DNA of 64,000 nucleotides from Gekko japonicus (Eukaryota), in contig NW_015165238.1 of the NCBI RefSeq assembly GCF_001447785.1, positions 219,633-283,632 on the forward strand. The letters are read 5' to 3'. The notes beneath the pieces were generated by a model. That model ran no database searches, was not told the origin of the DNA, and was given only the letters and a program-made list of their open reading frames with translations. Both the position numbers and the translations under genes were made by a program. This document shows, piece by piece, positions 1 to 64,000 of the stretch. The stretch's first letter is position 1; every line of letters begins with the position of its first letter.

Positions 1-763
1 GGCGGTAGACCAGGTCCCGGAGGCCCTTGCGGACCCCCGGCGGTGGCGGCGGTGCAGGCACTCCCTGAACAGGTGGCGCTTGTGGAGGTGGTAGTACCGG
101 CGGCGGGGCCTGCGGAGGTGGCGCAGGTGGTCCCTGTGCAGGTGGAACTTGCGGCTGCGGGGCATAATCTGCTAGAAAATTAGTCATTCGAATGTCCATC
201 ATCCCCGGTAACGCTTCCATCACATCGTGGACCGTGCGCATCAGATCTCTCACCGATTGTTCCAGCTCCTCCAGCCGTTCCCTTGTCGTTTCCTCCGGGA
301 TCGGCTCCCGTGGTTGGTATTCAGGAGGCGGCCCATAGTCTCCCTCCGTCTGGAAGTCGGCGGCTCCCTCTGAGGATCCTGCCCGGGCTCCCTCCCCCAT
401 CGGTTCAAACATCCAGTCTTCCACGTCTCTCCGATAACTCCCAGTCTCCCCCGCACTCCCGGAGTCGGGAAACATTCCTTTGTCGAAAAGACTTTCTCGA
501 AGCCCACTGCCTCGACGGGAATACACCTCCCTGGTGCCTTGGGTGTTATACAAAGCCCAATCATCCTGTGCTGGGGTCTTCCGCGCACCCCAATGCGAAG
601 GGGTCGGTGGCGGCCACGACAGGTATGCAGGCATTCGGGGAATCGCTCCCCCCACAGCACCTTCCCCTGGTGCGGTAGTTGTTACAATCAAAGGTGCGGA
701 GGTAGTTGGGACCGATCCCGTGTCCCCCTCCGTGGTAGGTAGGTATCCCTCAGACCCGCTCAT
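1..763 (-). CDS. Gag-like ORF (N-terminal part, runs off the window edge) of an LTR retrotransposon
   Basis: Manual translation from ATG at 763 is open for ~254 codons to position 1 (no stop, so absent from the ORF track): MSGSEGYLPTTEG...YGPPPEYQPREPIPEETTRERLEELEQSVRDLMRTVHDVMEAL...Pro-rich. It starts ~48 nt inside the LTR end and is CpG-rich. Confidence 0.7.
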   Translation of the reverse strand, partial: MSGSEGYLPTTEGDTGSVPTTSAPLIVTTTAPGEGAVGGAIPRMPAYLSWPPPTPSHWGARKTPAQDDWALYNTQGTREVYSRRGSGLRESLFDKGMFPDSGSAGETGSYRRDVEDWMFEPMGEGARAGSSEGAADFQTEGDYGPPPEYQPREPIPEETTRERLEELEQSVRDLMRTVHDVMEALPGMMDIRMTNFLADYAPQPQVPPAQGPPAPPPQAPPPVLPPPQAPPVQGVPAPPPPPGVRKGLRDLVYR

Positions 764-810
764 GGTCTCGCCAGAATCGGGACGATAGGAGAAAGGGAGT
801 TCTAACAATA

Positions 811-1230
811 TGTTGGATCCCCAAGCATCGAGAATAAATCCACGTTTCAAAGAAAGCAAAGTTTATTTCAAAGCATTGGAAAGACACTCAAACACGTTCT
901 TTGTTAGAACTGGGGACCAGCAGTTAGGGCAGACATGATAAAGGGATTCAAGTTAGATACAGAACCAATGGATAACGTTCCCGCCGGCGGGCAGGAGAAA
1001 ACGGTTCCTTGCTCAGATCTTGGGAACCAGGCAAACAGTAGACACAACACAGGTGCAGTTCTCAGGCTTGAGAAATAACAAGCTGGCAGCGAAGCATACT
1101 CTCCCCCTCACATCCTCCAGTTGTTTTACTTTGGCATTACAGCAGGCAAACACATAGGTCAGCTGGCAGGGACAGGGATCACATATGTACAACCAGAAGT
1201 CACACAGAACACCATGGCAGCTTGCTGACA
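811..1230 (-). mobile_element. 5' LTR of a Gypsy/chromovirus-like (Tf1/sushi-type) retrotransposon
   Basis: The minus strand begins TGTCAGC (1230) and ends CCAACA (811), with AATAAA at ~862-867. Immediately after 1230 the host duplicated block resumes (ctaaccaaactagaatg, cf. 13826, 36970, 42640). Confidence 0.75.
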
Positions 1231-1814
1231 CTAACCAAACTAGAATGAAAGAACCAGAATATGGTATCCAACTACATCTAGCTGAGTAAGAACAATACTA
1301 TACTGATGGTGCTGAAAACTGTGAAGAAGACTGGTCTATCAATAAGACAAGTTCCTTTGACTTGTCATCACTCAGTTCCATCATCGGGTTGAAAAAAAAT
1401 GGATTAAAATGCATCCAAATTAATCCAAACAATCCAAACCCAACCTCCATACAATCGTATACAAGAATGATATGGATTTGTGGGAGAAGTCATGCTAACT
1501 GTACAGATCATCTGAGCATTCTAGATACTGACCTTTTACAGGATATCCTGAAATATTTAAGAGCATAAGAGAAACCATGCTGGATCAGGCCAATGGCCCA
1601 TCCAGTCCAACATTCTGTGTCACACAGAGGCCAAAACCCAGGTGTCATCAGGAGTTCCACCAACAGAGCCAGAACTCGAGAAACCCTTCCAGTGTTGCCC
1701 TCCAAGCAGCAATAATACAGAGAATCACTGCCACAGGCATAATGTTACATCTATACTTTGTGGCAAATAGCCACTGATGGACCTCTGCGTCATATCTTTA
1801 TCTAATACAACTCT

Positions 1815-3617
1815 CTTTTTTTTTGGCCCCCCGAATGGGATTTTTTAATTGCATTTTATATAAGGACTACAAACTACAATGAAAATGGGGGGGGCTACAA
1901 TTAAGGAGAAAGAAAAGATAGCCAGTACAGACTAAAAACCCAAGAGAGGAGATAATCAAATTAGCTTAAATACAAAGCCATCCCTTAAAACGCTAACAAT
2001 TTTATGAACTTAGATATGGTAATGTAACTTTTAAATCTTAAATTTAACTGTTGTAAAAAAAACCAAAGTATCTCAGTATTAACAACAATATTTTCAAAGG
2101 CACAATTCAGAGTCCTTCAGCCTTCATTTTTTCTTATCCTGTCTTTTCCGCAGTTTGTAAGGACTTATAGGAGCCGCTGCCCCTTTCTCAGAAAGAGAGT
2201 CCTCTCTGGAAGACCCCGAGTCCAGGTCACCACTGGATTTACTGTCCTTCTCTTTTTCCATCTCCTCTGGCTCTCCCAACTGGATTCTCAGAAATTCCCG
2301 TGCTTTGGAAACAGAGTCAATCTTTTCTTTTTTATCCTGAAGTTTGAAGGTTACGCCCTCTAGAATTAGCCACCTGTACACTATTGCATTTGTTTGAATT
2401 TCTTTCTCCTTTGTTTTATTTCAAATGGGATATCTTTCAAGATCCTGATAGTATTGTCCCCAATTTTCAAAGGTGTCCCGGCTATTGCTCTCAGGATAGA
2501 ATCCCTCACAGGCCTCTTAGAGAATCTCATTACTATTTCCCCAGGCAGATTATTTTTCTTTATATATCCGGAATATGACCTATAGGCCACATCCATCTCA
2601 CTCATCAAAAACTCCAGCTTCAAATCTGTCACTGGGGCCAATGCTTTGCTCATCATTTGCTTCAGATACTCGCCCTTAGTTTCTGGGACACCTTGGAAAC
2701 GAAGGATCAGGTTTGCCTTCTCCATTTGTAATTGTAAAAGCTGTTCTTCTGTTGAAACTTGCTTCTTTTCCAATTTTTGTACCTTTTTCTTTACCTTTTG
2801 AGCAGTGGCGTCCACTTTTTTCTCTTTCTCAGCTGTTTGTTCTGTAATTTTAAGAGACTCATTCAATTGCATCTGCTGAGTAGTGATACATTGGTTCATT
2901 GTTGACAACTGTTCCTTGAGATTAGTCATCTGGTCCAACAGGGGGGCACAGGGACTCTGCCAACGTTTTGGCCAGCTCAGTGGTTCCTTCGAGTCGTGGG
3001 CTCTCAGCTACTTTCACTTTTAAAAGTTTCTCTTTCTCGGTCCTCTTCCCTGCCATCTTTATGGGTTGTTTACTTTCGCAAAAAAAATTAAAGTCTCTGA
3101 ATATGCGCTCTTACGCTTATACGCGCCTTGGTAAGTCTTTCCCAACAGATTTCACCATTTGTGCTTCCGCTCCCCCCCCCAGGTCTCGCTTTTAAGTTTA
3201 TGTGCATGGGAGGGGCCCCTCCCCCGCTCTCTTTGCTTTCTAGTCTGTGGGGTGGGGAGCTTTCTTTTTAACTTAGCAAATACGCTCTAGTCTGACTTAC
3301 TGTTCATATTCGGTCATCCAACCTCACTTAGCCTTCATTTCAGCTGCTCGATCTCCAGCGCTTGTCCCGGTCAGCATCACTAGTTCCATTCGGACACTCA
3401 GCAGAAGGACCATCGGGATGGAGAAGCGCCTCGATTCCCCAGCATCGCGCTGGTGAAGAGGCAACTTCTCAGAAGTCTCATGACTAGGAACCTTACAGCA
3501 AGGCTCCGGGGGGGGGGTAGTGATACCTCACCCCCCTCCTTTCTGCTGGTGTGCAGCTTCACCCCCGGGAAGTCTGGGAGGTGAGTCTGCTCAATGCGCC
3601 ACCATAAACTGGAAGTC
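1815..3617 (-). mobile_element. ORF1-only L1 derivative (half-L1/HAL1-like), full length ~1.8 kb
   Basis: L1-like 5' start GACTTCCAGTTTATGGTGGCG, an ORF1, a short 3'UTR and an A9 tail (T run 1816-1824). 15-bp TSD atctaat(a/c)caactct at 1800-1814 and 3618-3632. No ORF2. Confidence 0.75.
2124..3056 (-). pseudogene. Degenerate L1 ORF1p (coiled coil + RRM + CTD)
   Basis: ORFs 2381-2938 and 2124-2381: coiled coil, LRFQGVPE, DVAYR, IRILKDIPFEIKQRRK, YRWLILEGVTF. ATG at 3056, a frameshift near 2940 and a stop/frameshift at 2381. Confidence 0.8.
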
Positions 3618-4934
3618 ATCTAATCCAACTCTTGAAGCTGTCCATGCTTATAGGTGCCACCACTTCCTGAAGCAATGCATTTCATGTGTTAGTTAGTCTT
3701 TGTGTGAAGAAGTAATTAAATTTCCCAATTCTGCAGATCTGCTAAAAGTAAAGCTGCACTCTGCATCTGAATGACCCTATAACACCAAGGATCTGGGGAA
3801 AATTCTATTTTTTCATATTGTATTATGTCTCTTTTTGCTACTGCAATCTAAATCCATAAGTCCTGCTTTTCCTAGACACATTCACTCTCTGGGAGCCAGT
3901 CTGAACCCATCCATGATGCTGAATCATGTTTGGTCTGTGAATGAAGACATGAAATAGCAGATTATAAATTAAACTAAAATTAAATAGCATAAACCAAACA
4001 TTTCTCTACCTTTAGTATAGGCCGCCACCCAATGAGCAGCGATAGTAATTGCCAGCATTGTGAGTAACACCACCGTGGCTCACAGTTGCATGCCAGACAG
4101 ATTAGACTATGTGTGCCAAGCATTATTCTCTTTCCTAATGTGCCATAGAGAAACTTAAGTTCTGACTGATATGGCTCCCTCACTAGAGTCTTCCTAGCAG
4201 CTTTTCTTGGTACAACCTCTCTTCATCCTTGGATGCATCAAGGAGCTCAGATACATATACATTAAGCTGCCTTTTACTGAGTCAGACTATTGGTTCAACA
4301 AGGCAAGTATTGTCTATTCTGGCTGGAACTGGCTTTTCACCATCTCTGGAAGAGGTATTTCACATGACTCAATCATTGTAGTACATGATATGGACTGAAA
4401 TGAGTCGTGTTGGCTCCTTTCACAGTGAGGAAGTGAAGGTGTGGCTTAAGCTAATTTCTGTGGTTGGATAGATCCAGGTGGGCAGCTGTGTTTGTCTGAC
4501 ACATTAGAACAAATTTAGAGTACAGGGGCACCTTCAAGACCAACAAAACTTTATTCTAGGCATGAGCTTTCATGTGCATGCACTCTTTTTCAAATACATT
4601 GGAATGGGAGGTAACAGCTCAGACTTATAGACAATGGCTGAACAGTAAATTAGCATGTAACATGATGAAGATCTTTTAGGATATGCAAGGACAAAATAAA
4701 TAACAAGCTACAGTTATAAGGTCAGCAGCTGTTTTGATTTAATTAAGGGGGAAAACAGTGAAGCAATAAATATGTCAAAAAAGGAGATAAATATGTAAAT
4801 GTATTTGTGGGAAGTAAACTGAGACTTGGTTGCTATGCTCCATTCACCTCCTCTTCCACAAATGAGAAACCACCCCCCCAAAAAACCCCAATACATTCAC
4901 CAGATAAGTTTTATTGAGAGTTATAATATTATGT

Positions 4935-6312
4935 CTATAGGTTGAAAATAGAGGCCAAGGTATTTGAAGTGCTTAACTTGTTCTGTTTCTTTCCTGCCAA
5001 TTATCCATTTAAATGGTTTCCAAGTTTTAGAGAAGTCTAGGATTTTTGATTTCCCATGATTCAGCTGTAACTTGTTAGTTGTAAAGAACTCAAGGCAACG
5101 GGTCAGTAAGCGTTTTAAGCCAGCTCTGGAATGGGACAATAATACTGTATTGTCAGCATACAGAAGTAGGGGTACATGTAAAGAGCCAAGTTTGGGGCTT
5201 TGATAATCAGCTCCTGACAAACGAGGGGCAAAGTCACTGAGAAAAAGATTAAATATAAAGGGAGCTAGAATGCAACCCTGTTTGACTCCCATATTAGTAG
5301 AGATTTTTGGGGTTAATTTGCCTGCTAATGAACATTTAATTTGGCAAGTGTTGGAGGTATAGAGCTTCTTGATAAGCATAAGAAGTCTTTTGTCCATATT
5401 TAGTTGAGTTAATTTAACTCAACTAAACTCAACTAAACTTATCAAGAGCTTCTTGATAAGCATAAGAAGTCTTTTGTCCATATTTAATTGAGTTAATTTA
5501 ACCCAAAGAAGTTCCGTATCAATTGAGTCAAAAGCTTCCTTCAGATCTAGGAAAGCCACAAATAATTTTGAGTTATTTTGAATAACATACTTATTGATCA
5601 AATGAGAATAGTACAATGATCTAAGGCCCCAGTCACACGGGATGGATAGTGTGTGGGGGGGGTGGCGGGGCTATTTGCACTACCACAATTGGAGCCGCCA
5701 GATGCGTTGGTGGCATGCCATGGTTCCTTCCCTCCGCACCTGCATGTCAACGAGAGGCCGGAGGGAAAAGCCATGTGCCGGCGCGATCACATCAAGGGAG
5801 TCCGGAGGCAGCCCGTGGCAAACCGTTTGCTAGTACCTTCAAGGAGGTAGTTTTTTATCATGCATTTTCGGCAGTATGCCACGAGTTGGCCATGGGTGCG
5901 CTGCACTTGCCAGATGTTGCGGTGTGATCACACCCGGAAAATCCACCATTCAATCGTGGCTCTCCCGCGACAAATTCAGCGTGTGAATGGGGCCTTAGGT
6001 ACCTGTTTTCCCTTTGCAAAAACCTAACTGTTCTGGACCCAAAACATTTTGCTGCGACATCCAGAGAGTAAGTTGGCTAATAAATGTTTAGTATACAACT
6101 TGCCCATTGTAGAAAGTAAACTGATTGGCTTATAATTGGCAGGAATAGTATAATCACCTTTTTTATATATGAGGATCACTATTGCATTCAGCCATGCATT
6201 AGGAATAAGGCCAGTTCTATCTATAATTGTAAAGAGGGATGAAAGAGGAGCAGCCCACCAATCCGGATCTGATTTTAGAATCTCAGAAGGAATTATGTCT
6301 ATGCCAATGCCT
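4935..6312 (-). mobile_element. Non-LTR retrotransposon RT fragment (RTE-X/L2-like)
   Basis: IPNAWLNAIVILIYKKGD..NYKPISLLS, VAFLDLKEAFDSI, GVKQGCILAPFIFNLF, LLYADN. Interrupted by a MITE and a local duplication. Confidence 0.85.
5625..5994. mobile_element. PIF/Harbinger-type MITE nested in the LINE
   Basis: TIR GGCCCCAGTCACACG...CGTGTGAATGGGGCC; flanks taa/tta; internally similar to the 12142, 35679 and 46072 copies. Confidence 0.75.
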
Positions 6313-6607
6313 ATATGTTAAAAAAGGGATAGTTCTCATATAAATCTTTGAAAAATGGAACCTCTCTCTCATTACGTACTTTCATGATGGTGGCTGTATG
6401 CAAGTCCCCTAGCACCATAGAGGAGAAGAAGATTTAGGGGCTATGAGCTCTCAAGAGTCAAAGCTGTCTTCTTCATTAACATTCTGCCATATATTCCCTT
6501 CATTTTGTTAATATATTTGCCTTTTGTGTTATTACACGTCTTTGGGTACTCAGTTTTTTCATCAGAGAGGGAAGAAAAAGAAGAAAGGAGTGTTTGTTAA
6601 TGAGGGA

Positions 6608-6845
6608 AATATGAATCTCCCTGTGATAAAGACACTTTACTTGTAAGAACTTGCTTGAGCAGATCTCTGGAGAGGCGACATATAGATGTTTGAAACAAAC
6701 ATTCTAAATGAAAGACAGGGGTATTTTGAAGTCTTAATGAGTATTGCATCATATGTTTTAGAAGGGGGATTTGCTAATTGTTCTGAAAATCCTTTTTTAA
6801 GGTACCAAGAGGTTGCTCTCTGTAGACGTTCTCTTATATAAAGCC
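6608..6845 (+). promoter_or_regulatory. Candidate OR promoter block (paralogs at ~17700-17925, ~27680-27867, ~30500-30748, ~37530-37755)
   Basis: Duplicated block with O/E-like TCCCTGTGA and TCTCTGGAGA, homeodomain-type TAATGA (6735) and TAATTG (6775), and TATATAAA (6835), 1.7-2.5 kb upstream of each + strand OR ATG. Confidence 0.45.
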
Positions 6846-6986
6846 TCTTTTGCTTACAGAACTGGGTAACTGGCAAGATAAAATTACTTCCTCCAGGAAA
6901 TATTAGTCATTTTTCTACGATAGTTTGACAAATGTGCAACAGCTGTATGGACTTACCTCTCAATCATTCTTTACTGATGTCACAAA

Positions 6987-7192
6987 CAATGCTATCTCTA
7001 AGCTGTGGAGTCTTGTGAGCAAAAACTCTACTTTGTGAGCTACTGGCATTAACGTTGTGAGCAAGCGATTTGGCTACTGCATAAATTGGTTTGTTCTGGA
7101 GCCATCCTTCCTGAGCGAAGACAAAAATGTGTGAGCCAGAGGATAAAAAACTGTGAGCTAGTTCACACTAACTCTGTTTAGAGGGAACACTT
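6987..7192. mobile_element. hAT-like MITE
   Basis: Ends caatgctatctctaa...ttagagggaacactt; imperfect 8-bp TSD gtcacaaa/gtcacatg; absent from paralogous blocks (e.g. ~28000). Confidence 0.6.
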
Positions 7193-8503
7193 GTCACATG
7201 ATGGTTAACATTAAAAGCTTTATGTGAGTGTTTGTGTGTGTACTTATTATTATTCTAATGACATAGCATAGGACTTATTTAAAGACTGACTGAATGAATG
7301 AATTTTATTGTTACAGCGCATAGCCAGCAATATAAAACCTTAAAAAAATAAATTACAATAACCGGATGATAAAACTGTATGATTCTCAGAAACTATTTCA
7401 GGGAGAATATATAAGGCAGGATTCATGACGACATACTCGGTCAAAAACATATTCCATCATATGAAGTGTCTTTTATTCAACGGATGATGACCTCCAAGAG
7501 AAAGCCTCATTTGTACAAAAAGATGTGATTGTGACAATATAAGCTGCTTGTAGCTATGACTGTGTGAATCTGGCCAACTTTCCAATTCAAGCCCAAATCC
7601 ACAAATGGGGGCGGTAATGAGGAGGGCGAATTGGCTGATGTTGAATGGAAAGTTGGATGCATCCAGCTCAAGAAGCTGTTGGTTTGAACAATAGATTAAA
7701 ATTTTCTCATTTCTCTTTCTTAATGCAGGCCACTAATCTCCATGAAATCCTGCTTCTGGAGGATAAGGCACCCTAAGGAATGGCATGAGGGGTATGTGCA
7801 AGAGGAGGGTGGTATTGGCGGCAATTGCCAAGATAGTTGGGATCAAACCCAGTGTTTGTATTCTTACATGTCATTTAGCTTGTATCTTAAAATGTAAGGA
7901 ATTATTCAGATATTTTCTATTCAGAACAATTCCATTACCAATTGGGGTGAGTAACATGTGCTGCTGGTTCCAGAACATGGGAAACAGCTGTTTTGTAAAA
8001 ACTAGATTGTAGGCCTGCTGATCAGAGGGTTTCCTGGATTTAAATTCTACTCCACTAGGAAACCATTACAGACTAGGAATTTGCTTGGACAAAATCAGTT
8101 GCCCACTGTCAGCCTGCCCTACCTCACAGGATTGTTGTTAAGACAAAGTGGAGGATAAGAAAATGATGTAAGGCATTTTCAGGCCCCATGGGAGTAAAAG
8201 GCACAGTTTAAATGAAGTAAAATAAATAAATGGTGTATGCTAGCCATCTTATGGCCCAAAACTAACAATGGATTGCATAGTAACAATGAGATGGTCTACT
8301 ACATGAGGTAATAACTGCACAATTAACTTTGTAAGAGAAAAAAGTCTTTTGGTGTGGTTTCCATATGCCCAAATAAAACACATGATAATATTTTATAAAT
8401 CTCAGCATTGATGGTAGGAGAGAGGGTATAATAATTTCTAGGATTAGGGTCTTTTACTTTAATACCTTATCATTTTTTAATTTCATCTTCAGTTATTCAA
8501 ACA

Positions 8504-9451
8504 ATGGAGCATATGGAGACAGATAATAAAACAACAGTAAGTACATTTATTCTTCTGGGATTTGGAAATACCCCTGAACTTCAGATTCCTCTCTTCCTGG
8601 TTTTCCTAATAATCTACAGTCTGACCATGACTGGAAACATCATCATCATTGTGTTAGTAATCACAGATCATCACCTTCACATCCCCATGTATTTCTTCCT
8701 TGGAAACTTGTCCTGTTTGGAGACTTTCTACACATCAACCATTCTCCCCAGGATGTTGGCCAGTTTCCTAACAGGGGACAGAACCATTTCTTTTAGGGGC
8801 TGCTATATCCAGTTTTACTGTTTTGGTATACTTGGGGTTGCTGAGTGCTACCTACTGGCATCAATGTCATATGATAGGTATTTGGCAATATGCAAGCCCC
8901 TCCACTATGCCACCCTCATGAGCAGAAGACTCTGCTTTCTGTTGTCAGCTGTAACTTGGCTTTGTGGGATAGCAGTCATGACTTTACTAATGTCTTTGAT
9001 GTCAGAGCTGATATATTGTGGCCCCCATGAAATTGATCATTTCTTTTGTGACTTTACACCAGTGATTAATCTATCGTGCAGTGACACAACACTGTTGACA
9101 CTGGTGAGCCTCATCGTGTCTTTCATAAATATTGTTCCTTCTTTTCTTCTGACCGTGCTGTCTTACATTTGTATAATTGCTGCCATCATACGAATCCCCT
9201 CTTCAGATGGGAGGAAAAAAGCCTTTTCCACTTGTTCTTCCCACCTCATTGTAGTTTCCATCTTTTATGGTTCACTGATGTTTGTATATGTGCTACCACA
9301 AAAAGAAGCTATGAGAGAAGTGGACAAGATGTTCTCGGTCTTCTACACAGTCTTAACCCCTCTAATTAATCCCCTCATCTATAGTCTAAGAAACGAAGAG
9401 GTTAAAAAAGCTTTAAGGAGAGCTGTCAACAAGTGTGGGTTTTCCAAGTGA
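8504..9451 (+). CDS. Olfactory receptor, intact, 315 aa (class II, OR6/OR11-like)
   Basis: N-glycosylation site NKT; GN, LHIPMYFFLGNLS, MSYDRYLAIC, HFFCD, KAFSTCSSHL, PLINPLIYSLRN; polypyrimidine/AG acceptor at 8491-8492. Confidence 0.97.
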   Translation: MEHMETDNKTTVSTFILLGFGNTPELQIPLFLVFLIIYSLTMTGNIIIIVLVITDHHLHIPMYFFLGNLSCLETFYTSTILPRMLASFLTGDRTISFRGCYIQFYCFGILGVAECYLLASMSYDRYLAICKPLHYATLMSRRLCFLLSAVTWLCGIAVMTLLMSLMSELIYCGPHEIDHFFCDFTPVINLSCSDTTLLTLVSLIVSFINIVPSFLLTVLSYICIIAAIIRIPSSDGRKKAFSTCSSHLIVVSIFYGSLMFVYVLPQKEAMREVDKMFSVFYTVLTPLINPLIYSLRNEEVKKALRRAVNKCGFSK

Positions 9452-9782
9452 TTTGCTGGCGATGGAGAGGAATTACATCGAACTAGTCAGGAATAAAATT
9501 TACAGGGTCGAGCAACTTTTTGTAGGCTCCTGTAAGAGTATCATTTTATTCACATACTTGAGTTTTTAGCTTTAGTAGTGAAGGCATAATGGAATGCAGT
9601 AAGAGGGGGGAAATCTACTTTATTCCCAAATCCTCTTTATGCTGCTATTGATTCATCCATGAATTAACTGTTAACATAATGATACTAGTAGGAATATGTT
9701 GTGATTATTTCAGGCACTTCCCCACAAAAAAAACAATGTTTGATACTCATCAGATAAGTATTTATTACTGTTGTGAAAACAT

Positions 9783-10672
9783 CAGTTTAATGTAGTAGTT
9801 AAGAATGGTGTACCATAATCTGGAGAACCAGGTTTGATTCGATCCAAAATAACATCTTTGGGCCTCTCCTTGGAGGAGTTAGCTTTCTCCTCTGAAGTGT
9901 ATATTTTTAATACAATCAAACAGAGGCTTTTAGATATTGAGTTTCAAAAACTGCAGCCCTTTCATCCCCCTGTCTGCTCTTCAGCTTCATTAAATCTTAA
10001 GAATGATGTGGGATGTATTCCCCAGTATTTGTATAATTTGGATAGCCCTAGCCATCGAAGAGCTTTTCCCCTTGCTCGAGTAAATGCCTTTCCATCAAAA
10101 CTACTGTATGGTAGGTTTCATAATATTCCTAAGTATGAACGGAGATGTGACTGTGGTTCAAGCTCTCTTGATTCAATTGATCACATACTGCTGGACTGTT
10201 CGTTGCATGTATCTGCTAGGGAAAAATGGTTAAACTCTTGGTTGCATGGTAAATATCACCTTTCTAATGAAAGAAAATGTCAAATTCTATTGAATGATAC
10301 AACAGCAGAGATTACAGTGGCAGTGGCTAATTTTTTAGTTGATGTGATAAGAGTGAAAAATTTGGGAAACTCCGTTTCATGATTTTATAATTATTCCAGT
10401 TTTTTAGTTGACTGTGTCACTTTCTGTTTCTGATTTTAATGTTGTATATGCTATTAAAGGTTTATTGATTGATTGATTGATTCCCCACTCCTCCACATAA
10501 AGCCAGCTGGGTGACCTTGGATCAGTCACATCTCTCTCAGAGCTCTCTCAGCCCCATCTACCTCACAGGGCATCTGTTGTGGGAAAAGGAAGGGAGTGGG
10601 GTTGAAAGCCACTCAGAGATTCCTCTGGGTAGTGAGTGGCAGGGTATAAAACCAACTCTTATTTGTCTTCTT
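9783..10672 (+). mobile_element. tRNA-derived SINE (Squam3-like) split by a LINE insertion
   Basis: Head cagtttaatgtagtagttaag...ggtttgattc at 9783-9840; body resumes with cccactcctccac at ~10483 and ends in a tcttcttc tail. Confidence 0.7.
9841..10481 (+). mobile_element. RTE-X/L2-like LINE 3' fragment
   Basis: ORF 9834-10382 with RRAFPLAR..YGRF..ERRCDC..DSIDHILLDC zinc motif; (GATT)n tail; short ttgattc duplication. Confidence 0.8.
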
Positions 10673-11081
10673 CAAACACATGACCAAATAAATAATATTC
10701 ATACCTTTCCCTTATAACTGCATTGATAAATACAGCTAAATTACATTTGCACTTTCTGATATTCCCTGACAATAAAAACTCTAGTTTCTGTTGTTCTGTA
10801 GACAGTCATTCCTAGGTTAATATATTAATTACGAAATGAGGTATAAGGGGGGGCTACTAAAAATAATATTGGCAATTGAGTCAATTTGATCTTTGCAATA
10901 ATTACAGAAGCATTTCTTGGGGGTATTCACTAAAACAGCCCTTCATCTCAGTGGAAAGTAAAATATTTCTTCTAAGTAACAGGAAAAAGTGGCAATATTT
11001 TGGGTGTTAAATAAAACAAGTATATAGGTAATTCAAATGTTTTCTGATGAGATAAATGGAAGTAAATAGTGGAGCATTCCC

Positions 11082-11302
11082 AATCAGCTTGGAATTTTAC
11101 CAGAACCCAATCTTCTTCTTCAGCTGTGGTCACAAACACTAAATAATCCACTTTGAATCCACTTTCAATGCACTTTCCAACTGGATTTTGCCCATTCACA
11201 CAGTAAAAATCCAGTTGGAATGTGCACTGAAGGTAGATTATTTAGTGTGTGTGCCCAAAGCTGAAGAAGAAGATTGGGTTCTGGTAAAATTCCAAGCTGA
11301 TT
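11082..11302. repeat. ~220-bp palindrome: MITE core with a ~44-bp perfect outer inverted repeat
   Basis: aatcagcttggaattttaccagaacccaatcttcttcttcagct ... agctgaagaagaagattgggttctggtaaaattccaagctgatt; core homologous to 15835-15988. Confidence 0.85.
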
Positions 11303-11934
11303 CCTCCATCAATTCTGTACAGTTAACAAGGATTTTATCAGTGAGTCCCTGGAATTTAGGCTCAAATTTAATATGGCAAGCTTTGAGCCAACTGGGTTAA
11401 GCCAAATTTCCAATCAGGAATCAACTATTACTAACTGCAGTAAAGATAGTACTGCATTAGGTTCATGAAGTGATAATCTGAACTTGATAGCATGGTACCA
11501 TGCTATTATTAAAATATGAGTGAGTCTGAATTCTAGCTACATCACTGCTGAGGATGCATTGGGAGGAAGAGGAAGTATCTTATGTAAGAAAGTTTGCTGG
11601 AGCTTATCAGGAGGATCCATTGGTCCATTGGCCCAGATTGGGGAAGCACAGAGCAATTTGGGAAGGATGATGGCCTTATATAACTTTAACAAAAGTGGGA
11701 CCAATTGGCCACCTTTGGTATAAAAGAATTTCTTGAGAGTGATTAATGTCATTTGGGTCTTTCTCATGGCTTCCAGGATACTACACATGCACATTAGCAG
11801 CAGAAAATTTGAAAAGACAGAAAAATGGCAGCAGTATAGAGACTTGTGACCCAGCGATTGATACTCTGCACCAGACAGGAGGGTCCTGAACCATCCATCT
11901 AAACAGTTTTGTTGTTTATATCTCTCAAAAAAAA

Positions 11935-12035
11935 TCTTAACCCCTCTAATTAATCCCCTCATCTATAGTCTAAGAAACAAAGAGGTAAAAAGAGCTCTAA
12001 TGAGAGCTGTAAACAAGTGTGGGAGTTCCAAGTGA
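11935..12035 (+). pseudogene. OR 3' relic (TM7 and C-tail only)
   Basis: Encodes LTPLINPLIYSLRNKEVKRALMRAVNKCGSSK*, followed by the same 3' flank as the other + strand ORs. Confidence 0.9.
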
Positions 12036-12141
12036 TTTGATGGAGATGGAGAGTAATTAGATCAAACTTGTCTGGAATGAAATCTACAGGGCAAAACAAT
12101 TACTTGTAGGTTCCTGTAATAGTCTCCATTCCATTTACATA

Positions 12142-12654
12142 GGCCCCGGTCACACGGAGCATCAGGCATGCTAGAGAGACGGAAGATAGGCGGATTTTCT
12201 GGGTGCGATCTCACTGCCACATCTGGGAAGCATAGAGCTCCCGTGGCGCACCCGAGGCTTCCCACCGAAGATGAAGGATAAAAAACTAGTACCTCCGAGG
12301 TACTAGTTTCCGAAAACCGCGGGGCAAGGGTGCGCATCTGATTGCGTTTCCGGTGGTAGTTCCGGCGCCCGCCCATGTCCCCTTGCAAAAAGGGTTCCCC
12401 CCCAAGTCTCCACGGATGCGCACAAGCACCCAACGGAGCATGCGCACATTTCAGTTTTAAAACAAACACAACCCCGTTTGCCATGCTGCTCCGCTTCTTT
12501 GCCACGCCGTGTGATCGGCTCCTCCCTCCTAACCATAGGAGCTCGACGGAACCTCAACCCGATGCCTGATCGTGCAGTCGCGCGTTAGTTTGCTCCGGGG
12601 CAAACAGCCACGCCTCCCCCCCCCCCGCATTTTCCTGCCCGTGTGGCTGAGGCC
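12142..12654. mobile_element. PIF/Harbinger-type MITE
   Basis: TIR GGCCCCGGTCACACGG/CCGTGTGGCTGAGGCC; 3-bp TSD ATA (12139-41, 12655-57); empty site in the paralog at ~21450. Confidence 0.85.
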
Positions 12655-13669
12655 ATACTTGAGTTTTCAGCTTTAGTAGTAGAGGCATGATGGAATTCAG
12701 TAATAGGATAAAAATCCAATTTCTTCCCAAATCTTCTTTATGCTGCTATTGATTCATTCGTGAATTAACTGTCAATATCATGATAGTAGTAGGAATATGT
12801 TCATGTACATTTTTGAAACAATATTTGATACTTATTAGATTATTTTTTACTGATGTGAAAACATGAAATATATGAAATACATGACCAGTAAAGAAGATTA
12901 ATAAAATTGGGATTTGGGATAGCAAATATTTTACTGTCTAGTCCAAAGGGGGGGGGGAAGAGAGCTGATGCTTGATTTTATTATAAACATTGTGTTTTCT
13001 CAATGGTGAAAAACTTTGCAAATAAACAATGGCAGTCCAAAGGGAATATTCTCTACCTGTGCCATTAAGTAAATATTTATTTCCTGTGTTCATGTATTCC
13101 TCTAAGATTTTGTAAATTTAATATAAAAAATTCTGGTTTTTATCTCCAGAAGATTATTTTATGCACACAGAACAGCCAAAAAGGGAAAAATAACTCCCAT
13201 CCGGGGACAGTTTCTAGTTGGGTTCATGTTCGGAAGACAATGTGGAGGAAAAGCAAGAACTCTCCCTCCCACCAAGTCAAGGTTCTTCAGCTCAATCAAG
13301 CTCCCCTTTATTTTTAAACAATTCCAACAGCTGCTTGTGCCATTGATGAAAACACTCTCTACCTAACTTTTAAGCAGCTAGAACAAAGTATGAGTCCAGT
13401 GGCACCTTTAAGACCTATAATTTTTTAATTCAAGGTGTAAGCTTTCATGTAGATTTTTCGTTTTAGGATTAAAATCCTATGAGGAAGGCTGAAAAGGCAT
13501 GGCTGGACGAAGTTCACATAGCGAGCTTCCATGTCAGACCAGAGTTTCAAATCTTGAACACCCGGACACTCAAATTTCACTATACTGTAAATGTTAGAAT
13601 GTCTCAAATAGCCAGAAGCCCAAAATATTAAAAAATGCAAAAAATAGTTGGACTCGTGCATATGTAAAT

Positions 13670-14150
13670 GAAAATCAGCATATTGATGACACCTCATTCC
13701 AAGTTGCTGAATGTAAGCTCATAATTTTAGATGTTAAAAAGGACTGAGGATAAAGACAGAAGAATGTGGGTTTGCATAGTGCAAATGCTGGATGATCTGA
13801 ACAGGTGTCTCCACAGAACCATTTTCTGACTAAACTAGAATGGAAGTACCAGAATATGGCATCCTAATACATCTACCTGAGTAAGAAAAATAATATGCTG
13901 ATGATGCTGAAAACTGTGAAGAAGACTGGACTATCAATAAGACAAACTCCTTTGACCTGTCCTGGTGAAGATCATCAGTCATAAATCAGTTCCATAATCT
14001 GTTTGGGCGGGAAAAAGGATTGAAATACATCCAAACAGTTGAGTTAATTGCCCTACCTCCACAGCAATCTTCTACAAGAATGAAGTAGATATGTGGGAGG
14101 AGTCATGTTAACTGTCCAGATCATCTGTGCATTCTAGATACTTACATTTT
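13670..14150 (-). mobile_element. Ancient L2-type LINE RT remnant carried in the duplicated unit (also ~1231-1530, ~36820-37270, ~42610-42880)
   Basis: Degenerate motifs resembling LD.FQS.F..YGTE, WYFHS, SVLFNI and GMRCHQYAD. Confidence 0.6.
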
Positions 14151-14175
14151 ACAGAATATCCCAAAATATTTAAAA

Positions 14176-14667
14176 ACATAAGAGAAGCCAATGGTCCATC
14201 CAGTCCAAGACTCTGTGTCACACTGTGGCCAAACCTAAGTGCCATCAGGAGTCCCATCAGCAGGGCCAGAACTGCATAAGCCCTCCCCCTTGTGCCCCCC
14301 AAGCAACAAGAATACAGAGCATCACTGCCCAAGACAGAGTGTTTCCTCTATACTTTGTGGCTAATAGCCACTGATGGACCTCTGCTCCATATGTTTACCC
14401 AATACCCTTTTCAAGCTCTCTATGCTTGTAGCCAGCACCACTTCCTGTGGCAGTGAATTTCACATATTGATTACGCTTTGGGTGAAGAAGTACTTCCTTT
14501 TATCTTTTCTAAGCCCACTGATAATGGATTTCATTAAGTGCCCACAAGTTCTTGTATTGTGAGGTAGGGAGAAAAGTACTTCTTTCTCTACCTTCTCTAT
14601 CCCATGCATAGTTTTGTAAACCTCTGTTATTTCACCCCTCAATTGTCATTTCTCCAAGCTAAAGAAT
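14176..14667 (-). mobile_element. CR1 LINE 3' fragment
   Basis: Encodes RGEITEVYKTMHGIEKVEKEVLFSL..TRTCGH..KRKYFFTQ plus the CR1 3'UTR. Confidence 0.85.
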
Positions 14668-15313
14668 CGTTGCCTGCCCATTTCCGATCTGTCTCTACCA
14701 GCCGAAACCCCGCACCAAGAAGAACCACCTAACCTGGTGGTTCTTCTGATTGAAGCGCCGCAAGCCGGGCCATCGGGTCACTGGCATGTCTTTGCGCCGG
14801 CTCATCCCTGGCTCCTAGCTGATCTGTGCATGCTCGGACATGTGCAGTTCGGCAGGCTCCCCGTCTGAACTGTGTTTTCTCCCCGGCATCTGATTGTGCC
14901 GGGGAGAAAAGGCGCCGCAGCCCAGGGGATCGTGGGATCCTGTCGTGGCGTCTCAACTTTGGCGCGGCTTTTAAAAGCCGCGCTTTGAGCGACTTATCCC
15001 CTGCCAAGTGGCAGGGGCCTTTGTCTTACTGTCCTCTCCAGCTTATGAGCAAAGGGAGGCAGGGATCATGCTGCCCTTTCTCTCTACACAACAACATTAG
15101 CAGCAGAAAATTCCAAAAGACATAAACATAGCAGCGATATAGAGAATTGTAACCCAGCAACTGAGACTCTGCAACAAACAAGATGGTTCTGAACCATTCC
15201 TCTAAACAGTTGGAATGTATACCTTTAAAAACATTCTAATATTCATTTTGTTTTGGATTTTAATATTTTGGGTTAGGGTTAGGGTAATGGATATTTTCAA
15301 TTTATTTTTAAAG

Positions 15314-16353
15314 ATTCAGGTAAGGGTGACAAATGCCCAAATGAGAAGCATTCCAACCACAAATAGGATCAGTGCATTTCAAAATGCATATGTACCCTAT
15401 CCATTCAATATACTTGGGGTATTGTCTCGGTTTTCTCTTCCCTTTGCTTGTCTTTCATTACAGATCTGATATTGGTGACATTTGTGAAATAACAAAACAC
15501 CCCAAACATCAAAGCCAACAACCAGGATATTACCTACATTCTCCTCCTCTCTCTCTTGCTTTCTTTCCTCTGCTTCTTGTTCTTTATTAGAAAGCCCTGC
15601 AAAGTCACCTGCCTTCTCCAACAAACAATATTCTCCTTGTCTTCTCTGTTGAAGTTTCTTCTGTATTGGCTAAAACCATCACTGTTATTCTAGCTTTCAA
15701 GGGCTCAAAACCAGGAAGCAAGATCAGAGACTGGCAGAGGAAGTAACACACACTCTGTTTTCCCCTTCGGTTCTCTTGGTCAACTGGGAATCTCTACTTT
15801 CTGGTTAGCAAGAAACCCTCCCTTCCTAAAATTAGGCTGCAGTCTCTCACACACGAAATAATCCACTTTCAATCCACTTTCAGTGCACCTTCCAACTGGA
15901 TTTTGACTGCATGAACTGGCAAAATCCAGTTGGAAAGTGCATTGAAAGTTGATTGAAAGTGGATTATTTAGTGTGTGTGACTGCAGCCTTAGATATGCAC
16001 TCCCAAAGCAGAGAGATCATTGTTCAGTATCATGAAGGGTCTGTCACTATGTTTTATTGTCATTTTGGCTACATAGGCTTCTTAGATATGGATAGTTTTC
16101 TTGTAGTTTTCTTAACCAGGAAGCTGCTTGATAGCTTTAATGAAGCCAAGTTAATTTTCTTCAGCATGTTGGTGTTTTGCAGTTCTCACTCATTTAAGCA
16201 CCAGAGAGAAATATATGGTAGCTGTGGAGATCTTCTTCGTATTAGCTTCTGAAGGCGGCACTACTGAACTGTATCATATCTCCAAAATGTTATATTATAA
16301 TCTTAAAACCTAATCTTATATCTAAAAGCCATGTTATCTTAAAACTGAGTTAA
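15314..16353 (+). pseudogene. Vomeronasal type-2 receptor (V2R, class C GPCR) terminal 7TM exon relic
   Basis: After an AG acceptor: [140 protein letters not shown]. Contains stops and frameshifts. Confidence 0.9.
15835..15988. mobile_element. Palindromic Harbinger-type MITE inside the V2R relic
   Basis: TIR GGCTGCAGTC/GACTGCAGCC; TSD TTA (15832-34, 15989-91). Excision restores PPFLKL-DMHSQ. Confidence 0.85.
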
Positions 16354-16611
16354 TTGAGCTAATTTATCTAGTCATCAGTGATCAGTTTCATGTTACACTA
16401 GAAAAGTACAAGAGACCAGTAGCACCTTAAAGACTAACAAGATATGTGGCAAGGTATGAGCTTTCATGAATCTCTGCTCACTCCTTCAGGTAGCTTCTTT
16501 AAATCAGAGGGGTTTTTTTAAAATACACACACATACACTAAGACAAAAATATGTGAGCCAGAGGCTAAAAAACTGAGCTAGCTCACACTAACTCACCTTA
16601 GAGGGGACACT

Positions 16612-16790
16612 GCCTGTGAGGTAGGTGGGGCTGAGAGAGCTCTTTCCAGAACTGTCCTTGAGAGAACAGTTCTGACAGAACTATGGCTTGCCCAAGATCA
16701 TCCAGCAGCTGCAAGTGGAGGAATGGGGAATCAAACCCGGCTCTCCCAGGTTAGAGTTCGTTAACTCAACCACTTCACCAAACAGCTCCT
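16612..16790 (-). mobile_element. tRNA-derived SINE fragment (Squam3-like)
   Basis: Reverse complement of the head and body of the 53478-53750 SINE. Confidence 0.65.
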
Positions 16791-18371
16791 TAATGGTGGT
16801 GGTGAAAGTGCCATCAAGTTTCAGCTGATTTATGATGATGCCAGAGTTTTCAAGGCAAGAAATGAACAGAGATAGTTTGATGTTGCTTGCATCTGTGTAG
16901 AGACCCTGGGTTTGCGTGATATTCTCCCAACCAAGTTCTTACCAGGGCTGACCTGCTTAGCTTCTGAGATCTGACAGATCAGGCTAACCTGGACCATCCA
17001 GGTCACAATGTCTAGTTGCCTAAATGGATCTAGATAACTCTACTGTGAAGACCTCGGGAGCAGGCCTTATTGCCAGCAGCAAGAGTGAAGTGAGTCATGG
17101 ATATACCAGTGTAATGCAGTCTTCTGCTTTCTGATTGCACTGTTTTAAATCCTGAAATGTACCTTCAGTCTTGGCAAGAAAGGCAGGCTATAAATAAACT
17201 AAAATAAACATATATAAGGAAACAGAGCCAAGGGGGATAAGAGCATTCCTTAAAAAAAGATTGTGTTACTATTATGTACATATGTTGAAAAAGGGAGCAT
17301 CATAAATCAGCTGAAACTTGATGACACTTTCACCAGTGATAATGAACAAGTAGTCCTTCCTTCTTTTCTATCCCTCTCTGATTAAAAAAAAAAAACCCTG
17401 ATACTGGACTCGAATCCAGCTGCCCACTCATTAACATCCTTTCAGGAGGGTGGCTGTATTGGTCTTCATTAAAGCAGCTGGATTCGAGTCCACTATCACC
17501 TTAGAGATTTGGGAGCAATGAGCTTTCAAGACTCAAAGCTCACTCCATCATTAACATACTGCTATATTTCCTTCATTTTTAAATATATATATTTGTTTTT
17601 GTGTTATTTTATGTCCCCTTTGGATACTCAGGGTTTTTTTTTAATCAGAGAGGGATGGAAAAGAAGGAAGGACTACTTGTTCATTATCACTGGGGAAATA
17701 TGAATCTCCCTGTGATCGAGACACTCCACTTGCAAGAGCTTGCTTGAGCAGGTCTCTGGAGAGGTAGCATATAAATATTTGAAACAAGGTCTCTTCTAAA
17801 TAAAAGCCTTAATGAGTATTGCATTATAAGTTTTAGAAGGGGGATTTGCTAATTGTTCTAAAATTCCCTCTATAAAGTATCTAGAGGTTGCTCTTTGTAG
17901 GCAGTCTGTTGCTCCCTTATATAAAGGCTCTTTTGTGTACTGTACTGGTGAAATGGCATGAGATGACTGTTTCCTTCAGGAAATGTTTGTCATTTCTCAT
18001 GATAGCTAGACAAATGTGCAACAGCTGTTTGGACCTACCTCTCAACCATTCTTCATTCATGCCAGGTGATGGTTATTTTTTTTAAAGATGTATGCTTATT
18101 ATTCTAATGACACAGTATAGGTCTTATTTAAAGATTGCATGATTCGCAGAAACTATTTCTGGGGGAAAATATAAGGCTGGATTCAATGATGGCCATACAC
18201 TCTCAAAAGCATTCCATCAAATTAAGTGTCCTATGTAAGGTGGATGGGAAGTTCCTCCTAGAGAAAGCCTCAGTCATACAAAATATGTGATTGTGACAAT
18301 ATAAGTTGCTTGTAGTCAAGATTTTACTGTGTGAATATGGCTGACTTTCCAATTCAAGCCCAAATTCACAC

Positions 18372-19155
18372 AAAAAGCTGGTTTCTGATGGTTTGGGGTG
18401 GGCACCAGTAACTGCCCACTCCCCCTCCTCTTGGAATGAAGCACAAGATGTGGGGGAGCCCATCGGGTCATGACACATGGGCAGGGGACCAATGAGAGGT
18501 GGGCATGCCAGCCTATTTTGGTGCTGGCCATTGGCCTTCCCCCAGTCCAGCTCAAAATGAGCTCTCCACCCTCCCTCCCTCTTTTTGTGGCCATGTAGGA
18601 ATAGCTGGATGCTTTTGGAGACTGAGTAGCAATTTTTGGGTCCAACTAAAATTGGCCCATGGGTTGGGGTTCTTTTTGCCTGCTATGCATGGTCCTGAGA
18701 ACTGAGGTATAAATAGGCCTGGTTCTTCTGGTTAGACCCTAACTGGAATGACAAGAAAGCATGGGTTAAGGGTTACATAATTTGGTAAGCACCTCAAGAT
18801 ATTGTGGCAATTGTCTTTCTAACTGGGCACCTAGTGGCTTTGCAGTCTGAGTGGCTCAGGGTGGGGCCTCTTTGGGCTTGGAGGGCATATGCCAAACCTT
18901 AAGGCTTAGCAGTCATGGGCTGGAACAATGTCCCCTTATACCCTCTATGCACATTGTGTGGGTTGTAAGGAGAAAGGTCCTGAGGGAATCTGGACCTAGA
19001 TCTGAGCCAGGGTGGTATTGCCTGGTTAGGAGGCTTGCTTGCAAGCCAACAGGAACCCATGCTTTAATTTAAATAGTCAAGGAGATCAGCTCATTTAATA
19101 AAGTTCCAGTTTAACCCATAAAGTGTCTTGTGTCTTCATTGTGGGGTGGGAGGGC
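18372..19155 (+). mobile_element. GC-rich insertion without TSD, probably DIRS/Ngaro-derived
   Basis: Absent from the paralog (cacacagaaatagattc at ~38190); ends ttaataaagttcc...gggc|aaata like the 34346-35125 element. Confidence 0.5.
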
Positions 19156-20403
19156 AAATAGATCCACTTAATAATCCCAATTTAACACTTTTATGGAACA
19201 TGATAGGAGGGTTCCTATGATTAAGGTTGTGTTGTTGTTATTGTTGTTTATATGTTTTGTTTTTAGAACCAGCTCTTGTCTACTCATGCAAGATACAAAA
19301 ACAGGTTTATCTTGAAAAGGATTTTATGGTATACTTCGAGGGGAGATTACATTTTAGTAAACTTTCACTTCATCCAAAGTTTGTAAACTAATTTAGAAAA
19401 GAAAAGAAAAAAGATGTATATTCATCCTGCACAGGGCCCTGATATTCTTCATGTGAGGTTGGATCTAGACCATTTTTTGAGGTGTAAAAGAGGAGAAAGG
19501 TCCCCTGTCATAAACCAATTACACTGGAGGCAATGGGACCTGCACAGACAGCATTTTTATGTCATGGGCGCTATCATAAGGAGGGCAATTTCGCTGACAT
19601 TGAATGAAATGTTGGATGGATCCAATTCAATAAGCTGTTTTGGGTTAGATCCAGACTACATTTTTTTACAACAGAAAAGAACTTTCTTGCCTCTTCCTCC
19701 CAATGCAGGCCACTAATATCCATGAAATGCTGCCTAAGGAATAGCATGAGGAGAAGTTTGGATCCAACCCAGTTTTTGTACTCTTATATGTAATTTAGCC
19801 TGTAGCTTCAACGTTAAATGAGTATTCAGTTATTTTCTATTCAGAATACTTCTATGACCAATTGAGGTGATAATGATGCACTGCAGGTTCCAAAACAAAA
19901 GGAACAGCTGTTTTGTGTAAAACAGATGGTAAGCCTGTTGATCAGAGGGTTTCTTAGGCTTGGGTTCCACTCTTTACAGACTAGGCCTTTGCTTGGAGAA
20001 AATCAGTCACCAACTTCCAGCCTGAACTACCTCACAGGATCTACCTAAACTGGAGGATACGAAAATTATGTAAGCCAATTTCAGCCCCCAATGCATCCCA
20101 TGGCAGAAAAAGGCATAGTATAAATGAAGCAAAATAAATAAATGGTGCCTGCTAGCCATCTTATGACCCAACTCTAACAATGACGTTATCATCAAGAAAC
20201 AATGTAATAGTCTATCACTTGATGTAATACATGCACAATTAACTTCAAAACAGGAAATGACTTTTGGGGTGGTTTTCATATGTTCAGATAAAACACATAT
20301 TAGCATTTTATAAATGTCAGTATCAATTTGGGAGAAAGGGTAAAATACTTTCTAGGCTTGGAGACCTCATGATTTTTTAATTTTATTTTCAGTGAGTCAA
20401 GCA

Positions 20404-21351
20404 ATGGAACATATGGAAACAGACAATAAAACAGCAGTAACTACATTCATTCTTCTGGGCTTTGGGAATGCCCCTGAACTTCAGATTCCTCTCTTTTTGG
20501 TTTTCCTAATAATCTACAGTGTGACCATGGCTGGAAACATCATCATCATCGTGTTAGTAATCATGGATCATCACCTTCACACCCCCATGTACTTCTTCCT
20601 TGGAAATTTGTCCTGTTTGGAGACCTTCTACACTTCAACCCTTCTCCCCAGGATGTTGGCCAGTTTCCTAACAGGGGACAGAACCATATCTGTTGGGGGC
20701 TGCTATATCCAGCTTTACTGTTTTGGTATACCTGCCATTGCTGAATGCTACCTACTGGCATCAATGTCATATGATCGGTATTTGGCAATATGCAAGCCCC
20801 TCCAATATGCCACTCTCATGAGCAGAAGGCTCTGCTTTCTATTGTCAGCTGTGTCCTGGCTTTGTGGGATAACGGTTATGACTTTACTAATAGGTTTGAT
20901 GTCACAGCTAAAATACTGTGGCCCCCATGAAATTGATCGCTTCTTTTGTGACTTAGCACCAGTGATTAATCTATCATGCAGTGACACAACTCTGGTGACA
21001 CTGGTGAGCCTCACAGTATCTGTCATAGATAGTGTTCCTTCTTTTCTTCTGACCCTGCTGTCTTATATTAGTATAATTGCTGCCATCGTACGAATCCCGT
21101 CGTCGGATGGGAGAAAAAAGGCCTTTTCCATCTGTTCTTCCCACCTCATTGTAGTTTCCATATTTTATGGGTCATTGATATTTGTATATGTGCTACCACA
21201 AAAAGATGCTCTGGGAGAAGTGGACACGATCTTTTCAATCTTCTACACAGTCTTAACCCCTCTAATTAATCCCCTTATTTATAGTCTAAGAAACAAAGAG
21301 GTAAAAAAAGCTTTAATGAGAGCTATCAATAAGTGTGGGATTTTCAAGTGA
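20404..21351 (+). CDS. Olfactory receptor, intact, 315 aa
   Basis: All OR motifs present, with variants DRFFCD and KAFSICSSH; acceptor AG at 20391-92, so the ATG at 20404 is preferred. Confidence 0.96.
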   Translation: MEHMETDNKTAVTTFILLGFGNAPELQIPLFLVFLIIYSVTMAGNIIIIVLVIMDHHLHTPMYFFLGNLSCLETFYTSTLLPRMLASFLTGDRTISVGGCYIQLYCFGIPAIAECYLLASMSYDRYLAICKPLQYATLMSRRLCFLLSAVSWLCGITVMTLLIGLMSQLKYCGPHEIDRFFCDLAPVINLSCSDTTLVTLVSLTVSVIDSVPSFLLTLLSYISIIAAIVRIPSSDGRKKAFSICSSHLIVVSIFYGSLIFVYVLPQKDALGEVDTIFSIFYTVLTPLINPLIYSLRNKEVKKALMRAINKCGIFK

Positions 21352-24329
21352 TTTCTTGGAGAAGGGGAGTAATTAGATTAAACTTGTCTGGAATAAAATC
21401 TACAGGGTGGAGCAATTTCTTGTAGATGCCAGTAATAGTTTCCATTCCATTTATATACTTGAGTTTGCAGCTTTAGTAGTGGAGGTATGATGGAATAGAG
21501 TAAGAACAACAACAACAAAACAACATATCCAATTTCTTCCCAAATAATGTTTATGCTGCTTTTAATTCAACTGCCAAAATAATCATAATAGTCAGGAAAC
21601 GTGATTAACCCCCTCCAAAAAAGCACAAAACAACATTTGATAGTTATCAGATAACTATTTATTACTGGTTTGAAAACATCAAACACATGACCGAAAAAGA
21701 AGATTTATTAAAATGGTAACTGGGATAGCAAATGAGTTACTATCTAGTAAAAAGGTGGGGGAACAGCTGATGCTTGATCTCATTGTAAACATTGTGCTTT
21801 TGTGATCAGTCAAGAAGCTTGCAAATCTCTAAATGCTGATCATAAACAATGGCAATAAACAGTGAACATTCTCTTCCAGTGCCATTAAATAATGATATAT
21901 TTTCTGTGTTCATGGATTCCTTTGAGAATTAATTACTTTAATGTAAAAAATGTGGGTTTTTTTTATCCCCAGGAGAGTGTTCTATGAACATGGAGCAGCC
22001 AAAAGGGGGGAGGAGATAACTCCCACCCTAGGACAGTTTCTGGTTGGGAAGACAATACAGAGGAAAGGAAAAAGCCCTTCCTCCCACCAAGTCAAGGTTC
22101 TTCGGCTCAGTCAGGCTCTCCTTTAGTTTTAAACAGACAGTTCCGACAGCTGTTTGTTGGTATGGAGGAAGTCTCTTTATAGAAAAATATAAGATCTGAT
22201 TAGATGGGGGACAGAGCAGGCGGAAATAGCTCTGCCCAATTTCCATCCTTCTATTAGTGCTCAGAGACCAACAGTTATAAGCAAAATAGAGGGGGGGAAC
22301 CCCACAGTATTATACAAGGAAACATGGGGAAACACAGAGTTACAGAATTATGAGAAGAAGATTTAAATTAAAGGTTATACTATTAAATGTCATAAACAAA
22401 AAAATTGCTACTGTGTGAGTCACATTTGGGTCAGTGTCAGCTAATAACTTAGCTACAATATCCTGCTTTACAGCAGGACTTCATTTTTGGATGTAAACTA
22501 TGATCCCCTTGTCACAGGCAGTATTGCATTTGTCAAAAGTGTCAAATGGTATCTAAATTCCTGGATTTGCAATCACAAAGCCTCTCAGAGAACAGAATCC
22601 CTGAGAATATACCTGCTAGTTCATCTAGTTCAACTTAGAGAATTGTATTCTGTATTTAGGAACTGTTAAAAACTTTCAGTAAGCAGGTAGTGTCTTCAGA
22701 CCTGAGAGACCTAAATAAGCTCTACAGTCAGTGCTCCAATTATTGAAATATAGAATACCAGATTAAACCAGTTTACACATGAAGTGATATTCCATTTGGT
22801 TAAACAACAACAACAACAAAAACTCAGAGGAGAAGACCAATCTCTGTAGCTTATAATCAACTAATTTTAGCCATGAGCTTTGAAAGCCATCATTAGCAAG
22901 ATGGTGCAGATAGCAATTTTCTAGAGAATTGAAAAAAAAAATGTCTGAAGAGGAATGTCGCTATCCAAGCTTTAGCCTCCAGAGATGTGGCAAATGGATT
23001 GTTGGACCAGAGATACACATTGGTAGATTGGGCAAAGGATGTAAAAAGGAGATTAAATAAGACTCATACTTATCACTGACCTTGGCTATGGTCAACAATA
23101 TTCCATATAGTAATGAAGGAACTACCTTTGCAAACGGGGTGCCACCCTGGAGCTCTTCCCCCAAGCCACACAACTTAGAGGGGAGGAGCCTATCCAGGGC
23201 AGTCTGAAAAGAAATCTTCATTCCTTGAACTGGCCCATGAAACCTGAATGCTGAGCCTGATGGACCTCTTGTCCCCAAACAGCAAAGGTGCCACCAGATC
23301 TGCTTTCCCATTACCTGCACTAACCTTCCACCACCAAGGCCAAGCCTCTGCTTAGGACCCTGCACCACACCGAGCAGCCTAATGCCACCTACAGACCCTG
23401 CCACAGGTCCTCCAGGAATGTATCATTGCCCTTTTTGGAGAGATGAACTGTTACTGCCAATGGCCTGCCTCATTGTTTGGGGGAATTAGCTATGTGGCAG
23501 GGGAGACCAGAGGGCTACAGGGATTGTACACCAATTGTATACCAAGGTTTGGTACAGTAGAAAGACTTCAGATTTGAAGAGTAAATTAAATAGTTTTTAT
23601 TAAAGTATTTCCCTAATTACAAGCACACTAAGCATTCAAAAAGACCACACAATACAGAACTAAAACAGCAGAGGTGATTGATAGCAAATAGAGGGGTCAG
23701 TTATGGGGTGATACAACCTGTCTAGACGTGCAGGGGTCCAAGAAGATGAGATTATGGCCCAAACAAAAGTTTGGGGGTGAACTGCCAGTTGGCATCCAGA
23801 GCAGACACAAAATCTGAGGCCATGTGATCTGATGGATATAGACATTGGGAAACAATGCTGACCAATGGGAGGTCTTGAGGGGCTTGTCCCAGGTGAAAAC
23901 AGAAGATTACCGGGACCAATCATGGGTCCCAGAGGATGTGGTGTCAGGAGGAGCCAGACCTAGGTGTGACCAATGAGGTTTCAGGGGATCATATTCTGAA
24001 TTAACAATAGCTATGATGGAATTAACCAGGTGTTGGATGGTTGGGCTGGGAGTGTCCATTGTGGAACAATACGGTGGTCTGGTGTTTCCCTTGTTGCAGA
24101 CAAAAGAGGTGATGTTTCTTAATATGTGGCAGGATGAACCTGAATGGGAAACCATTCACTATACATGGAGAGTTAATGTTTACCTTAATAGGTCTGGCAT
24201 AGGTGTTAGAATGCAGATGTTTTAGAATGCAGATATATGGAGACAGGAATGAGAGTATTATTCCAAAGGTATTTCTTGACATACAAGTGAAACAGAAGTT
24301 GGGGCTGGAAACATGCAACATATTTTATT

Positions 24330-25000
24330 CCTGACAATAGAACAGACTAGAGGCTATTTGTCCCTGCCTGCCTGTACATTTGACAGACAAAAGACTAGCC
24401 AATTGGTCAATAGAAGCCGACTGAATCGTGATATCCAGCAATCCCTCTTGTCTGACCAATGGGATGAAATGTGGAAAATGCATGCTAAAATCTCAAACTC
24501 ACAATTTATTCAGGAAACAGCACTTAAGGTATTGCACAGATGGTACCTCACATCTGTAAAACTATCCCATATCTATCCCCAGTCATCGCCGCTTTACTGG
24601 AAACACTGCGGGCAAAAAGCAACATACTACCACAACTGGTGGGAGTGTCCCCACGTGGCCCAATTCTGGAAACAAATTATATTAACTATCCACTCCTTAA
24701 TTGGACTTACCGTACCTTTAGATCCATCACTGATTCTTCTTCACCTTTGGCCGGCAGATGGTCCACCCGAAAGAAGCAAAGAGCTGATTAATAGTAGCAG
24801 CCAAGACTTCGATAGTGAGTAAATGGAAAGCAAATATGCTTCCTTCAATGCAACAGTGGCTGCATAAAGTATGGGATTTTTTTCCTGCAAGAAAAATTCT
24901 CTCTCTGGGAAAACTCGGAGGGCATTGAAAGTCACCTACTGAATCCCCTTGACAAATGGTATCCAATATTTGAGAAAATGAATCTAGATAAATTTGATTC
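24330..25000 (+). mobile_element. L1/Tx1 ORF2 C-terminal fragment
   Basis: ETALKVLHRWYLT..LSHIYP..WKHCGQKATYYHNWWECPHVAQFW (RT-associated zinc-binding region). Confidence 0.85.
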
Positions 25001-25329
25001 GGAAAACATAAAAGATCTTAAAAATAACTTCCTAACATATGGCTGAACTTTGCATGTCAGTGTGCAAGTATCTGTTAAAAAAAATAGAATATGCCTGAGG
25101 TGAGAGCAGAGACTTGCCCATTCTAGTCCTTTTGGACAGAGTTGACAGGAGAGGTGTGTGTGTGGGGGGGAGGGTTGCTTGCATGGAGGATGTTTTGCAG
25201 GGCAGCCAGACTGGTGAGCTTCACTTGGCCTGAGTTTTCCCAGTCAAAAAGAGGTTCTCCTAGCCTCCCAGCAAAAGTCACTGTTCAAGCCAAGCCTGGC
25301 TTCATGAGGGCACTGCTTTAGAGGTTCAG

Positions 25330-25990
25330 AGGTTGTTTTGGGATGTGTCTCTCAAAAAAGACCACCCCAGATTCAGGGCCCAGGAGGTTAGTTAAAGGTA
25401 AAGGTTCCCTTGCTCGAAAGACAGTTGAGTCCGACTCTAGGGTTGCGGTGCTCATCTCCGTTTCAAAGCCGAAGAGCCAGCGCTCCCCCAAGACGTTTCC
25501 ATGGCCATGTGGCCGGCATGACTAAACACCAAGGTGCATGGAACGCTGTTACCTTCCCACCGAAGTGGTACCTATTTATCTACTTGCAATTTCTTGCTTT
25601 TGAACTGCTAGGTTAGTTACAGTACCCCAAAATCCCTGTACAGGTTTATCAATCCAGCCAGTATCCTAGGGTGAGGCAAGTATTGACCCAAATCACCTGC
25701 CATGGCATTCCTCAGTTCCCAGTTCATCTTTCAGCTAGACTTGTCCAAACATCAGGATCCACCATGCCACATCATATATGGTGTAGCAATATAGTAGTCC
25801 ACACAATCTGTGTACCAGGCCACCTACTCTTGATGAACTCCAGGTTAGCCTTTGACTGAATCACCAGGGCCTTCCTTTCCAGAAGGCCGAGATAATTTCC
25901 ACACAAATCGATCAAAAACACCTGAGGTGGAGGACCCTGTCTCCTCAAATAACAGTGGGATGAGACTAGGCCAACCTCAAGCCCTGTCAC
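25330..25990 (-). mobile_element. Ngaro/DIRS-type retroelement remnant (SGNH-hydrolase ORF)
   Basis: GPPPQVFLIDLCGNYLGL..KALVIQ / LEFIKSRWPGTQIVWTTIL..LDKSS*KMNWEL..LPHPRILAGLINLYR resemble SGNH block III (GxND) and the run-up to block V; a Sauria SINE interrupts at about the DxxH position. Confidence 0.6.
25395..25614 (-). mobile_element. Sauria SINE, 5'-truncated
   Basis: (AAAGGT)n = reverse of the ACCTTT tail; TSD aggttagtta at 25385-94 and 25610-19, partly microhomology. Confidence 0.85.
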
Positions 25991-26918
25991 CCCAACCGTT
26001 CAACTGTAACCAATGCACTGAGCCTTCCTCTAATATTGCCTTTGCAGGTCACCATTCATGGTGGGAATCTTTATTCAGGCAGTCTGACCATGCCACTGGA
26101 ATCTCTCTATATTATAAAGCTGATTTGAGGTGGTATCTCTCCTATGGGGTGGCAGGATTCGATTCATGCCCAAATCAGTTGGCCGCCTGGACTGCCACTC
26201 ACAAACGAGTCCCTGGCCACTGGTTGGGTTAGCTACATCCCTCCCACAGAGGCAGCAGGCACTGGAACTCAACTCACAAGACAACTTCACCTCAGGCACA
26301 CAGGACAGATGCTCCGGTGACTCTGGCGCTGATGCTGGGGGGTAGTGAGAGCTGCGGCGAGGGAAGGGACGAGCCTGGCCAGCCTGGCCCAGCGGGTGCT
26401 TGAGGGGGAGGGAGAAGGGATGAGGATGGTCACTCTGCCACTGTTGCTGGGGGTCGGGACAACCGTGCTGAGGGAAGGGACGAAGTGGGTTGGCCTTGCC
26501 TGTTGTGGCCTAAAGCAGAGGGAGGTGCAATGTGCCCAGTGAGTTTGGCACTGCTGAGGCCGCTGAGGCTGTGGGGAGCCACACCAGTGGGAAGGGCGAG
26601 GCCGGGCACTTGGCCCACTGGGGCCTCAAGAGGGTGGGCCCAGGGATGGCCGGGAATAAGGTAGGGTGCCCTGGCCCACTGACACCTCGACCATGAGGGG
26701 GCAGGTCAAATCACCTGGTCCGCTGGAGCAGGGGGTAGGCCTGGCACCCTGGCCCGCCACCACCACAAGTGGGTCTGGGAAATGGGCAACTGCTTCCGGC
26801 TTGGCCTGCCAGGGCCTCAGCCATCGGTGGGGTGAGGTGCAGGAAGAAATTAGGGGACCGCAGCCTCACTAGGTCCCATTGTCTTCCTTACCATAACCAG
26901 CCTTCTCCCTAGTCCTTA

Positions 26919-27261
26919 GGTAAAGGTTCCCTTGCTCGAAAGCCAGTCGAATCCTACTCTAGGGTTGCGGTGCTCATCTCCGTTTCAAAGACGAAGAGCC
27001 AGTGCTGTCAGAAGACGTTTCCGTAGTCATGTGGCCAGCATGACTAAACATCAAGGCGCACGGAACACTGTTACCTTCTCAGCGGAGTGGTACCTATTTA
27101 TCTACTCGCAATTTCTTGCTTTCGAACTGCTAGGTTGGCAGGAGCTGGAACTAGAGATGGGAGCTCACTCCATCATGCGGCACCTGGGTCTCGAACTGCT
27201 AAACTACTGACCTTCCACAGCCTGCAGTTCAGCGTCTTAACACTTGAGCCACCGCAGCTCC
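26919..27261 (-). mobile_element. Sauria SINE, full length
   Basis: Highly similar to 33404-33753 over its whole length. Confidence 0.9.
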
Positions 27262-27669
27262 TTAATATAATGTTAATTCCTATTGTGATAATTCATGCTT
27301 TCCAGATCCTTTTAGTTCCATTTTTGATTGCCCTAACCTATTGGGTGAAATGCCAGATTTGTAGATCAGAAATACCCGGACCTGTTTAGGATGTCTAACC
27401 TTACAGCCTACTAGTGTTGCTGTTACATTTGCTTGTTCTAAAATGTAGTGTGTGAGCTTATACAAAGTCCAAAACTCATTAAACCCCTGCCCTGAAAATG
27501 TTTTGGAAGGAGCTTCCCACTCCTACCCCTCCACTCAGTAATTTTGCAACCCAGGCATTCTGCAGGATCTCAAAAGAACTTAAATTCAGTGTTTATGAAC
27601 AATGCAGCTCTGCCACCAGTTCCCGAAACAACCTTTATGCGAGATATCTAAAACCAGAAGAGATCACAG

Positions 27670-29550
27670 GAGCAGGTCTCTGACGAGGCACCATATAAAA
27701 GTTTGAAACAAGGGTTCTTCTAAATAAAAGACTTGAAGATTTTGAAGTCTTAATGAGTATTGCATCATATGTTTTAGAAGGGGAATTTGCTAATTGTTCT
27801 GAAAGTCTTTCTCTAAGGTATCAAGAGGTAGCTCTCTGTAGACAGTTTGTTGTTCCCTTATATAAAACCTCTTTTGTGTACTGTACTGGTGTACTGCAAG
27901 ATATGATTGTTTCCTTCAGGAATTGTTAGTCATTTCTCATGATAGCTAGGCAAATATGCAACAGCTGTATGGACTTACTTCTCAACCATTCTTCATTGAT
28001 GCCACATGATGGTTAATGGTAAAATTTTCCATCATATGAAGTGTCCTTTATTTGGTGGATGGGGGCTTCCAAGAGAAAGCCTCATTTGAACAAAAGATGA
28101 GATTGTGGCAATATAAGTTGCTTGTAGTCGAGATCAATGTCTGTGTGAATCTGGCTGATTCTGGCAAATGGGGGCTGTAATAAGGAGGGCAAATAGGCTG
28201 ATGTTGAATGGAAAGTTAGATGCATCCAACTCAAGAAGCTATGCTGGGTTTGAGCCACACTGCATTTTTGAACAATAGATTACTGAGCTAATGCACTCCT
28301 GGAAACATTGATGGAGTGTGGGAGATGTTTTGCTGCACAGGAGGAGGGTGGGATGGACGACGGTGTTGTGACACCATGTGTTGCAACAGAGGGTGGGGGC
28401 AGGGCCAGCCTTATAGGCTCAGCCTATCTGTCTCAGTTTGCCACCTTGTGCTCGCCCACCTCCACCCCCCTGTGTTCAGTGCAGGTTTCTGCCGGTTGCT
28501 TGTTGGGGCCATGTAGGAATTTTTCACTTTCATCCTGATTAGCTGGGGATGGAAGTGTTTTCGCCTACCTTGCACTGAGCTTGGGGGACTTTCATGGGTA
28601 GAGCTGTGGCCTGCTAAATAGGTTGGTCACTTTGTCAGAGTAGTGTGGGTTGGGAAAGCAGAACCGGTAAGCACCTTCAGCCAGTTCCCACTTGGGAACA
28701 ATGGGATTGTCAGGAATGGCCTGTGGGTTTTAGGGCCCTGAGCTGTGAATGGTGATTACCTCTGGAAACCCTTTAGGCTGGAGCCTCCTTGCAGGCTGTA
28801 GGGCTTCAGGGATAGGTACTCCTGGGGGGCAACCAGTGTGCTGGGCTGCCGGTCACAGGCCAGAGTGGTGGCCTCAGACTGGGGCTGGTGGCTTGCCCAT
28901 TTATGAGGCAAGGAGGTTGGCTGTATTCCGACTTGGGTGGCAAAAACTTTCTTGCCTCCCTTTCCTAATGCAGGCCACTAATTTCCATGAAATGCTGCTC
29001 CTGGAGGATAAGGTGCCCTAAGGAATAGCATGAGAGGTGTGAGCAAGAGGAGGGTTCTATTGGTGGCAATTGCCAGTGTAGTCTGGTTCTAACCCAGTGT
29101 TTGTACTCTTAAATGTCATTTAGTGTGTAGCTTCATATGTAAGTGATTATTCAGTTATTTTCTATTCAAAATAATTCCATGACCAATCGGGGTGATTATC
29201 ATATGCTGCTGGTTCCAGAACATGGAGAAAAACTGTTTTGTGTAAGCTAGATTGTAGGGCTGCAGATCAGAGGGTTTCCTAGGCTTAAAAATCTACTTCT
29301 TTAGGAAACCCTTTCAGACTAGGACTTTGCTTGGACATAGGCACTTACCCACTTGCAGCCTGACCTAACTCACAGTACTATTTTAGGCAGTTACCCACTT
29401 TCAGCCTGACCTATCTCACAGTACCATTTTAGCATAAAATGGAGAATAAGAAAATGATGTATGCCATTTTCAGTCCCCATTGGGGGGAAAGTGTGGTATA
29501 AATGAAGTAAAACAAACAAACCATGTCTGCTAGTCATCTTATGGCCCAGC
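27670..29550 (+). repeat. Orphan copy of the OR upstream block with no downstream coding exon
   Basis: Colinear with 6655-8260 and 30555-32250, including TATATAAAA at 27859; homology stops at atggcccag (~29550), ~250 bp short of the acceptor and ATG. Confidence 0.8.
28281..28941 (+). mobile_element. GC-rich insertion without TSD, probably DIRS/Ngaro-derived
   Basis: Interrupts aatagatt|aaaa of the paralogous block (cf. ~7690); ends gggtggc|aaaa. Confidence 0.5.
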
Positions 29551-32513
29551 TGTAATGTTCTGGATGTTGGTTCATAATTCTAGATGTTAAGAAGCATTGA
29601 GGCAGAAGGGGACTGTCCCCATAGGGTAAAATGATCCCTACCAGTTGTGTGTGGGGGGTGGCAGGCTCCCATCATTGAAGGGAAGACAAATTGGGAAGCA
29701 GCAGCATGACTTCAGAGAGGGGGGATTTAAATTTTAAGCCCGCTCAGTTTTTGGAGTCACTGGGCAGAGGCGGCATGCTCCGTTCAGTAGGCTGGCCCTA
29801 CTGTCAGGCAGAAACTTCTCTTGGGGATCTCAGGCACTTTTGCATGTCAGAGGGGCTGGTGCACTAGCCCCTCTGTCAGGCAGAAGCCCTGGATTCCCTT
29901 TCTCCCACCCCCTTCCCTTTGCCCCACTTGGAGGTGAGATGAAGGGAAGGGAAAGGGGGAAAGGAATGGATCTCAGGCACTTCTGCCTGTCATAAGGGCT
30001 GTCACATTGGCCCCTCTGTCATGCAGAAGTGCCGGATTCCCTCCCCCCTTTTCCCTTCACCCCGCTTGGAGGTGAGGTGAAGGGAAGGGAGAGTGAGAAA
30101 GGAATAGATCTCAGGCACTTCTGCTTGTCAGAGGGGAAGGTGTGCTGGCACCTCTGTCAGGTAGAAGCACCTAAGATCCATTCACTCTCCCCCTTCTGTA
30201 TCCCTGAATGTGCGGGTATGCCCTAATCAGCCAGATGAATCAGATAAAAGAATCTGATTTTGTAATTAGCCTTCCTGTGTAATGCCATATAGGCATTATT
30301 CAGGTTCCTAATTGGCTTGGCTGAGTGGAATGCACATCCCTAATGCACTTTCAAGAGTCAAAACTCACTTCAGCATAAACATACTGCTATATTTCCTTCG
30401 TTTTTGATCATATATTAGTGTTTGTGTTGTTATATATTGCCTCTGTATACTCAGGTTTCTTATTGGAAAAGGATGAAAAAGAAGGAAGGACATATCATTG
30501 GGGAATTATGACTCTCTCTGTGATCATGGCACTTCACTCTCAAGAGCTCACTTGAGCAGGTCTCTGGAGAGGCAGCATATAAACATTTGAAACAAGGGTT
30601 CTTCCAAATAAAAGACTGGAGTATTTTGAAGCCTTAATTAGTATTACATCGTTTTTAGAAGGGGGATTTGCTAATTGTTCTGAAATTCCTTCTGTAAGGT
30701 ATCAAGAGGTTGCTCTCTGTAGACATTCTGTTGCTTCCTTATATAAAACCTCTTTTGTGTACTGTACTGGTGAAGTGGCAACATATGATGGTTTCCTTCA
30801 GGAAATGTTAGTCATTTCTCATGATAGCTAGACAAATGTGCAACAGCTGTATGTACCTACCTCTCAACCATTCTTCGTTGATGCCAGTTGATAGTTAATG
30901 GTTAAAGGTTTTTTTATATATATGCATATATAATTATTATTCTAGTGATGTAGCGTAGGACTTAAAGATTCTTAGAAACTACTTCCGGGAAAATATATAA
31001 GGCTGGATTCAATGATGGCCATAAACTGTCAAAAACATTTCTTCAAATGAAGTGTCCTTCATTTGGTAAATGGGGGCTTCCAGAAAAAACGTCATTTGTA
31101 CAAAAGAGGTGGTTGTGACAATTTAAGGTGCCTGTAGTCAAGATCTATGTCTGTGTGAATATGGTTGACTTTCCAATTCAAGTCCACAGAAATAGATTCT
31201 ACTTAAGAATGCTAATTTAACACTGTTATCAAACCTCAGACATCAATTCAGTATGCAAAAGGAGGGATTCTGTTATACTGGTTGTGTTGTTGTTTGGAGT
31301 TTTTTTATTTGTTTGTTTTATTACCAGCTCTTGTTTAGCACATGCTCATGCAGGATAGAAAAACAGCTTTGTTTTGAAGACAACTGTACTGCATACTTGA
31401 AGGGGGGATTACATTTTAGTGATCTTTCACACCATCCCAAGTTTGTAAACTAACTCAGAAAAAAACAACTCGGATGTATAATTCATCCTGTAAACAGAGC
31501 CTTATATTTTGCATGTGCGGTTAGTTCCAACCATCGTTTACTGGTGGAGATGAAATGAAAAGTCTCTTTTCATCAACCAATAACTCAGGAGACACTGGGA
31601 CATGCATAAACAGCATTTGTGTGTTATGGGGGCTGTAATAAGGAGGGCAAGTTGGCAGAAATTGAATGAAAAGTTGAGTGCATCCAACTCAAGAAGATAG
31701 GTTGGATCTAGACTTCATTCTTGAACAAAAAAATGGAATGTTCTTGTTTACCCCTCCCAATGTAGGTCACTAATCTCCATGAAATGCTGTTCCTGGAGGA
31801 TAACCCTAAAGAATGGCATGAGAGGTCTGTGCATTGAAAAGGTGAAATTGGTGACAATTGCCCGTGTAGTCTGGATCCAACCCAGTGTTTGTGCTCTTAC
31901 ATGTCATTTAGCTTGTAGCTTCATATGAAAATGGGTATTCAGTTAATTTCTATTCAGAATACCCCCGTGACGAGTTGAGGTGAATATCATGCACTGCTGC
32001 TTCTAGAACACAGAGAACACCTGTTTTGCGTAAAACAGATGATAGGGCTGCAGTTAAAAGGGTTTCTTAGGCTTAGATTCCACTCCTCTAGTAAACCGTT
32101 ATAGACTATGACTTTGCTTGGAGAAAAATAAGATACCCACTGTCAGCCTGATCTGCCACAGAACTCTGTTCTTAGAAGAAAAGGTACAGTACAAATGAAG
32201 CAAAATAAATAAATAAACATTGCTTCCTAGGCATCTAATGGCACAACAGTAACAAAGGATTGTAATATCCTTTTTTACTGTTGTCACCAAGTAACAATAA
32301 GATGGTCTACTACATGAGGTAATATCTGCACAATTACTTTCATAACAGAAAAGGTGTTGGCGTGGTTTCCACATGTCCAAATAAAACACACGAGAACAGT
32401 TTATAAATCAGAGCATTAATTGTGGGAGACAGGGTATAATAATTTCAAGGCTTTGGAGTCTTTCACTTGGAGACATTCTGATTTTTTAAATTTCATTTTC
32501 AGTGATTCAAACT

Positions 32514-33824
32514 ATGGAGTATATGGAGAGAGACAATAAAACAGCAGTAACTACATTCATTCTTCTGGGATTTGGGAATGCCCCTGAACTTCAGATTCCT
32601 CTCTTCTTGGTTTTCTTAATAATCTACAGTGTGACCATGGCTGGAAACATCATCATTATTGTGTTAGTAATCACGGATCATCATCTTCACATCCCCATGT
32701 ACTTCTTCCTTGGAAACTTGTCCTGTTTGGAGACTTTCTACACTTCAGCTCTTCTCCCCAGGATGTTGGCCAGTTTCCTGACAGGAAACAAAACCATTTC
32801 TCTTTGGGGTTGCTTTATCCAGCTTTACTGTTTTGGTACAGTTGTGATTGCTGAATGCTACCTACTGGCATCAATGTCATATGACCGATATTTGGCAATA
32901 TGCAAGCCCCTCCAATATGCCACTCTCATGAGCAGAAGACTCTGCTTTCTGTTGTCAGCTGTATCTTGGCTTTGTGGGATAATGGTTATGACTTTAGTAA
33001 TAGGTTTGATGTCACAGCTGAAATACTGTGGCCCCCCAGAAATTGATCATTTTTTGTGTGACTCGGCACCAGTGATTACTCTATCATGCAGTGACACAAC
33101 TCTGGTGACACTGGTGAACCTCACAATATCTTTCATAGATACTGTTCCTTCTTTTCTTCTGACCCTGCTGTCTTACGTTTGTATCATTGCTGCCATCATA
33201 CGAATCCCCACTTCAGATGGGAGGGAAAAGGCCTTTTCCACCTGTTCTTCCCACCTCATTGTAGTTTCCATATTTTATGGCTCACTGATATTTGTGTATG
33301 CCCTACCAAAAAAAGAAGCTCTGAGAGAAGTGGACAAGATCTTCTCAGTCTTCTACACAGTCTTAACTCCCCTAATTAATCCCCTCATCTATAGTCTAAG
33401 AAAGGTAAAGGTAAAGGTTCCCTTGCTCGAAAGCCAGTCGAATCCGACTCTAGGGTTGCGGTGCTCATCTCCGTTTCAAAGCCGAAGAGCCAGCGCTGTC
33501 CGAAGACGTTTCCGTGGTCATGTGGCCGGCATGACTAAACACCAAGGTGCACGGAACGCTGTTACCTTCCCACCGAAGTGGTCCCTATTTATCTACTTGC
33601 AATTTCTTGCTTTCGAACTGCTAGGTTGGCAGGAGCTGGAACTAGAGACAGGAGCTCACCCTGTCTTGCGGCACCCGGGTCTTGAACCGCCGAACTACTG
33701 ACCTTCCACAGCCTGCAGTTCAGCGTCTTAACCACTTGAGCCACCGCAGCTCCATAGTCTAAGAAACAAAGAGGTAAAAAAAGCTTTAATGAGAGCTGTC
33801 AACAAGTGTGGGATTTCCAAGTGA
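32514..33824 (+). pseudogene. Olfactory receptor disrupted by a Sauria SINE after TM7 (read-through ORF 32514-33701, 395 aa; native tail at 33764-33824)
   Basis: Intact OR through NPLIYSLR, then antisense SINE sequence; the native NKEVKKALMRAVNKCGISK* follows the second TSD copy. Confidence 0.9.
33404..33753 (-). mobile_element. Sauria SINE, full length, young
   Basis: Perfect 13-bp TSD ATAGTCTAAGAAA (33391-33403, 33754-33766); (ACCTTT)n tail on the minus strand; CpGs retained. Confidence 0.95.
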
Positions 33825-34345
33825 TTTGTTGGAGATGGAGAGTGATCAGATCAAACTCATCTGGAATAAAATCTACAGGGTGGAGCAATTTATTGTCATT
33901 TTCTGTAATAGTTTCCATTCTGTTTATATACTTGAGTTTTCAGCTTTAGTAGTGGAAGTATAATGGAATGGAGTAACACGAAAAATTCCAGTTTCTTCCC
34001 ACATCTTCTTTATGCTCCTTTTGATTCATCCATGAATCAACTGTCTACATAATGTTGTAGTTCATATGTTGTAATTCAACTACTTTTGTTTCAGAACAAT
34101 ATTTGATACTTAGCAGATAAGTATTTATGAGTGGTGCAAAAACATCAAACACATGACCAATGAAGAAGATTCCTAAAATGTTAGTTAAGATTCCAAATGT
34201 TACTATCTAGTCAAAAAGAATGACAGCCGATGCTTGATTTTATTGTAGACATTGTGCTTTTGTGATTAGAAAACAAGTTTTCAAATCTGTAAATACCATA
34301 AACAATGGCAGTCAACAGGTAACTTTTTCTACCTGTGCCATTAAT

Positions 34346-35125
34346 ACGATTAAACTGCCCACGGCCGTTCCGGCTGTTGGGCTGGGAAAGCGCTTTTGCC
34401 TCCCAGCCGGTGCCCAAAAGTGCCACATATGGGACTTGGGAGGGGACGGGGCACTGAAGGCTTAAAAGCCCTGCCCTGCCTCTCTTCTCCAGCAGTCCCG
34501 CGCAGTTCGTCGGCCCACCCTCCCGCCCTGTTAGTAGTGCAGGCGTTTGCTGGTCACCAGTTTTTTGGGCCGGGTAGGAATTTTTCACCCCTTCCTGTTT
34601 GGCACTTGGAGGGGGTTAGGCCTACCCTGCACTGTGGCAGTGATGCAGGTGTTTATGGGGGTGAGCTGTGTTAGCCAGGTTGGTCACTTTCGTTTAGGCA
34701 GGAGGCTATGCGGTATACAGATTGTGGTCCGGTGAGCACCAGCTGACACCCATCATTTGGGGTTTAAGGGGTCCTCTGAGTACAGTCTTTGTGCCTTGTG
34801 GCATGGGGTGAGGAAAACGGACTGCCTTCGGGACGGCCCTGTTTAGGTCCTCTCTTTGAACCTTGCGGCTTGGGGGATGGGGCTACAGGGTTGTCCTGCA
34901 ATGGCTAGCCGGCCGGGTGAGAGCCCCTGCAGTGGGCTCCCACCCGGGGCAGGGTGGCTCGCTCTATTGACAAGGTAAGGGAGGGGTCCTTGACCTCTGG
35001 CCTTGACCATAACGCAATCTGTTTTGCCCTTGCCTTTGGTTCCAGTTAAAGATGTCAGTTAATAAAGTGGCCCTATAGTTAAACCCAACACTTGTGTCTG
35101 CCTCATTATTTCTGGCTTGGGGGGC
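34346..35125 (+). mobile_element. GC-rich insertion without TSD, probably DIRS/Ngaro-derived
   Basis: Starts near aaactgcccac; ends gtcagttaataaagtggcc...ggggc|aaata; absent from the paralog at ~21885. Confidence 0.55.
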
Positions 35126-35678
35126 AAATAATTATTTATTTTCTGCATTCATGCATTCTTTTGAGAATTAATCATTTTGGTTTAGAAATAGTTTTTTTTT
35201 ATTCCTAGGAGATTATTCTATGCCCATGGAGCAACCACAAGAGGGGAAATAACTCCCACCCTAGGGCAGTTTCTGGTTGGGAAGACAGTATAGAGGGAAG
35301 GCAGCAGCCCTTCCTCCCACCAAGTCAAGGTTCTTCAGCTCCTTTAATTTTAAACATACAGTTCCTACAGATGCTTGTTTCTATGGGGGAATACTCTTTC
35401 CAAAATTTCAATGTCTATTTATATAGCAGGACAGATCAGGTAGACATAGCTCTGCCCTCAGTTAAAACGTTCTCTCCCTAAGTAGGCAGTGACTCACTTT
35501 TCGCCTCCATGTTTATATTTAAGATAACAACCCTATGAAGAAGTTAGTTTGAAAAGGCACGGCTGGCCCAAGGTCACATAGTCTGCTTCCATAGCAGAGC
35601 AGAGCTTCAAACCTTGAACTCCCTGACATTCAAACTACACCTCAGTGTAAAAGTTAGAATGTGTCAAATAGCCAGAAT

Positions 35679-36200
35679 GGCCCTGGTCACACGGAGCATT
35701 AGGCACGCTAGAGAGACGGAAGATAGACTGAATTTACAGGCGTGATCTCACTGCCACATCTGGGAAGCGTAGAGCTCCCGTGGCACCCCTGAGGCTTCCC
35801 GCCGAAGATGTGGGGTAAAAAACTAGTACCTCGGAGGTACTAGTTTCCGGAAACCGCAGGGCAAGTGCGGGCTTCTGATTGTGTTTCCGGTGGTAGTTCC
35901 CGCACCCGCCCATGTCCCCTCGCAAAAAGGTCCCCCCCCCCAAGTTTCCACAGATGCGCACAAGCACCCAATGGAGCATGCACACATTTCAGGTTTTTTT
36001 TTTTTTTTTTAAATCACAACCCCGTTTGCCGCTCCACTCCGCTTCTTTACCGCGTCGTGTGATCGACACCTCCCCCCTAACCACGGGAGCTCGACGGGAC
36101 CTCAGCCTGATGCCTGATCGCGCAGTCACGCATTAGCTTGCTCCGGGGCAAACAGCCACACCTCCCCCCCCCGCATTTTCCTGCCCGTGTGGCCGAGGCC
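35679..36200. mobile_element. PIF/Harbinger-type MITE (same family as 12142-12654)
   Basis: TIR GGCCCTGGTCACACGG/CCGTGTGGCCGAGGCC; colinear with the 12142 copy. Confidence 0.85.
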
Positions 36201-36235
36201 TAAATTTTGTAAAAACCAGTTGGAGTCATGCCTAA

Positions 36236-36807
36236 GGGTGTGGTCACACAAGCAGTGTGCCATGGCAGTATCTTGGCTTTAAATAAGCTGGTTGAGTTTG
36301 GAATGCTTTGTGTTGATCACACAGTGCCCTGTAAGCCATCATCATAGTGCCACAGGTCCCTGGTTTGGTCATTCGCATTGCTAACTCACTGTAACCATGA
36401 ACCCGTGGCTGGGTTAGTTGTTTGCCCCCCAAATCCCACTGTGCATACACAGAAGCAGACAAGTGCTCATGCACTCCTGACTATGTTCTATGGGGGCTCT
36501 GAAGCACACATCAGAGTGGCTTTTTTCCCCAAAAGAATATGCTGGAAATGGAGTGGAATGATCACACTGCTCATGTGTTTCCATGGTGCACCTGGGTGAT
36601 CAGATGCTCAGAAAGCAGCTATGGAAGCACTTTGCTGAGGTAGCCACCAGAATTTGCTGGTGGCTATTTAATCCATGTGAGAGACGTTTTATCACAACAT
36701 AGGGATGAGTGGGGCATGGGAGCCAAATGTGTGTTTTTGCTCAGGCCCATTTGATCCGAAGGGGAGGGGTGGCTATGTTGGGCCAAATTGCTTATGTGAT
36801 CACACCC
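36236..36807. mobile_element. PIF/Harbinger-type MITE, second family
   Basis: TIR GGGTGTGGTCACACAAGCA/TGCTTATGTGATCACACCC; TSD TAA (36233-35, 36808-10). Confidence 0.85.
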
Positions 36808-38453
36808 TAAGTAAATGAAAAGCAGTATATTGATGACACCTCATTCCAGATCTCTAGATGTTTGCCCTGAATTATTGATGTTAAAAATTTCAAGGATAAA
36901 GACTGAAGAGTGAAGGTCTGCATAGTACAAATGTTGGGGATGTGAAGAGGTCTCTCTACAGCACCATTTTCTGACTAACCCAAACTAGAATGGAAATACA
37001 TCTAGCTGAGTAAGAAAAATACTATAATGATTGTGCTGAAAAGTATGAAGAAGGCTGAAGTACTAATGACAAATTTATTTGACCTGCTCTGGTGAAAGTC
37101 ATCAGTCATCAGTTAGTTCCAACATCTGGTTGAAAAAAATGGATTGAAATGCATTGAGGCAATCGGGTTAATTGCCCAGCCTCCTCAGCAATCTTTTACA
37201 AGAATGACGTGGATATGAGGGAGGGGTCATGTTAACTGTCCATATAATCTGTTCATTCTTGATACTGACCATGGACAGGAAGAGGTGAAGACAGAGTTAT
37301 GGCAAAACCATTATAAAGACCAGAATCATGATATACGGAACAGCAAACAAGCTGAACATCAGGAGGTTTTCTGTAGAGAGGAAGAATGAAGAGCCTGGGG
37401 CATGGACCACTGAGCAACCTTTCCTCACTGTAGTCTCCAGATTAATATGTTATTATATGTTGCCTTTGGAGACTCAGGTTCTTTAACAGAGAAGAATGAA
37501 GGAAGAACAATTTGTTAATTATCATTGGGGAAATATGACTCTCCCAGTGAGAACTCACTGGAGCAGATCTCTGGAGAGGCAGCATACATTTTTTTTTTAA
37601 GCAAGGATTCTTCTAAATAAAAGACTGGAGTATTTTGAAGATGAGTATTGCATCATATGTTTTAGAAGGGGGATTTGCTAATTATTTTGAATGTCCTTCT
37701 CTAAGGTATCAAGAGATTGCTCTCTGTAGACAATCAGTTGCACTCTTCTATAAAGCCTTTTTTGTGTACTGTACTGGTGAAGTGGCAACATATGATTGTT
37801 TCTTTCAGGAAATGTTAGTCATTTATCAGGACGCCAAGACAAATGTGTAATAGCTGTATGGACCTACCTCTCAAACATTCTTCATTGATGCCAGTTGATA
37901 GTTAATGGTAAATATAGTTATTATTATTCTAATGAAACAGTGTAGGACTTGTTTAAAGATTGCATGATTCTCAGAAAATATTTCTGGGAAAATATATAAG
38001 GCTGGATTCAATGATGGTCATACACTGTCAAAAGCATTCCATCAAACTAAGTGTCCTTCTTTTGGTAAATGGGGCCTTCCCCAAGAAAGGCTCATTTGTA
38101 CAAAAGATGGGATTGTGACAATATAAGTTGCTTGTAGATAACATCTAGGTCAGTGTGAAGATGGCTGACGTTCCAATTCAAGCCCAAATCCACACAGAAA
38201 TAGATTCTTCATAATAATAATATTTTAACACTGTTATGAAACCTGAGACTTCATTTCGGGATTCAGAAAGGTTGGGGGGTTGTATTATAATGGTTATGTT
38301 TATGTTTGTTTTTGTTTTCTTTGATTACCAGCTCTTTTCAAGCACTGCTCTCATAAGACAGAAAAACAGGTTTGTTTTGAAGACTGCACTGCATACTTGG
38401 AGGGGAAATTACATTTTAATGACCTTTCACACCATTCCTAATTTGTAAGATAA

Positions 38454-38456
<3 letters not shown>

Positions 38457-38520
<64 letters not shown>
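38457..38520. repeat. (ATT)n microsatellite
   Basis: About 21 perfect units. Confidence 0.95.
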
Positions 38521-38522
<2 letters not shown>

Positions 38523-38828
38523 ATGCCTGGTTAAAACAATGAACAATATAAAACAATATAAAATACAGTATACTTAACCATAGATTTCAAGATGGGGTTC
38601 TGGAGGTTTTATACCAGAACAACGAACCAACAATGTGCGTCCCAACTACACTGTCATCTGCCAAGGAATGTCTCTGGTATCTTGCATGTGTGGTTGGATC
38701 CAACCACTTTTTTCTGGTGGAGAAAAGGTCCCCTTTCACCAACCAGTTACACAGGAGACAATGGGGCATGCATAGACAGTATTTTTGTGTTATGGGGGCT
38801 GTAATAAGGAGGACAAGTTGGCTGGCAT

Positions 38829-39179
38829 CAAGAATCTATGTTGTGTTGGATCTAGACTTCATTTTTTAACTACAGAATGGAATTTCCTTGCTTCCCCTTC
38901 CCAATATAGGCCACTAATCTTCATGAACTGCTGTTCCTGGAAGATAAGGTACCCAAATGAATGGCATGACAGGTGTGTGCAAGAGGAGAGTGAAATTGGT
39001 GGCAAGAAGCTATGTTGTGTTGGATCTAGACTTCATTTTTGAACTACAGAATGGAATTTCCTTGCTTCCCCGTCCCAATATAGGCCACTAATCTTCATGA
39101 ACTGCTGTTCCTGGAAGATAAGGTACCCAAATGAATGGCATGACAGGTGTGTGCAAGAGGAGAGTGAAATTGGTGGCAA
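38829..39179 (+). repeat. 174-bp tandem duplication
   Basis: Units start at 38829 and 39003 with only ~3 mismatches; single copy in paralogous blocks. Confidence 0.9.
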
Positions 39180-39827
39180 TTGCCCACAAACTCTGGATCC
39201 TACCCAGTTTCTGTACTCTTACATGTCATTTAGCTCGTAGCTCCAGCTATTTTCTATTCAGAATACCCACATGATGAGTTGAGGTGAGTTTCATGCACAG
39301 CTGGTTCTAGAACAAGGGGAACAGCTGCAGATCAGAGGGATTCCTAGTCTTAGATTCCACTCCTCTAGTAAACCCTTATAGACTAGGACTTTGCTTGAAG
39401 AAAAATCAGACACCCACTATCAGCCTGACCTACCTCTCAGGTATGGTTGTTAGGATAAAATGGAAGATAAGAAAACAATATAAGTCTTTTCCTGTACCCA
39501 CTGGGGGGAACGGTGCAGTACAAATGAAGTAAAATAAATAAATAAACAATGCCTGCTAGCCATCTTATGGCCCAGCACTAACAATGGATTGCAATATCCT
39601 TTTATAATGTTGTAAACAAGTAAAAATGAGATGGTGTATGACATGAGGTAATGTATGCATAATTAACTTCATAACAGAAAAAATATTTTGGGGTGGTTTC
39701 CCCATGTACAAGTAAAACGCATGAGGGCATTTTTATAAATCTCAGCATTAATTGTGTGAGACAGGGAATAATAATTTCCCTTGGAGACCTTGTGAAGTTT
39801 TAAATTTCATTTTCAGTGATTCAAACT

Positions 39828-40775
39828 ATGACACAAATGGAGACAGATAATAAAACAGCAGTAACTACATTCAATCTTCTGGGATTTGGGAATGCCCCTG
39901 AACTTCAGATTCCTCTCTTCCTCCTTTTCCTAATAATCTACAGTGTGACCATGGCTGGAAACATCATCATCATTGTGTTAGTAATCACGGATCATCACCT
40001 TCACACCCCTATGTACTTCTTCCTTGGAAACTTGTCCTGTTTGGAGACCTTCTACACTTCTACTCTTCTCCCCAGGATGTTGGCCAGTTTCCTGACAGGA
40101 AACAAAACCATTTCTCTTTGGGGTTGCTTTATCCAGCTTTACTGTTTTGGTATGCTTGTGGTTGCTGAGTGCTACCTACTGGCATCAATGTCATATGATC
40201 GGTATTTGGCAATATGTAGGCCCCTCCAATATGCCACTCTCATGAGCAGAAGACTCTGCTTTCTGTTGTCAGCTCTATCTTGGCTTTGTGGGATAACGGT
40301 TATGACTTTAGTAATGAGTTTGATGTCACAGCTGAAATACTGTGGCCCCAATGAAATTGATCATTTCTTCTGTGAATTGACACCAGTGATTAATCTATCA
40401 TGCAGTGACACAACTCTGGTGACACTGGTGGGCCTCACAGTATCATTCATAGATACTGTCCCTTCTTTTCTTCTGACCCTGCTGTCTTACGTTTGTATCA
40501 TTGCTGCCATCATACGAATCCCCACTTCAGATGGGAGGGAAAAGGCCTTTTCCACCTGTTCTTCCCACCTCATTGTAGTTTCCATATTTTATGGCTCACT
40601 GATATTTGTGTATGCCCTACCAAAAAAAGAAGCTCTGAGAGAAGTGGACAAGATCTTCTCAGTCTTCTACACAGTCTTAACTCCGCTAATTAATCCCCTT
40701 ATTTATAGTCTAAGAAACCAAGAGGTAAAAAAAGCTTTAAAAAGAGCCATACATAAGTGTGGGATTTTGAAGTGA
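39828..40775 (+). CDS. Olfactory receptor, intact, 315 aa
   Basis: All OR motifs present; acceptor AG at 39815-16. Confidence 0.96.
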   Translation: MTQMETDNKTAVTTFNLLGFGNAPELQIPLFLLFLIIYSVTMAGNIIIIVLVITDHHLHTPMYFFLGNLSCLETFYTSTLLPRMLASFLTGNKTISLWGCFIQLYCFGMLVVAECYLLASMSYDRYLAICRPLQYATLMSRRLCFLLSALSWLCGITVMTLVMSLMSQLKYCGPNEIDHFFCELTPVINLSCSDTTLVTLVGLTVSFIDTVPSFLLTLLSYVCIIAAIIRIPTSDGREKAFSTCSSHLIVVSIFYGSLIFVYALPKKEALREVDKIFSVFYTVLTPLINPLIYSLRNQEVKKALKRAIHKCGILK

Positions 40776-41079
40776 TTTGTTGGAGATAGAGAGTAATTAG
40801 ATTAAACTCATCTAGAATAAAATCTACAGGGTGGAGCAATTTCTTGTCATGTCCTGTAATAGTTTCCATTTTATTTATATACTTAAGTTTTCAGCTTTAG
40901 TAGTGGTTGGTATAAAGGAATGAAGTAAGAGGGGGGGAAATCCACTTTCTTCCCAAATCCTCTTTATACTGCTTTTGATTTATCTTTGAATCATCTGTCA
41001 ACATGATGATAGTAGTAGGTGTATGTTATGAGCATTTCAGCTACTTCCCCCCCCAAAAATTTTTTTTGATACTTATCAG

Positions 41080-41411
41080 CAGGGGTTGTTTTGTAAAAAA
41101 AGAGCTAGGGGAACTCATTAGCATAACTCATTAGCATATGCCACACCCCCTGACATCAGGGGCCCAGCGGTGGACCTGCAAGGCCGGCGGGAGTGCGAGG
41201 AAGCCCCGCCAAGGCCCTCCCTGGCCCCAGGCAGGCAGGGGTGGGGAGAGGCGGGGAGGAAGCAACTTACCCTCCCTCTTCTCCTGCCTCCTCCTGGCTG
41301 AGTGAGGGCCGGAAGCAGGGTGGCTGGAAGCAGGGGGCAGGGCTTTGTCGTGTGCCCCGCCCCCGCACCTCACCCACTTTGCCCCCACGATTCCCCCCGT
41401 AATGACCTCTG
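41080..41411. mobile_element. hAT-type non-autonomous DNA transposon
   Basis: 8-bp TSD CTTATCAG (41072-79, 41412-19); TIR CAGGGGTTGTT/AATGACCTCTG; a related 5' end lies at ~45226. Confidence 0.85.
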
Positions 41412-41769
41412 CTTATCAGATAGGTATTTATGACTGGTGTGAAAACATCAAATGCATGGCCAATAAGGAAGATTCATAAAATCGTAATTGGAATAGCAAA
41501 TATGTTACTATCAAGCCAAAAAAACAAACAGCTGGTCTTTGATTTTATTGTAAATATTGTGCATTTGTGAACAGTGAAAAACCTTGCAAATCTCTACAGG
41601 CTGATCATAAACAATGGCAGTCAACAGGGAACATTCTCTACCTGTGCCTTTAAATAATGATTTATTTACTGCATTCATACATCCCTTTGAGAATTAATTA
41701 CATTAATGGAAAATTTGGTTTTTTTTCAATCACCAGGAGATTATTCTGAGCACTTTGAACAGCCAAAAA

Positions 41770-42467
41770 CTTAAACTTCATTTCCATGCTAAAGCTAGAA
41801 GTTTTATTACTCACATATTAACTGAGTCCCATCTCTCTCCATGGTTTAGATATGTAGAGGAGAAACTCTCTACAATGGGAATATCCCGGGATTATTTAGC
41901 CCCCTTTTCAGATAAACAAGCCTATGCTATTATTAAACAAAGATTTCTCAACATCAAAAGGCAAGAACTCAGGGAACGTGCAGCCAGCAGATGTTCCCCA
42001 AGTAGGCTGTGGACTTTTGACACGGGCTCTACTGCAAAATATCTGTTAACAGTCCCACACCATCGCAGAGCATACATGCTTGCATGCTTTAATGTTCTGC
42101 CATCAGAGGTGCTTTTAGGAAGGTGCCGCCAGATACCATATGTAGACAGACTTTGTCCTTGTTATCTAGAAGATGTAGAATCCACTACACACCATACTTC
42201 ATTGCCCCCTTTATAGGGATATTCAATCTTGTTTTATTACTCCACTTCTAGAGGGTAAGAGCTGGCATTCTGATGACTCAATTGTTCACTTTCTTCTGTT
42301 TAATTATAATTGCGAAATAATGGAGGTTGTTGCAGAATTTTTATATTATTCAACCAGAAGACGAGGCTTGAATAGCCAAGTGTAAGTGACTGATGCATCT
42401 TAGTATTTTGCTGTATTTCTATGATGTCTTGTGCTTTCAATGCCAACAATGGTTTTTGGTGTGTGTG
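41770..42467 (+). mobile_element. RTE-X/L2-like LINE 3' fragment
   Basis: RRAYMLACFNVLPS..LGR..DRLCPC; (TG)n tail; 14-bp TSD TGAACAGCCAAAAA (41756-69, 42468-81). Confidence 0.85.
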
Positions 42468-44134
42468 TGAACAGCCAAAAAGGGAGAACTACCCCCCACC
42501 CTAGGACAGTTAGAGTTGGGAAGAGAGTTTGGAGGGAAGTTAAGAGCCCTTCCTCCCACCAAGTCAAATTTCTTCAGCTCAATCAGGCTCTACTTTAATA
42601 AGCCTCTCCTCTGAACAGGTCTCTCCACAGCACTATTTTCTGACTAACCAAACTGGAATGGAATTACCAGAATATGGTACCCTACTACATCTGGCTGACT
42701 AAGAAAAATGCTTTACTGATGGTGCTAAAAACTATGAAGACTGAAGTATCAACAAGATATATTCCTTTGACCTGTTCTGGTGAAGATCATCAGTTGGGTC
42801 AAAAATCTGGTTGAAAAAAACATGGATTGAAATGCATCCATACAATTGGGTTAATTGCTCAAACTCCCCAGCAATCTTATACATTTTTTTTAAAAAAAAA
42901 AATCTCTGTTGCGGTATATTGGCAATGATAGGATTAGGGTAGTAGAACCCAAACAGGCTGTGTGAAAATGCACGTGCACCAAAAGCCCAGTTGTATTGTA
43001 TTGAATGGATAGATGTGAATACAGTGAAGAAACCTGCAGGACAGTCACAGAGAGACTGACAAAATGATCATTGAAAACATCAGCTCCATTTACAACCAGT
43101 GAACAGGATGTGAGCTGAGCTGTTGGGTGCTGCATCTTGCACTGGGTAACAATCAAACCCATGGTGTCCCACCATTCTTCTGAGTTGAGTGGCCAGTTCT
43201 GAGGTTCCTAGATTTCTTTTGGGGTGAGTTATGCCTGCCACAGACCACTGTAAGGCTCCTCCATCTCCTGTGATACTTGTTGGGACCCTGCTGTTCTTTC
43301 TCTAACCCAAGGGAGGCTTCTCCAGGGCTCAGAATGGGAGGAAAGAGGGTTGCTCCACTTGGTTCCTCCTCCTTCCTCTTCATCTAAATTCTTAGCTCAC
43401 CACTGGGGCTGGCCAGCCATTACCTCCTGGTTATGGTGTTTCCCGTTAAAAGATGGTTATCCTGTTCCTTCCCTGGTGGCCCTCCAATCACTTTCCTATG
43501 ACACCCTTCTTACCCTTCCTGGGTAACGTGTGGCCTCCCTAGGCTAGGAGTACCAGTTGCCTATCCCCCCACCACCACCTTTGGCTGCTTCTGCCTGGGC
43601 ATGATGGGGTATCTGTCCCTCCCTTACCCTCTCTTCCCCCTGCTAGTCCCAAGGCTGATGGCTAGAGCAGCTTGAAATTCTCACTTGGATGTTTCCCTTG
43701 GGTCTAAGTTTTCAAAATGCCTTCCAAGCCTGGCATGGTAGGGCTTGATGAAATTGGAAATAAAATTAAGGCCAATCATCACTGCGTAATCTGGCCAGGA
43801 GATAATATATAATGCCCCCTGAAGAGGTCTCTCTGTGGTTACTTTGGCTAAAAACTGTATTTTTACAATAGAAAGGCATCCCAATGTTAGCCCAAATGTC
43901 TATTTTGGGTCTATTTCATGGACTATGTTTATATGAAATGAAGCTTGACACACAAAGGCTAGTGAAGAGATTGTGGAACATAGAGTTCAACCCAAGGGCG
44001 CTCACAGACGATGTCAGCTGCATGTGATAATCTACAGCATCCAGCAGGGTGCCAGAGTCATTAAGGTCATCATGTGTATGCAAACATGAAGGTTGACCAC
44101 AAACACAGAAACTCATTAGCCAAACCAGACATCG

Positions 44135-44886
44135 TGTCTTCAGCTAAAGGGTTTATCCTGGAGTTTCCTCCTCGCCAGACAACAATAGAGGTTCCAGTCC
44201 ACATGGCAAGAGATGAGTCAACAGCACGAGGTTCCCAGCACGTACATCCTGCCCCCGCCCAGGTGCCTCCCCTCAAGTTAATCAATAGATTGGAAATCGA
44301 CCCCATAGCCAATCACTGACCCTTAGGGTAGGGCTACCTGGTAATCTGCTTGAGCCCACCCCTCTCCTCCTTGCAAGAGGGTTTAAAACACTGAACACGG
44401 AGCAGTCAATCATCTTCGCTTTGACCAATGACCCCTCTATGTCTGCTTGACCTCTCTTGTCCCCTTGCTATACCAAATCCTCAAATCGCTTTGCCTTAGT
44501 CTGCAGCTAAGGTCATTACACGTGTTTCTGGCTGGTCTAGCTACACGTGTTTCTACCCCTTTTCTCCCCTCTGTCCCACCTCCCGCTGGAAGTTTTAGGA
44601 GCCGCTCTTACGCCGAAGGTAAATATACCCCACCAACGATATTCCTGCTCATGCAACTGTGCTGTAATATTTCTAACTACTTTTCTTAAGTTCTTGTGTG
44701 TAAGTGTGGTTTTATTATTATTCTTGTGTGCTTGAATTGCCAATAGTAAAGAGAAATTGATTTTTACTTCCGTCTCCGTCTCCTCATTGAAGCACTTAGG
44801 CACAGCCCATCCTTCGTATTCACAGACCAGTATCCCGATTAATAAACTGTTCCAATTGCTTATCATAAAGAGCAATTCGGCTAACA
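44135..44886 (+). mobile_element. Possible solo LTR (ERV-like)
   Basis: TG...CA termini, CCAAT boxes, AATAAA at 44841; no TSD found. Confidence 0.4.
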
Positions 44887-44903
44887 CCAAGTTGATGAGA
44901 TCG

Positions 44904-45225
44904 TGTCAGGGTTCCCAGTCAAAACACTCAACAACGTTCCTTCCGAAGTTTCAGTTTATTGAGAGTTAGTACTTGAGACACTATGAACTGTTCTGTCAGG
45001 AATAGCAGGAGAAAGAACAGCTTCTACAATTATATCCCCTTCAAACCAACCCCCGTGATACAGTAAACCCAATAAGCAAGCACCTGTAAACGTGGGCAAA
45101 CTACAACTGTTACATTCCCAGCGGGAAAAGCAGATCCGGCAGAGTCAAGCCTTCAAGGACACCAAACAGATAACAGAGCATAGCAGAAGGGAAGGGAAAG
45201 CAGGGAAGAGGGAGAATGCGCCCCC
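44904..45225 (-). mobile_element. LTR fragment with the same layout as 811-1230, truncated by a hAT end
   Basis: Minus strand has TATAA, AATAAA and a CTGACA terminus in the same order as the 811-1230 LTR. Confidence 0.45.
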
Positions 45226-46071
45226 CAGGGGTCATTTCATAGAAAAAGAGGTACAGGAGCTCATTAACATAACTCATTAGCATAACTTATTTGCATATGC
45301 CACACCCCCTGACATCACCAGAAGTGTGTCAGAAGGCAACACCCACTGCTCAGGCTCCACTGGACTCTTTTGGATTGCTAGCTATGGGGGGGAATGCACA
45401 GATCTGCCCTCACAGAGGAGGGAGAGCTTGTACCTGAATAAACCTTGGACTTAAAGGTGCCACTGGACTGTTTTGGATTGCTATGGGGGGGCTCTGCAAC
45501 TTACCTGGCTGCTTATTGCTCCTTGTGGCCCGAGGCTGCTGGGAGCAGGAGGCGGGGCTTGTTGCATGTGCTCTTTACTGCCGGAGCTCCGTTCCTGTGC
45601 ACTCCTGCAGGAAATGACTCCTGCCCCCCCCCATTCCAGTCCATGGCAGCATTAGCTGACAGATAGGAATGTGGAGCATTAGGTTCTGCAGCCTAACTCT
45701 TCACTTTGTTCACTGTCTCCCAAAACTGAATTTAGGGCTTTAAGAATAGAAACTTTGGAACTCCCTCCCCAGGGAAAATTGTCTGTCACTTTTTATTGGT
45801 GTCTTCCACCAGCAGATGAAGACTTTTTGTTTGTTTCATTTTGCATATCCCCAATAACTACCTTTTCTTCCTGGTTCTGGTATTGTTTGTTTGTTTTTAC
45901 TGAATTATTTTAATATTCTTAATGTTGTTTTTAATTGTTCTAATGTTTTTATGTGCACCACCCTGAGGACCCTGATCAGGTAGAAAGATAGCATATAATG
46001 TTTTAAATAAAATCTGCAAATAAAACTAATAAATTGACAAAACCTTGTTCATCATGGCAAATACATATCAC

Positions 46072-46505
46072 GGCCCCGGTCACACGGGCCGGATATCGTG
46101 GGGGGGGGAGGCGTGGCTAATTGCCCCAGAGGAAACTAAGTCGCAGCAGCCCAAGCACGCAGTTGAGGTCCCGTGGTTCAGGGGAAATGCCAATCAGATG
46201 GGTATCCTGCAGCACGGCACAGAAGTCGCGCCGCTTGATTGCACTAGCAATCGCTCTTTGTGCGCATGCGTTGTTTGGCGCTGTTGCGCAACCTGCAGAG
46301 ACGAACAGCGGCGGGCACCGGATGCCACGTAAGTCCACCGGGAATGCAATCAGATGCCATGCTTTTAACTCCACACCTTTGGTGGGGAGTCACGGGTTTG
46401 CCACGGGAGCACTGCGCTTCCCAGATGTTGGGGTGAGATTGCACCCAGAAAATTCGCGGGACTCCTGTGCCTCTCCTGCAGCAACTTTGTCGTGTGACCG
46501 GGGCC
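46072..46505. mobile_element. PIF/Harbinger-type MITE
   Basis: Perfect 15-bp TIR GGCCCCGGTCACACG/CGTGTGACCGGGGCC; flanks cac/cag. Confidence 0.8.
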
Positions 46506-46567
46506 CAGGTTGATCTTCAGAATAAGTTTTGTGCCATTTCTAAAGGTCACCAAAAGAAGTGGATGCA

Positions 46568-46710
46568 NNNNNNNNNNNNNNNNNNNNNNNNNNNNNNNNN
46601 NNNNNNNNNNNNNNNNNNNNNNNNNNNNNNNNNNNNNNNNNNNNNNNNNNNNNNNNNNNNNNNNNNNNNNNNNNNNNNNNNNNNNNNNNNNNNNNNNNNN
46701 NNNNNNNNNN
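46568..46710. other. Assembly gap (143 N); a second 17-N gap is at 55310-55326
   Basis: Runs of n in the sequence. Confidence 0.99.
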
Positions 46711-47189
46711 ACTAAAGATTTCGAGGTATAAACCGCCCAAGCAGAAAAGCAAAAAACATGAAAGTATCAAATAAATAAATTGTTAATTTTTGTTCTGGTT
46801 GTTCATCTCTAACACCCTTTTGTTGGGGTCAGCACTCAGCAGTCATTTTCTCATCAATGTTCACAACTCTTCAGCTACTTAGTACATCCATATACCCACT
46901 TTGCACAAAGAGAACTGGAGTAGGGAGACACTGACTTTCCAAGGGCCATTAAGTTAGGCTGCAGGAAGATGAAGGAAGAAAGACTTGTAGAATATATTGT
47001 GTAGAATATATATGGAAACAGTTTCCATTACTTGGCTCTAAAACAGGCAGATAAATACTTAGCAATGTGGACAGCCTGTGGGAGACAAAAGCGTATATAT
47101 TTGAAGATGGCCAACTTTTATATTATTGGGAGTGATCTTTCTCATTCTAATCCCAACTCCAATTCTAATTCTTTACAATACTATGCAAT

Positions 47190-47512
47190 TTGCTGTAAAG
47201 CTTTATCAAAGCTTCCTTTACTTCTTATTTGTTCATAGAGTAAACAGTGAGATTGGCAATGCAAATTAGAACACTGCAAAAGAAAAAAATGTTAAGGTAT
47301 TTCAGTATACCATTTTTGGAAAACATGTAGGCAAAGATAAGGGTCCCATAGAAAACTGTAACTTTACTGAGGAGGGAAGAGCAGGTGGAAAAGGCCTTTC
47401 TGGCCTTCTGTCTACATGTGATTGAGGAAATTCTCAGGATACTGGAGATGAAAAAAAGTGTAAGACTTCAGAGTCAAATGAAATGGAATATGAACTGTCA
47501 GGAAAGAGAGGA
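47190..47512 (-). pseudogene. OR pseudogene relic (TM5 to C-tail), paralog of 49187-50167
   Basis: Manual translation: IPFHLTLKSYTF/FISSILRISSITCRQKARKAFSTCSSLLSKVTVFYGTLIFAYMFSKN...VYSMNK*EVKEAL; contains frameshifts and a stop. Confidence 0.85.
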
Positions 47513-48294
47513 TTGTCCTTCTTCTGACAGTACAGTTGAATGCTGAGTTCTGAGTAAATTCCTCCTCTAGCTATAAATCTCAGAAACATTGTTCCACAGC
47601 CTCACAGTAGTGCAAATGACCATAGCACTAATTACTGTTTGGGAGGGTATATGTTTATTTCTCTGTACCCATGCTGTATGGAAATTTGGGATGAAGACAG
47701 GGTTAAGGAGTATACACTTCGTGACATTCCAATTCTAGTATTATTGGGAGTCATATTTTTTTTTTGCCCCAAATATAACCAAATGGTTTCAACTCGGATA
47801 TCTTTATTAGATAGATTATCTCAGACAGATTATAGCCCTACTACCAATGCAGGCTATGATAACAAGCCCTCTGTAGTTTTTCCTTGCCTATGTAGAATGT
47901 TATGTTGACCTGAGCGGTTTCTCTACCACTGTTCCCCTCCCTTACCCTTAGAGTTAAGGTGGTGAAGCCTTAGCCCTGAGGGGAGGGGTCTCCAATTTCC
48001 CTGAGATGCCAGTCAAGGAAGCCCTCCCTCGTCATCATAACATGCCTCATGACACTCACCAAACATCCCTAACTAGAAAAATCACAGACACTATACCAGC
48101 CAACTCCGGTAGGGCTTAACTAGTCTAAATCATGTCTGTTCACATGAATATTGCCTATTCTACAAAGTGAAACTGGCAAAAAAGAAAAATTTCTCAGCTA
48201 ACCAGAAAGGATCACTAAATTCCTGCTCTGCTTTTAAGAAACCTGCTAGTCCTACCATACAAAACAGCACAGGGATTCCACTAAGCATCAAGCC

Positions 48295-48474
48295 CAGGCC
48301 CATAGCCAGGATTTTTAAAGTCAGGGGGCATTTAAATTTCTTAGGGGGCACTGGCTAATCAATTTAATCCAGGGGAGAAGGCCATGACACTCTGGGCTAG
48401 ATGGGAAGTCAGGGGGCCTTGCCAGTAAGTCAGGGGGCCTAGCCCCAAGATGCCCCACTGTAGCTACGGGCCTG
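48295..48474. mobile_element. hAT-type MITE
   Basis: TIR CAGGCCCATAGC/GCTACGGGCCTG; 8-bp TSD ATCAAGCC. Confidence 0.85.
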
Positions 48475-49186
48475 ATCAAGCCTTTATTGCTTACATATTT
48501 CTGCACCCTAGTTGAGAGAGAAGCCTGGTCTCCTCAAAATGCCCACCCACAAGCTTTTTTATTACCTTGTGGGGAGGGGGGGACAGTTTTGAAGCCATGA
48601 ACAGCAGGAGCTGGATTTCCAAAGATTTTAGGGGATGGCCTGAAGCAATTTGATTTCACTCACAGATAAACTCTGGGTTGGGAAATTCCTGAAGATTTGG
48701 GGACAGTACCTGGGAGGGCAGGTTTTGGGGAGGGGAGGGACCTCAATAAGGTGTAATGCTAAAGCAGCTGTTTTCTCCAGGGGTACTGATCTCAGTAGTC
48801 TGGAAATCAGGTGTAATTCTGGGAGATCTCCAGATACCTGGCAACCCTATCAATAAGAGTATCATATATAAAAAACATAAATTTGATAGTACAATATTGG
48901 TTGGTCAGTAAACTCCTTTGCCTTTCCAGAACATGCCTGGGATAGTATTGCAATAACATTTGTATATTACAGAGAGAGTTATTGCTTTGTTTCACTACAA
49001 GTGAATCTGGTTAATCAACATAACAGATAACCTTGCTTTGGGCGGATCTAGTCTGGGAATCAACAGGAAGTATGTGTTCATCCACATAACAAAGTACATC
49101 AATAAAGTATCTTAACTCTGAATCAGAATTCCTAATATTGCGTCAAAATCAGAAGACAGCTCTTTCTCATTCTTAACCCAAAGCTA

Positions 49187-50167
49187 CTATGACAGGATCC
49201 ATGCGTCCCTGAAAAAATTACACAATTGACTGGTAAGCTTATTCAAAGCCTCCTTTACGTCTCTGTTTCTCAAACAGTAAACAATGGGATTGACAATGGG
49301 AGTTAAAACAGTGTAAAAGACAGAGAAAACTTTGTTGAGCTCTTTCAGTGTGTCATTTTTGGGAATCATGTAGACAATCACAAGGGTCCCATAGAAAACT
49401 GTAACTACAGTAAGGTGGGAGGAGCAAGTGGAAAAGGCTTTTTGTCTCCCTGTGGTCGAGGGTATTCGTAGAATAGTGGAGATGATAAAACTGTAAGAAA
49501 TCAGGGTCAAAAGAAATGGAACAAGAGCTATCAAGGAAGAGAGGCTGAAAGCCATCAATTCCATCCTACGAGTGTCCTCACAGGCAAGCATTATCACTGG
49601 GGTGAAATCACAAAAGAAATGGTCAAGTGTATGAGGACCACAGAATGATAACCGAGACATCAGATATGTTGTTATGGAGTTAAGCAGAAAACAGCTGAAA
49701 CATGAGGTCATAATAAGCTGTACACAAAGTGTATTATTCATTAAGACTGAATAATGAAGTGGCTTGCAAATTGCTAAAAAGCGATCATAAGACATGGCAG
49801 CCAGCAGATAACATTCTGAACCCACGAGGGATCCAAAGAAATAATATTGTAAAAAGCAGCCCCAAATAGGAATGGTTCTGTCTCCTGTTAAGAAGGCTGT
49901 GATCATCCTCGGTAGAATAGTTGTGCTGTAGAAGGTTTCTAGACATGAAAGATTCCCCAGGAAGAAGTACATGGGGGTGTGAAGATGCTGATCACATGCA
50001 ATAAGGACCACTATGAGAAGGTTTCCAGATATTGTCACTGTGTAGATTAGGAGAAAGACCGAAAAGAAGAATATCTGTAATTCAGGCACATCATTGATTC
50101 CCAAGAGGATAAATTCTGTGAGATCTGTTTGGTTCCTCAGTCCTTGAGTTGCTGTTGCATTTATCAT
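49187..50167 (-). CDS. Olfactory receptor, intact, 326 aa
   Basis: MINATATQGLRNQT..LHTPMYFFLGNLS, MSYDRFLAIC, HFFCD, KAFSTCSSHL, NPIVYCLRN; first ATG of the frame is at 50167. Confidence 0.95.
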   Translation of the reverse strand: MINATATQGLRNQTDLTEFILLGINDVPELQIFFFSVFLLIYTVTISGNLLIVVLIACDQHLHTPMYFFLGNLSCLETFYSTTILPRMITAFLTGDRTIPIWGCFLQYYFFGSLVGSECYLLAAMSYDRFLAICKPLHYSVLMNNTLCVQLIMTSCFSCFLLNSITTYLMSRLSFCGPHTLDHFFCDFTPVIMLACEDTRRMELMAFSLSSLIALVPFLLTLISYSFIISTILRIPSTTGRQKAFSTCSSHLTVVTVFYGTLVIVYMIPKNDTLKELNKVFSVFYTVLTPIVNPIVYCLRNRDVKEALNKLTSQLCNFFRDAWILS

Positions 50168-50941
50168 GTTGAAATGGTAGACACAGAAGTGCAAGTATAA
50201 TGCTAGCCTTAAATGTCTCTTTAAATGTCTCTTTAAAATATTTGTGTTGGGTGGAATCTGTAAGAAACATTGGAAATAAGATGCAAGATCATAGAATTCT
50301 ACACCAAAATTCAAAGCAAATTCTTCTGGAATGTAATCATCAAAGTCTCAAACATTTGCCATACCCGAGGGATTACCAAAGCAAATTCTGAAGATACTTC
50401 TGGACAATAGTTGAAGAATTTTGAGGAAGCCAAATGAGTTTTCATAAGAGTAACAGAGTTTCTTGGGTGAGGAAAGAAGCCACACATTTCTAATAGGCTG
50501 TAGGCAGGGGTGAAAATCTAGGTGGGTCCAGATTACCCAATTGTCTTAAACAGTGTGCCCAGCCTACTAAATTGTTGTTGTTTTTTGTTATTGAAGGGGG
50601 GTCTTTTACTTTTCTTAGGTTCTCAGTATTTACAATGTTACTTGTATTAGGGTAATAGGATACTATACGGATATTTTAAAATAATAAAATTTCAGTTCAT
50701 TTTTTAAACTTTATTTTAATCCAAGGTGTCACAGCTTGTGTTGCCTTAATCATGTAGGTGGCATTGCATAGAGACAGTCAGATGAGGTCACTGCTCCACA
50801 GTAAACTTAATCTTCATTGGCTTTTAGCATGCCTCTGAAAGTCAGAAAGAAGATCTGCTTATAGCTGCCATGTACACTTTCAATGTACCTCTATGCACTA
50901 CAGATGGCCGAAGTCAGGGAGAGCAATAGATCATACACCAC

Positions 50942-51534
50942 CAGGGCCATAGCCAGCAATGGGGCTTTAGGGGCTGAGCCCCCTACCAGATCTTCAGAGC
51001 CCCACCCCACCCCAATGCCCCCACCTCAATCTTAAACCACAATGTTAGTCATGTGTCACTCTGGAAGGAGGGTTGCTGTCCCGAACCGTCATTCTGGCAC
51101 AGCATGCAGCTAAGATTGTGGCTTAAGACTGGGGGGGAGCGTTGGGGGCTGTGGTTCTTCCTGCTTGGCAGGCTGGTCCAGTATTGCTTAAGCCGTACTG
51201 CCACTGGCCCGAAACGATTTCTCTAACCCTCCTTCCTTCCTGCAGTTCTCCCTATGGAAGGAGGAAGAAAGGAGGGTTAGTGAAATCACTTCAGGCCAGC
51301 TCAGCAGTGGCATGGTTTCAACAATACTGGCCTGGTTTGCCAAGTAAGAAGGGCCAGGAAAGCAGCTACTACTACTCTCCCTCCTCTCGGTGCCTGGAGG
51401 GAAGGGAGACCTTAAGCTGGGGGAAGATTCCAGTGGGGTGGAGGCACTGCTAATTCAATTTAATTTAAATAGTTGTGCCCTTCCATGTACCAGCACCCTG
51501 GCACCCCCCCCCCCAAATCCTGGCTACGGGGCTG
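50942..51534. mobile_element. hAT-type non-autonomous element
   Basis: TIR CAGGGCCATAGCCAG/CTGGCTACGGGGCTG; decayed 8-bp TSD tacaccac/tatatcac. Confidence 0.7.
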
Positions 51535-51957
51535 TATATCACCAGTGGTACAGCATACTAATGGCCAGCTTTTAGCAGACATTTTGATCTGCATACAAAT
51601 GCATTCTCTTCTAAACAAACAATCTTTGATGGAATGTTAAAAGCAAAGTAGAAACTCTTAAAAACCCTTTTACCCCATAAGCCCTTGGTTGTAGATATAC
51701 ATTATCAAGAATAAGAGGCTTGGATCTAGAGAACAATGATCAGAGTTCTGCTTATATTGTTAGGTGTCCGGCCTACATCTCATGTTGCTGCCCCTTGAAC
51801 CTCCTGAAAATACACCCTTGTCAAAGGAACATATGAATATCAAAGGCATGGGAGATTTCAGGGGATTTGGGGAAGGGGGGGTCAGAAGAAATGAGAGCTC
51901 TCTCATATGAGTAGATAACTGGATCTTGACCATCATAATAAATACATTGCACATTTA

Positions 51958-52302
51958 GGGGCCGCGGTGGCTCAGAGGTTGAGACACTGAGTTGCAGACT
52001 GGAAGGTCTGTAGTTCGGCAGTTTGAGACCCTAGTGCCACATGTCAGAGTGAGCTCCTGTCTCTGGCCCCAGCTCCTGCAAACCTAGCAGTTTGAAAGCA
52101 AGAAATTGCAAGTAAATAGGTACCGCTATGGTGGGAAGGTAACAGCATTCCATGCGCCTTGGCATTTAGTCATGCCCCCCACATGACCATGGAGAAGCCT
52201 TTGGACAGCACTGGCTCTTTGGCTTGGAAACGGAGATGAGTGCTGCCCCCTAGAGTTGGATTCAACTAGCTTTTGAGCAAGGGAAACCTTTACCTTTACC
52301 TT
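51958..52302 (+). mobile_element. Sauria SINE (older copy)
   Basis: ggggccgcggtggctcag head and acctttacctttacctt tail. Confidence 0.88.
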
Positions 52303-53477
52303 ACAAGACATTTGTGTTTAAAATTATTGATTAAGCATACCTTTCTGGGCATAATGCTAGCTTCTCAAGTGCAATTTCTAGAAGTTTAAAATATCCAGAC
52401 TCCATCAGCTTGCATCTAATCTTGAAGTAATTGATGTTTCTTGAGAAAAACATCCTTACAGTATTAGGGGGGAAATGCAGAGTATTCAATAGGCAATGTG
52501 ACTTTGGTCAATCTGCAACAGAATCAATATCCCCAGTTTGTGGCTTTATATTTCCTGTAACAATTTAATGTCATGTGCTAGAAATGTTACCAGAAATATC
52601 TAAGGGATTCATTATATGTTTGTAGCTAATTGGAAACTGTAGTTGAGACAAATTGGTAAATTTGGAAAATGTCTTGGATCCTCAGTTGGGAAAAAAAACC
52701 ATAAAGCATTTACTGGATTGCTAAAATGTGCTCATTTATCAAAGATAAAAAAAGTGGAGTTAAACTATATTGAATGTCTTTAGGACCTCAATCTGTTTTA
52801 TCAATGAACAAAAATGAATCCAGTCAGTTTTTTTTTAATTATAATTTTTATTTAAGAATTTAATAACAATACAAGGTAAGTACAATAGATGTCTGCAGAT
52901 GACGTACAAAAATAGGTTAGCAAAAATATTAATGCTTAACTTCTCAGGCTGAAGACACCAGAGGACTATGTTACACATTACAAAACATCTCTGAAGGCAA
53001 CACTCGTATAATAAATACATACCTTTACAGGCAAATTTTAAATCAGTGTTCTGAAAATAACTTCAGATATTATCTTAAATCTAAGCCAAATAATGTTTCG
53101 GGTTTAAGTTTCAAAAGTATATCATTGATTTGTATAAAGGATTTGCGGGAATTACATCAAATTCAACCATATAGTTAATGAGTGAATACCATGATGCTAT
53201 AAATTTTTCTTCAAATTTCCTGGAGGAGAGATTGAGTGTGCTAAGTCATATTTTGGACATAATGAAGTGGTCCCAAATAAGATTTTGCATGGGGGGGAAG
53301 TTTGTCTAGCCATGTCGTGGCTATGGTATTTCTGGCTATGGCTAAGTGTGGATCAGAACAGTTTTACTCTTGTTGCACTGTGGATCTGACCAATTGTTTA
53401 GGAGTAGTGTTTCTGGTAAAAAAGGCAAATTTGTAATCAAGGAGATTTTGCTAAAATTTGCCAAATCTCCCCCTTTA

Positions 53478-53750
53478 GCCAGTTTGGTGTAGTGGTTAAG
53501 TGCGTGGACTCTAATCTGGGAGAACCGGGTTTGATTCCCCACTCCTCCACTTGCACCTGCTGATGTGACCTGGGTCAGTCACAAGCTCTGGCACAACTGT
53601 CCTTGAAAAAGAGCAGTTTGTGTCAGAGTTCTCTCAGCCCCACCCACCTCACAGGGTGTCTGTTGTGGGGAGGTGAAGGGAAAGGAGTTTGTAAGCCGCT
53701 CTGAGACTCCAAGTGAAGGGCGGGGTATAAATCCAATCTCTTCTTCTTCT
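53478..53750 (+). mobile_element. tRNA-derived SINE (Squam3-like)
   Basis: A/B-box-like head tggtgtagtgg..ggtttgattcc; tail ataaatccaatctcttcttcttct. Confidence 0.8.
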
Positions 53751-55359
53751 TTATTGAGGCCCCTGCCACACATAACTTTTGTCCACAAAGGGTCCACAGT
53801 CACCACCACATCCTTCCTCACTTCATTATGGTGGGAAACCTGCTTGGATCCTACCCAGAATGTCCAAATCAAAAGTCATTGCAGTTCCAGTCCCTAAAGA
53901 AGGGGAGAGGGCAGCGAATGCGAGGACCCCTTTATAACTACCCACTAATAAAACCACACAGAGAGAGTATTTTTGTAATAGAATGTGGAATAAATTGGCC
54001 ACATCCTTTATTGGTTACAGCTGTAAGAAACCTTGGAACAGCATGGGTCCACTGGATCCTGTCATTGATTGACCCACCTGCCAGTTGATGTACCCTGTCC
54101 CACCTAGCCCACTTGCTGAGGTGGGGAGAAGCATGGAATGGCAGGTTGCTGGATACCACAAGGACAATTGCAGCTAAGCAGTCTCCCCCGCCATCTGAGT
54201 GTGAGGGTAACCTGTTAGCAACCCCCAAGCTGGGCATGCCCCCTTGGCAGCCCCTGAGCTGGGCATGCCCCTGAAAGCCCTCACTCCAAGATCCCTTAAG
54301 GGGATCCCCACATGCAGGGAAAAAGGCATAAAGGTTGGTTTTCCTAAAATGGATCTGACCCCATGTTGATACTGCCATAAGTTGTGACAAAGAATAAAGC
54401 AGAAATCATTGTGAACAAGAATGCTTCCATGCTTCCAATAATGTAACCTCCTCAGTGGAGACACCTACAAACCCCAGAATTCTTCTTCCCTTCATGAACA
54501 AAACATAGGGAGGGATGGGTTGGCAAATGATCCCGCGTGGCCAACTGAGGAGGCTGAGTGGTGTGGCATGCTTTATTGCCCACAGTGGTCCATCCCCTCC
54601 CCCCTCCCCTGTGTCTTCTTCAGGCCCCATCATAGACCCACCACGAAAGGGGAGGGCCAGGTTTTCCCACCGCTGCTGCCACCTGGCCTCCAAGCTGCCC
54701 ATGCAGCCTGCCCTGCCTTGAAGGAAGTGGCCACCATGGTCATTCATTGCCCTACTGCCTCTCCCCATCCTGTAAGCCCACAAACAGGGCCCACAGTGAG
54801 TCAAGGTCCCCTTCCAATTTTGTGAATATGTAGTGTATTTCATGAACAAGCTTAGCGAACAGCCTGTAGGCTATTCGAGACCCACCACAGCTGGAGTGAG
54901 CACCTGGCCCTAGTCCCAGCTCCCGCCCACCCAGCGGTTCGAAAGCCTTAACAACTTGCGAGTAGATGAATGGGTACCTGCCTTAGAAGGCAGGGAGCAC
55001 CCTCCTCCATTGGGAGGTGGGGTGGGACCCCAGCAGCGGTGATTCGGCGAGCGATGGTGGTGGCGGAGCGGTGTGTGGTGGCGGCGGCAGGCGAGGTGGT
55101 GAGTGGAGAGTAGAGAAAAGATGTGGCATCGGGCGGTGGACCGGCGGCGGAGGCGGAGCCGGGAGGCAGGGGGGCCCGGCGGTGCGGGCGCAGCGGAGCC
55201 TGGGGCGGAGCTGGAGCCACGCTGCGGTCAGCGCGACGAATGGCCCGTCAACTCCAGAAGACCACCGAGAAGTCTGAAGAAAGAGTGGATGGAGAGGCCG
55301 AGCTGAAGCNNNNNNNNNNNNNNNNNGTGGGAGGGGTTCGAGCGGGATATAAGCTGAAT

Positions 55360-55360
<1 letters not shown>

Positions 55361-55412
<52 letters not shown>
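55361..55412. repeat. (TTA)n microsatellite
   Basis: Direct reading. Confidence 0.95.
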
Positions 55413-55414
<2 letters not shown>

Positions 55415-56745
55415 TAATCTCACACGTGAAAAACACAATCTACACTGGAGAATCTATTCCATTTGTTTGATAATCAAAGTACACACAATGAACACTGTCT
55501 AGAAATGTTTATATAATCCTAGGTATACTTTAAACAAGGCATCAAGCAACATCTGACACCAATTACATGTTACGTCTAAGCCTGAACAGAGGTCTTAATA
55601 TTGAGGAAAAGGACCAGATAAAATTATCACAGTCAATCAATCAATCAATCATTCAATATTTATTTGCAGATGAAATTTATCACAGTGTCTGCAGAATACT
55701 ACGGCTACTTTTTTTTTGGCATGTGTATTTAAGTGAAGGAAAGGAATTCAGTAAAGTAGCTATTTGGTTTATTTTTTTAATGTAGGCAAGAATACTTTTA
55801 ACAAGGAATAATCCACAAAGCAAGACCAACATACATATTAATGACCTCTAGCTGATAGATTTTAGCACATGAGAATTGCACATTGGGGTGGGATCCAAAC
55901 CACGTTTGCACTGAATCTCACCCAATTCTTCTCCTTTCTACAGTGCCCATTCCCCATAGTATTTATTTATTTATTTATTTATTTATTTATTGTTTCAACT
56001 TTTACCCCGCCCTCCCCACCGAAGCAGGCTCAGTTGTTAGCTATGCAGGTCCTGACCACTAGCATAGCCTTCCCGCCCCCTCACTATTTTCCTTACCTAG
56101 GGTTGCTAACTTTGAAAATAGTTGCTCTACTTTTACTTGGTTTTTATATTTGTTTTATTTGCAAGTATTTATAGGGATTTTATTTAATGTTATACCAGGA
56201 AAAACTTTAACAGACCATTTCCACTCATTAAACCTCTATTAAAATTTCAGGATATATATTTTTTCTATCCAGATGACAACATTAACCCTACCTTATGTTG
56301 TTAACTGGCCAGGAACTAAACTAAACAAAACAAAGCTGCCCACATTGTTCTTGTACCCTTCACAACTGAATGGTATATAGAAACCTGCAGGTGAAGGGTT
56401 TGTTTTTTTTCCAGGTCAAATGGCTGCTAAATGCACAGTAAAAGGGGCCAGCTGAAAACTGCAACTCTAACTTCAATGGATTGGGAAGTACCACTCGCAC
56501 AAAATGAAAATATAGTGAGCAGAGATTACAGCCTACAGAGGAGCTCTGAATGTCACAGACTAGACTGGGGAATGTATATGTACTTCTTTGACAGCAATGT
56601 TTCAGGAGGCTACTCAAGTTGGTTCTTTGGCTTCCATTTAGAGCTGCTGGTATCAGGGAGGAGGCCTATTTTTCTCCTGTTTGTAGTTTGTCACAAACTC
56701 TGAGTGGCTATATGGAATTGCACATAAGTACAACTTCTCTATGGT

Positions 56746-56945
56746 GAGGGGATGTATCTCAGAGGCATCTGCTTGGCATGCAAAAGGCCCTGGGTTCAAT
56801 CCTCAGCATCTCCAGTTAAAAAGATCAGGTAGTAGTTGATGTGTAAGACTTCTACCTGAGACCCTGGAGATTCACTGCCAGTCTGAGTACACAATACTGA
56901 CATTGTTGGACTAATGGTCTGATTCATTATGAGGAAACGTCATGT
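56746..56945 (+). mobile_element. tRNA-derived SINE (Squam2-like)
   Basis: ggggatgtatctcag..ggttcaatcc head with a CR1-like 3' end. Confidence 0.6.
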
Positions 56946-57298
56946 GTTCATGTGTACTATAAAGAATGTAAGAATGTCCCATGGTGGATCAGACTAGAAT
57001 CTATCCAATCCAGCTTTTGGTTTCCAATGGTAGTTAACAAATACCATCCTAAAGTGAGGTTCTATACTGTTACCCATCACAGTGGCTGCAACTCTAAGCA
57101 TGCTTCCGAGAAACTTTTTACCTGTTTAGAACTGATGTGCAGATATCAAATATGTTTTAAGATTAAGACATTACAAACCATTGACTTTCATCCACAAAAA
57201 TTAAGTACATGGGAAATGAAGCAGTTACTACATTGTGTTTGTGACATTTTGAAAATAATGTCCCCATGGGAAGCAAAAGGGTAACAGAGAAGCAATGC

Positions 57299-58243
57299 TT
57301 ATGACGAATCAACAAAATTCTTGAAAGTTTTTTTCAAAGCTTGTTTAATGTCTTTATTTCTCAGACTGTATACAAAAGGGTTCACCAAGGGAGTCAAGAC
57401 AGTGTAGAAGACAGAGAAGACCTTGTTCAGTTCTCTGAGTGTATTGTTTTTGGGCACTACATAAACAATGACTATAGTTCCATAAAAGAGAGTAACCACA
57501 ATGAGATGTGATGAGCAGGTGGAAAATGCCTTCTTCCGCCCAACAGAGGATGGGATTCTTAAAATGGTTTCTATGATGCAGCTGTAGGAAATAAGGGTTA
57601 AAAGAAAAGGGAACAATCCAAACAGAGCTGACAGAATAAATATCAGTAACTGGATGTTGAGGGTGTTGCTGCAAGAAAGTTGGAGTAGTGGAGAAAAATC
57701 ACAGAAGAAATGGTCGATTATGTTAGGTCCGCAGAATACCAAGTGAGTAATAAAATAGGTTGTCACAGAGTTAACCATAAAGCCAATGACCCAAGAACCA
57801 CTTGCTAACTGCAGACAGGATCTGATATTCATAAGGGTTGCATAATGCAATGGCTTGCATATTGCTAGATAGCGATCATAAGACATAACTGCAAGGAGAT
57901 AACATTCTGCTGTAGCCAAGCCCCCAAAGAAATATAATTGTGTAAAACATGAAGTCACCCACATGGATTGGTTCCCAGTCAGGAAGCTGTCAAGCATCCT
58001 GGGCCAAATGGTGGAGATATAGCAGGTCTCTAAGCAAGACAAATTCCCCAGGAGGAAATACATGGGGGTGTGAAGATGTCTATCAGCTGCAACTAAGATG
58101 ACAATCAGTAGGTTCCCAGCCATAGTAACAATGTAGATTACTAGAAATACAAAGAAGAGCAGAATCTGAAAATCACTGATATCCCCAAAGCCCAGGAGGA
58201 TAAATTCTTTGACTACCGAATGATTTGTCTGGTATTTATCCAT
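57299..58243 (-). CDS. Olfactory receptor, intact, 314 aa
   Basis: MDKYQTNHS.., LHTPMYFLLGNLS, MSYDRYLAIC, HFFCD, KAFSTCSSHL, NPFVYSLRN; a strong polypyrimidine/AG acceptor lies 18 nt upstream of the ATG at 58243. Confidence 0.96.
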   Translation of the reverse strand: MDKYQTNHSVVKEFILLGFGDISDFQILLFFVFLVIYIVTMAGNLLIVILVAADRHLHTPMYFLLGNLSCLETCYISTIWPRMLDSFLTGNQSMWVTSCFTQLYFFGGLATAECYLLAVMSYDRYLAICKPLHYATLMNIRSCLQLASGSWVIGFMVNSVTTYFITHLVFCGPNIIDHFFCDFSPLLQLSCSNTLNIQLLIFILSALFGLFPFLLTLISYSCIIETILRIPSSVGRKKAFSTCSSHLIVVTLFYGTIVIVYVVPKNNTLRELNKVFSVFYTVLTPLVNPFVYSLRNKDIKQALKKTFKNFVDSS

Positions 58244-58345
58244 GGGTTGTTTTTCAACGAACTGAAAAACACAAAAGATGAGAGGGAGAAAAAAGTCATT
58301 CAGGAACAAGACATGATCTAATTGGCATTTCATAGACTACTTCCT

Positions 58346-58587
58346 ATCATAGAGTTGGAAGGGAACTCCAGAGTCATCTAGTCCAACCCCCTGCACAATG
58401 CAGGAAATTCACAAATACCCCCATGCACACCCAGTGACCCCTGCTCCATGCCCAGAAGATGGGGCAAAAAAACCTCCAGGTATTTACAGTTCACAGAATC
58501 AGCATTGCTGTCAGATGGCCATCTAGCCTCTGTTTAAATCCTCCAAAGGAGAGCCCACCACCTCCCAAGGAAACCTATTCCACTGAG
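58346..58587 (-). mobile_element. CR1 3' end fragment
   Basis: atcatagagttggaagggaactccagagtcatctagtccaacc, the reverse of the CR1 terminal hairpin and (ATTCTATG)-like end. Confidence 0.75.
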
Positions 58588-59740
58588 TATTTAGTATAGA
58601 TGTGTATATATGTATATACACACAAATATATATGCATGATAGCTTTCATTTTTTCTGACTAAACTGAGATCTTGTCCATGTAACATGACAGATCCATTAA
58701 TTTCCAAGGATCAAACTACACATTGGATAGGATCCAGCCAGGTTTTTTGCTCAATCTAGCCAATAATTCTCTGTACTACAGCCTGTCCCACACAGCTTTC
58801 ATACATGCTACTTCTGTGATCTCCAGCATCTTTTTCAGCAGTCAAAGGTTGGATCTCACCCATTATGTTTGTTCACCTGTTCTTTATAAACTGTTTTCTT
58901 TTGCAAATGTAGTTAATGAGATTGCTTTTTCAAGGACATTGACATGGGGACATTGACATGGGGACAATGGGGACATTTTACCCTTTTCCTGCTGCCGTTT
59001 TCTCACTGAGAAAAGCTACATCCCCTCCAGTTCCTTTTTACCTCCAGTGGCTTGGGGGATATGGTAACCTGTAATTTTTCTTCCCCCCAGGCTAGCCCTG
59101 TCTCATCACAGATCTCAGAAGCTAAACAACTTGGCCCTTTCTGAACTCTCTTTTTAATCCATGTTCACCATGGTGTCCACAAAGCAATTCTGCACTAAAA
59201 TCTAATTCAACCTTCTTTTAAATCCAGTTTCTCCCCCCATTCTGCACTAAAATCAAGTTCAACCTTCTTTTTATTCCTATTTTTTTCCCCATTCTGCATT
59301 GCATTACCTCCCTTTGGCGGTCATTCTGGTTTCAGCTTGCTGTTGCCCCTGGTTGTTTAGATGCTGTTTTGCTGTGGACTTAAATTGCCTCAACTTGAAC
59401 ACTGAGAAAATCCAGAGCAGCAGGCAAATGTGGAAAGGACCAGGTCAGTCCTGGTTGTTCCTGGATGGGAGACCATAAAGGATTTCTAGGGTTGCTACAC
59501 AGAGCCAGACAATAGCAAACGACCTCTGAACATCTCTTGCTTTGAAAACCACATGGGGTTACCATAAGTTGCCATAAGCTGCAACTTGATGGCAATTTTT
59601 TTCTTTTTCTTCAGTAATATAAAAGCACCTTGAAGGCAGCTTTTCACTAAGGAAATGGGAGGAAGAGAGTCAGATTACTTATCTCTCACTCAGCTTGTCA
59701 TTCTCTTCTATGACAGAGCAAGGCCAGGAACAGTGTTTGC

Positions 59741-59810
59741 AAGGAAGGAAGGAAGGAAGGAAGGAAGGAAGGAAGGAAGGAAGGAAGGAAGGAAGGAAGG
59801 AAGGAAGGAA
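59741..59810. repeat. (GGAA)n microsatellite
   Basis: About 17 units. Confidence 0.95.
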
Positions 59811-62800
59811 AAGAAAAAACAGACAAGCTAAATTATTATAATGGGGAAGGGAACAGTTGTTGTTGAATTCGGGGGGGGGGACATGCATGGGGGGAGAAAA
59901 CTCAAAAGCCTTACTGGTTCAATTCCAACTACATCTAGTCCAAAATTCTGTTATCAGCAATGAACAACAAGATACTTTTGGCTAGGTACCACTTACATGA
60001 GTATTTAACTTGAACAACTCCTGAAATTTTACTTTATGTTTGCTTTATATTACAAGGGAAACATAAATTCAGGAGTTCAGGAAATCTAGTATAGAAACAA
60101 ATAGACTGATGAATATATACCTTTCACAAATCACATTTGCAAATTGCATGTCCAAAGCTGCTAACTTAAAACACTTTCTTGGGAGTAAACTCTACTAAAT
60201 AACAATGAATAGAGTTGCTTAGGACTGCTACTTTGGGGAAGTGTAATGATTACATGACATTTGCACATGACAGAGAAGTTGGTCTCTCCATGTTAGCAGT
60301 AACAATGGTGCCATTGGTACCATGAGATAAAATATGATTTGCATTCAACTGCAGTTAGATGTAAATTATGTTAAGGCTCCAGAGTCCACAATTCTGTGTA
60401 TATAAAGTTACTAGGTCCCACACTACTAAAATCCCCCTGATTAATCAAAGTCTTCTACTATTTTTGCCATCAAGCCTCAGCTGACTTAGGGTTTCAAGGC
60501 AAGTGACTTGTCATTGCCCGCCTTTGTGTAGTGATCCTAGTATTCTTTGGTGGTCTCCCATCCAAATATTAACCAGGTGTGACCCTGCTTAGTTTCCAAG
60601 ATCTGATGAGATTGGGCTAGCCTTCACTATCTATACAGTCCCATATTCTATATAGCTTTCTTTTTAGCACAATACCTGCATTGGATTACATCCAACCACC
60701 TTTTCTTCTTTCTCAATTCCACTCCTCACTACAGTCCCCATACTGTGTAGCTTTTGACCTCACCCTAAGATACATATCAAAGTTTTGTCAGTGGTCAAAA
60801 AAGCCCCTTGATCCCTGGCAGGATCCAAGCTCTTACAATTAATTGAGATGACTGACTTCTTTTTTTTTATTGGTGACTTCTGCAGGTACCATGCACGCAT
60901 ATGGCCAGGCTACAGCAACATCATATGACAGATCATATAACAGATACCACCCCTATTCCATAGGGAGTTGACCACAAAGCAGTTATTGTGAGACAGATAT
61001 GAGAAATGGTCATGAGACTCCATTGTATACATCTGTCAATGGATCATATCTAGACAGATCTAAAATGTTAACATGATGACCATACCTTGACAATGTTCTC
61101 AGACCTGTACTAAAACATTTTCTCTCTGTGTTCCAAAGCACAACATGATTGTAGGACTGTGCTCAACAAGGTGGATTCTCAGTCTTTCCAACAGACTGAA
61201 TGTTCTTATTTGCATTGAATTTTATATAGTTTTGAAAGGTAAAAAGCTATCTGTATGATCTAATCACTAAGGAATTAATTATGGTGCTTTATTGTATGTG
61301 AAGAAAGAATGATTGTCTAATGACCAATCCAGCATTCCCAAATGATGATACCAAAATTCCCAGTGTAAACAGAAAAATATAATATAAATTATAGAAATTT
61401 ACATTAGACAGGAAAGGGAAATATATAAAAAATAGGGGGGTTAGTAGTTATGCTTGTCAAGATATGACTTTCATGTCTAAAATATTGGTCAGGTTGTTTG
61501 TATGTAGCATGGGCATTTTTAAAATTTTAAAATGCTAACTATTGAATGAGAAAGGTTTTATTTTTCCTTTGAAAATTCTCAAGTCTTTATGAGATGGATA
61601 GGCAAAAGTTCTGTCCTTTTCTGTCAGTAACCAATCCTCTATATTCCTGTTTGGTGTGTTGGCAGAACAGGTAACAGCCAGTCAGGTCCCTTGGATGGCT
61701 GAAGGAACAAGATGGGAGGGGGGAGAAAGATAAAAATCTGTTTGCTCAGGCCGAAGTGAGGCTGAAGGAATCTTTTAGCCCACTTTGAAAGTAAGCAGTC
61801 TAACACAGTAAATGTTTCCAGATAGGGTTTGTGCATCCAGAGGAATAGGCAGGAAGAAATCCTTTCTCATGAGAGTTTGCATGTCTCAGAGTCTGCTATT
61901 TCAGGATAAAGCAGAGTTTGGCTGAAAATTGATTAATACACACAAATACTATTTATTAATTTACATTAAGAAGAACAGTGCATTAAAATGTGAGTGGATC
62001 ATTACTTTGGTGAAAAGAGAAGCCCACAGCACAACAACTCTGTATCAAGTTATTCTCCCATATTTTCTTCCTCTGTCAACCACATAGTTCCTAGTTGGCA
62101 AGGTATCAGGGGTCAGAAGCTATTAAAGTTGGTTACATTATTATGCATTATTAAATTTGTTTACAGAACACCCGGGAATTATGAATGATGATGACAAGGG
62201 TACTCCATAGCTTTCTTACAAAAATCATTAATATTTTGCAAGCCATGTTGTGGGCCCTACCACCATTTCAACCCTGCCTGATTCCCCTCATTATTGCAAC
62301 CCCATTTTTGCATGGCTTTTTTCTATGTGGGCCCCATGATCTCCACCACAGCTGTTTTGGTGGTCAAAGGGGGCTCTTCCTTCCTCTTTTATTCGTGGAA
62401 AAATTGGTTGGATCCCACACCATGAGTACATTCTTGGAGCCATGGACCATTGCCACTGAATTGCTTGTATAGGAACATGGCACAATTCATCTTCCTGATT
62501 TAGTCATAGGATCACCATCCATTTGTGGTTGACTTTGACCTTTATTATGGAGAACTGGAGTGAGAAATTTGTTTATGAGCATCAACATGTAATTATAACT
62601 TTACCATTGAAATAACGGCATGAAGTTGTTATATACACATTATCACAGCTGTAAACAATCCTGGAACAGGGGAAGGATTTAATGTGAGGTTTTCAGTTGG
62701 AATATCAGAGCCCAGCAGGAGAACTGAATTGAAGCAAGATAGACTAAATAGTCAAAGTAAACTTCTAGAGCTTTGGAGGGTAAGATTCTCTGGTATCCAT

Positions 62801-63669
62801 GACAGTATTTTGAATATGTATACACCATTCAATATGTATAATATGGAATTTGTTTGTAAGTATCAACATGTATTCACAGCTCCACCACTAAGACAGTGGC
62901 CTGAAGAAGCTAGAAGAAAGACAGCAACCTAGGCAATCCGTAGTTGCTTCTTTTGTGACTGTGTTTGGAGACAAAAAGGGAATGGTTTATAACTTCTGTG
63001 AAAAAGGACTGTAAATGAAAATACTAATTCATTTTAAGAACACAATTTGTTGTCTGGTGCTTTATTTGTACAGTTGTTGGGGTTTTTTGGATGGTTGCAT
63101 ACTTGCATGCACTGTACAGCCATTGGTGGTTGATTTCATGCCTGGGAACTGGCAGAACACTTGGGGGTGGGGACATGGGGGCACAATATTCTATGTACCA
63201 CAACCACTACGTCACTTCTGAGTTTTCCCCAGCAATAATTTTATTATGGATGAAATATTGCTCCATTCCATATGTTAATATGTCTTATACATTAATACAA
63301 TAGAAAATCTGTAGAGTTACAAAATGTTATTTATTTGGAAAATAGATAGGTTAGTACTGTCGGGTGAAACACACATTTTGTCTGAGATCCAAAGAGAGGC
63401 TTTAGGTGCCTCTAACAGCTGAGACATGCTCAGTGAAAAGTATATATTGCTATAAATAATAGACAAAAATGGAACAAAACCTGTTTTCAATTGTTTTCCC
63501 CAATTTCCACAGTGGTCCACCATATTCATATGAGGTAATGTTCATTGACAAAGATAACATGAGATGAAAGCCTCTTGAGATATACAGCTTGAGCAGCATA
63601 GCTCTTGGGATCCTTGACAGAAACATTTATGGCAACGTCATAGCCAACCAAACAAGTGTCAGGTAGCCT

Positions 63670-64000
63670 TGCTCACAGACTCTTTAACAGCTTCATTGCC
63701 TAGTCCAAAGAGTTCACTGAAGGAGTCAAGACAATACAGATGACAGAGAGGACTTTTCAAGAACAGCTCTTATCATAACCATGGCTTGCCCAAGGTCATC
63801 CAGCCAGGTGCAAGTGGAGGAGTGGGAAATCAAACCCAGTTCTCCCAGATTAGAGTCTGCGCACTTAACCACTACACCAACCTGGCTCTTAAAGACCCTA
63901 ACAATGACCCCATAAAAGAAAGAAACCAGTTAGATCTGGTGAGCAGGTGGAAAATGCAGTCTTTTTCCCAATAAAAGATGAGATCCTTGGAAAGGTTTCT
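63670..64000 (-). pseudogene. OR pseudogene 3' part (runs off the window), interrupted by a SINE
   Basis: ETFPRISSFIGKKTAFSTCSPDL/VSFFYGVIV, then after the SINE LSVICIVLTPSVNSL/GNEAVKES; paralog of 57299-58243. Confidence 0.8.
63750..63888 (-). mobile_element. tRNA-derived SINE fragment (Squam3-like) inside the OR pseudogene
   Basis: Reverse complement of the 53478 head (ttaaccactacaccaacctggct). Confidence 0.75.

What the first reader, a model, noticed from the sequence alone, without database searches (positions are those of the whole stretch)
33391..33824. SINE insertion in an OR may create a new in-frame intron (candidate SINE intronization/splice rescue)
Seen: the antisense Sauria tail joined to the TSD creates AAG|GTAAAG donor-like sites at 33405 and 33411, both in phase 0. 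The antisense SINE head ends ...tcttaac cacttgagccaccgCAG|ctc cat agt cta aga aac, with a branch-point-like CTTAAC (~33727-32) about 18 nt before CAG (33747-49). Splicing 33405-33749 would give ...YSLR-KLHSLR-NKEVKKALMRAVNKCGISK*, restoring helix 8 and the native stop with only 6 extra residues. Inference: an antisense Sauria SINE carries both splice ends, so it could act as a ready-made intron and keep a normally intronless OR coding region functional. Caveat: the polypyrimidine tract is weak.
Basis: partly seen in the sequence, partly recalled or inferred. Interest (0 to 1): 0.8.

Follow-up and report, generated by a model that had tools for sequence, protein, structure and literature searches.

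The report
SINE-interrupted gecko olfactory receptor gene
A young mobile element (Sauria SINE) has landed inside a gecko smell-receptor gene; it does carry intron-like ends that would splice out in frame, but nothing shows they are used, so this is most likely a freshly broken receptor gene.

Summary
An otherwise intact olfactory receptor (OR) coding region (ATG 32514) is interrupted after ...PLIYSLRK by a 350-bp antisense Sauria SINE (33404-33753). The SINE has a perfect 13-bp target-site duplication. Its (ACCTTT)n tail reads AAG|GTAAAG twice on the gene strand, with GT at 33405 and 33411. Its head ends in CAG (33747-49). Splicing between these sites would remove 345 or 339 nt in frame.

The functional claim has no support, and the predictions lean against it:
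- The donors are decent. The acceptor is poor, ranking 50th of 117 AGs on a rough matrix, far below the acceptors that precede each OR start codon.
- Better out-of-frame AGs lie inside the SINE.
- The frame is kept only because the duplication happens to be 13 bp, a 1-in-3 chance.
- Three RNA runs gave zero reads on the OR flanks and no junction. Their tissue is unknown, so this test is uninformative.
- No public protein model exists for this gene.
- One DNA-like contig may represent a SINE-free allele.

Most likely this is a recent, possibly still polymorphic, insertional knockout. The idea has published precedents: Alu intronization, Introners and split OR genes. Other first-reader notes in this genome link SINEs to splice sites; none concerns this case.

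The parts
32482..32502 (+). Inferred natural 3' splice site of the 5'-UTR intron (T-rich tract + CAG), 11 nt before the ATG
   Evidence: Rough matrix score +5.9. The same site is conserved before the three paralog ATGs, scoring +3.6 to +8.8. Inferred from sequence, with no RNA evidence.
32514..33403 (+). OR coding region, 5' piece (N-terminus through TM7, ...NPLIYSLR + AA of the next codon)
   Evidence: Open frame. Pfam 7tm_4 E=3e-49 covering profile positions 1-265 of 280. 90-95% DNA identity to three intact tandem paralogs.
33391..33403 (.). Target-site duplication, copy 1 (ATAGTCTAAGAAA)
   Evidence: Identical to 33754-33766. Present once in the paralogs.
33404..33753 (-). Sauria-type SINE, full length 350 bp, antisense to the OR
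   Evidence: Other copies lie at 26918-27261 (92%), 25393-25614 (95%, partial) and 51958-52300 (83%). Ends in an (ACCTTT)n tail; A-box-like motif at position 11 and B box at position 66 of the sense strand. Thousands of RNA/DNA reads from other copies map to it.
33402..33416 (+). Two tandem donor-like sites AAG|GTAAAG (GT at 33405 and 33411), phase 0, formed by the duplication end plus the antisense SINE tail
   Evidence: Sequence. Rank 2-3 of 115 GTs in 32400-34400 on a rough matrix. The same 9-mer is listed as the natural donor of BRCA1 exon 19 (PMC12805630).
33699..33701 (+). Stop codon of the unspliced read-through frame (395-aa product with a 98-aa SINE-encoded tail)
   Evidence: ORF list. 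The tail has no Pfam match.
33727..33749 (+). Branch-point-like CTTAAC and acceptor-like CAG in the antisense SINE head; weak pyrimidine tract
   Evidence: Sequence. Rough acceptor score -4.66, rank 50 of 117 AGs. In the minimum-free-energy fold this stretch is paired with 33452-33470 (z = -0.96, not significant).
33754..33766 (.). Target-site duplication, copy 2
33767..33824 (+). OR coding region, 3' piece (helix 8 and C-terminus, native stop at 33822-24)
   Evidence: Frame and stop match the paralogs.
33776..33782 (.). A7 run (the Lys-Lys codons of helix 8), which is a T7 run on the SINE strand 10-16 nt upstream of the duplication's first base: the likely endonuclease recognition stretch
   Evidence: Matches the published Tn-~10 nt-T insertion signature of Sauria SINEs (PMC13295347). 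Its role as the recognition stretch is inference.
33865..33870 (+). AATAAA, probable polyadenylation signal 41 nt after the stop
   Evidence: Conserved in all four full-length paralogs. Function is inferred.

Best explanation
A young Sauria SINE retrotransposed in antisense orientation into the coding exon of one member of a tandem olfactory receptor cluster, in a genome that is Gekko japonicus or very close to it. It inserted exactly at the TM7/helix 8 junction.

The site and orientation fit the target preference of its Bov-B LINE partner. The conserved Lys-Lys codon run of helix 8 gives a T7 stretch on the opposite strand, 10 nt upstream of a duplication that begins with T.

By default the single coding exon is not spliced. 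Translation then runs from ...YSLRK into 98 SINE-encoded residues and stops at 33699-33701. That product has all seven helices but lacks helix 8, which is needed for G-protein coupling. The gene is therefore most likely a recently inactivated, possibly still polymorphic, OR allele.

The intron-like ends are general by-products of the SINE's tail repeat and head sequence. In-frame removal is possible on paper but is not the predicted main outcome.

- **Shown:** the insertion anatomy, family membership, motifs and frame.
- **Inferred:** lack of splicing, loss of function and the targeting mechanism.
For: - **Insertion is real.** Perfect 13-bp duplication and single-copy target in the paralogs. 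Full-length SINE with three other copies in the window.
- **Sauria insertion signature.** (ACCTTT)n tail, duplication starting with T, and T7 10 nt upstream (PMC13295347).
- **Weak acceptor.** Score -4.66, rank 50 of 117, against +3.6 to +8.8 for the inferred natural OR acceptors. Better out-of-frame AGs lie at 33624 and 33718.
- **Helix 8 is lost.** The Pfam OR profile is cut at position 265 of 280, so helix 8 is missing from the read-through product. Helix 8 is needed for Golf-type coupling (PMC5133925).
- **No annotation.** No protein model of this gene appears among 5.8 billion proteins, while neighbouring paralogs from the same 1,997,465-bp contig are annotated.
- **Possible SINE-free allele.** A contig in run X1 fits 33754-33897 at 97.9%, while window paralogs fit at only 87-92%. 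Its 7 preceding letters do not fit the SINE.
- **Young copy.** It differs from the majority letter of transcribed family copies at about 5 of 350 positions.
Against: - Both flanking coding pieces are intact and the native stop is kept.
- The donors are good and duplicated.
- The GT..AG pair is in frame, with a branch-like motif at a sensible distance and a suitable intron length (339-345 nt).
- There is precedent for SINE intronization and for an OR coding region interrupted by spliced-out repeats (PMC2394776, PMC7055050).
- No olfactory RNA was available, so unspliced expression is not shown either.
- Lineage-specific substitutions (7 synonymous, 11 non-synonymous) do not differ from the intact paralogs, but that test has no power for a young insertion.
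Confidence: 0.65

Rival explanations
1. One reading: the antisense SINE is removed as an in-frame GT-AG intron (33405 or 33411 to 33749). The product would be a 321- or 323-residue receptor with helix 8 and the native stop restored and a 6- or 8-residue scar (KLHSLR or KVKLHSLR). The gene would stay at least partly functional.
For: - Motifs, phase and translations are verified.
- The donors rank 2-3 of 115, and the 9-mer is a natural human donor.
- The CAG is a family-consensus feature.
- Alu insertions in last exons create alternative introns with both sites inside the Alu.
- Aureococcus Introners leave a 4+8-nt in-frame scar.
- One mammalian OR has its coding region split by repeats and spliced.
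Against: - The pyrimidine tract is very weak: score -4.66, against positive scores for the natural acceptors.
- Competing AGs at 33624 and 33718 score better and are out of frame.
- No junction read was found, but there was also no coverage.
- The scar lengthens the TM7-helix 8 linker, whose spacing is conserved in class A receptors (own knowledge: the NPxxY(x)5,6F motif).
- Intact paralogs have no intron here.
- No gene model exists.
Confidence: 0.15
2. The tail donors are used but pair with a stronger AG inside the SINE (33624 or 33718). The resulting transcripts would be frame-shifted and aberrant, so the locus would be a pseudogene with cryptic splicing.
For: On the rough matrix, 33624 (+2.8) and 33718 (-0.35) outrank 33749 (-4.66) between the donors and the conserved AATAAA.
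Against: 33624 is a TAG|G site. There is no RNA evidence. SINE-internal joints seen in the RNA runs have non-GT-AG ends and look like deletion variants of other copies.
Confidence: 0.12
3. The unspliced 395-residue read-through receptor, with a SINE-encoded C-terminal tail, is itself functional or at least sufficient to stabilise receptor choice.
For: 98 codons are open through the antisense SINE, and all seven helices are intact.
Against: Helix 8 is replaced by unrelated sequence with no family match. Helix 8 is required for signalling in the receptors tested (PMC5133925). An open frame of this length in a GC-rich element is not very improbable; the other two frames have 3 and 6 stops.
Confidence: 0.05

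Closest known systems
Alu 'intronization' in last exons (Sela et al. 2007, PMC2394776)
   Same: A SINE inserted into an exon supplies the 5' and/or 3' splice sites, so part of a previously continuous last exon becomes an alternatively retained intron. Antisense orientation is favoured for SINE-derived splice signals.
   Different: The known cases are in primate 3' UTRs, often involve two Alus, and are supported by mRNA/EST and RT-PCR data. This case would lie inside a coding region, involve a single squamate tRNA-type SINE, and has no RNA support.
Introners (Gozashti et al. 2022, PMC9860276)
   Same: A transposable element carries both splice sites and leaves a short in-frame scar of element ends plus target duplication. 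Aureococcus leaves 4+8 nt; this case would leave 5+13 nt.
   Different: Introners are mostly DNA transposons with many copies that function as annotated introns, and that survey found none in vertebrates. This is one retroposon copy with a poor acceptor. Frame preservation depends on the duplication length, and no family-wide intron creation is shown.
Split OR genes (Barnes et al. 2020, PMC7055050)
   Same: OR coding sequences can be split by an intron. One mouse/human locus has an intact ORF interrupted by repetitive sequence that is spliced out.
   Different: [quoted passage not shown] This interruption is at the TM7/helix 8 junction, is 345 nt long, is absent from the paralogs and is unsupported by RNA.
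Ordinary SINE insertional disruption of an OR (OR pseudogenisation in birth-and-death evolution)
   Same: A recent retroposon insertion with a target-site duplication in one member of a tandem OR cluster, truncating the native C-terminus.
   Different: None of substance. The only unusual point is that the frame stays open and in-frame splice-like ends exist.
Splicing of Ds/dSpm elements out of maize exons (own knowledge, not checked here)
   Same: An element inserted in an exon is removed from the RNA through element-borne cryptic sites, partly restoring gene function.
   Different: These are plant DNA transposons, shown experimentally. Nothing has been shown for this locus.

Membership tests
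Sauria SINE | 3' end terminates in (ACCTTT)n (PMC13295347, Table 4) | tested here: met
   The sense strand ends ...GGGAACCTTTACCTTTACC followed by the TTT of the duplication. The other copies end in ACCTTT or ACCTTTACCTTT.
Sauria SINE | Insertion signature: the duplication starts with T, with a T stretch about 10 nt upstream | tested here: met
   The duplication on the SINE strand is TTTCTTAGACTAT. T7 (33776-33782) lies 10-16 nt upstream (for the published pattern).
Sauria SINE | tRNA-related 5' head with Pol III A and B boxes | tested here: inconclusive
   The B box GGTTCAAGACC at position 66 is an exact consensus match. The A-box-like TGGCTCAAGTGG at position 11 has one extra base. ARAGORN and Rfam report no tRNA.
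Sauria SINE | 3' region shared with the Bov-B LINE | not tested
   No Bov-B reference sequence was available through the tools used.
Vertebrate olfactory receptor (7tm_4) | Match to the OR family profile with intact seven-helix core | tested here: met
   PF13853 E=3e-49, profile positions 1-265 of 280. 80-87% identity to annotated gecko ORs.
Vertebrate olfactory receptor (7tm_4) | Helix 8 contiguous with TM7 | tested here: not met
   Helix 8 codons are displaced 363 nt downstream by the SINE plus duplication.
Spliceosomal GT-AG intron | GT...AG termini with a consensus-like donor | tested here: met
   AAG|GTAAAG twice, and CAG at 33747-49. Donor rank 2-3 of 115.
Spliceosomal GT-AG intron | Polypyrimidine tract / competitive acceptor | tested here: not met
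   Rough score -4.66, rank 50 of 117. Natural OR acceptors score +3.6 to +8.8. The matrix is approximate; MaxEntScan and SpliceAI were not available.
Spliceosomal GT-AG intron | Junction reads in RNA | tested here: inconclusive
   No joint was found, but depth was zero on the OR flanks in the three RNA runs, whose tissue is unknown.
Introner / SINE intronization | Many copies of the same element serving as introns, or mRNA evidence for the spliced form | not testable with these tools
   No genome-wide annotation or olfactory RNA was available.
Split OR gene (Barnes et al.) | Splice junction conserved in orthologues or closest paralogues | tested here: not met
   All three close paralogs have an uninterrupted site.

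The most novel reading that the evidence does not exclude
Antisense Sauria SINEs act as ready-made, introner-like introns in a land vertebrate. The (AAAGGT)n tail gives tandem donors and the head gives the AG, so insertions with duplications of 10, 13 or 16 bp can be tolerated inside coding exons. Under this reading, this OR would be a living example, still producing a working receptor with a 6-residue scar.
Probability: 0.06. Interest if true: 0.7.

Novelty: new member of a known kind. Interest (0 to 1): 0.3.

Why it matters
If the SINE were spliced out, it would be the first retroposon-made coding intron caught at birth in an amniote. It would also be an introner-like process in a group where a large survey found none, and a route by which OR genes escape pseudogenisation.

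As the evidence stands, the locus is an ordinary young insertional knockout. It leaves two modest, testable by-products:
- Every antisense Sauria SINE places one to four tandem consensus-like donors into host transcripts.
- The conserved Lys-Lys A-run of OR helix 8 looks like a built-in landing site for Bov-B-driven insertions.

Tried and rejected
- **tRNA and RNA-family scans.** ARAGORN and Rfam on 33300-33900 gave nothing, so the tRNA-like head rests only on box motifs.
- **RNA evidence.** Shares of 0.16-0.31 roughly match the SINE fraction of the query. Laying X21-X23 and X1 gave depth only on the SINE.
- **Published donor score.** A search for a MaxEnt score of the donor 9-mer found only its use as the BRCA1 exon 19 donor.
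- **RNA fold.** The fold of 33395-33770 has z = -0.96, so no special structure.
- **Lineage-specific substitutions.** The counts show no relaxation signal, and the test has no power.
- **Protein search.** No model of this gene was found, so its length could not reveal an annotator's choice of splice.
- **Literature.** A search for Sauria SINE plus splice found nothing relevant.
- **Assembly artefact, rejected.** The duplication is perfect, the element is complete, and the N runs are far away (46568-46710 and 55310-55326).
- **X1 contig as a window paralog, rejected.** The paralogs match at only 87-92%, against 97.9% for the contig.

Full report
**Anatomy**

The window is a tandem cluster of olfactory receptor (OR) genes. 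Intact paralogs lie at 8504-9451, 20392-21351 and 39816-40775 on the + strand, with two more distant ones on the - strand.

The gene in question starts at ATG 32514 and is open to 33403. Its 297-residue N-terminal piece matches the Pfam OR family (7tm_4, E=3e-49) over profile positions 1-265 of 280. It is 90-95% identical in DNA to its three close paralogs.

After ...NPLIYSLR the frame is interrupted by 350 bp (33404-33753). This insert is flanked by a perfect 13-bp direct repeat, ATAGTCTAAGAAA, at 33391-33403 and 33754-33766. The paralogs carry this 13-mer once, directly followed by the helix 8 codons. It is therefore a true target-site duplication.

The native C-terminal codons and stop (33767-33824) are intact.

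The best protein matches place the window on a 1,997,465-bp contig shared with annotated Gekko japonicus ORs. No protein model of the interrupted gene itself is on record.

**The insert**

Read on the - strand, the element has these features:
- An A-box-like motif at position 11 and an exact B box at position 66.
- A terminal ...AACCTTTACCTTTACC.
- Three further copies in the window, at 92%, 95% (partial) and 83% identity.
- Thousands of reads from other copies in every run laid on it.

A 2026 survey gives the Sauria SINE hallmarks: an (ACCTTT)n tail, a duplication beginning with T, and a T stretch about one helical turn upstream (PMC13295347). All three are met here. On the SINE strand the duplication is TTTCTTAGACTAT, and a T7 run (33776-33782) starts 10 nt upstream.

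That T7 is the complement of the A7 run in the Val-Lys-Lys codons of helix 8, which is conserved in the paralogs. I infer that this conserved codon run attracted the Bov-B-type endonuclease. That would explain both the position and the antisense orientation. ARAGORN and Rfam do not call a tRNA, and similarity to Bov-B was not tested.

**The splice-like signals**

- GT at 33405 and 33411, each preceded by AAG and followed by AAAG, both in phase 0.
- CTTAAC at 33727-32.
- CAG at 33747-49, with the exon restarting at 33750 in phase 0.

The donors are simply the antisense of the family tail, so every antisense copy has them. The CAG is the antisense of the family head and is the consensus among transcribed copies.

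The scar would be 1 nt of tail, 4 nt of head and 13 nt of duplication, or 18 nt. It is in frame only when the duplication length is 10, 13, 16 and so on, which is a 1-in-3 chance.

I scored the sites with a rough position matrix typed from general knowledge of vertebrate splice sites, so the values are approximate:

| Site | Score | Rank or note |
|---|---|---|
| Donors 33405 / 33411 | 3.8 of 8.6 bits | 2nd-3rd of 115 GTs in 32400-34400 |
| Proposed acceptor 33749 | -4.7 | 50th of 117 AGs |
| T-rich CAG sites 11-12 nt before each paralog's ATG (inferred natural 5'-UTR acceptors) | +3.6 to +8.8 | natural comparison |
| AG at 33624 | +2.8 | out of frame |
| AG at 33718 | -0.35 | out of frame |

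The donor 9-mer is the natural donor of BRCA1 exon 19. The two out-of-frame AGs lie between the donors and the conserved AATAAA at 33865-70, and both outrank 33749.

Folding of the putative intron is unremarkable (z = -0.96). In the minimum-energy structure the acceptor region is paired with 33452-33470.

**RNA evidence**

The run search found no run on record as RNA that holds the OR. The shares of words held (0.16-0.31) roughly match the SINE's share of the query.

I laid three raw RNA-seq runs of the same species label, plus the best contig holder, on 32400-34200. In all three RNA runs depth is zero on every bin outside the SINE and high on both strands inside it. No 33404^33750 or 33410^33750 joint appears. 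The few SINE-internal joints lack GT..AG ends.

Only 3-12% of each run was read and the tissue is unknown. ORs are expressed almost only in olfactory neurons (own knowledge). So this result says the locus is silent in those samples and nothing about splicing.

**Consequences for the protein**

Unspliced, the frame reads through 98 SINE-encoded residues to a stop at 33699-33701, giving 395 aa. The tail matches no family and replaces helix 8. In ORs, the N-terminal acidic residue and hydrophobic face of helix 8 are needed for G-protein activation (PMC5133925).

Spliced as proposed, the receptor would have 321 or 323 residues, against 315 in the paralogs, with the extra residues in the TM7-helix 8 linker.

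The exons were examined separately by reference. In one search the two native coding pieces were concatenated in memory only to keep codon positions for counting substitutions. Nothing joined was sent to a search tool.

**Age, polymorphism and selection**

The copy differs from the majority letter of transcribed family copies that are at least 96% similar at about five of 350 positions. Its duplication is perfect, so the insertion is young.

Lineage-specific changes in this OR are 7 synonymous and 11 non-synonymous. The intact paralogs look similar (9/13, 19/21, 20/11), so there is no signal and little power.

A 151-nt contig of run X1 fits 33754-33897 with 3 differences (97.9%). Its first 7 letters do not fit the SINE head. 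Window paralogs are only 87-92% identical over that stretch. The contig is therefore either a SINE-free allele or a closer paralog elsewhere.

**Comparison with what is known**

- **Alu intronization.** SINE-made introns in last exons are described for Alu in primate 3' UTRs.
- **Introners.** Transposons carrying both splice sites and leaving an in-frame scar are the Introners. That survey did not find them in vertebrates.
- **Split OR genes.** OR coding regions split by introns exist in mammals, including one interrupted by repeats. Those introns are conserved and RNA-supported.

Other first-reader notes in this genome describe SINEs sitting at 3' splice sites. That is compatible with the T-stretch target preference. 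I did not test those notes.

**Verdict**

- The best-supported reading is a recent insertional knockout of one OR paralog.
- Rough odds:

| Outcome | Probability |
|---|---|
| Detectable in-frame splicing | about 15% |
| Real functional rescue | about 5% |

Noticed in passing
window 33754-33897 (run X1, record 8): A 151-nt public contig matches the OR's 3' end at 97.9% (differences include 33817 C>T and 33818 C>G) but does not continue into the SINE. Window paralogs match at only 87-92%. It is possibly an empty-site allele, which would make the insertion polymorphic, or an unsampled close paralog.
   Followed up: partly
window 33776-33782 and equivalent sites near 9403, 21303, 40727: The A6-A7 run of the helix 8 Lys-Lys codons is conserved in the OR paralogs. 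On the opposite strand it forms the T stretch that Bov-B/Sauria insertions prefer about 10 nt from the nick. It may be a built-in hot spot for antisense SINE insertion at the TM7/helix 8 junction of these ORs.
   Followed up: partly
window 32482-32502, 8472-8492, 20372-20392, 39796-39816: A T-rich tract ending in CAG lies 11-12 nt before the start codon of each of the four paralogs. It is probably the conserved acceptor of the 5'-UTR intron. There is no RNA evidence.
   Followed up: partly
window 11935-12107: An isolated 3' fragment of an OR (last ~14 codons of TM7, helix 8 and the 3' flank; 88-95% identical to this gene), preceded by an A8 run. It is a truncated OR remnant between two intact paralogs.
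   Followed up: no
window 33452-33470 vs 33735-33753: The SINE has an internal inverted complementarity between a tail-proximal segment and its head (GGGTTGCGGTGCTCA against TGAGCCACCGCAGCTCC). In the predicted fold this pairs the region near the donors with the acceptor region. The overall fold is no better than shuffles.
   Followed up: partly
window 33449-33621 and other SINE-internal joints (table 5): RNA and contig reads show recurrent internal deletions of the SINE (for example a skip of 171 nt, with 17 reads in X23) with non-GT-AG ends. These are probably deletion subfamilies of the element elsewhere in the genome.
   Followed up: no
window 25393-25614: A 222-bp copy of the same SINE, the closest in the window at 95%. 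It retains the tail end and lacks the head (5'-truncated in the sense orientation).
   Followed up: no
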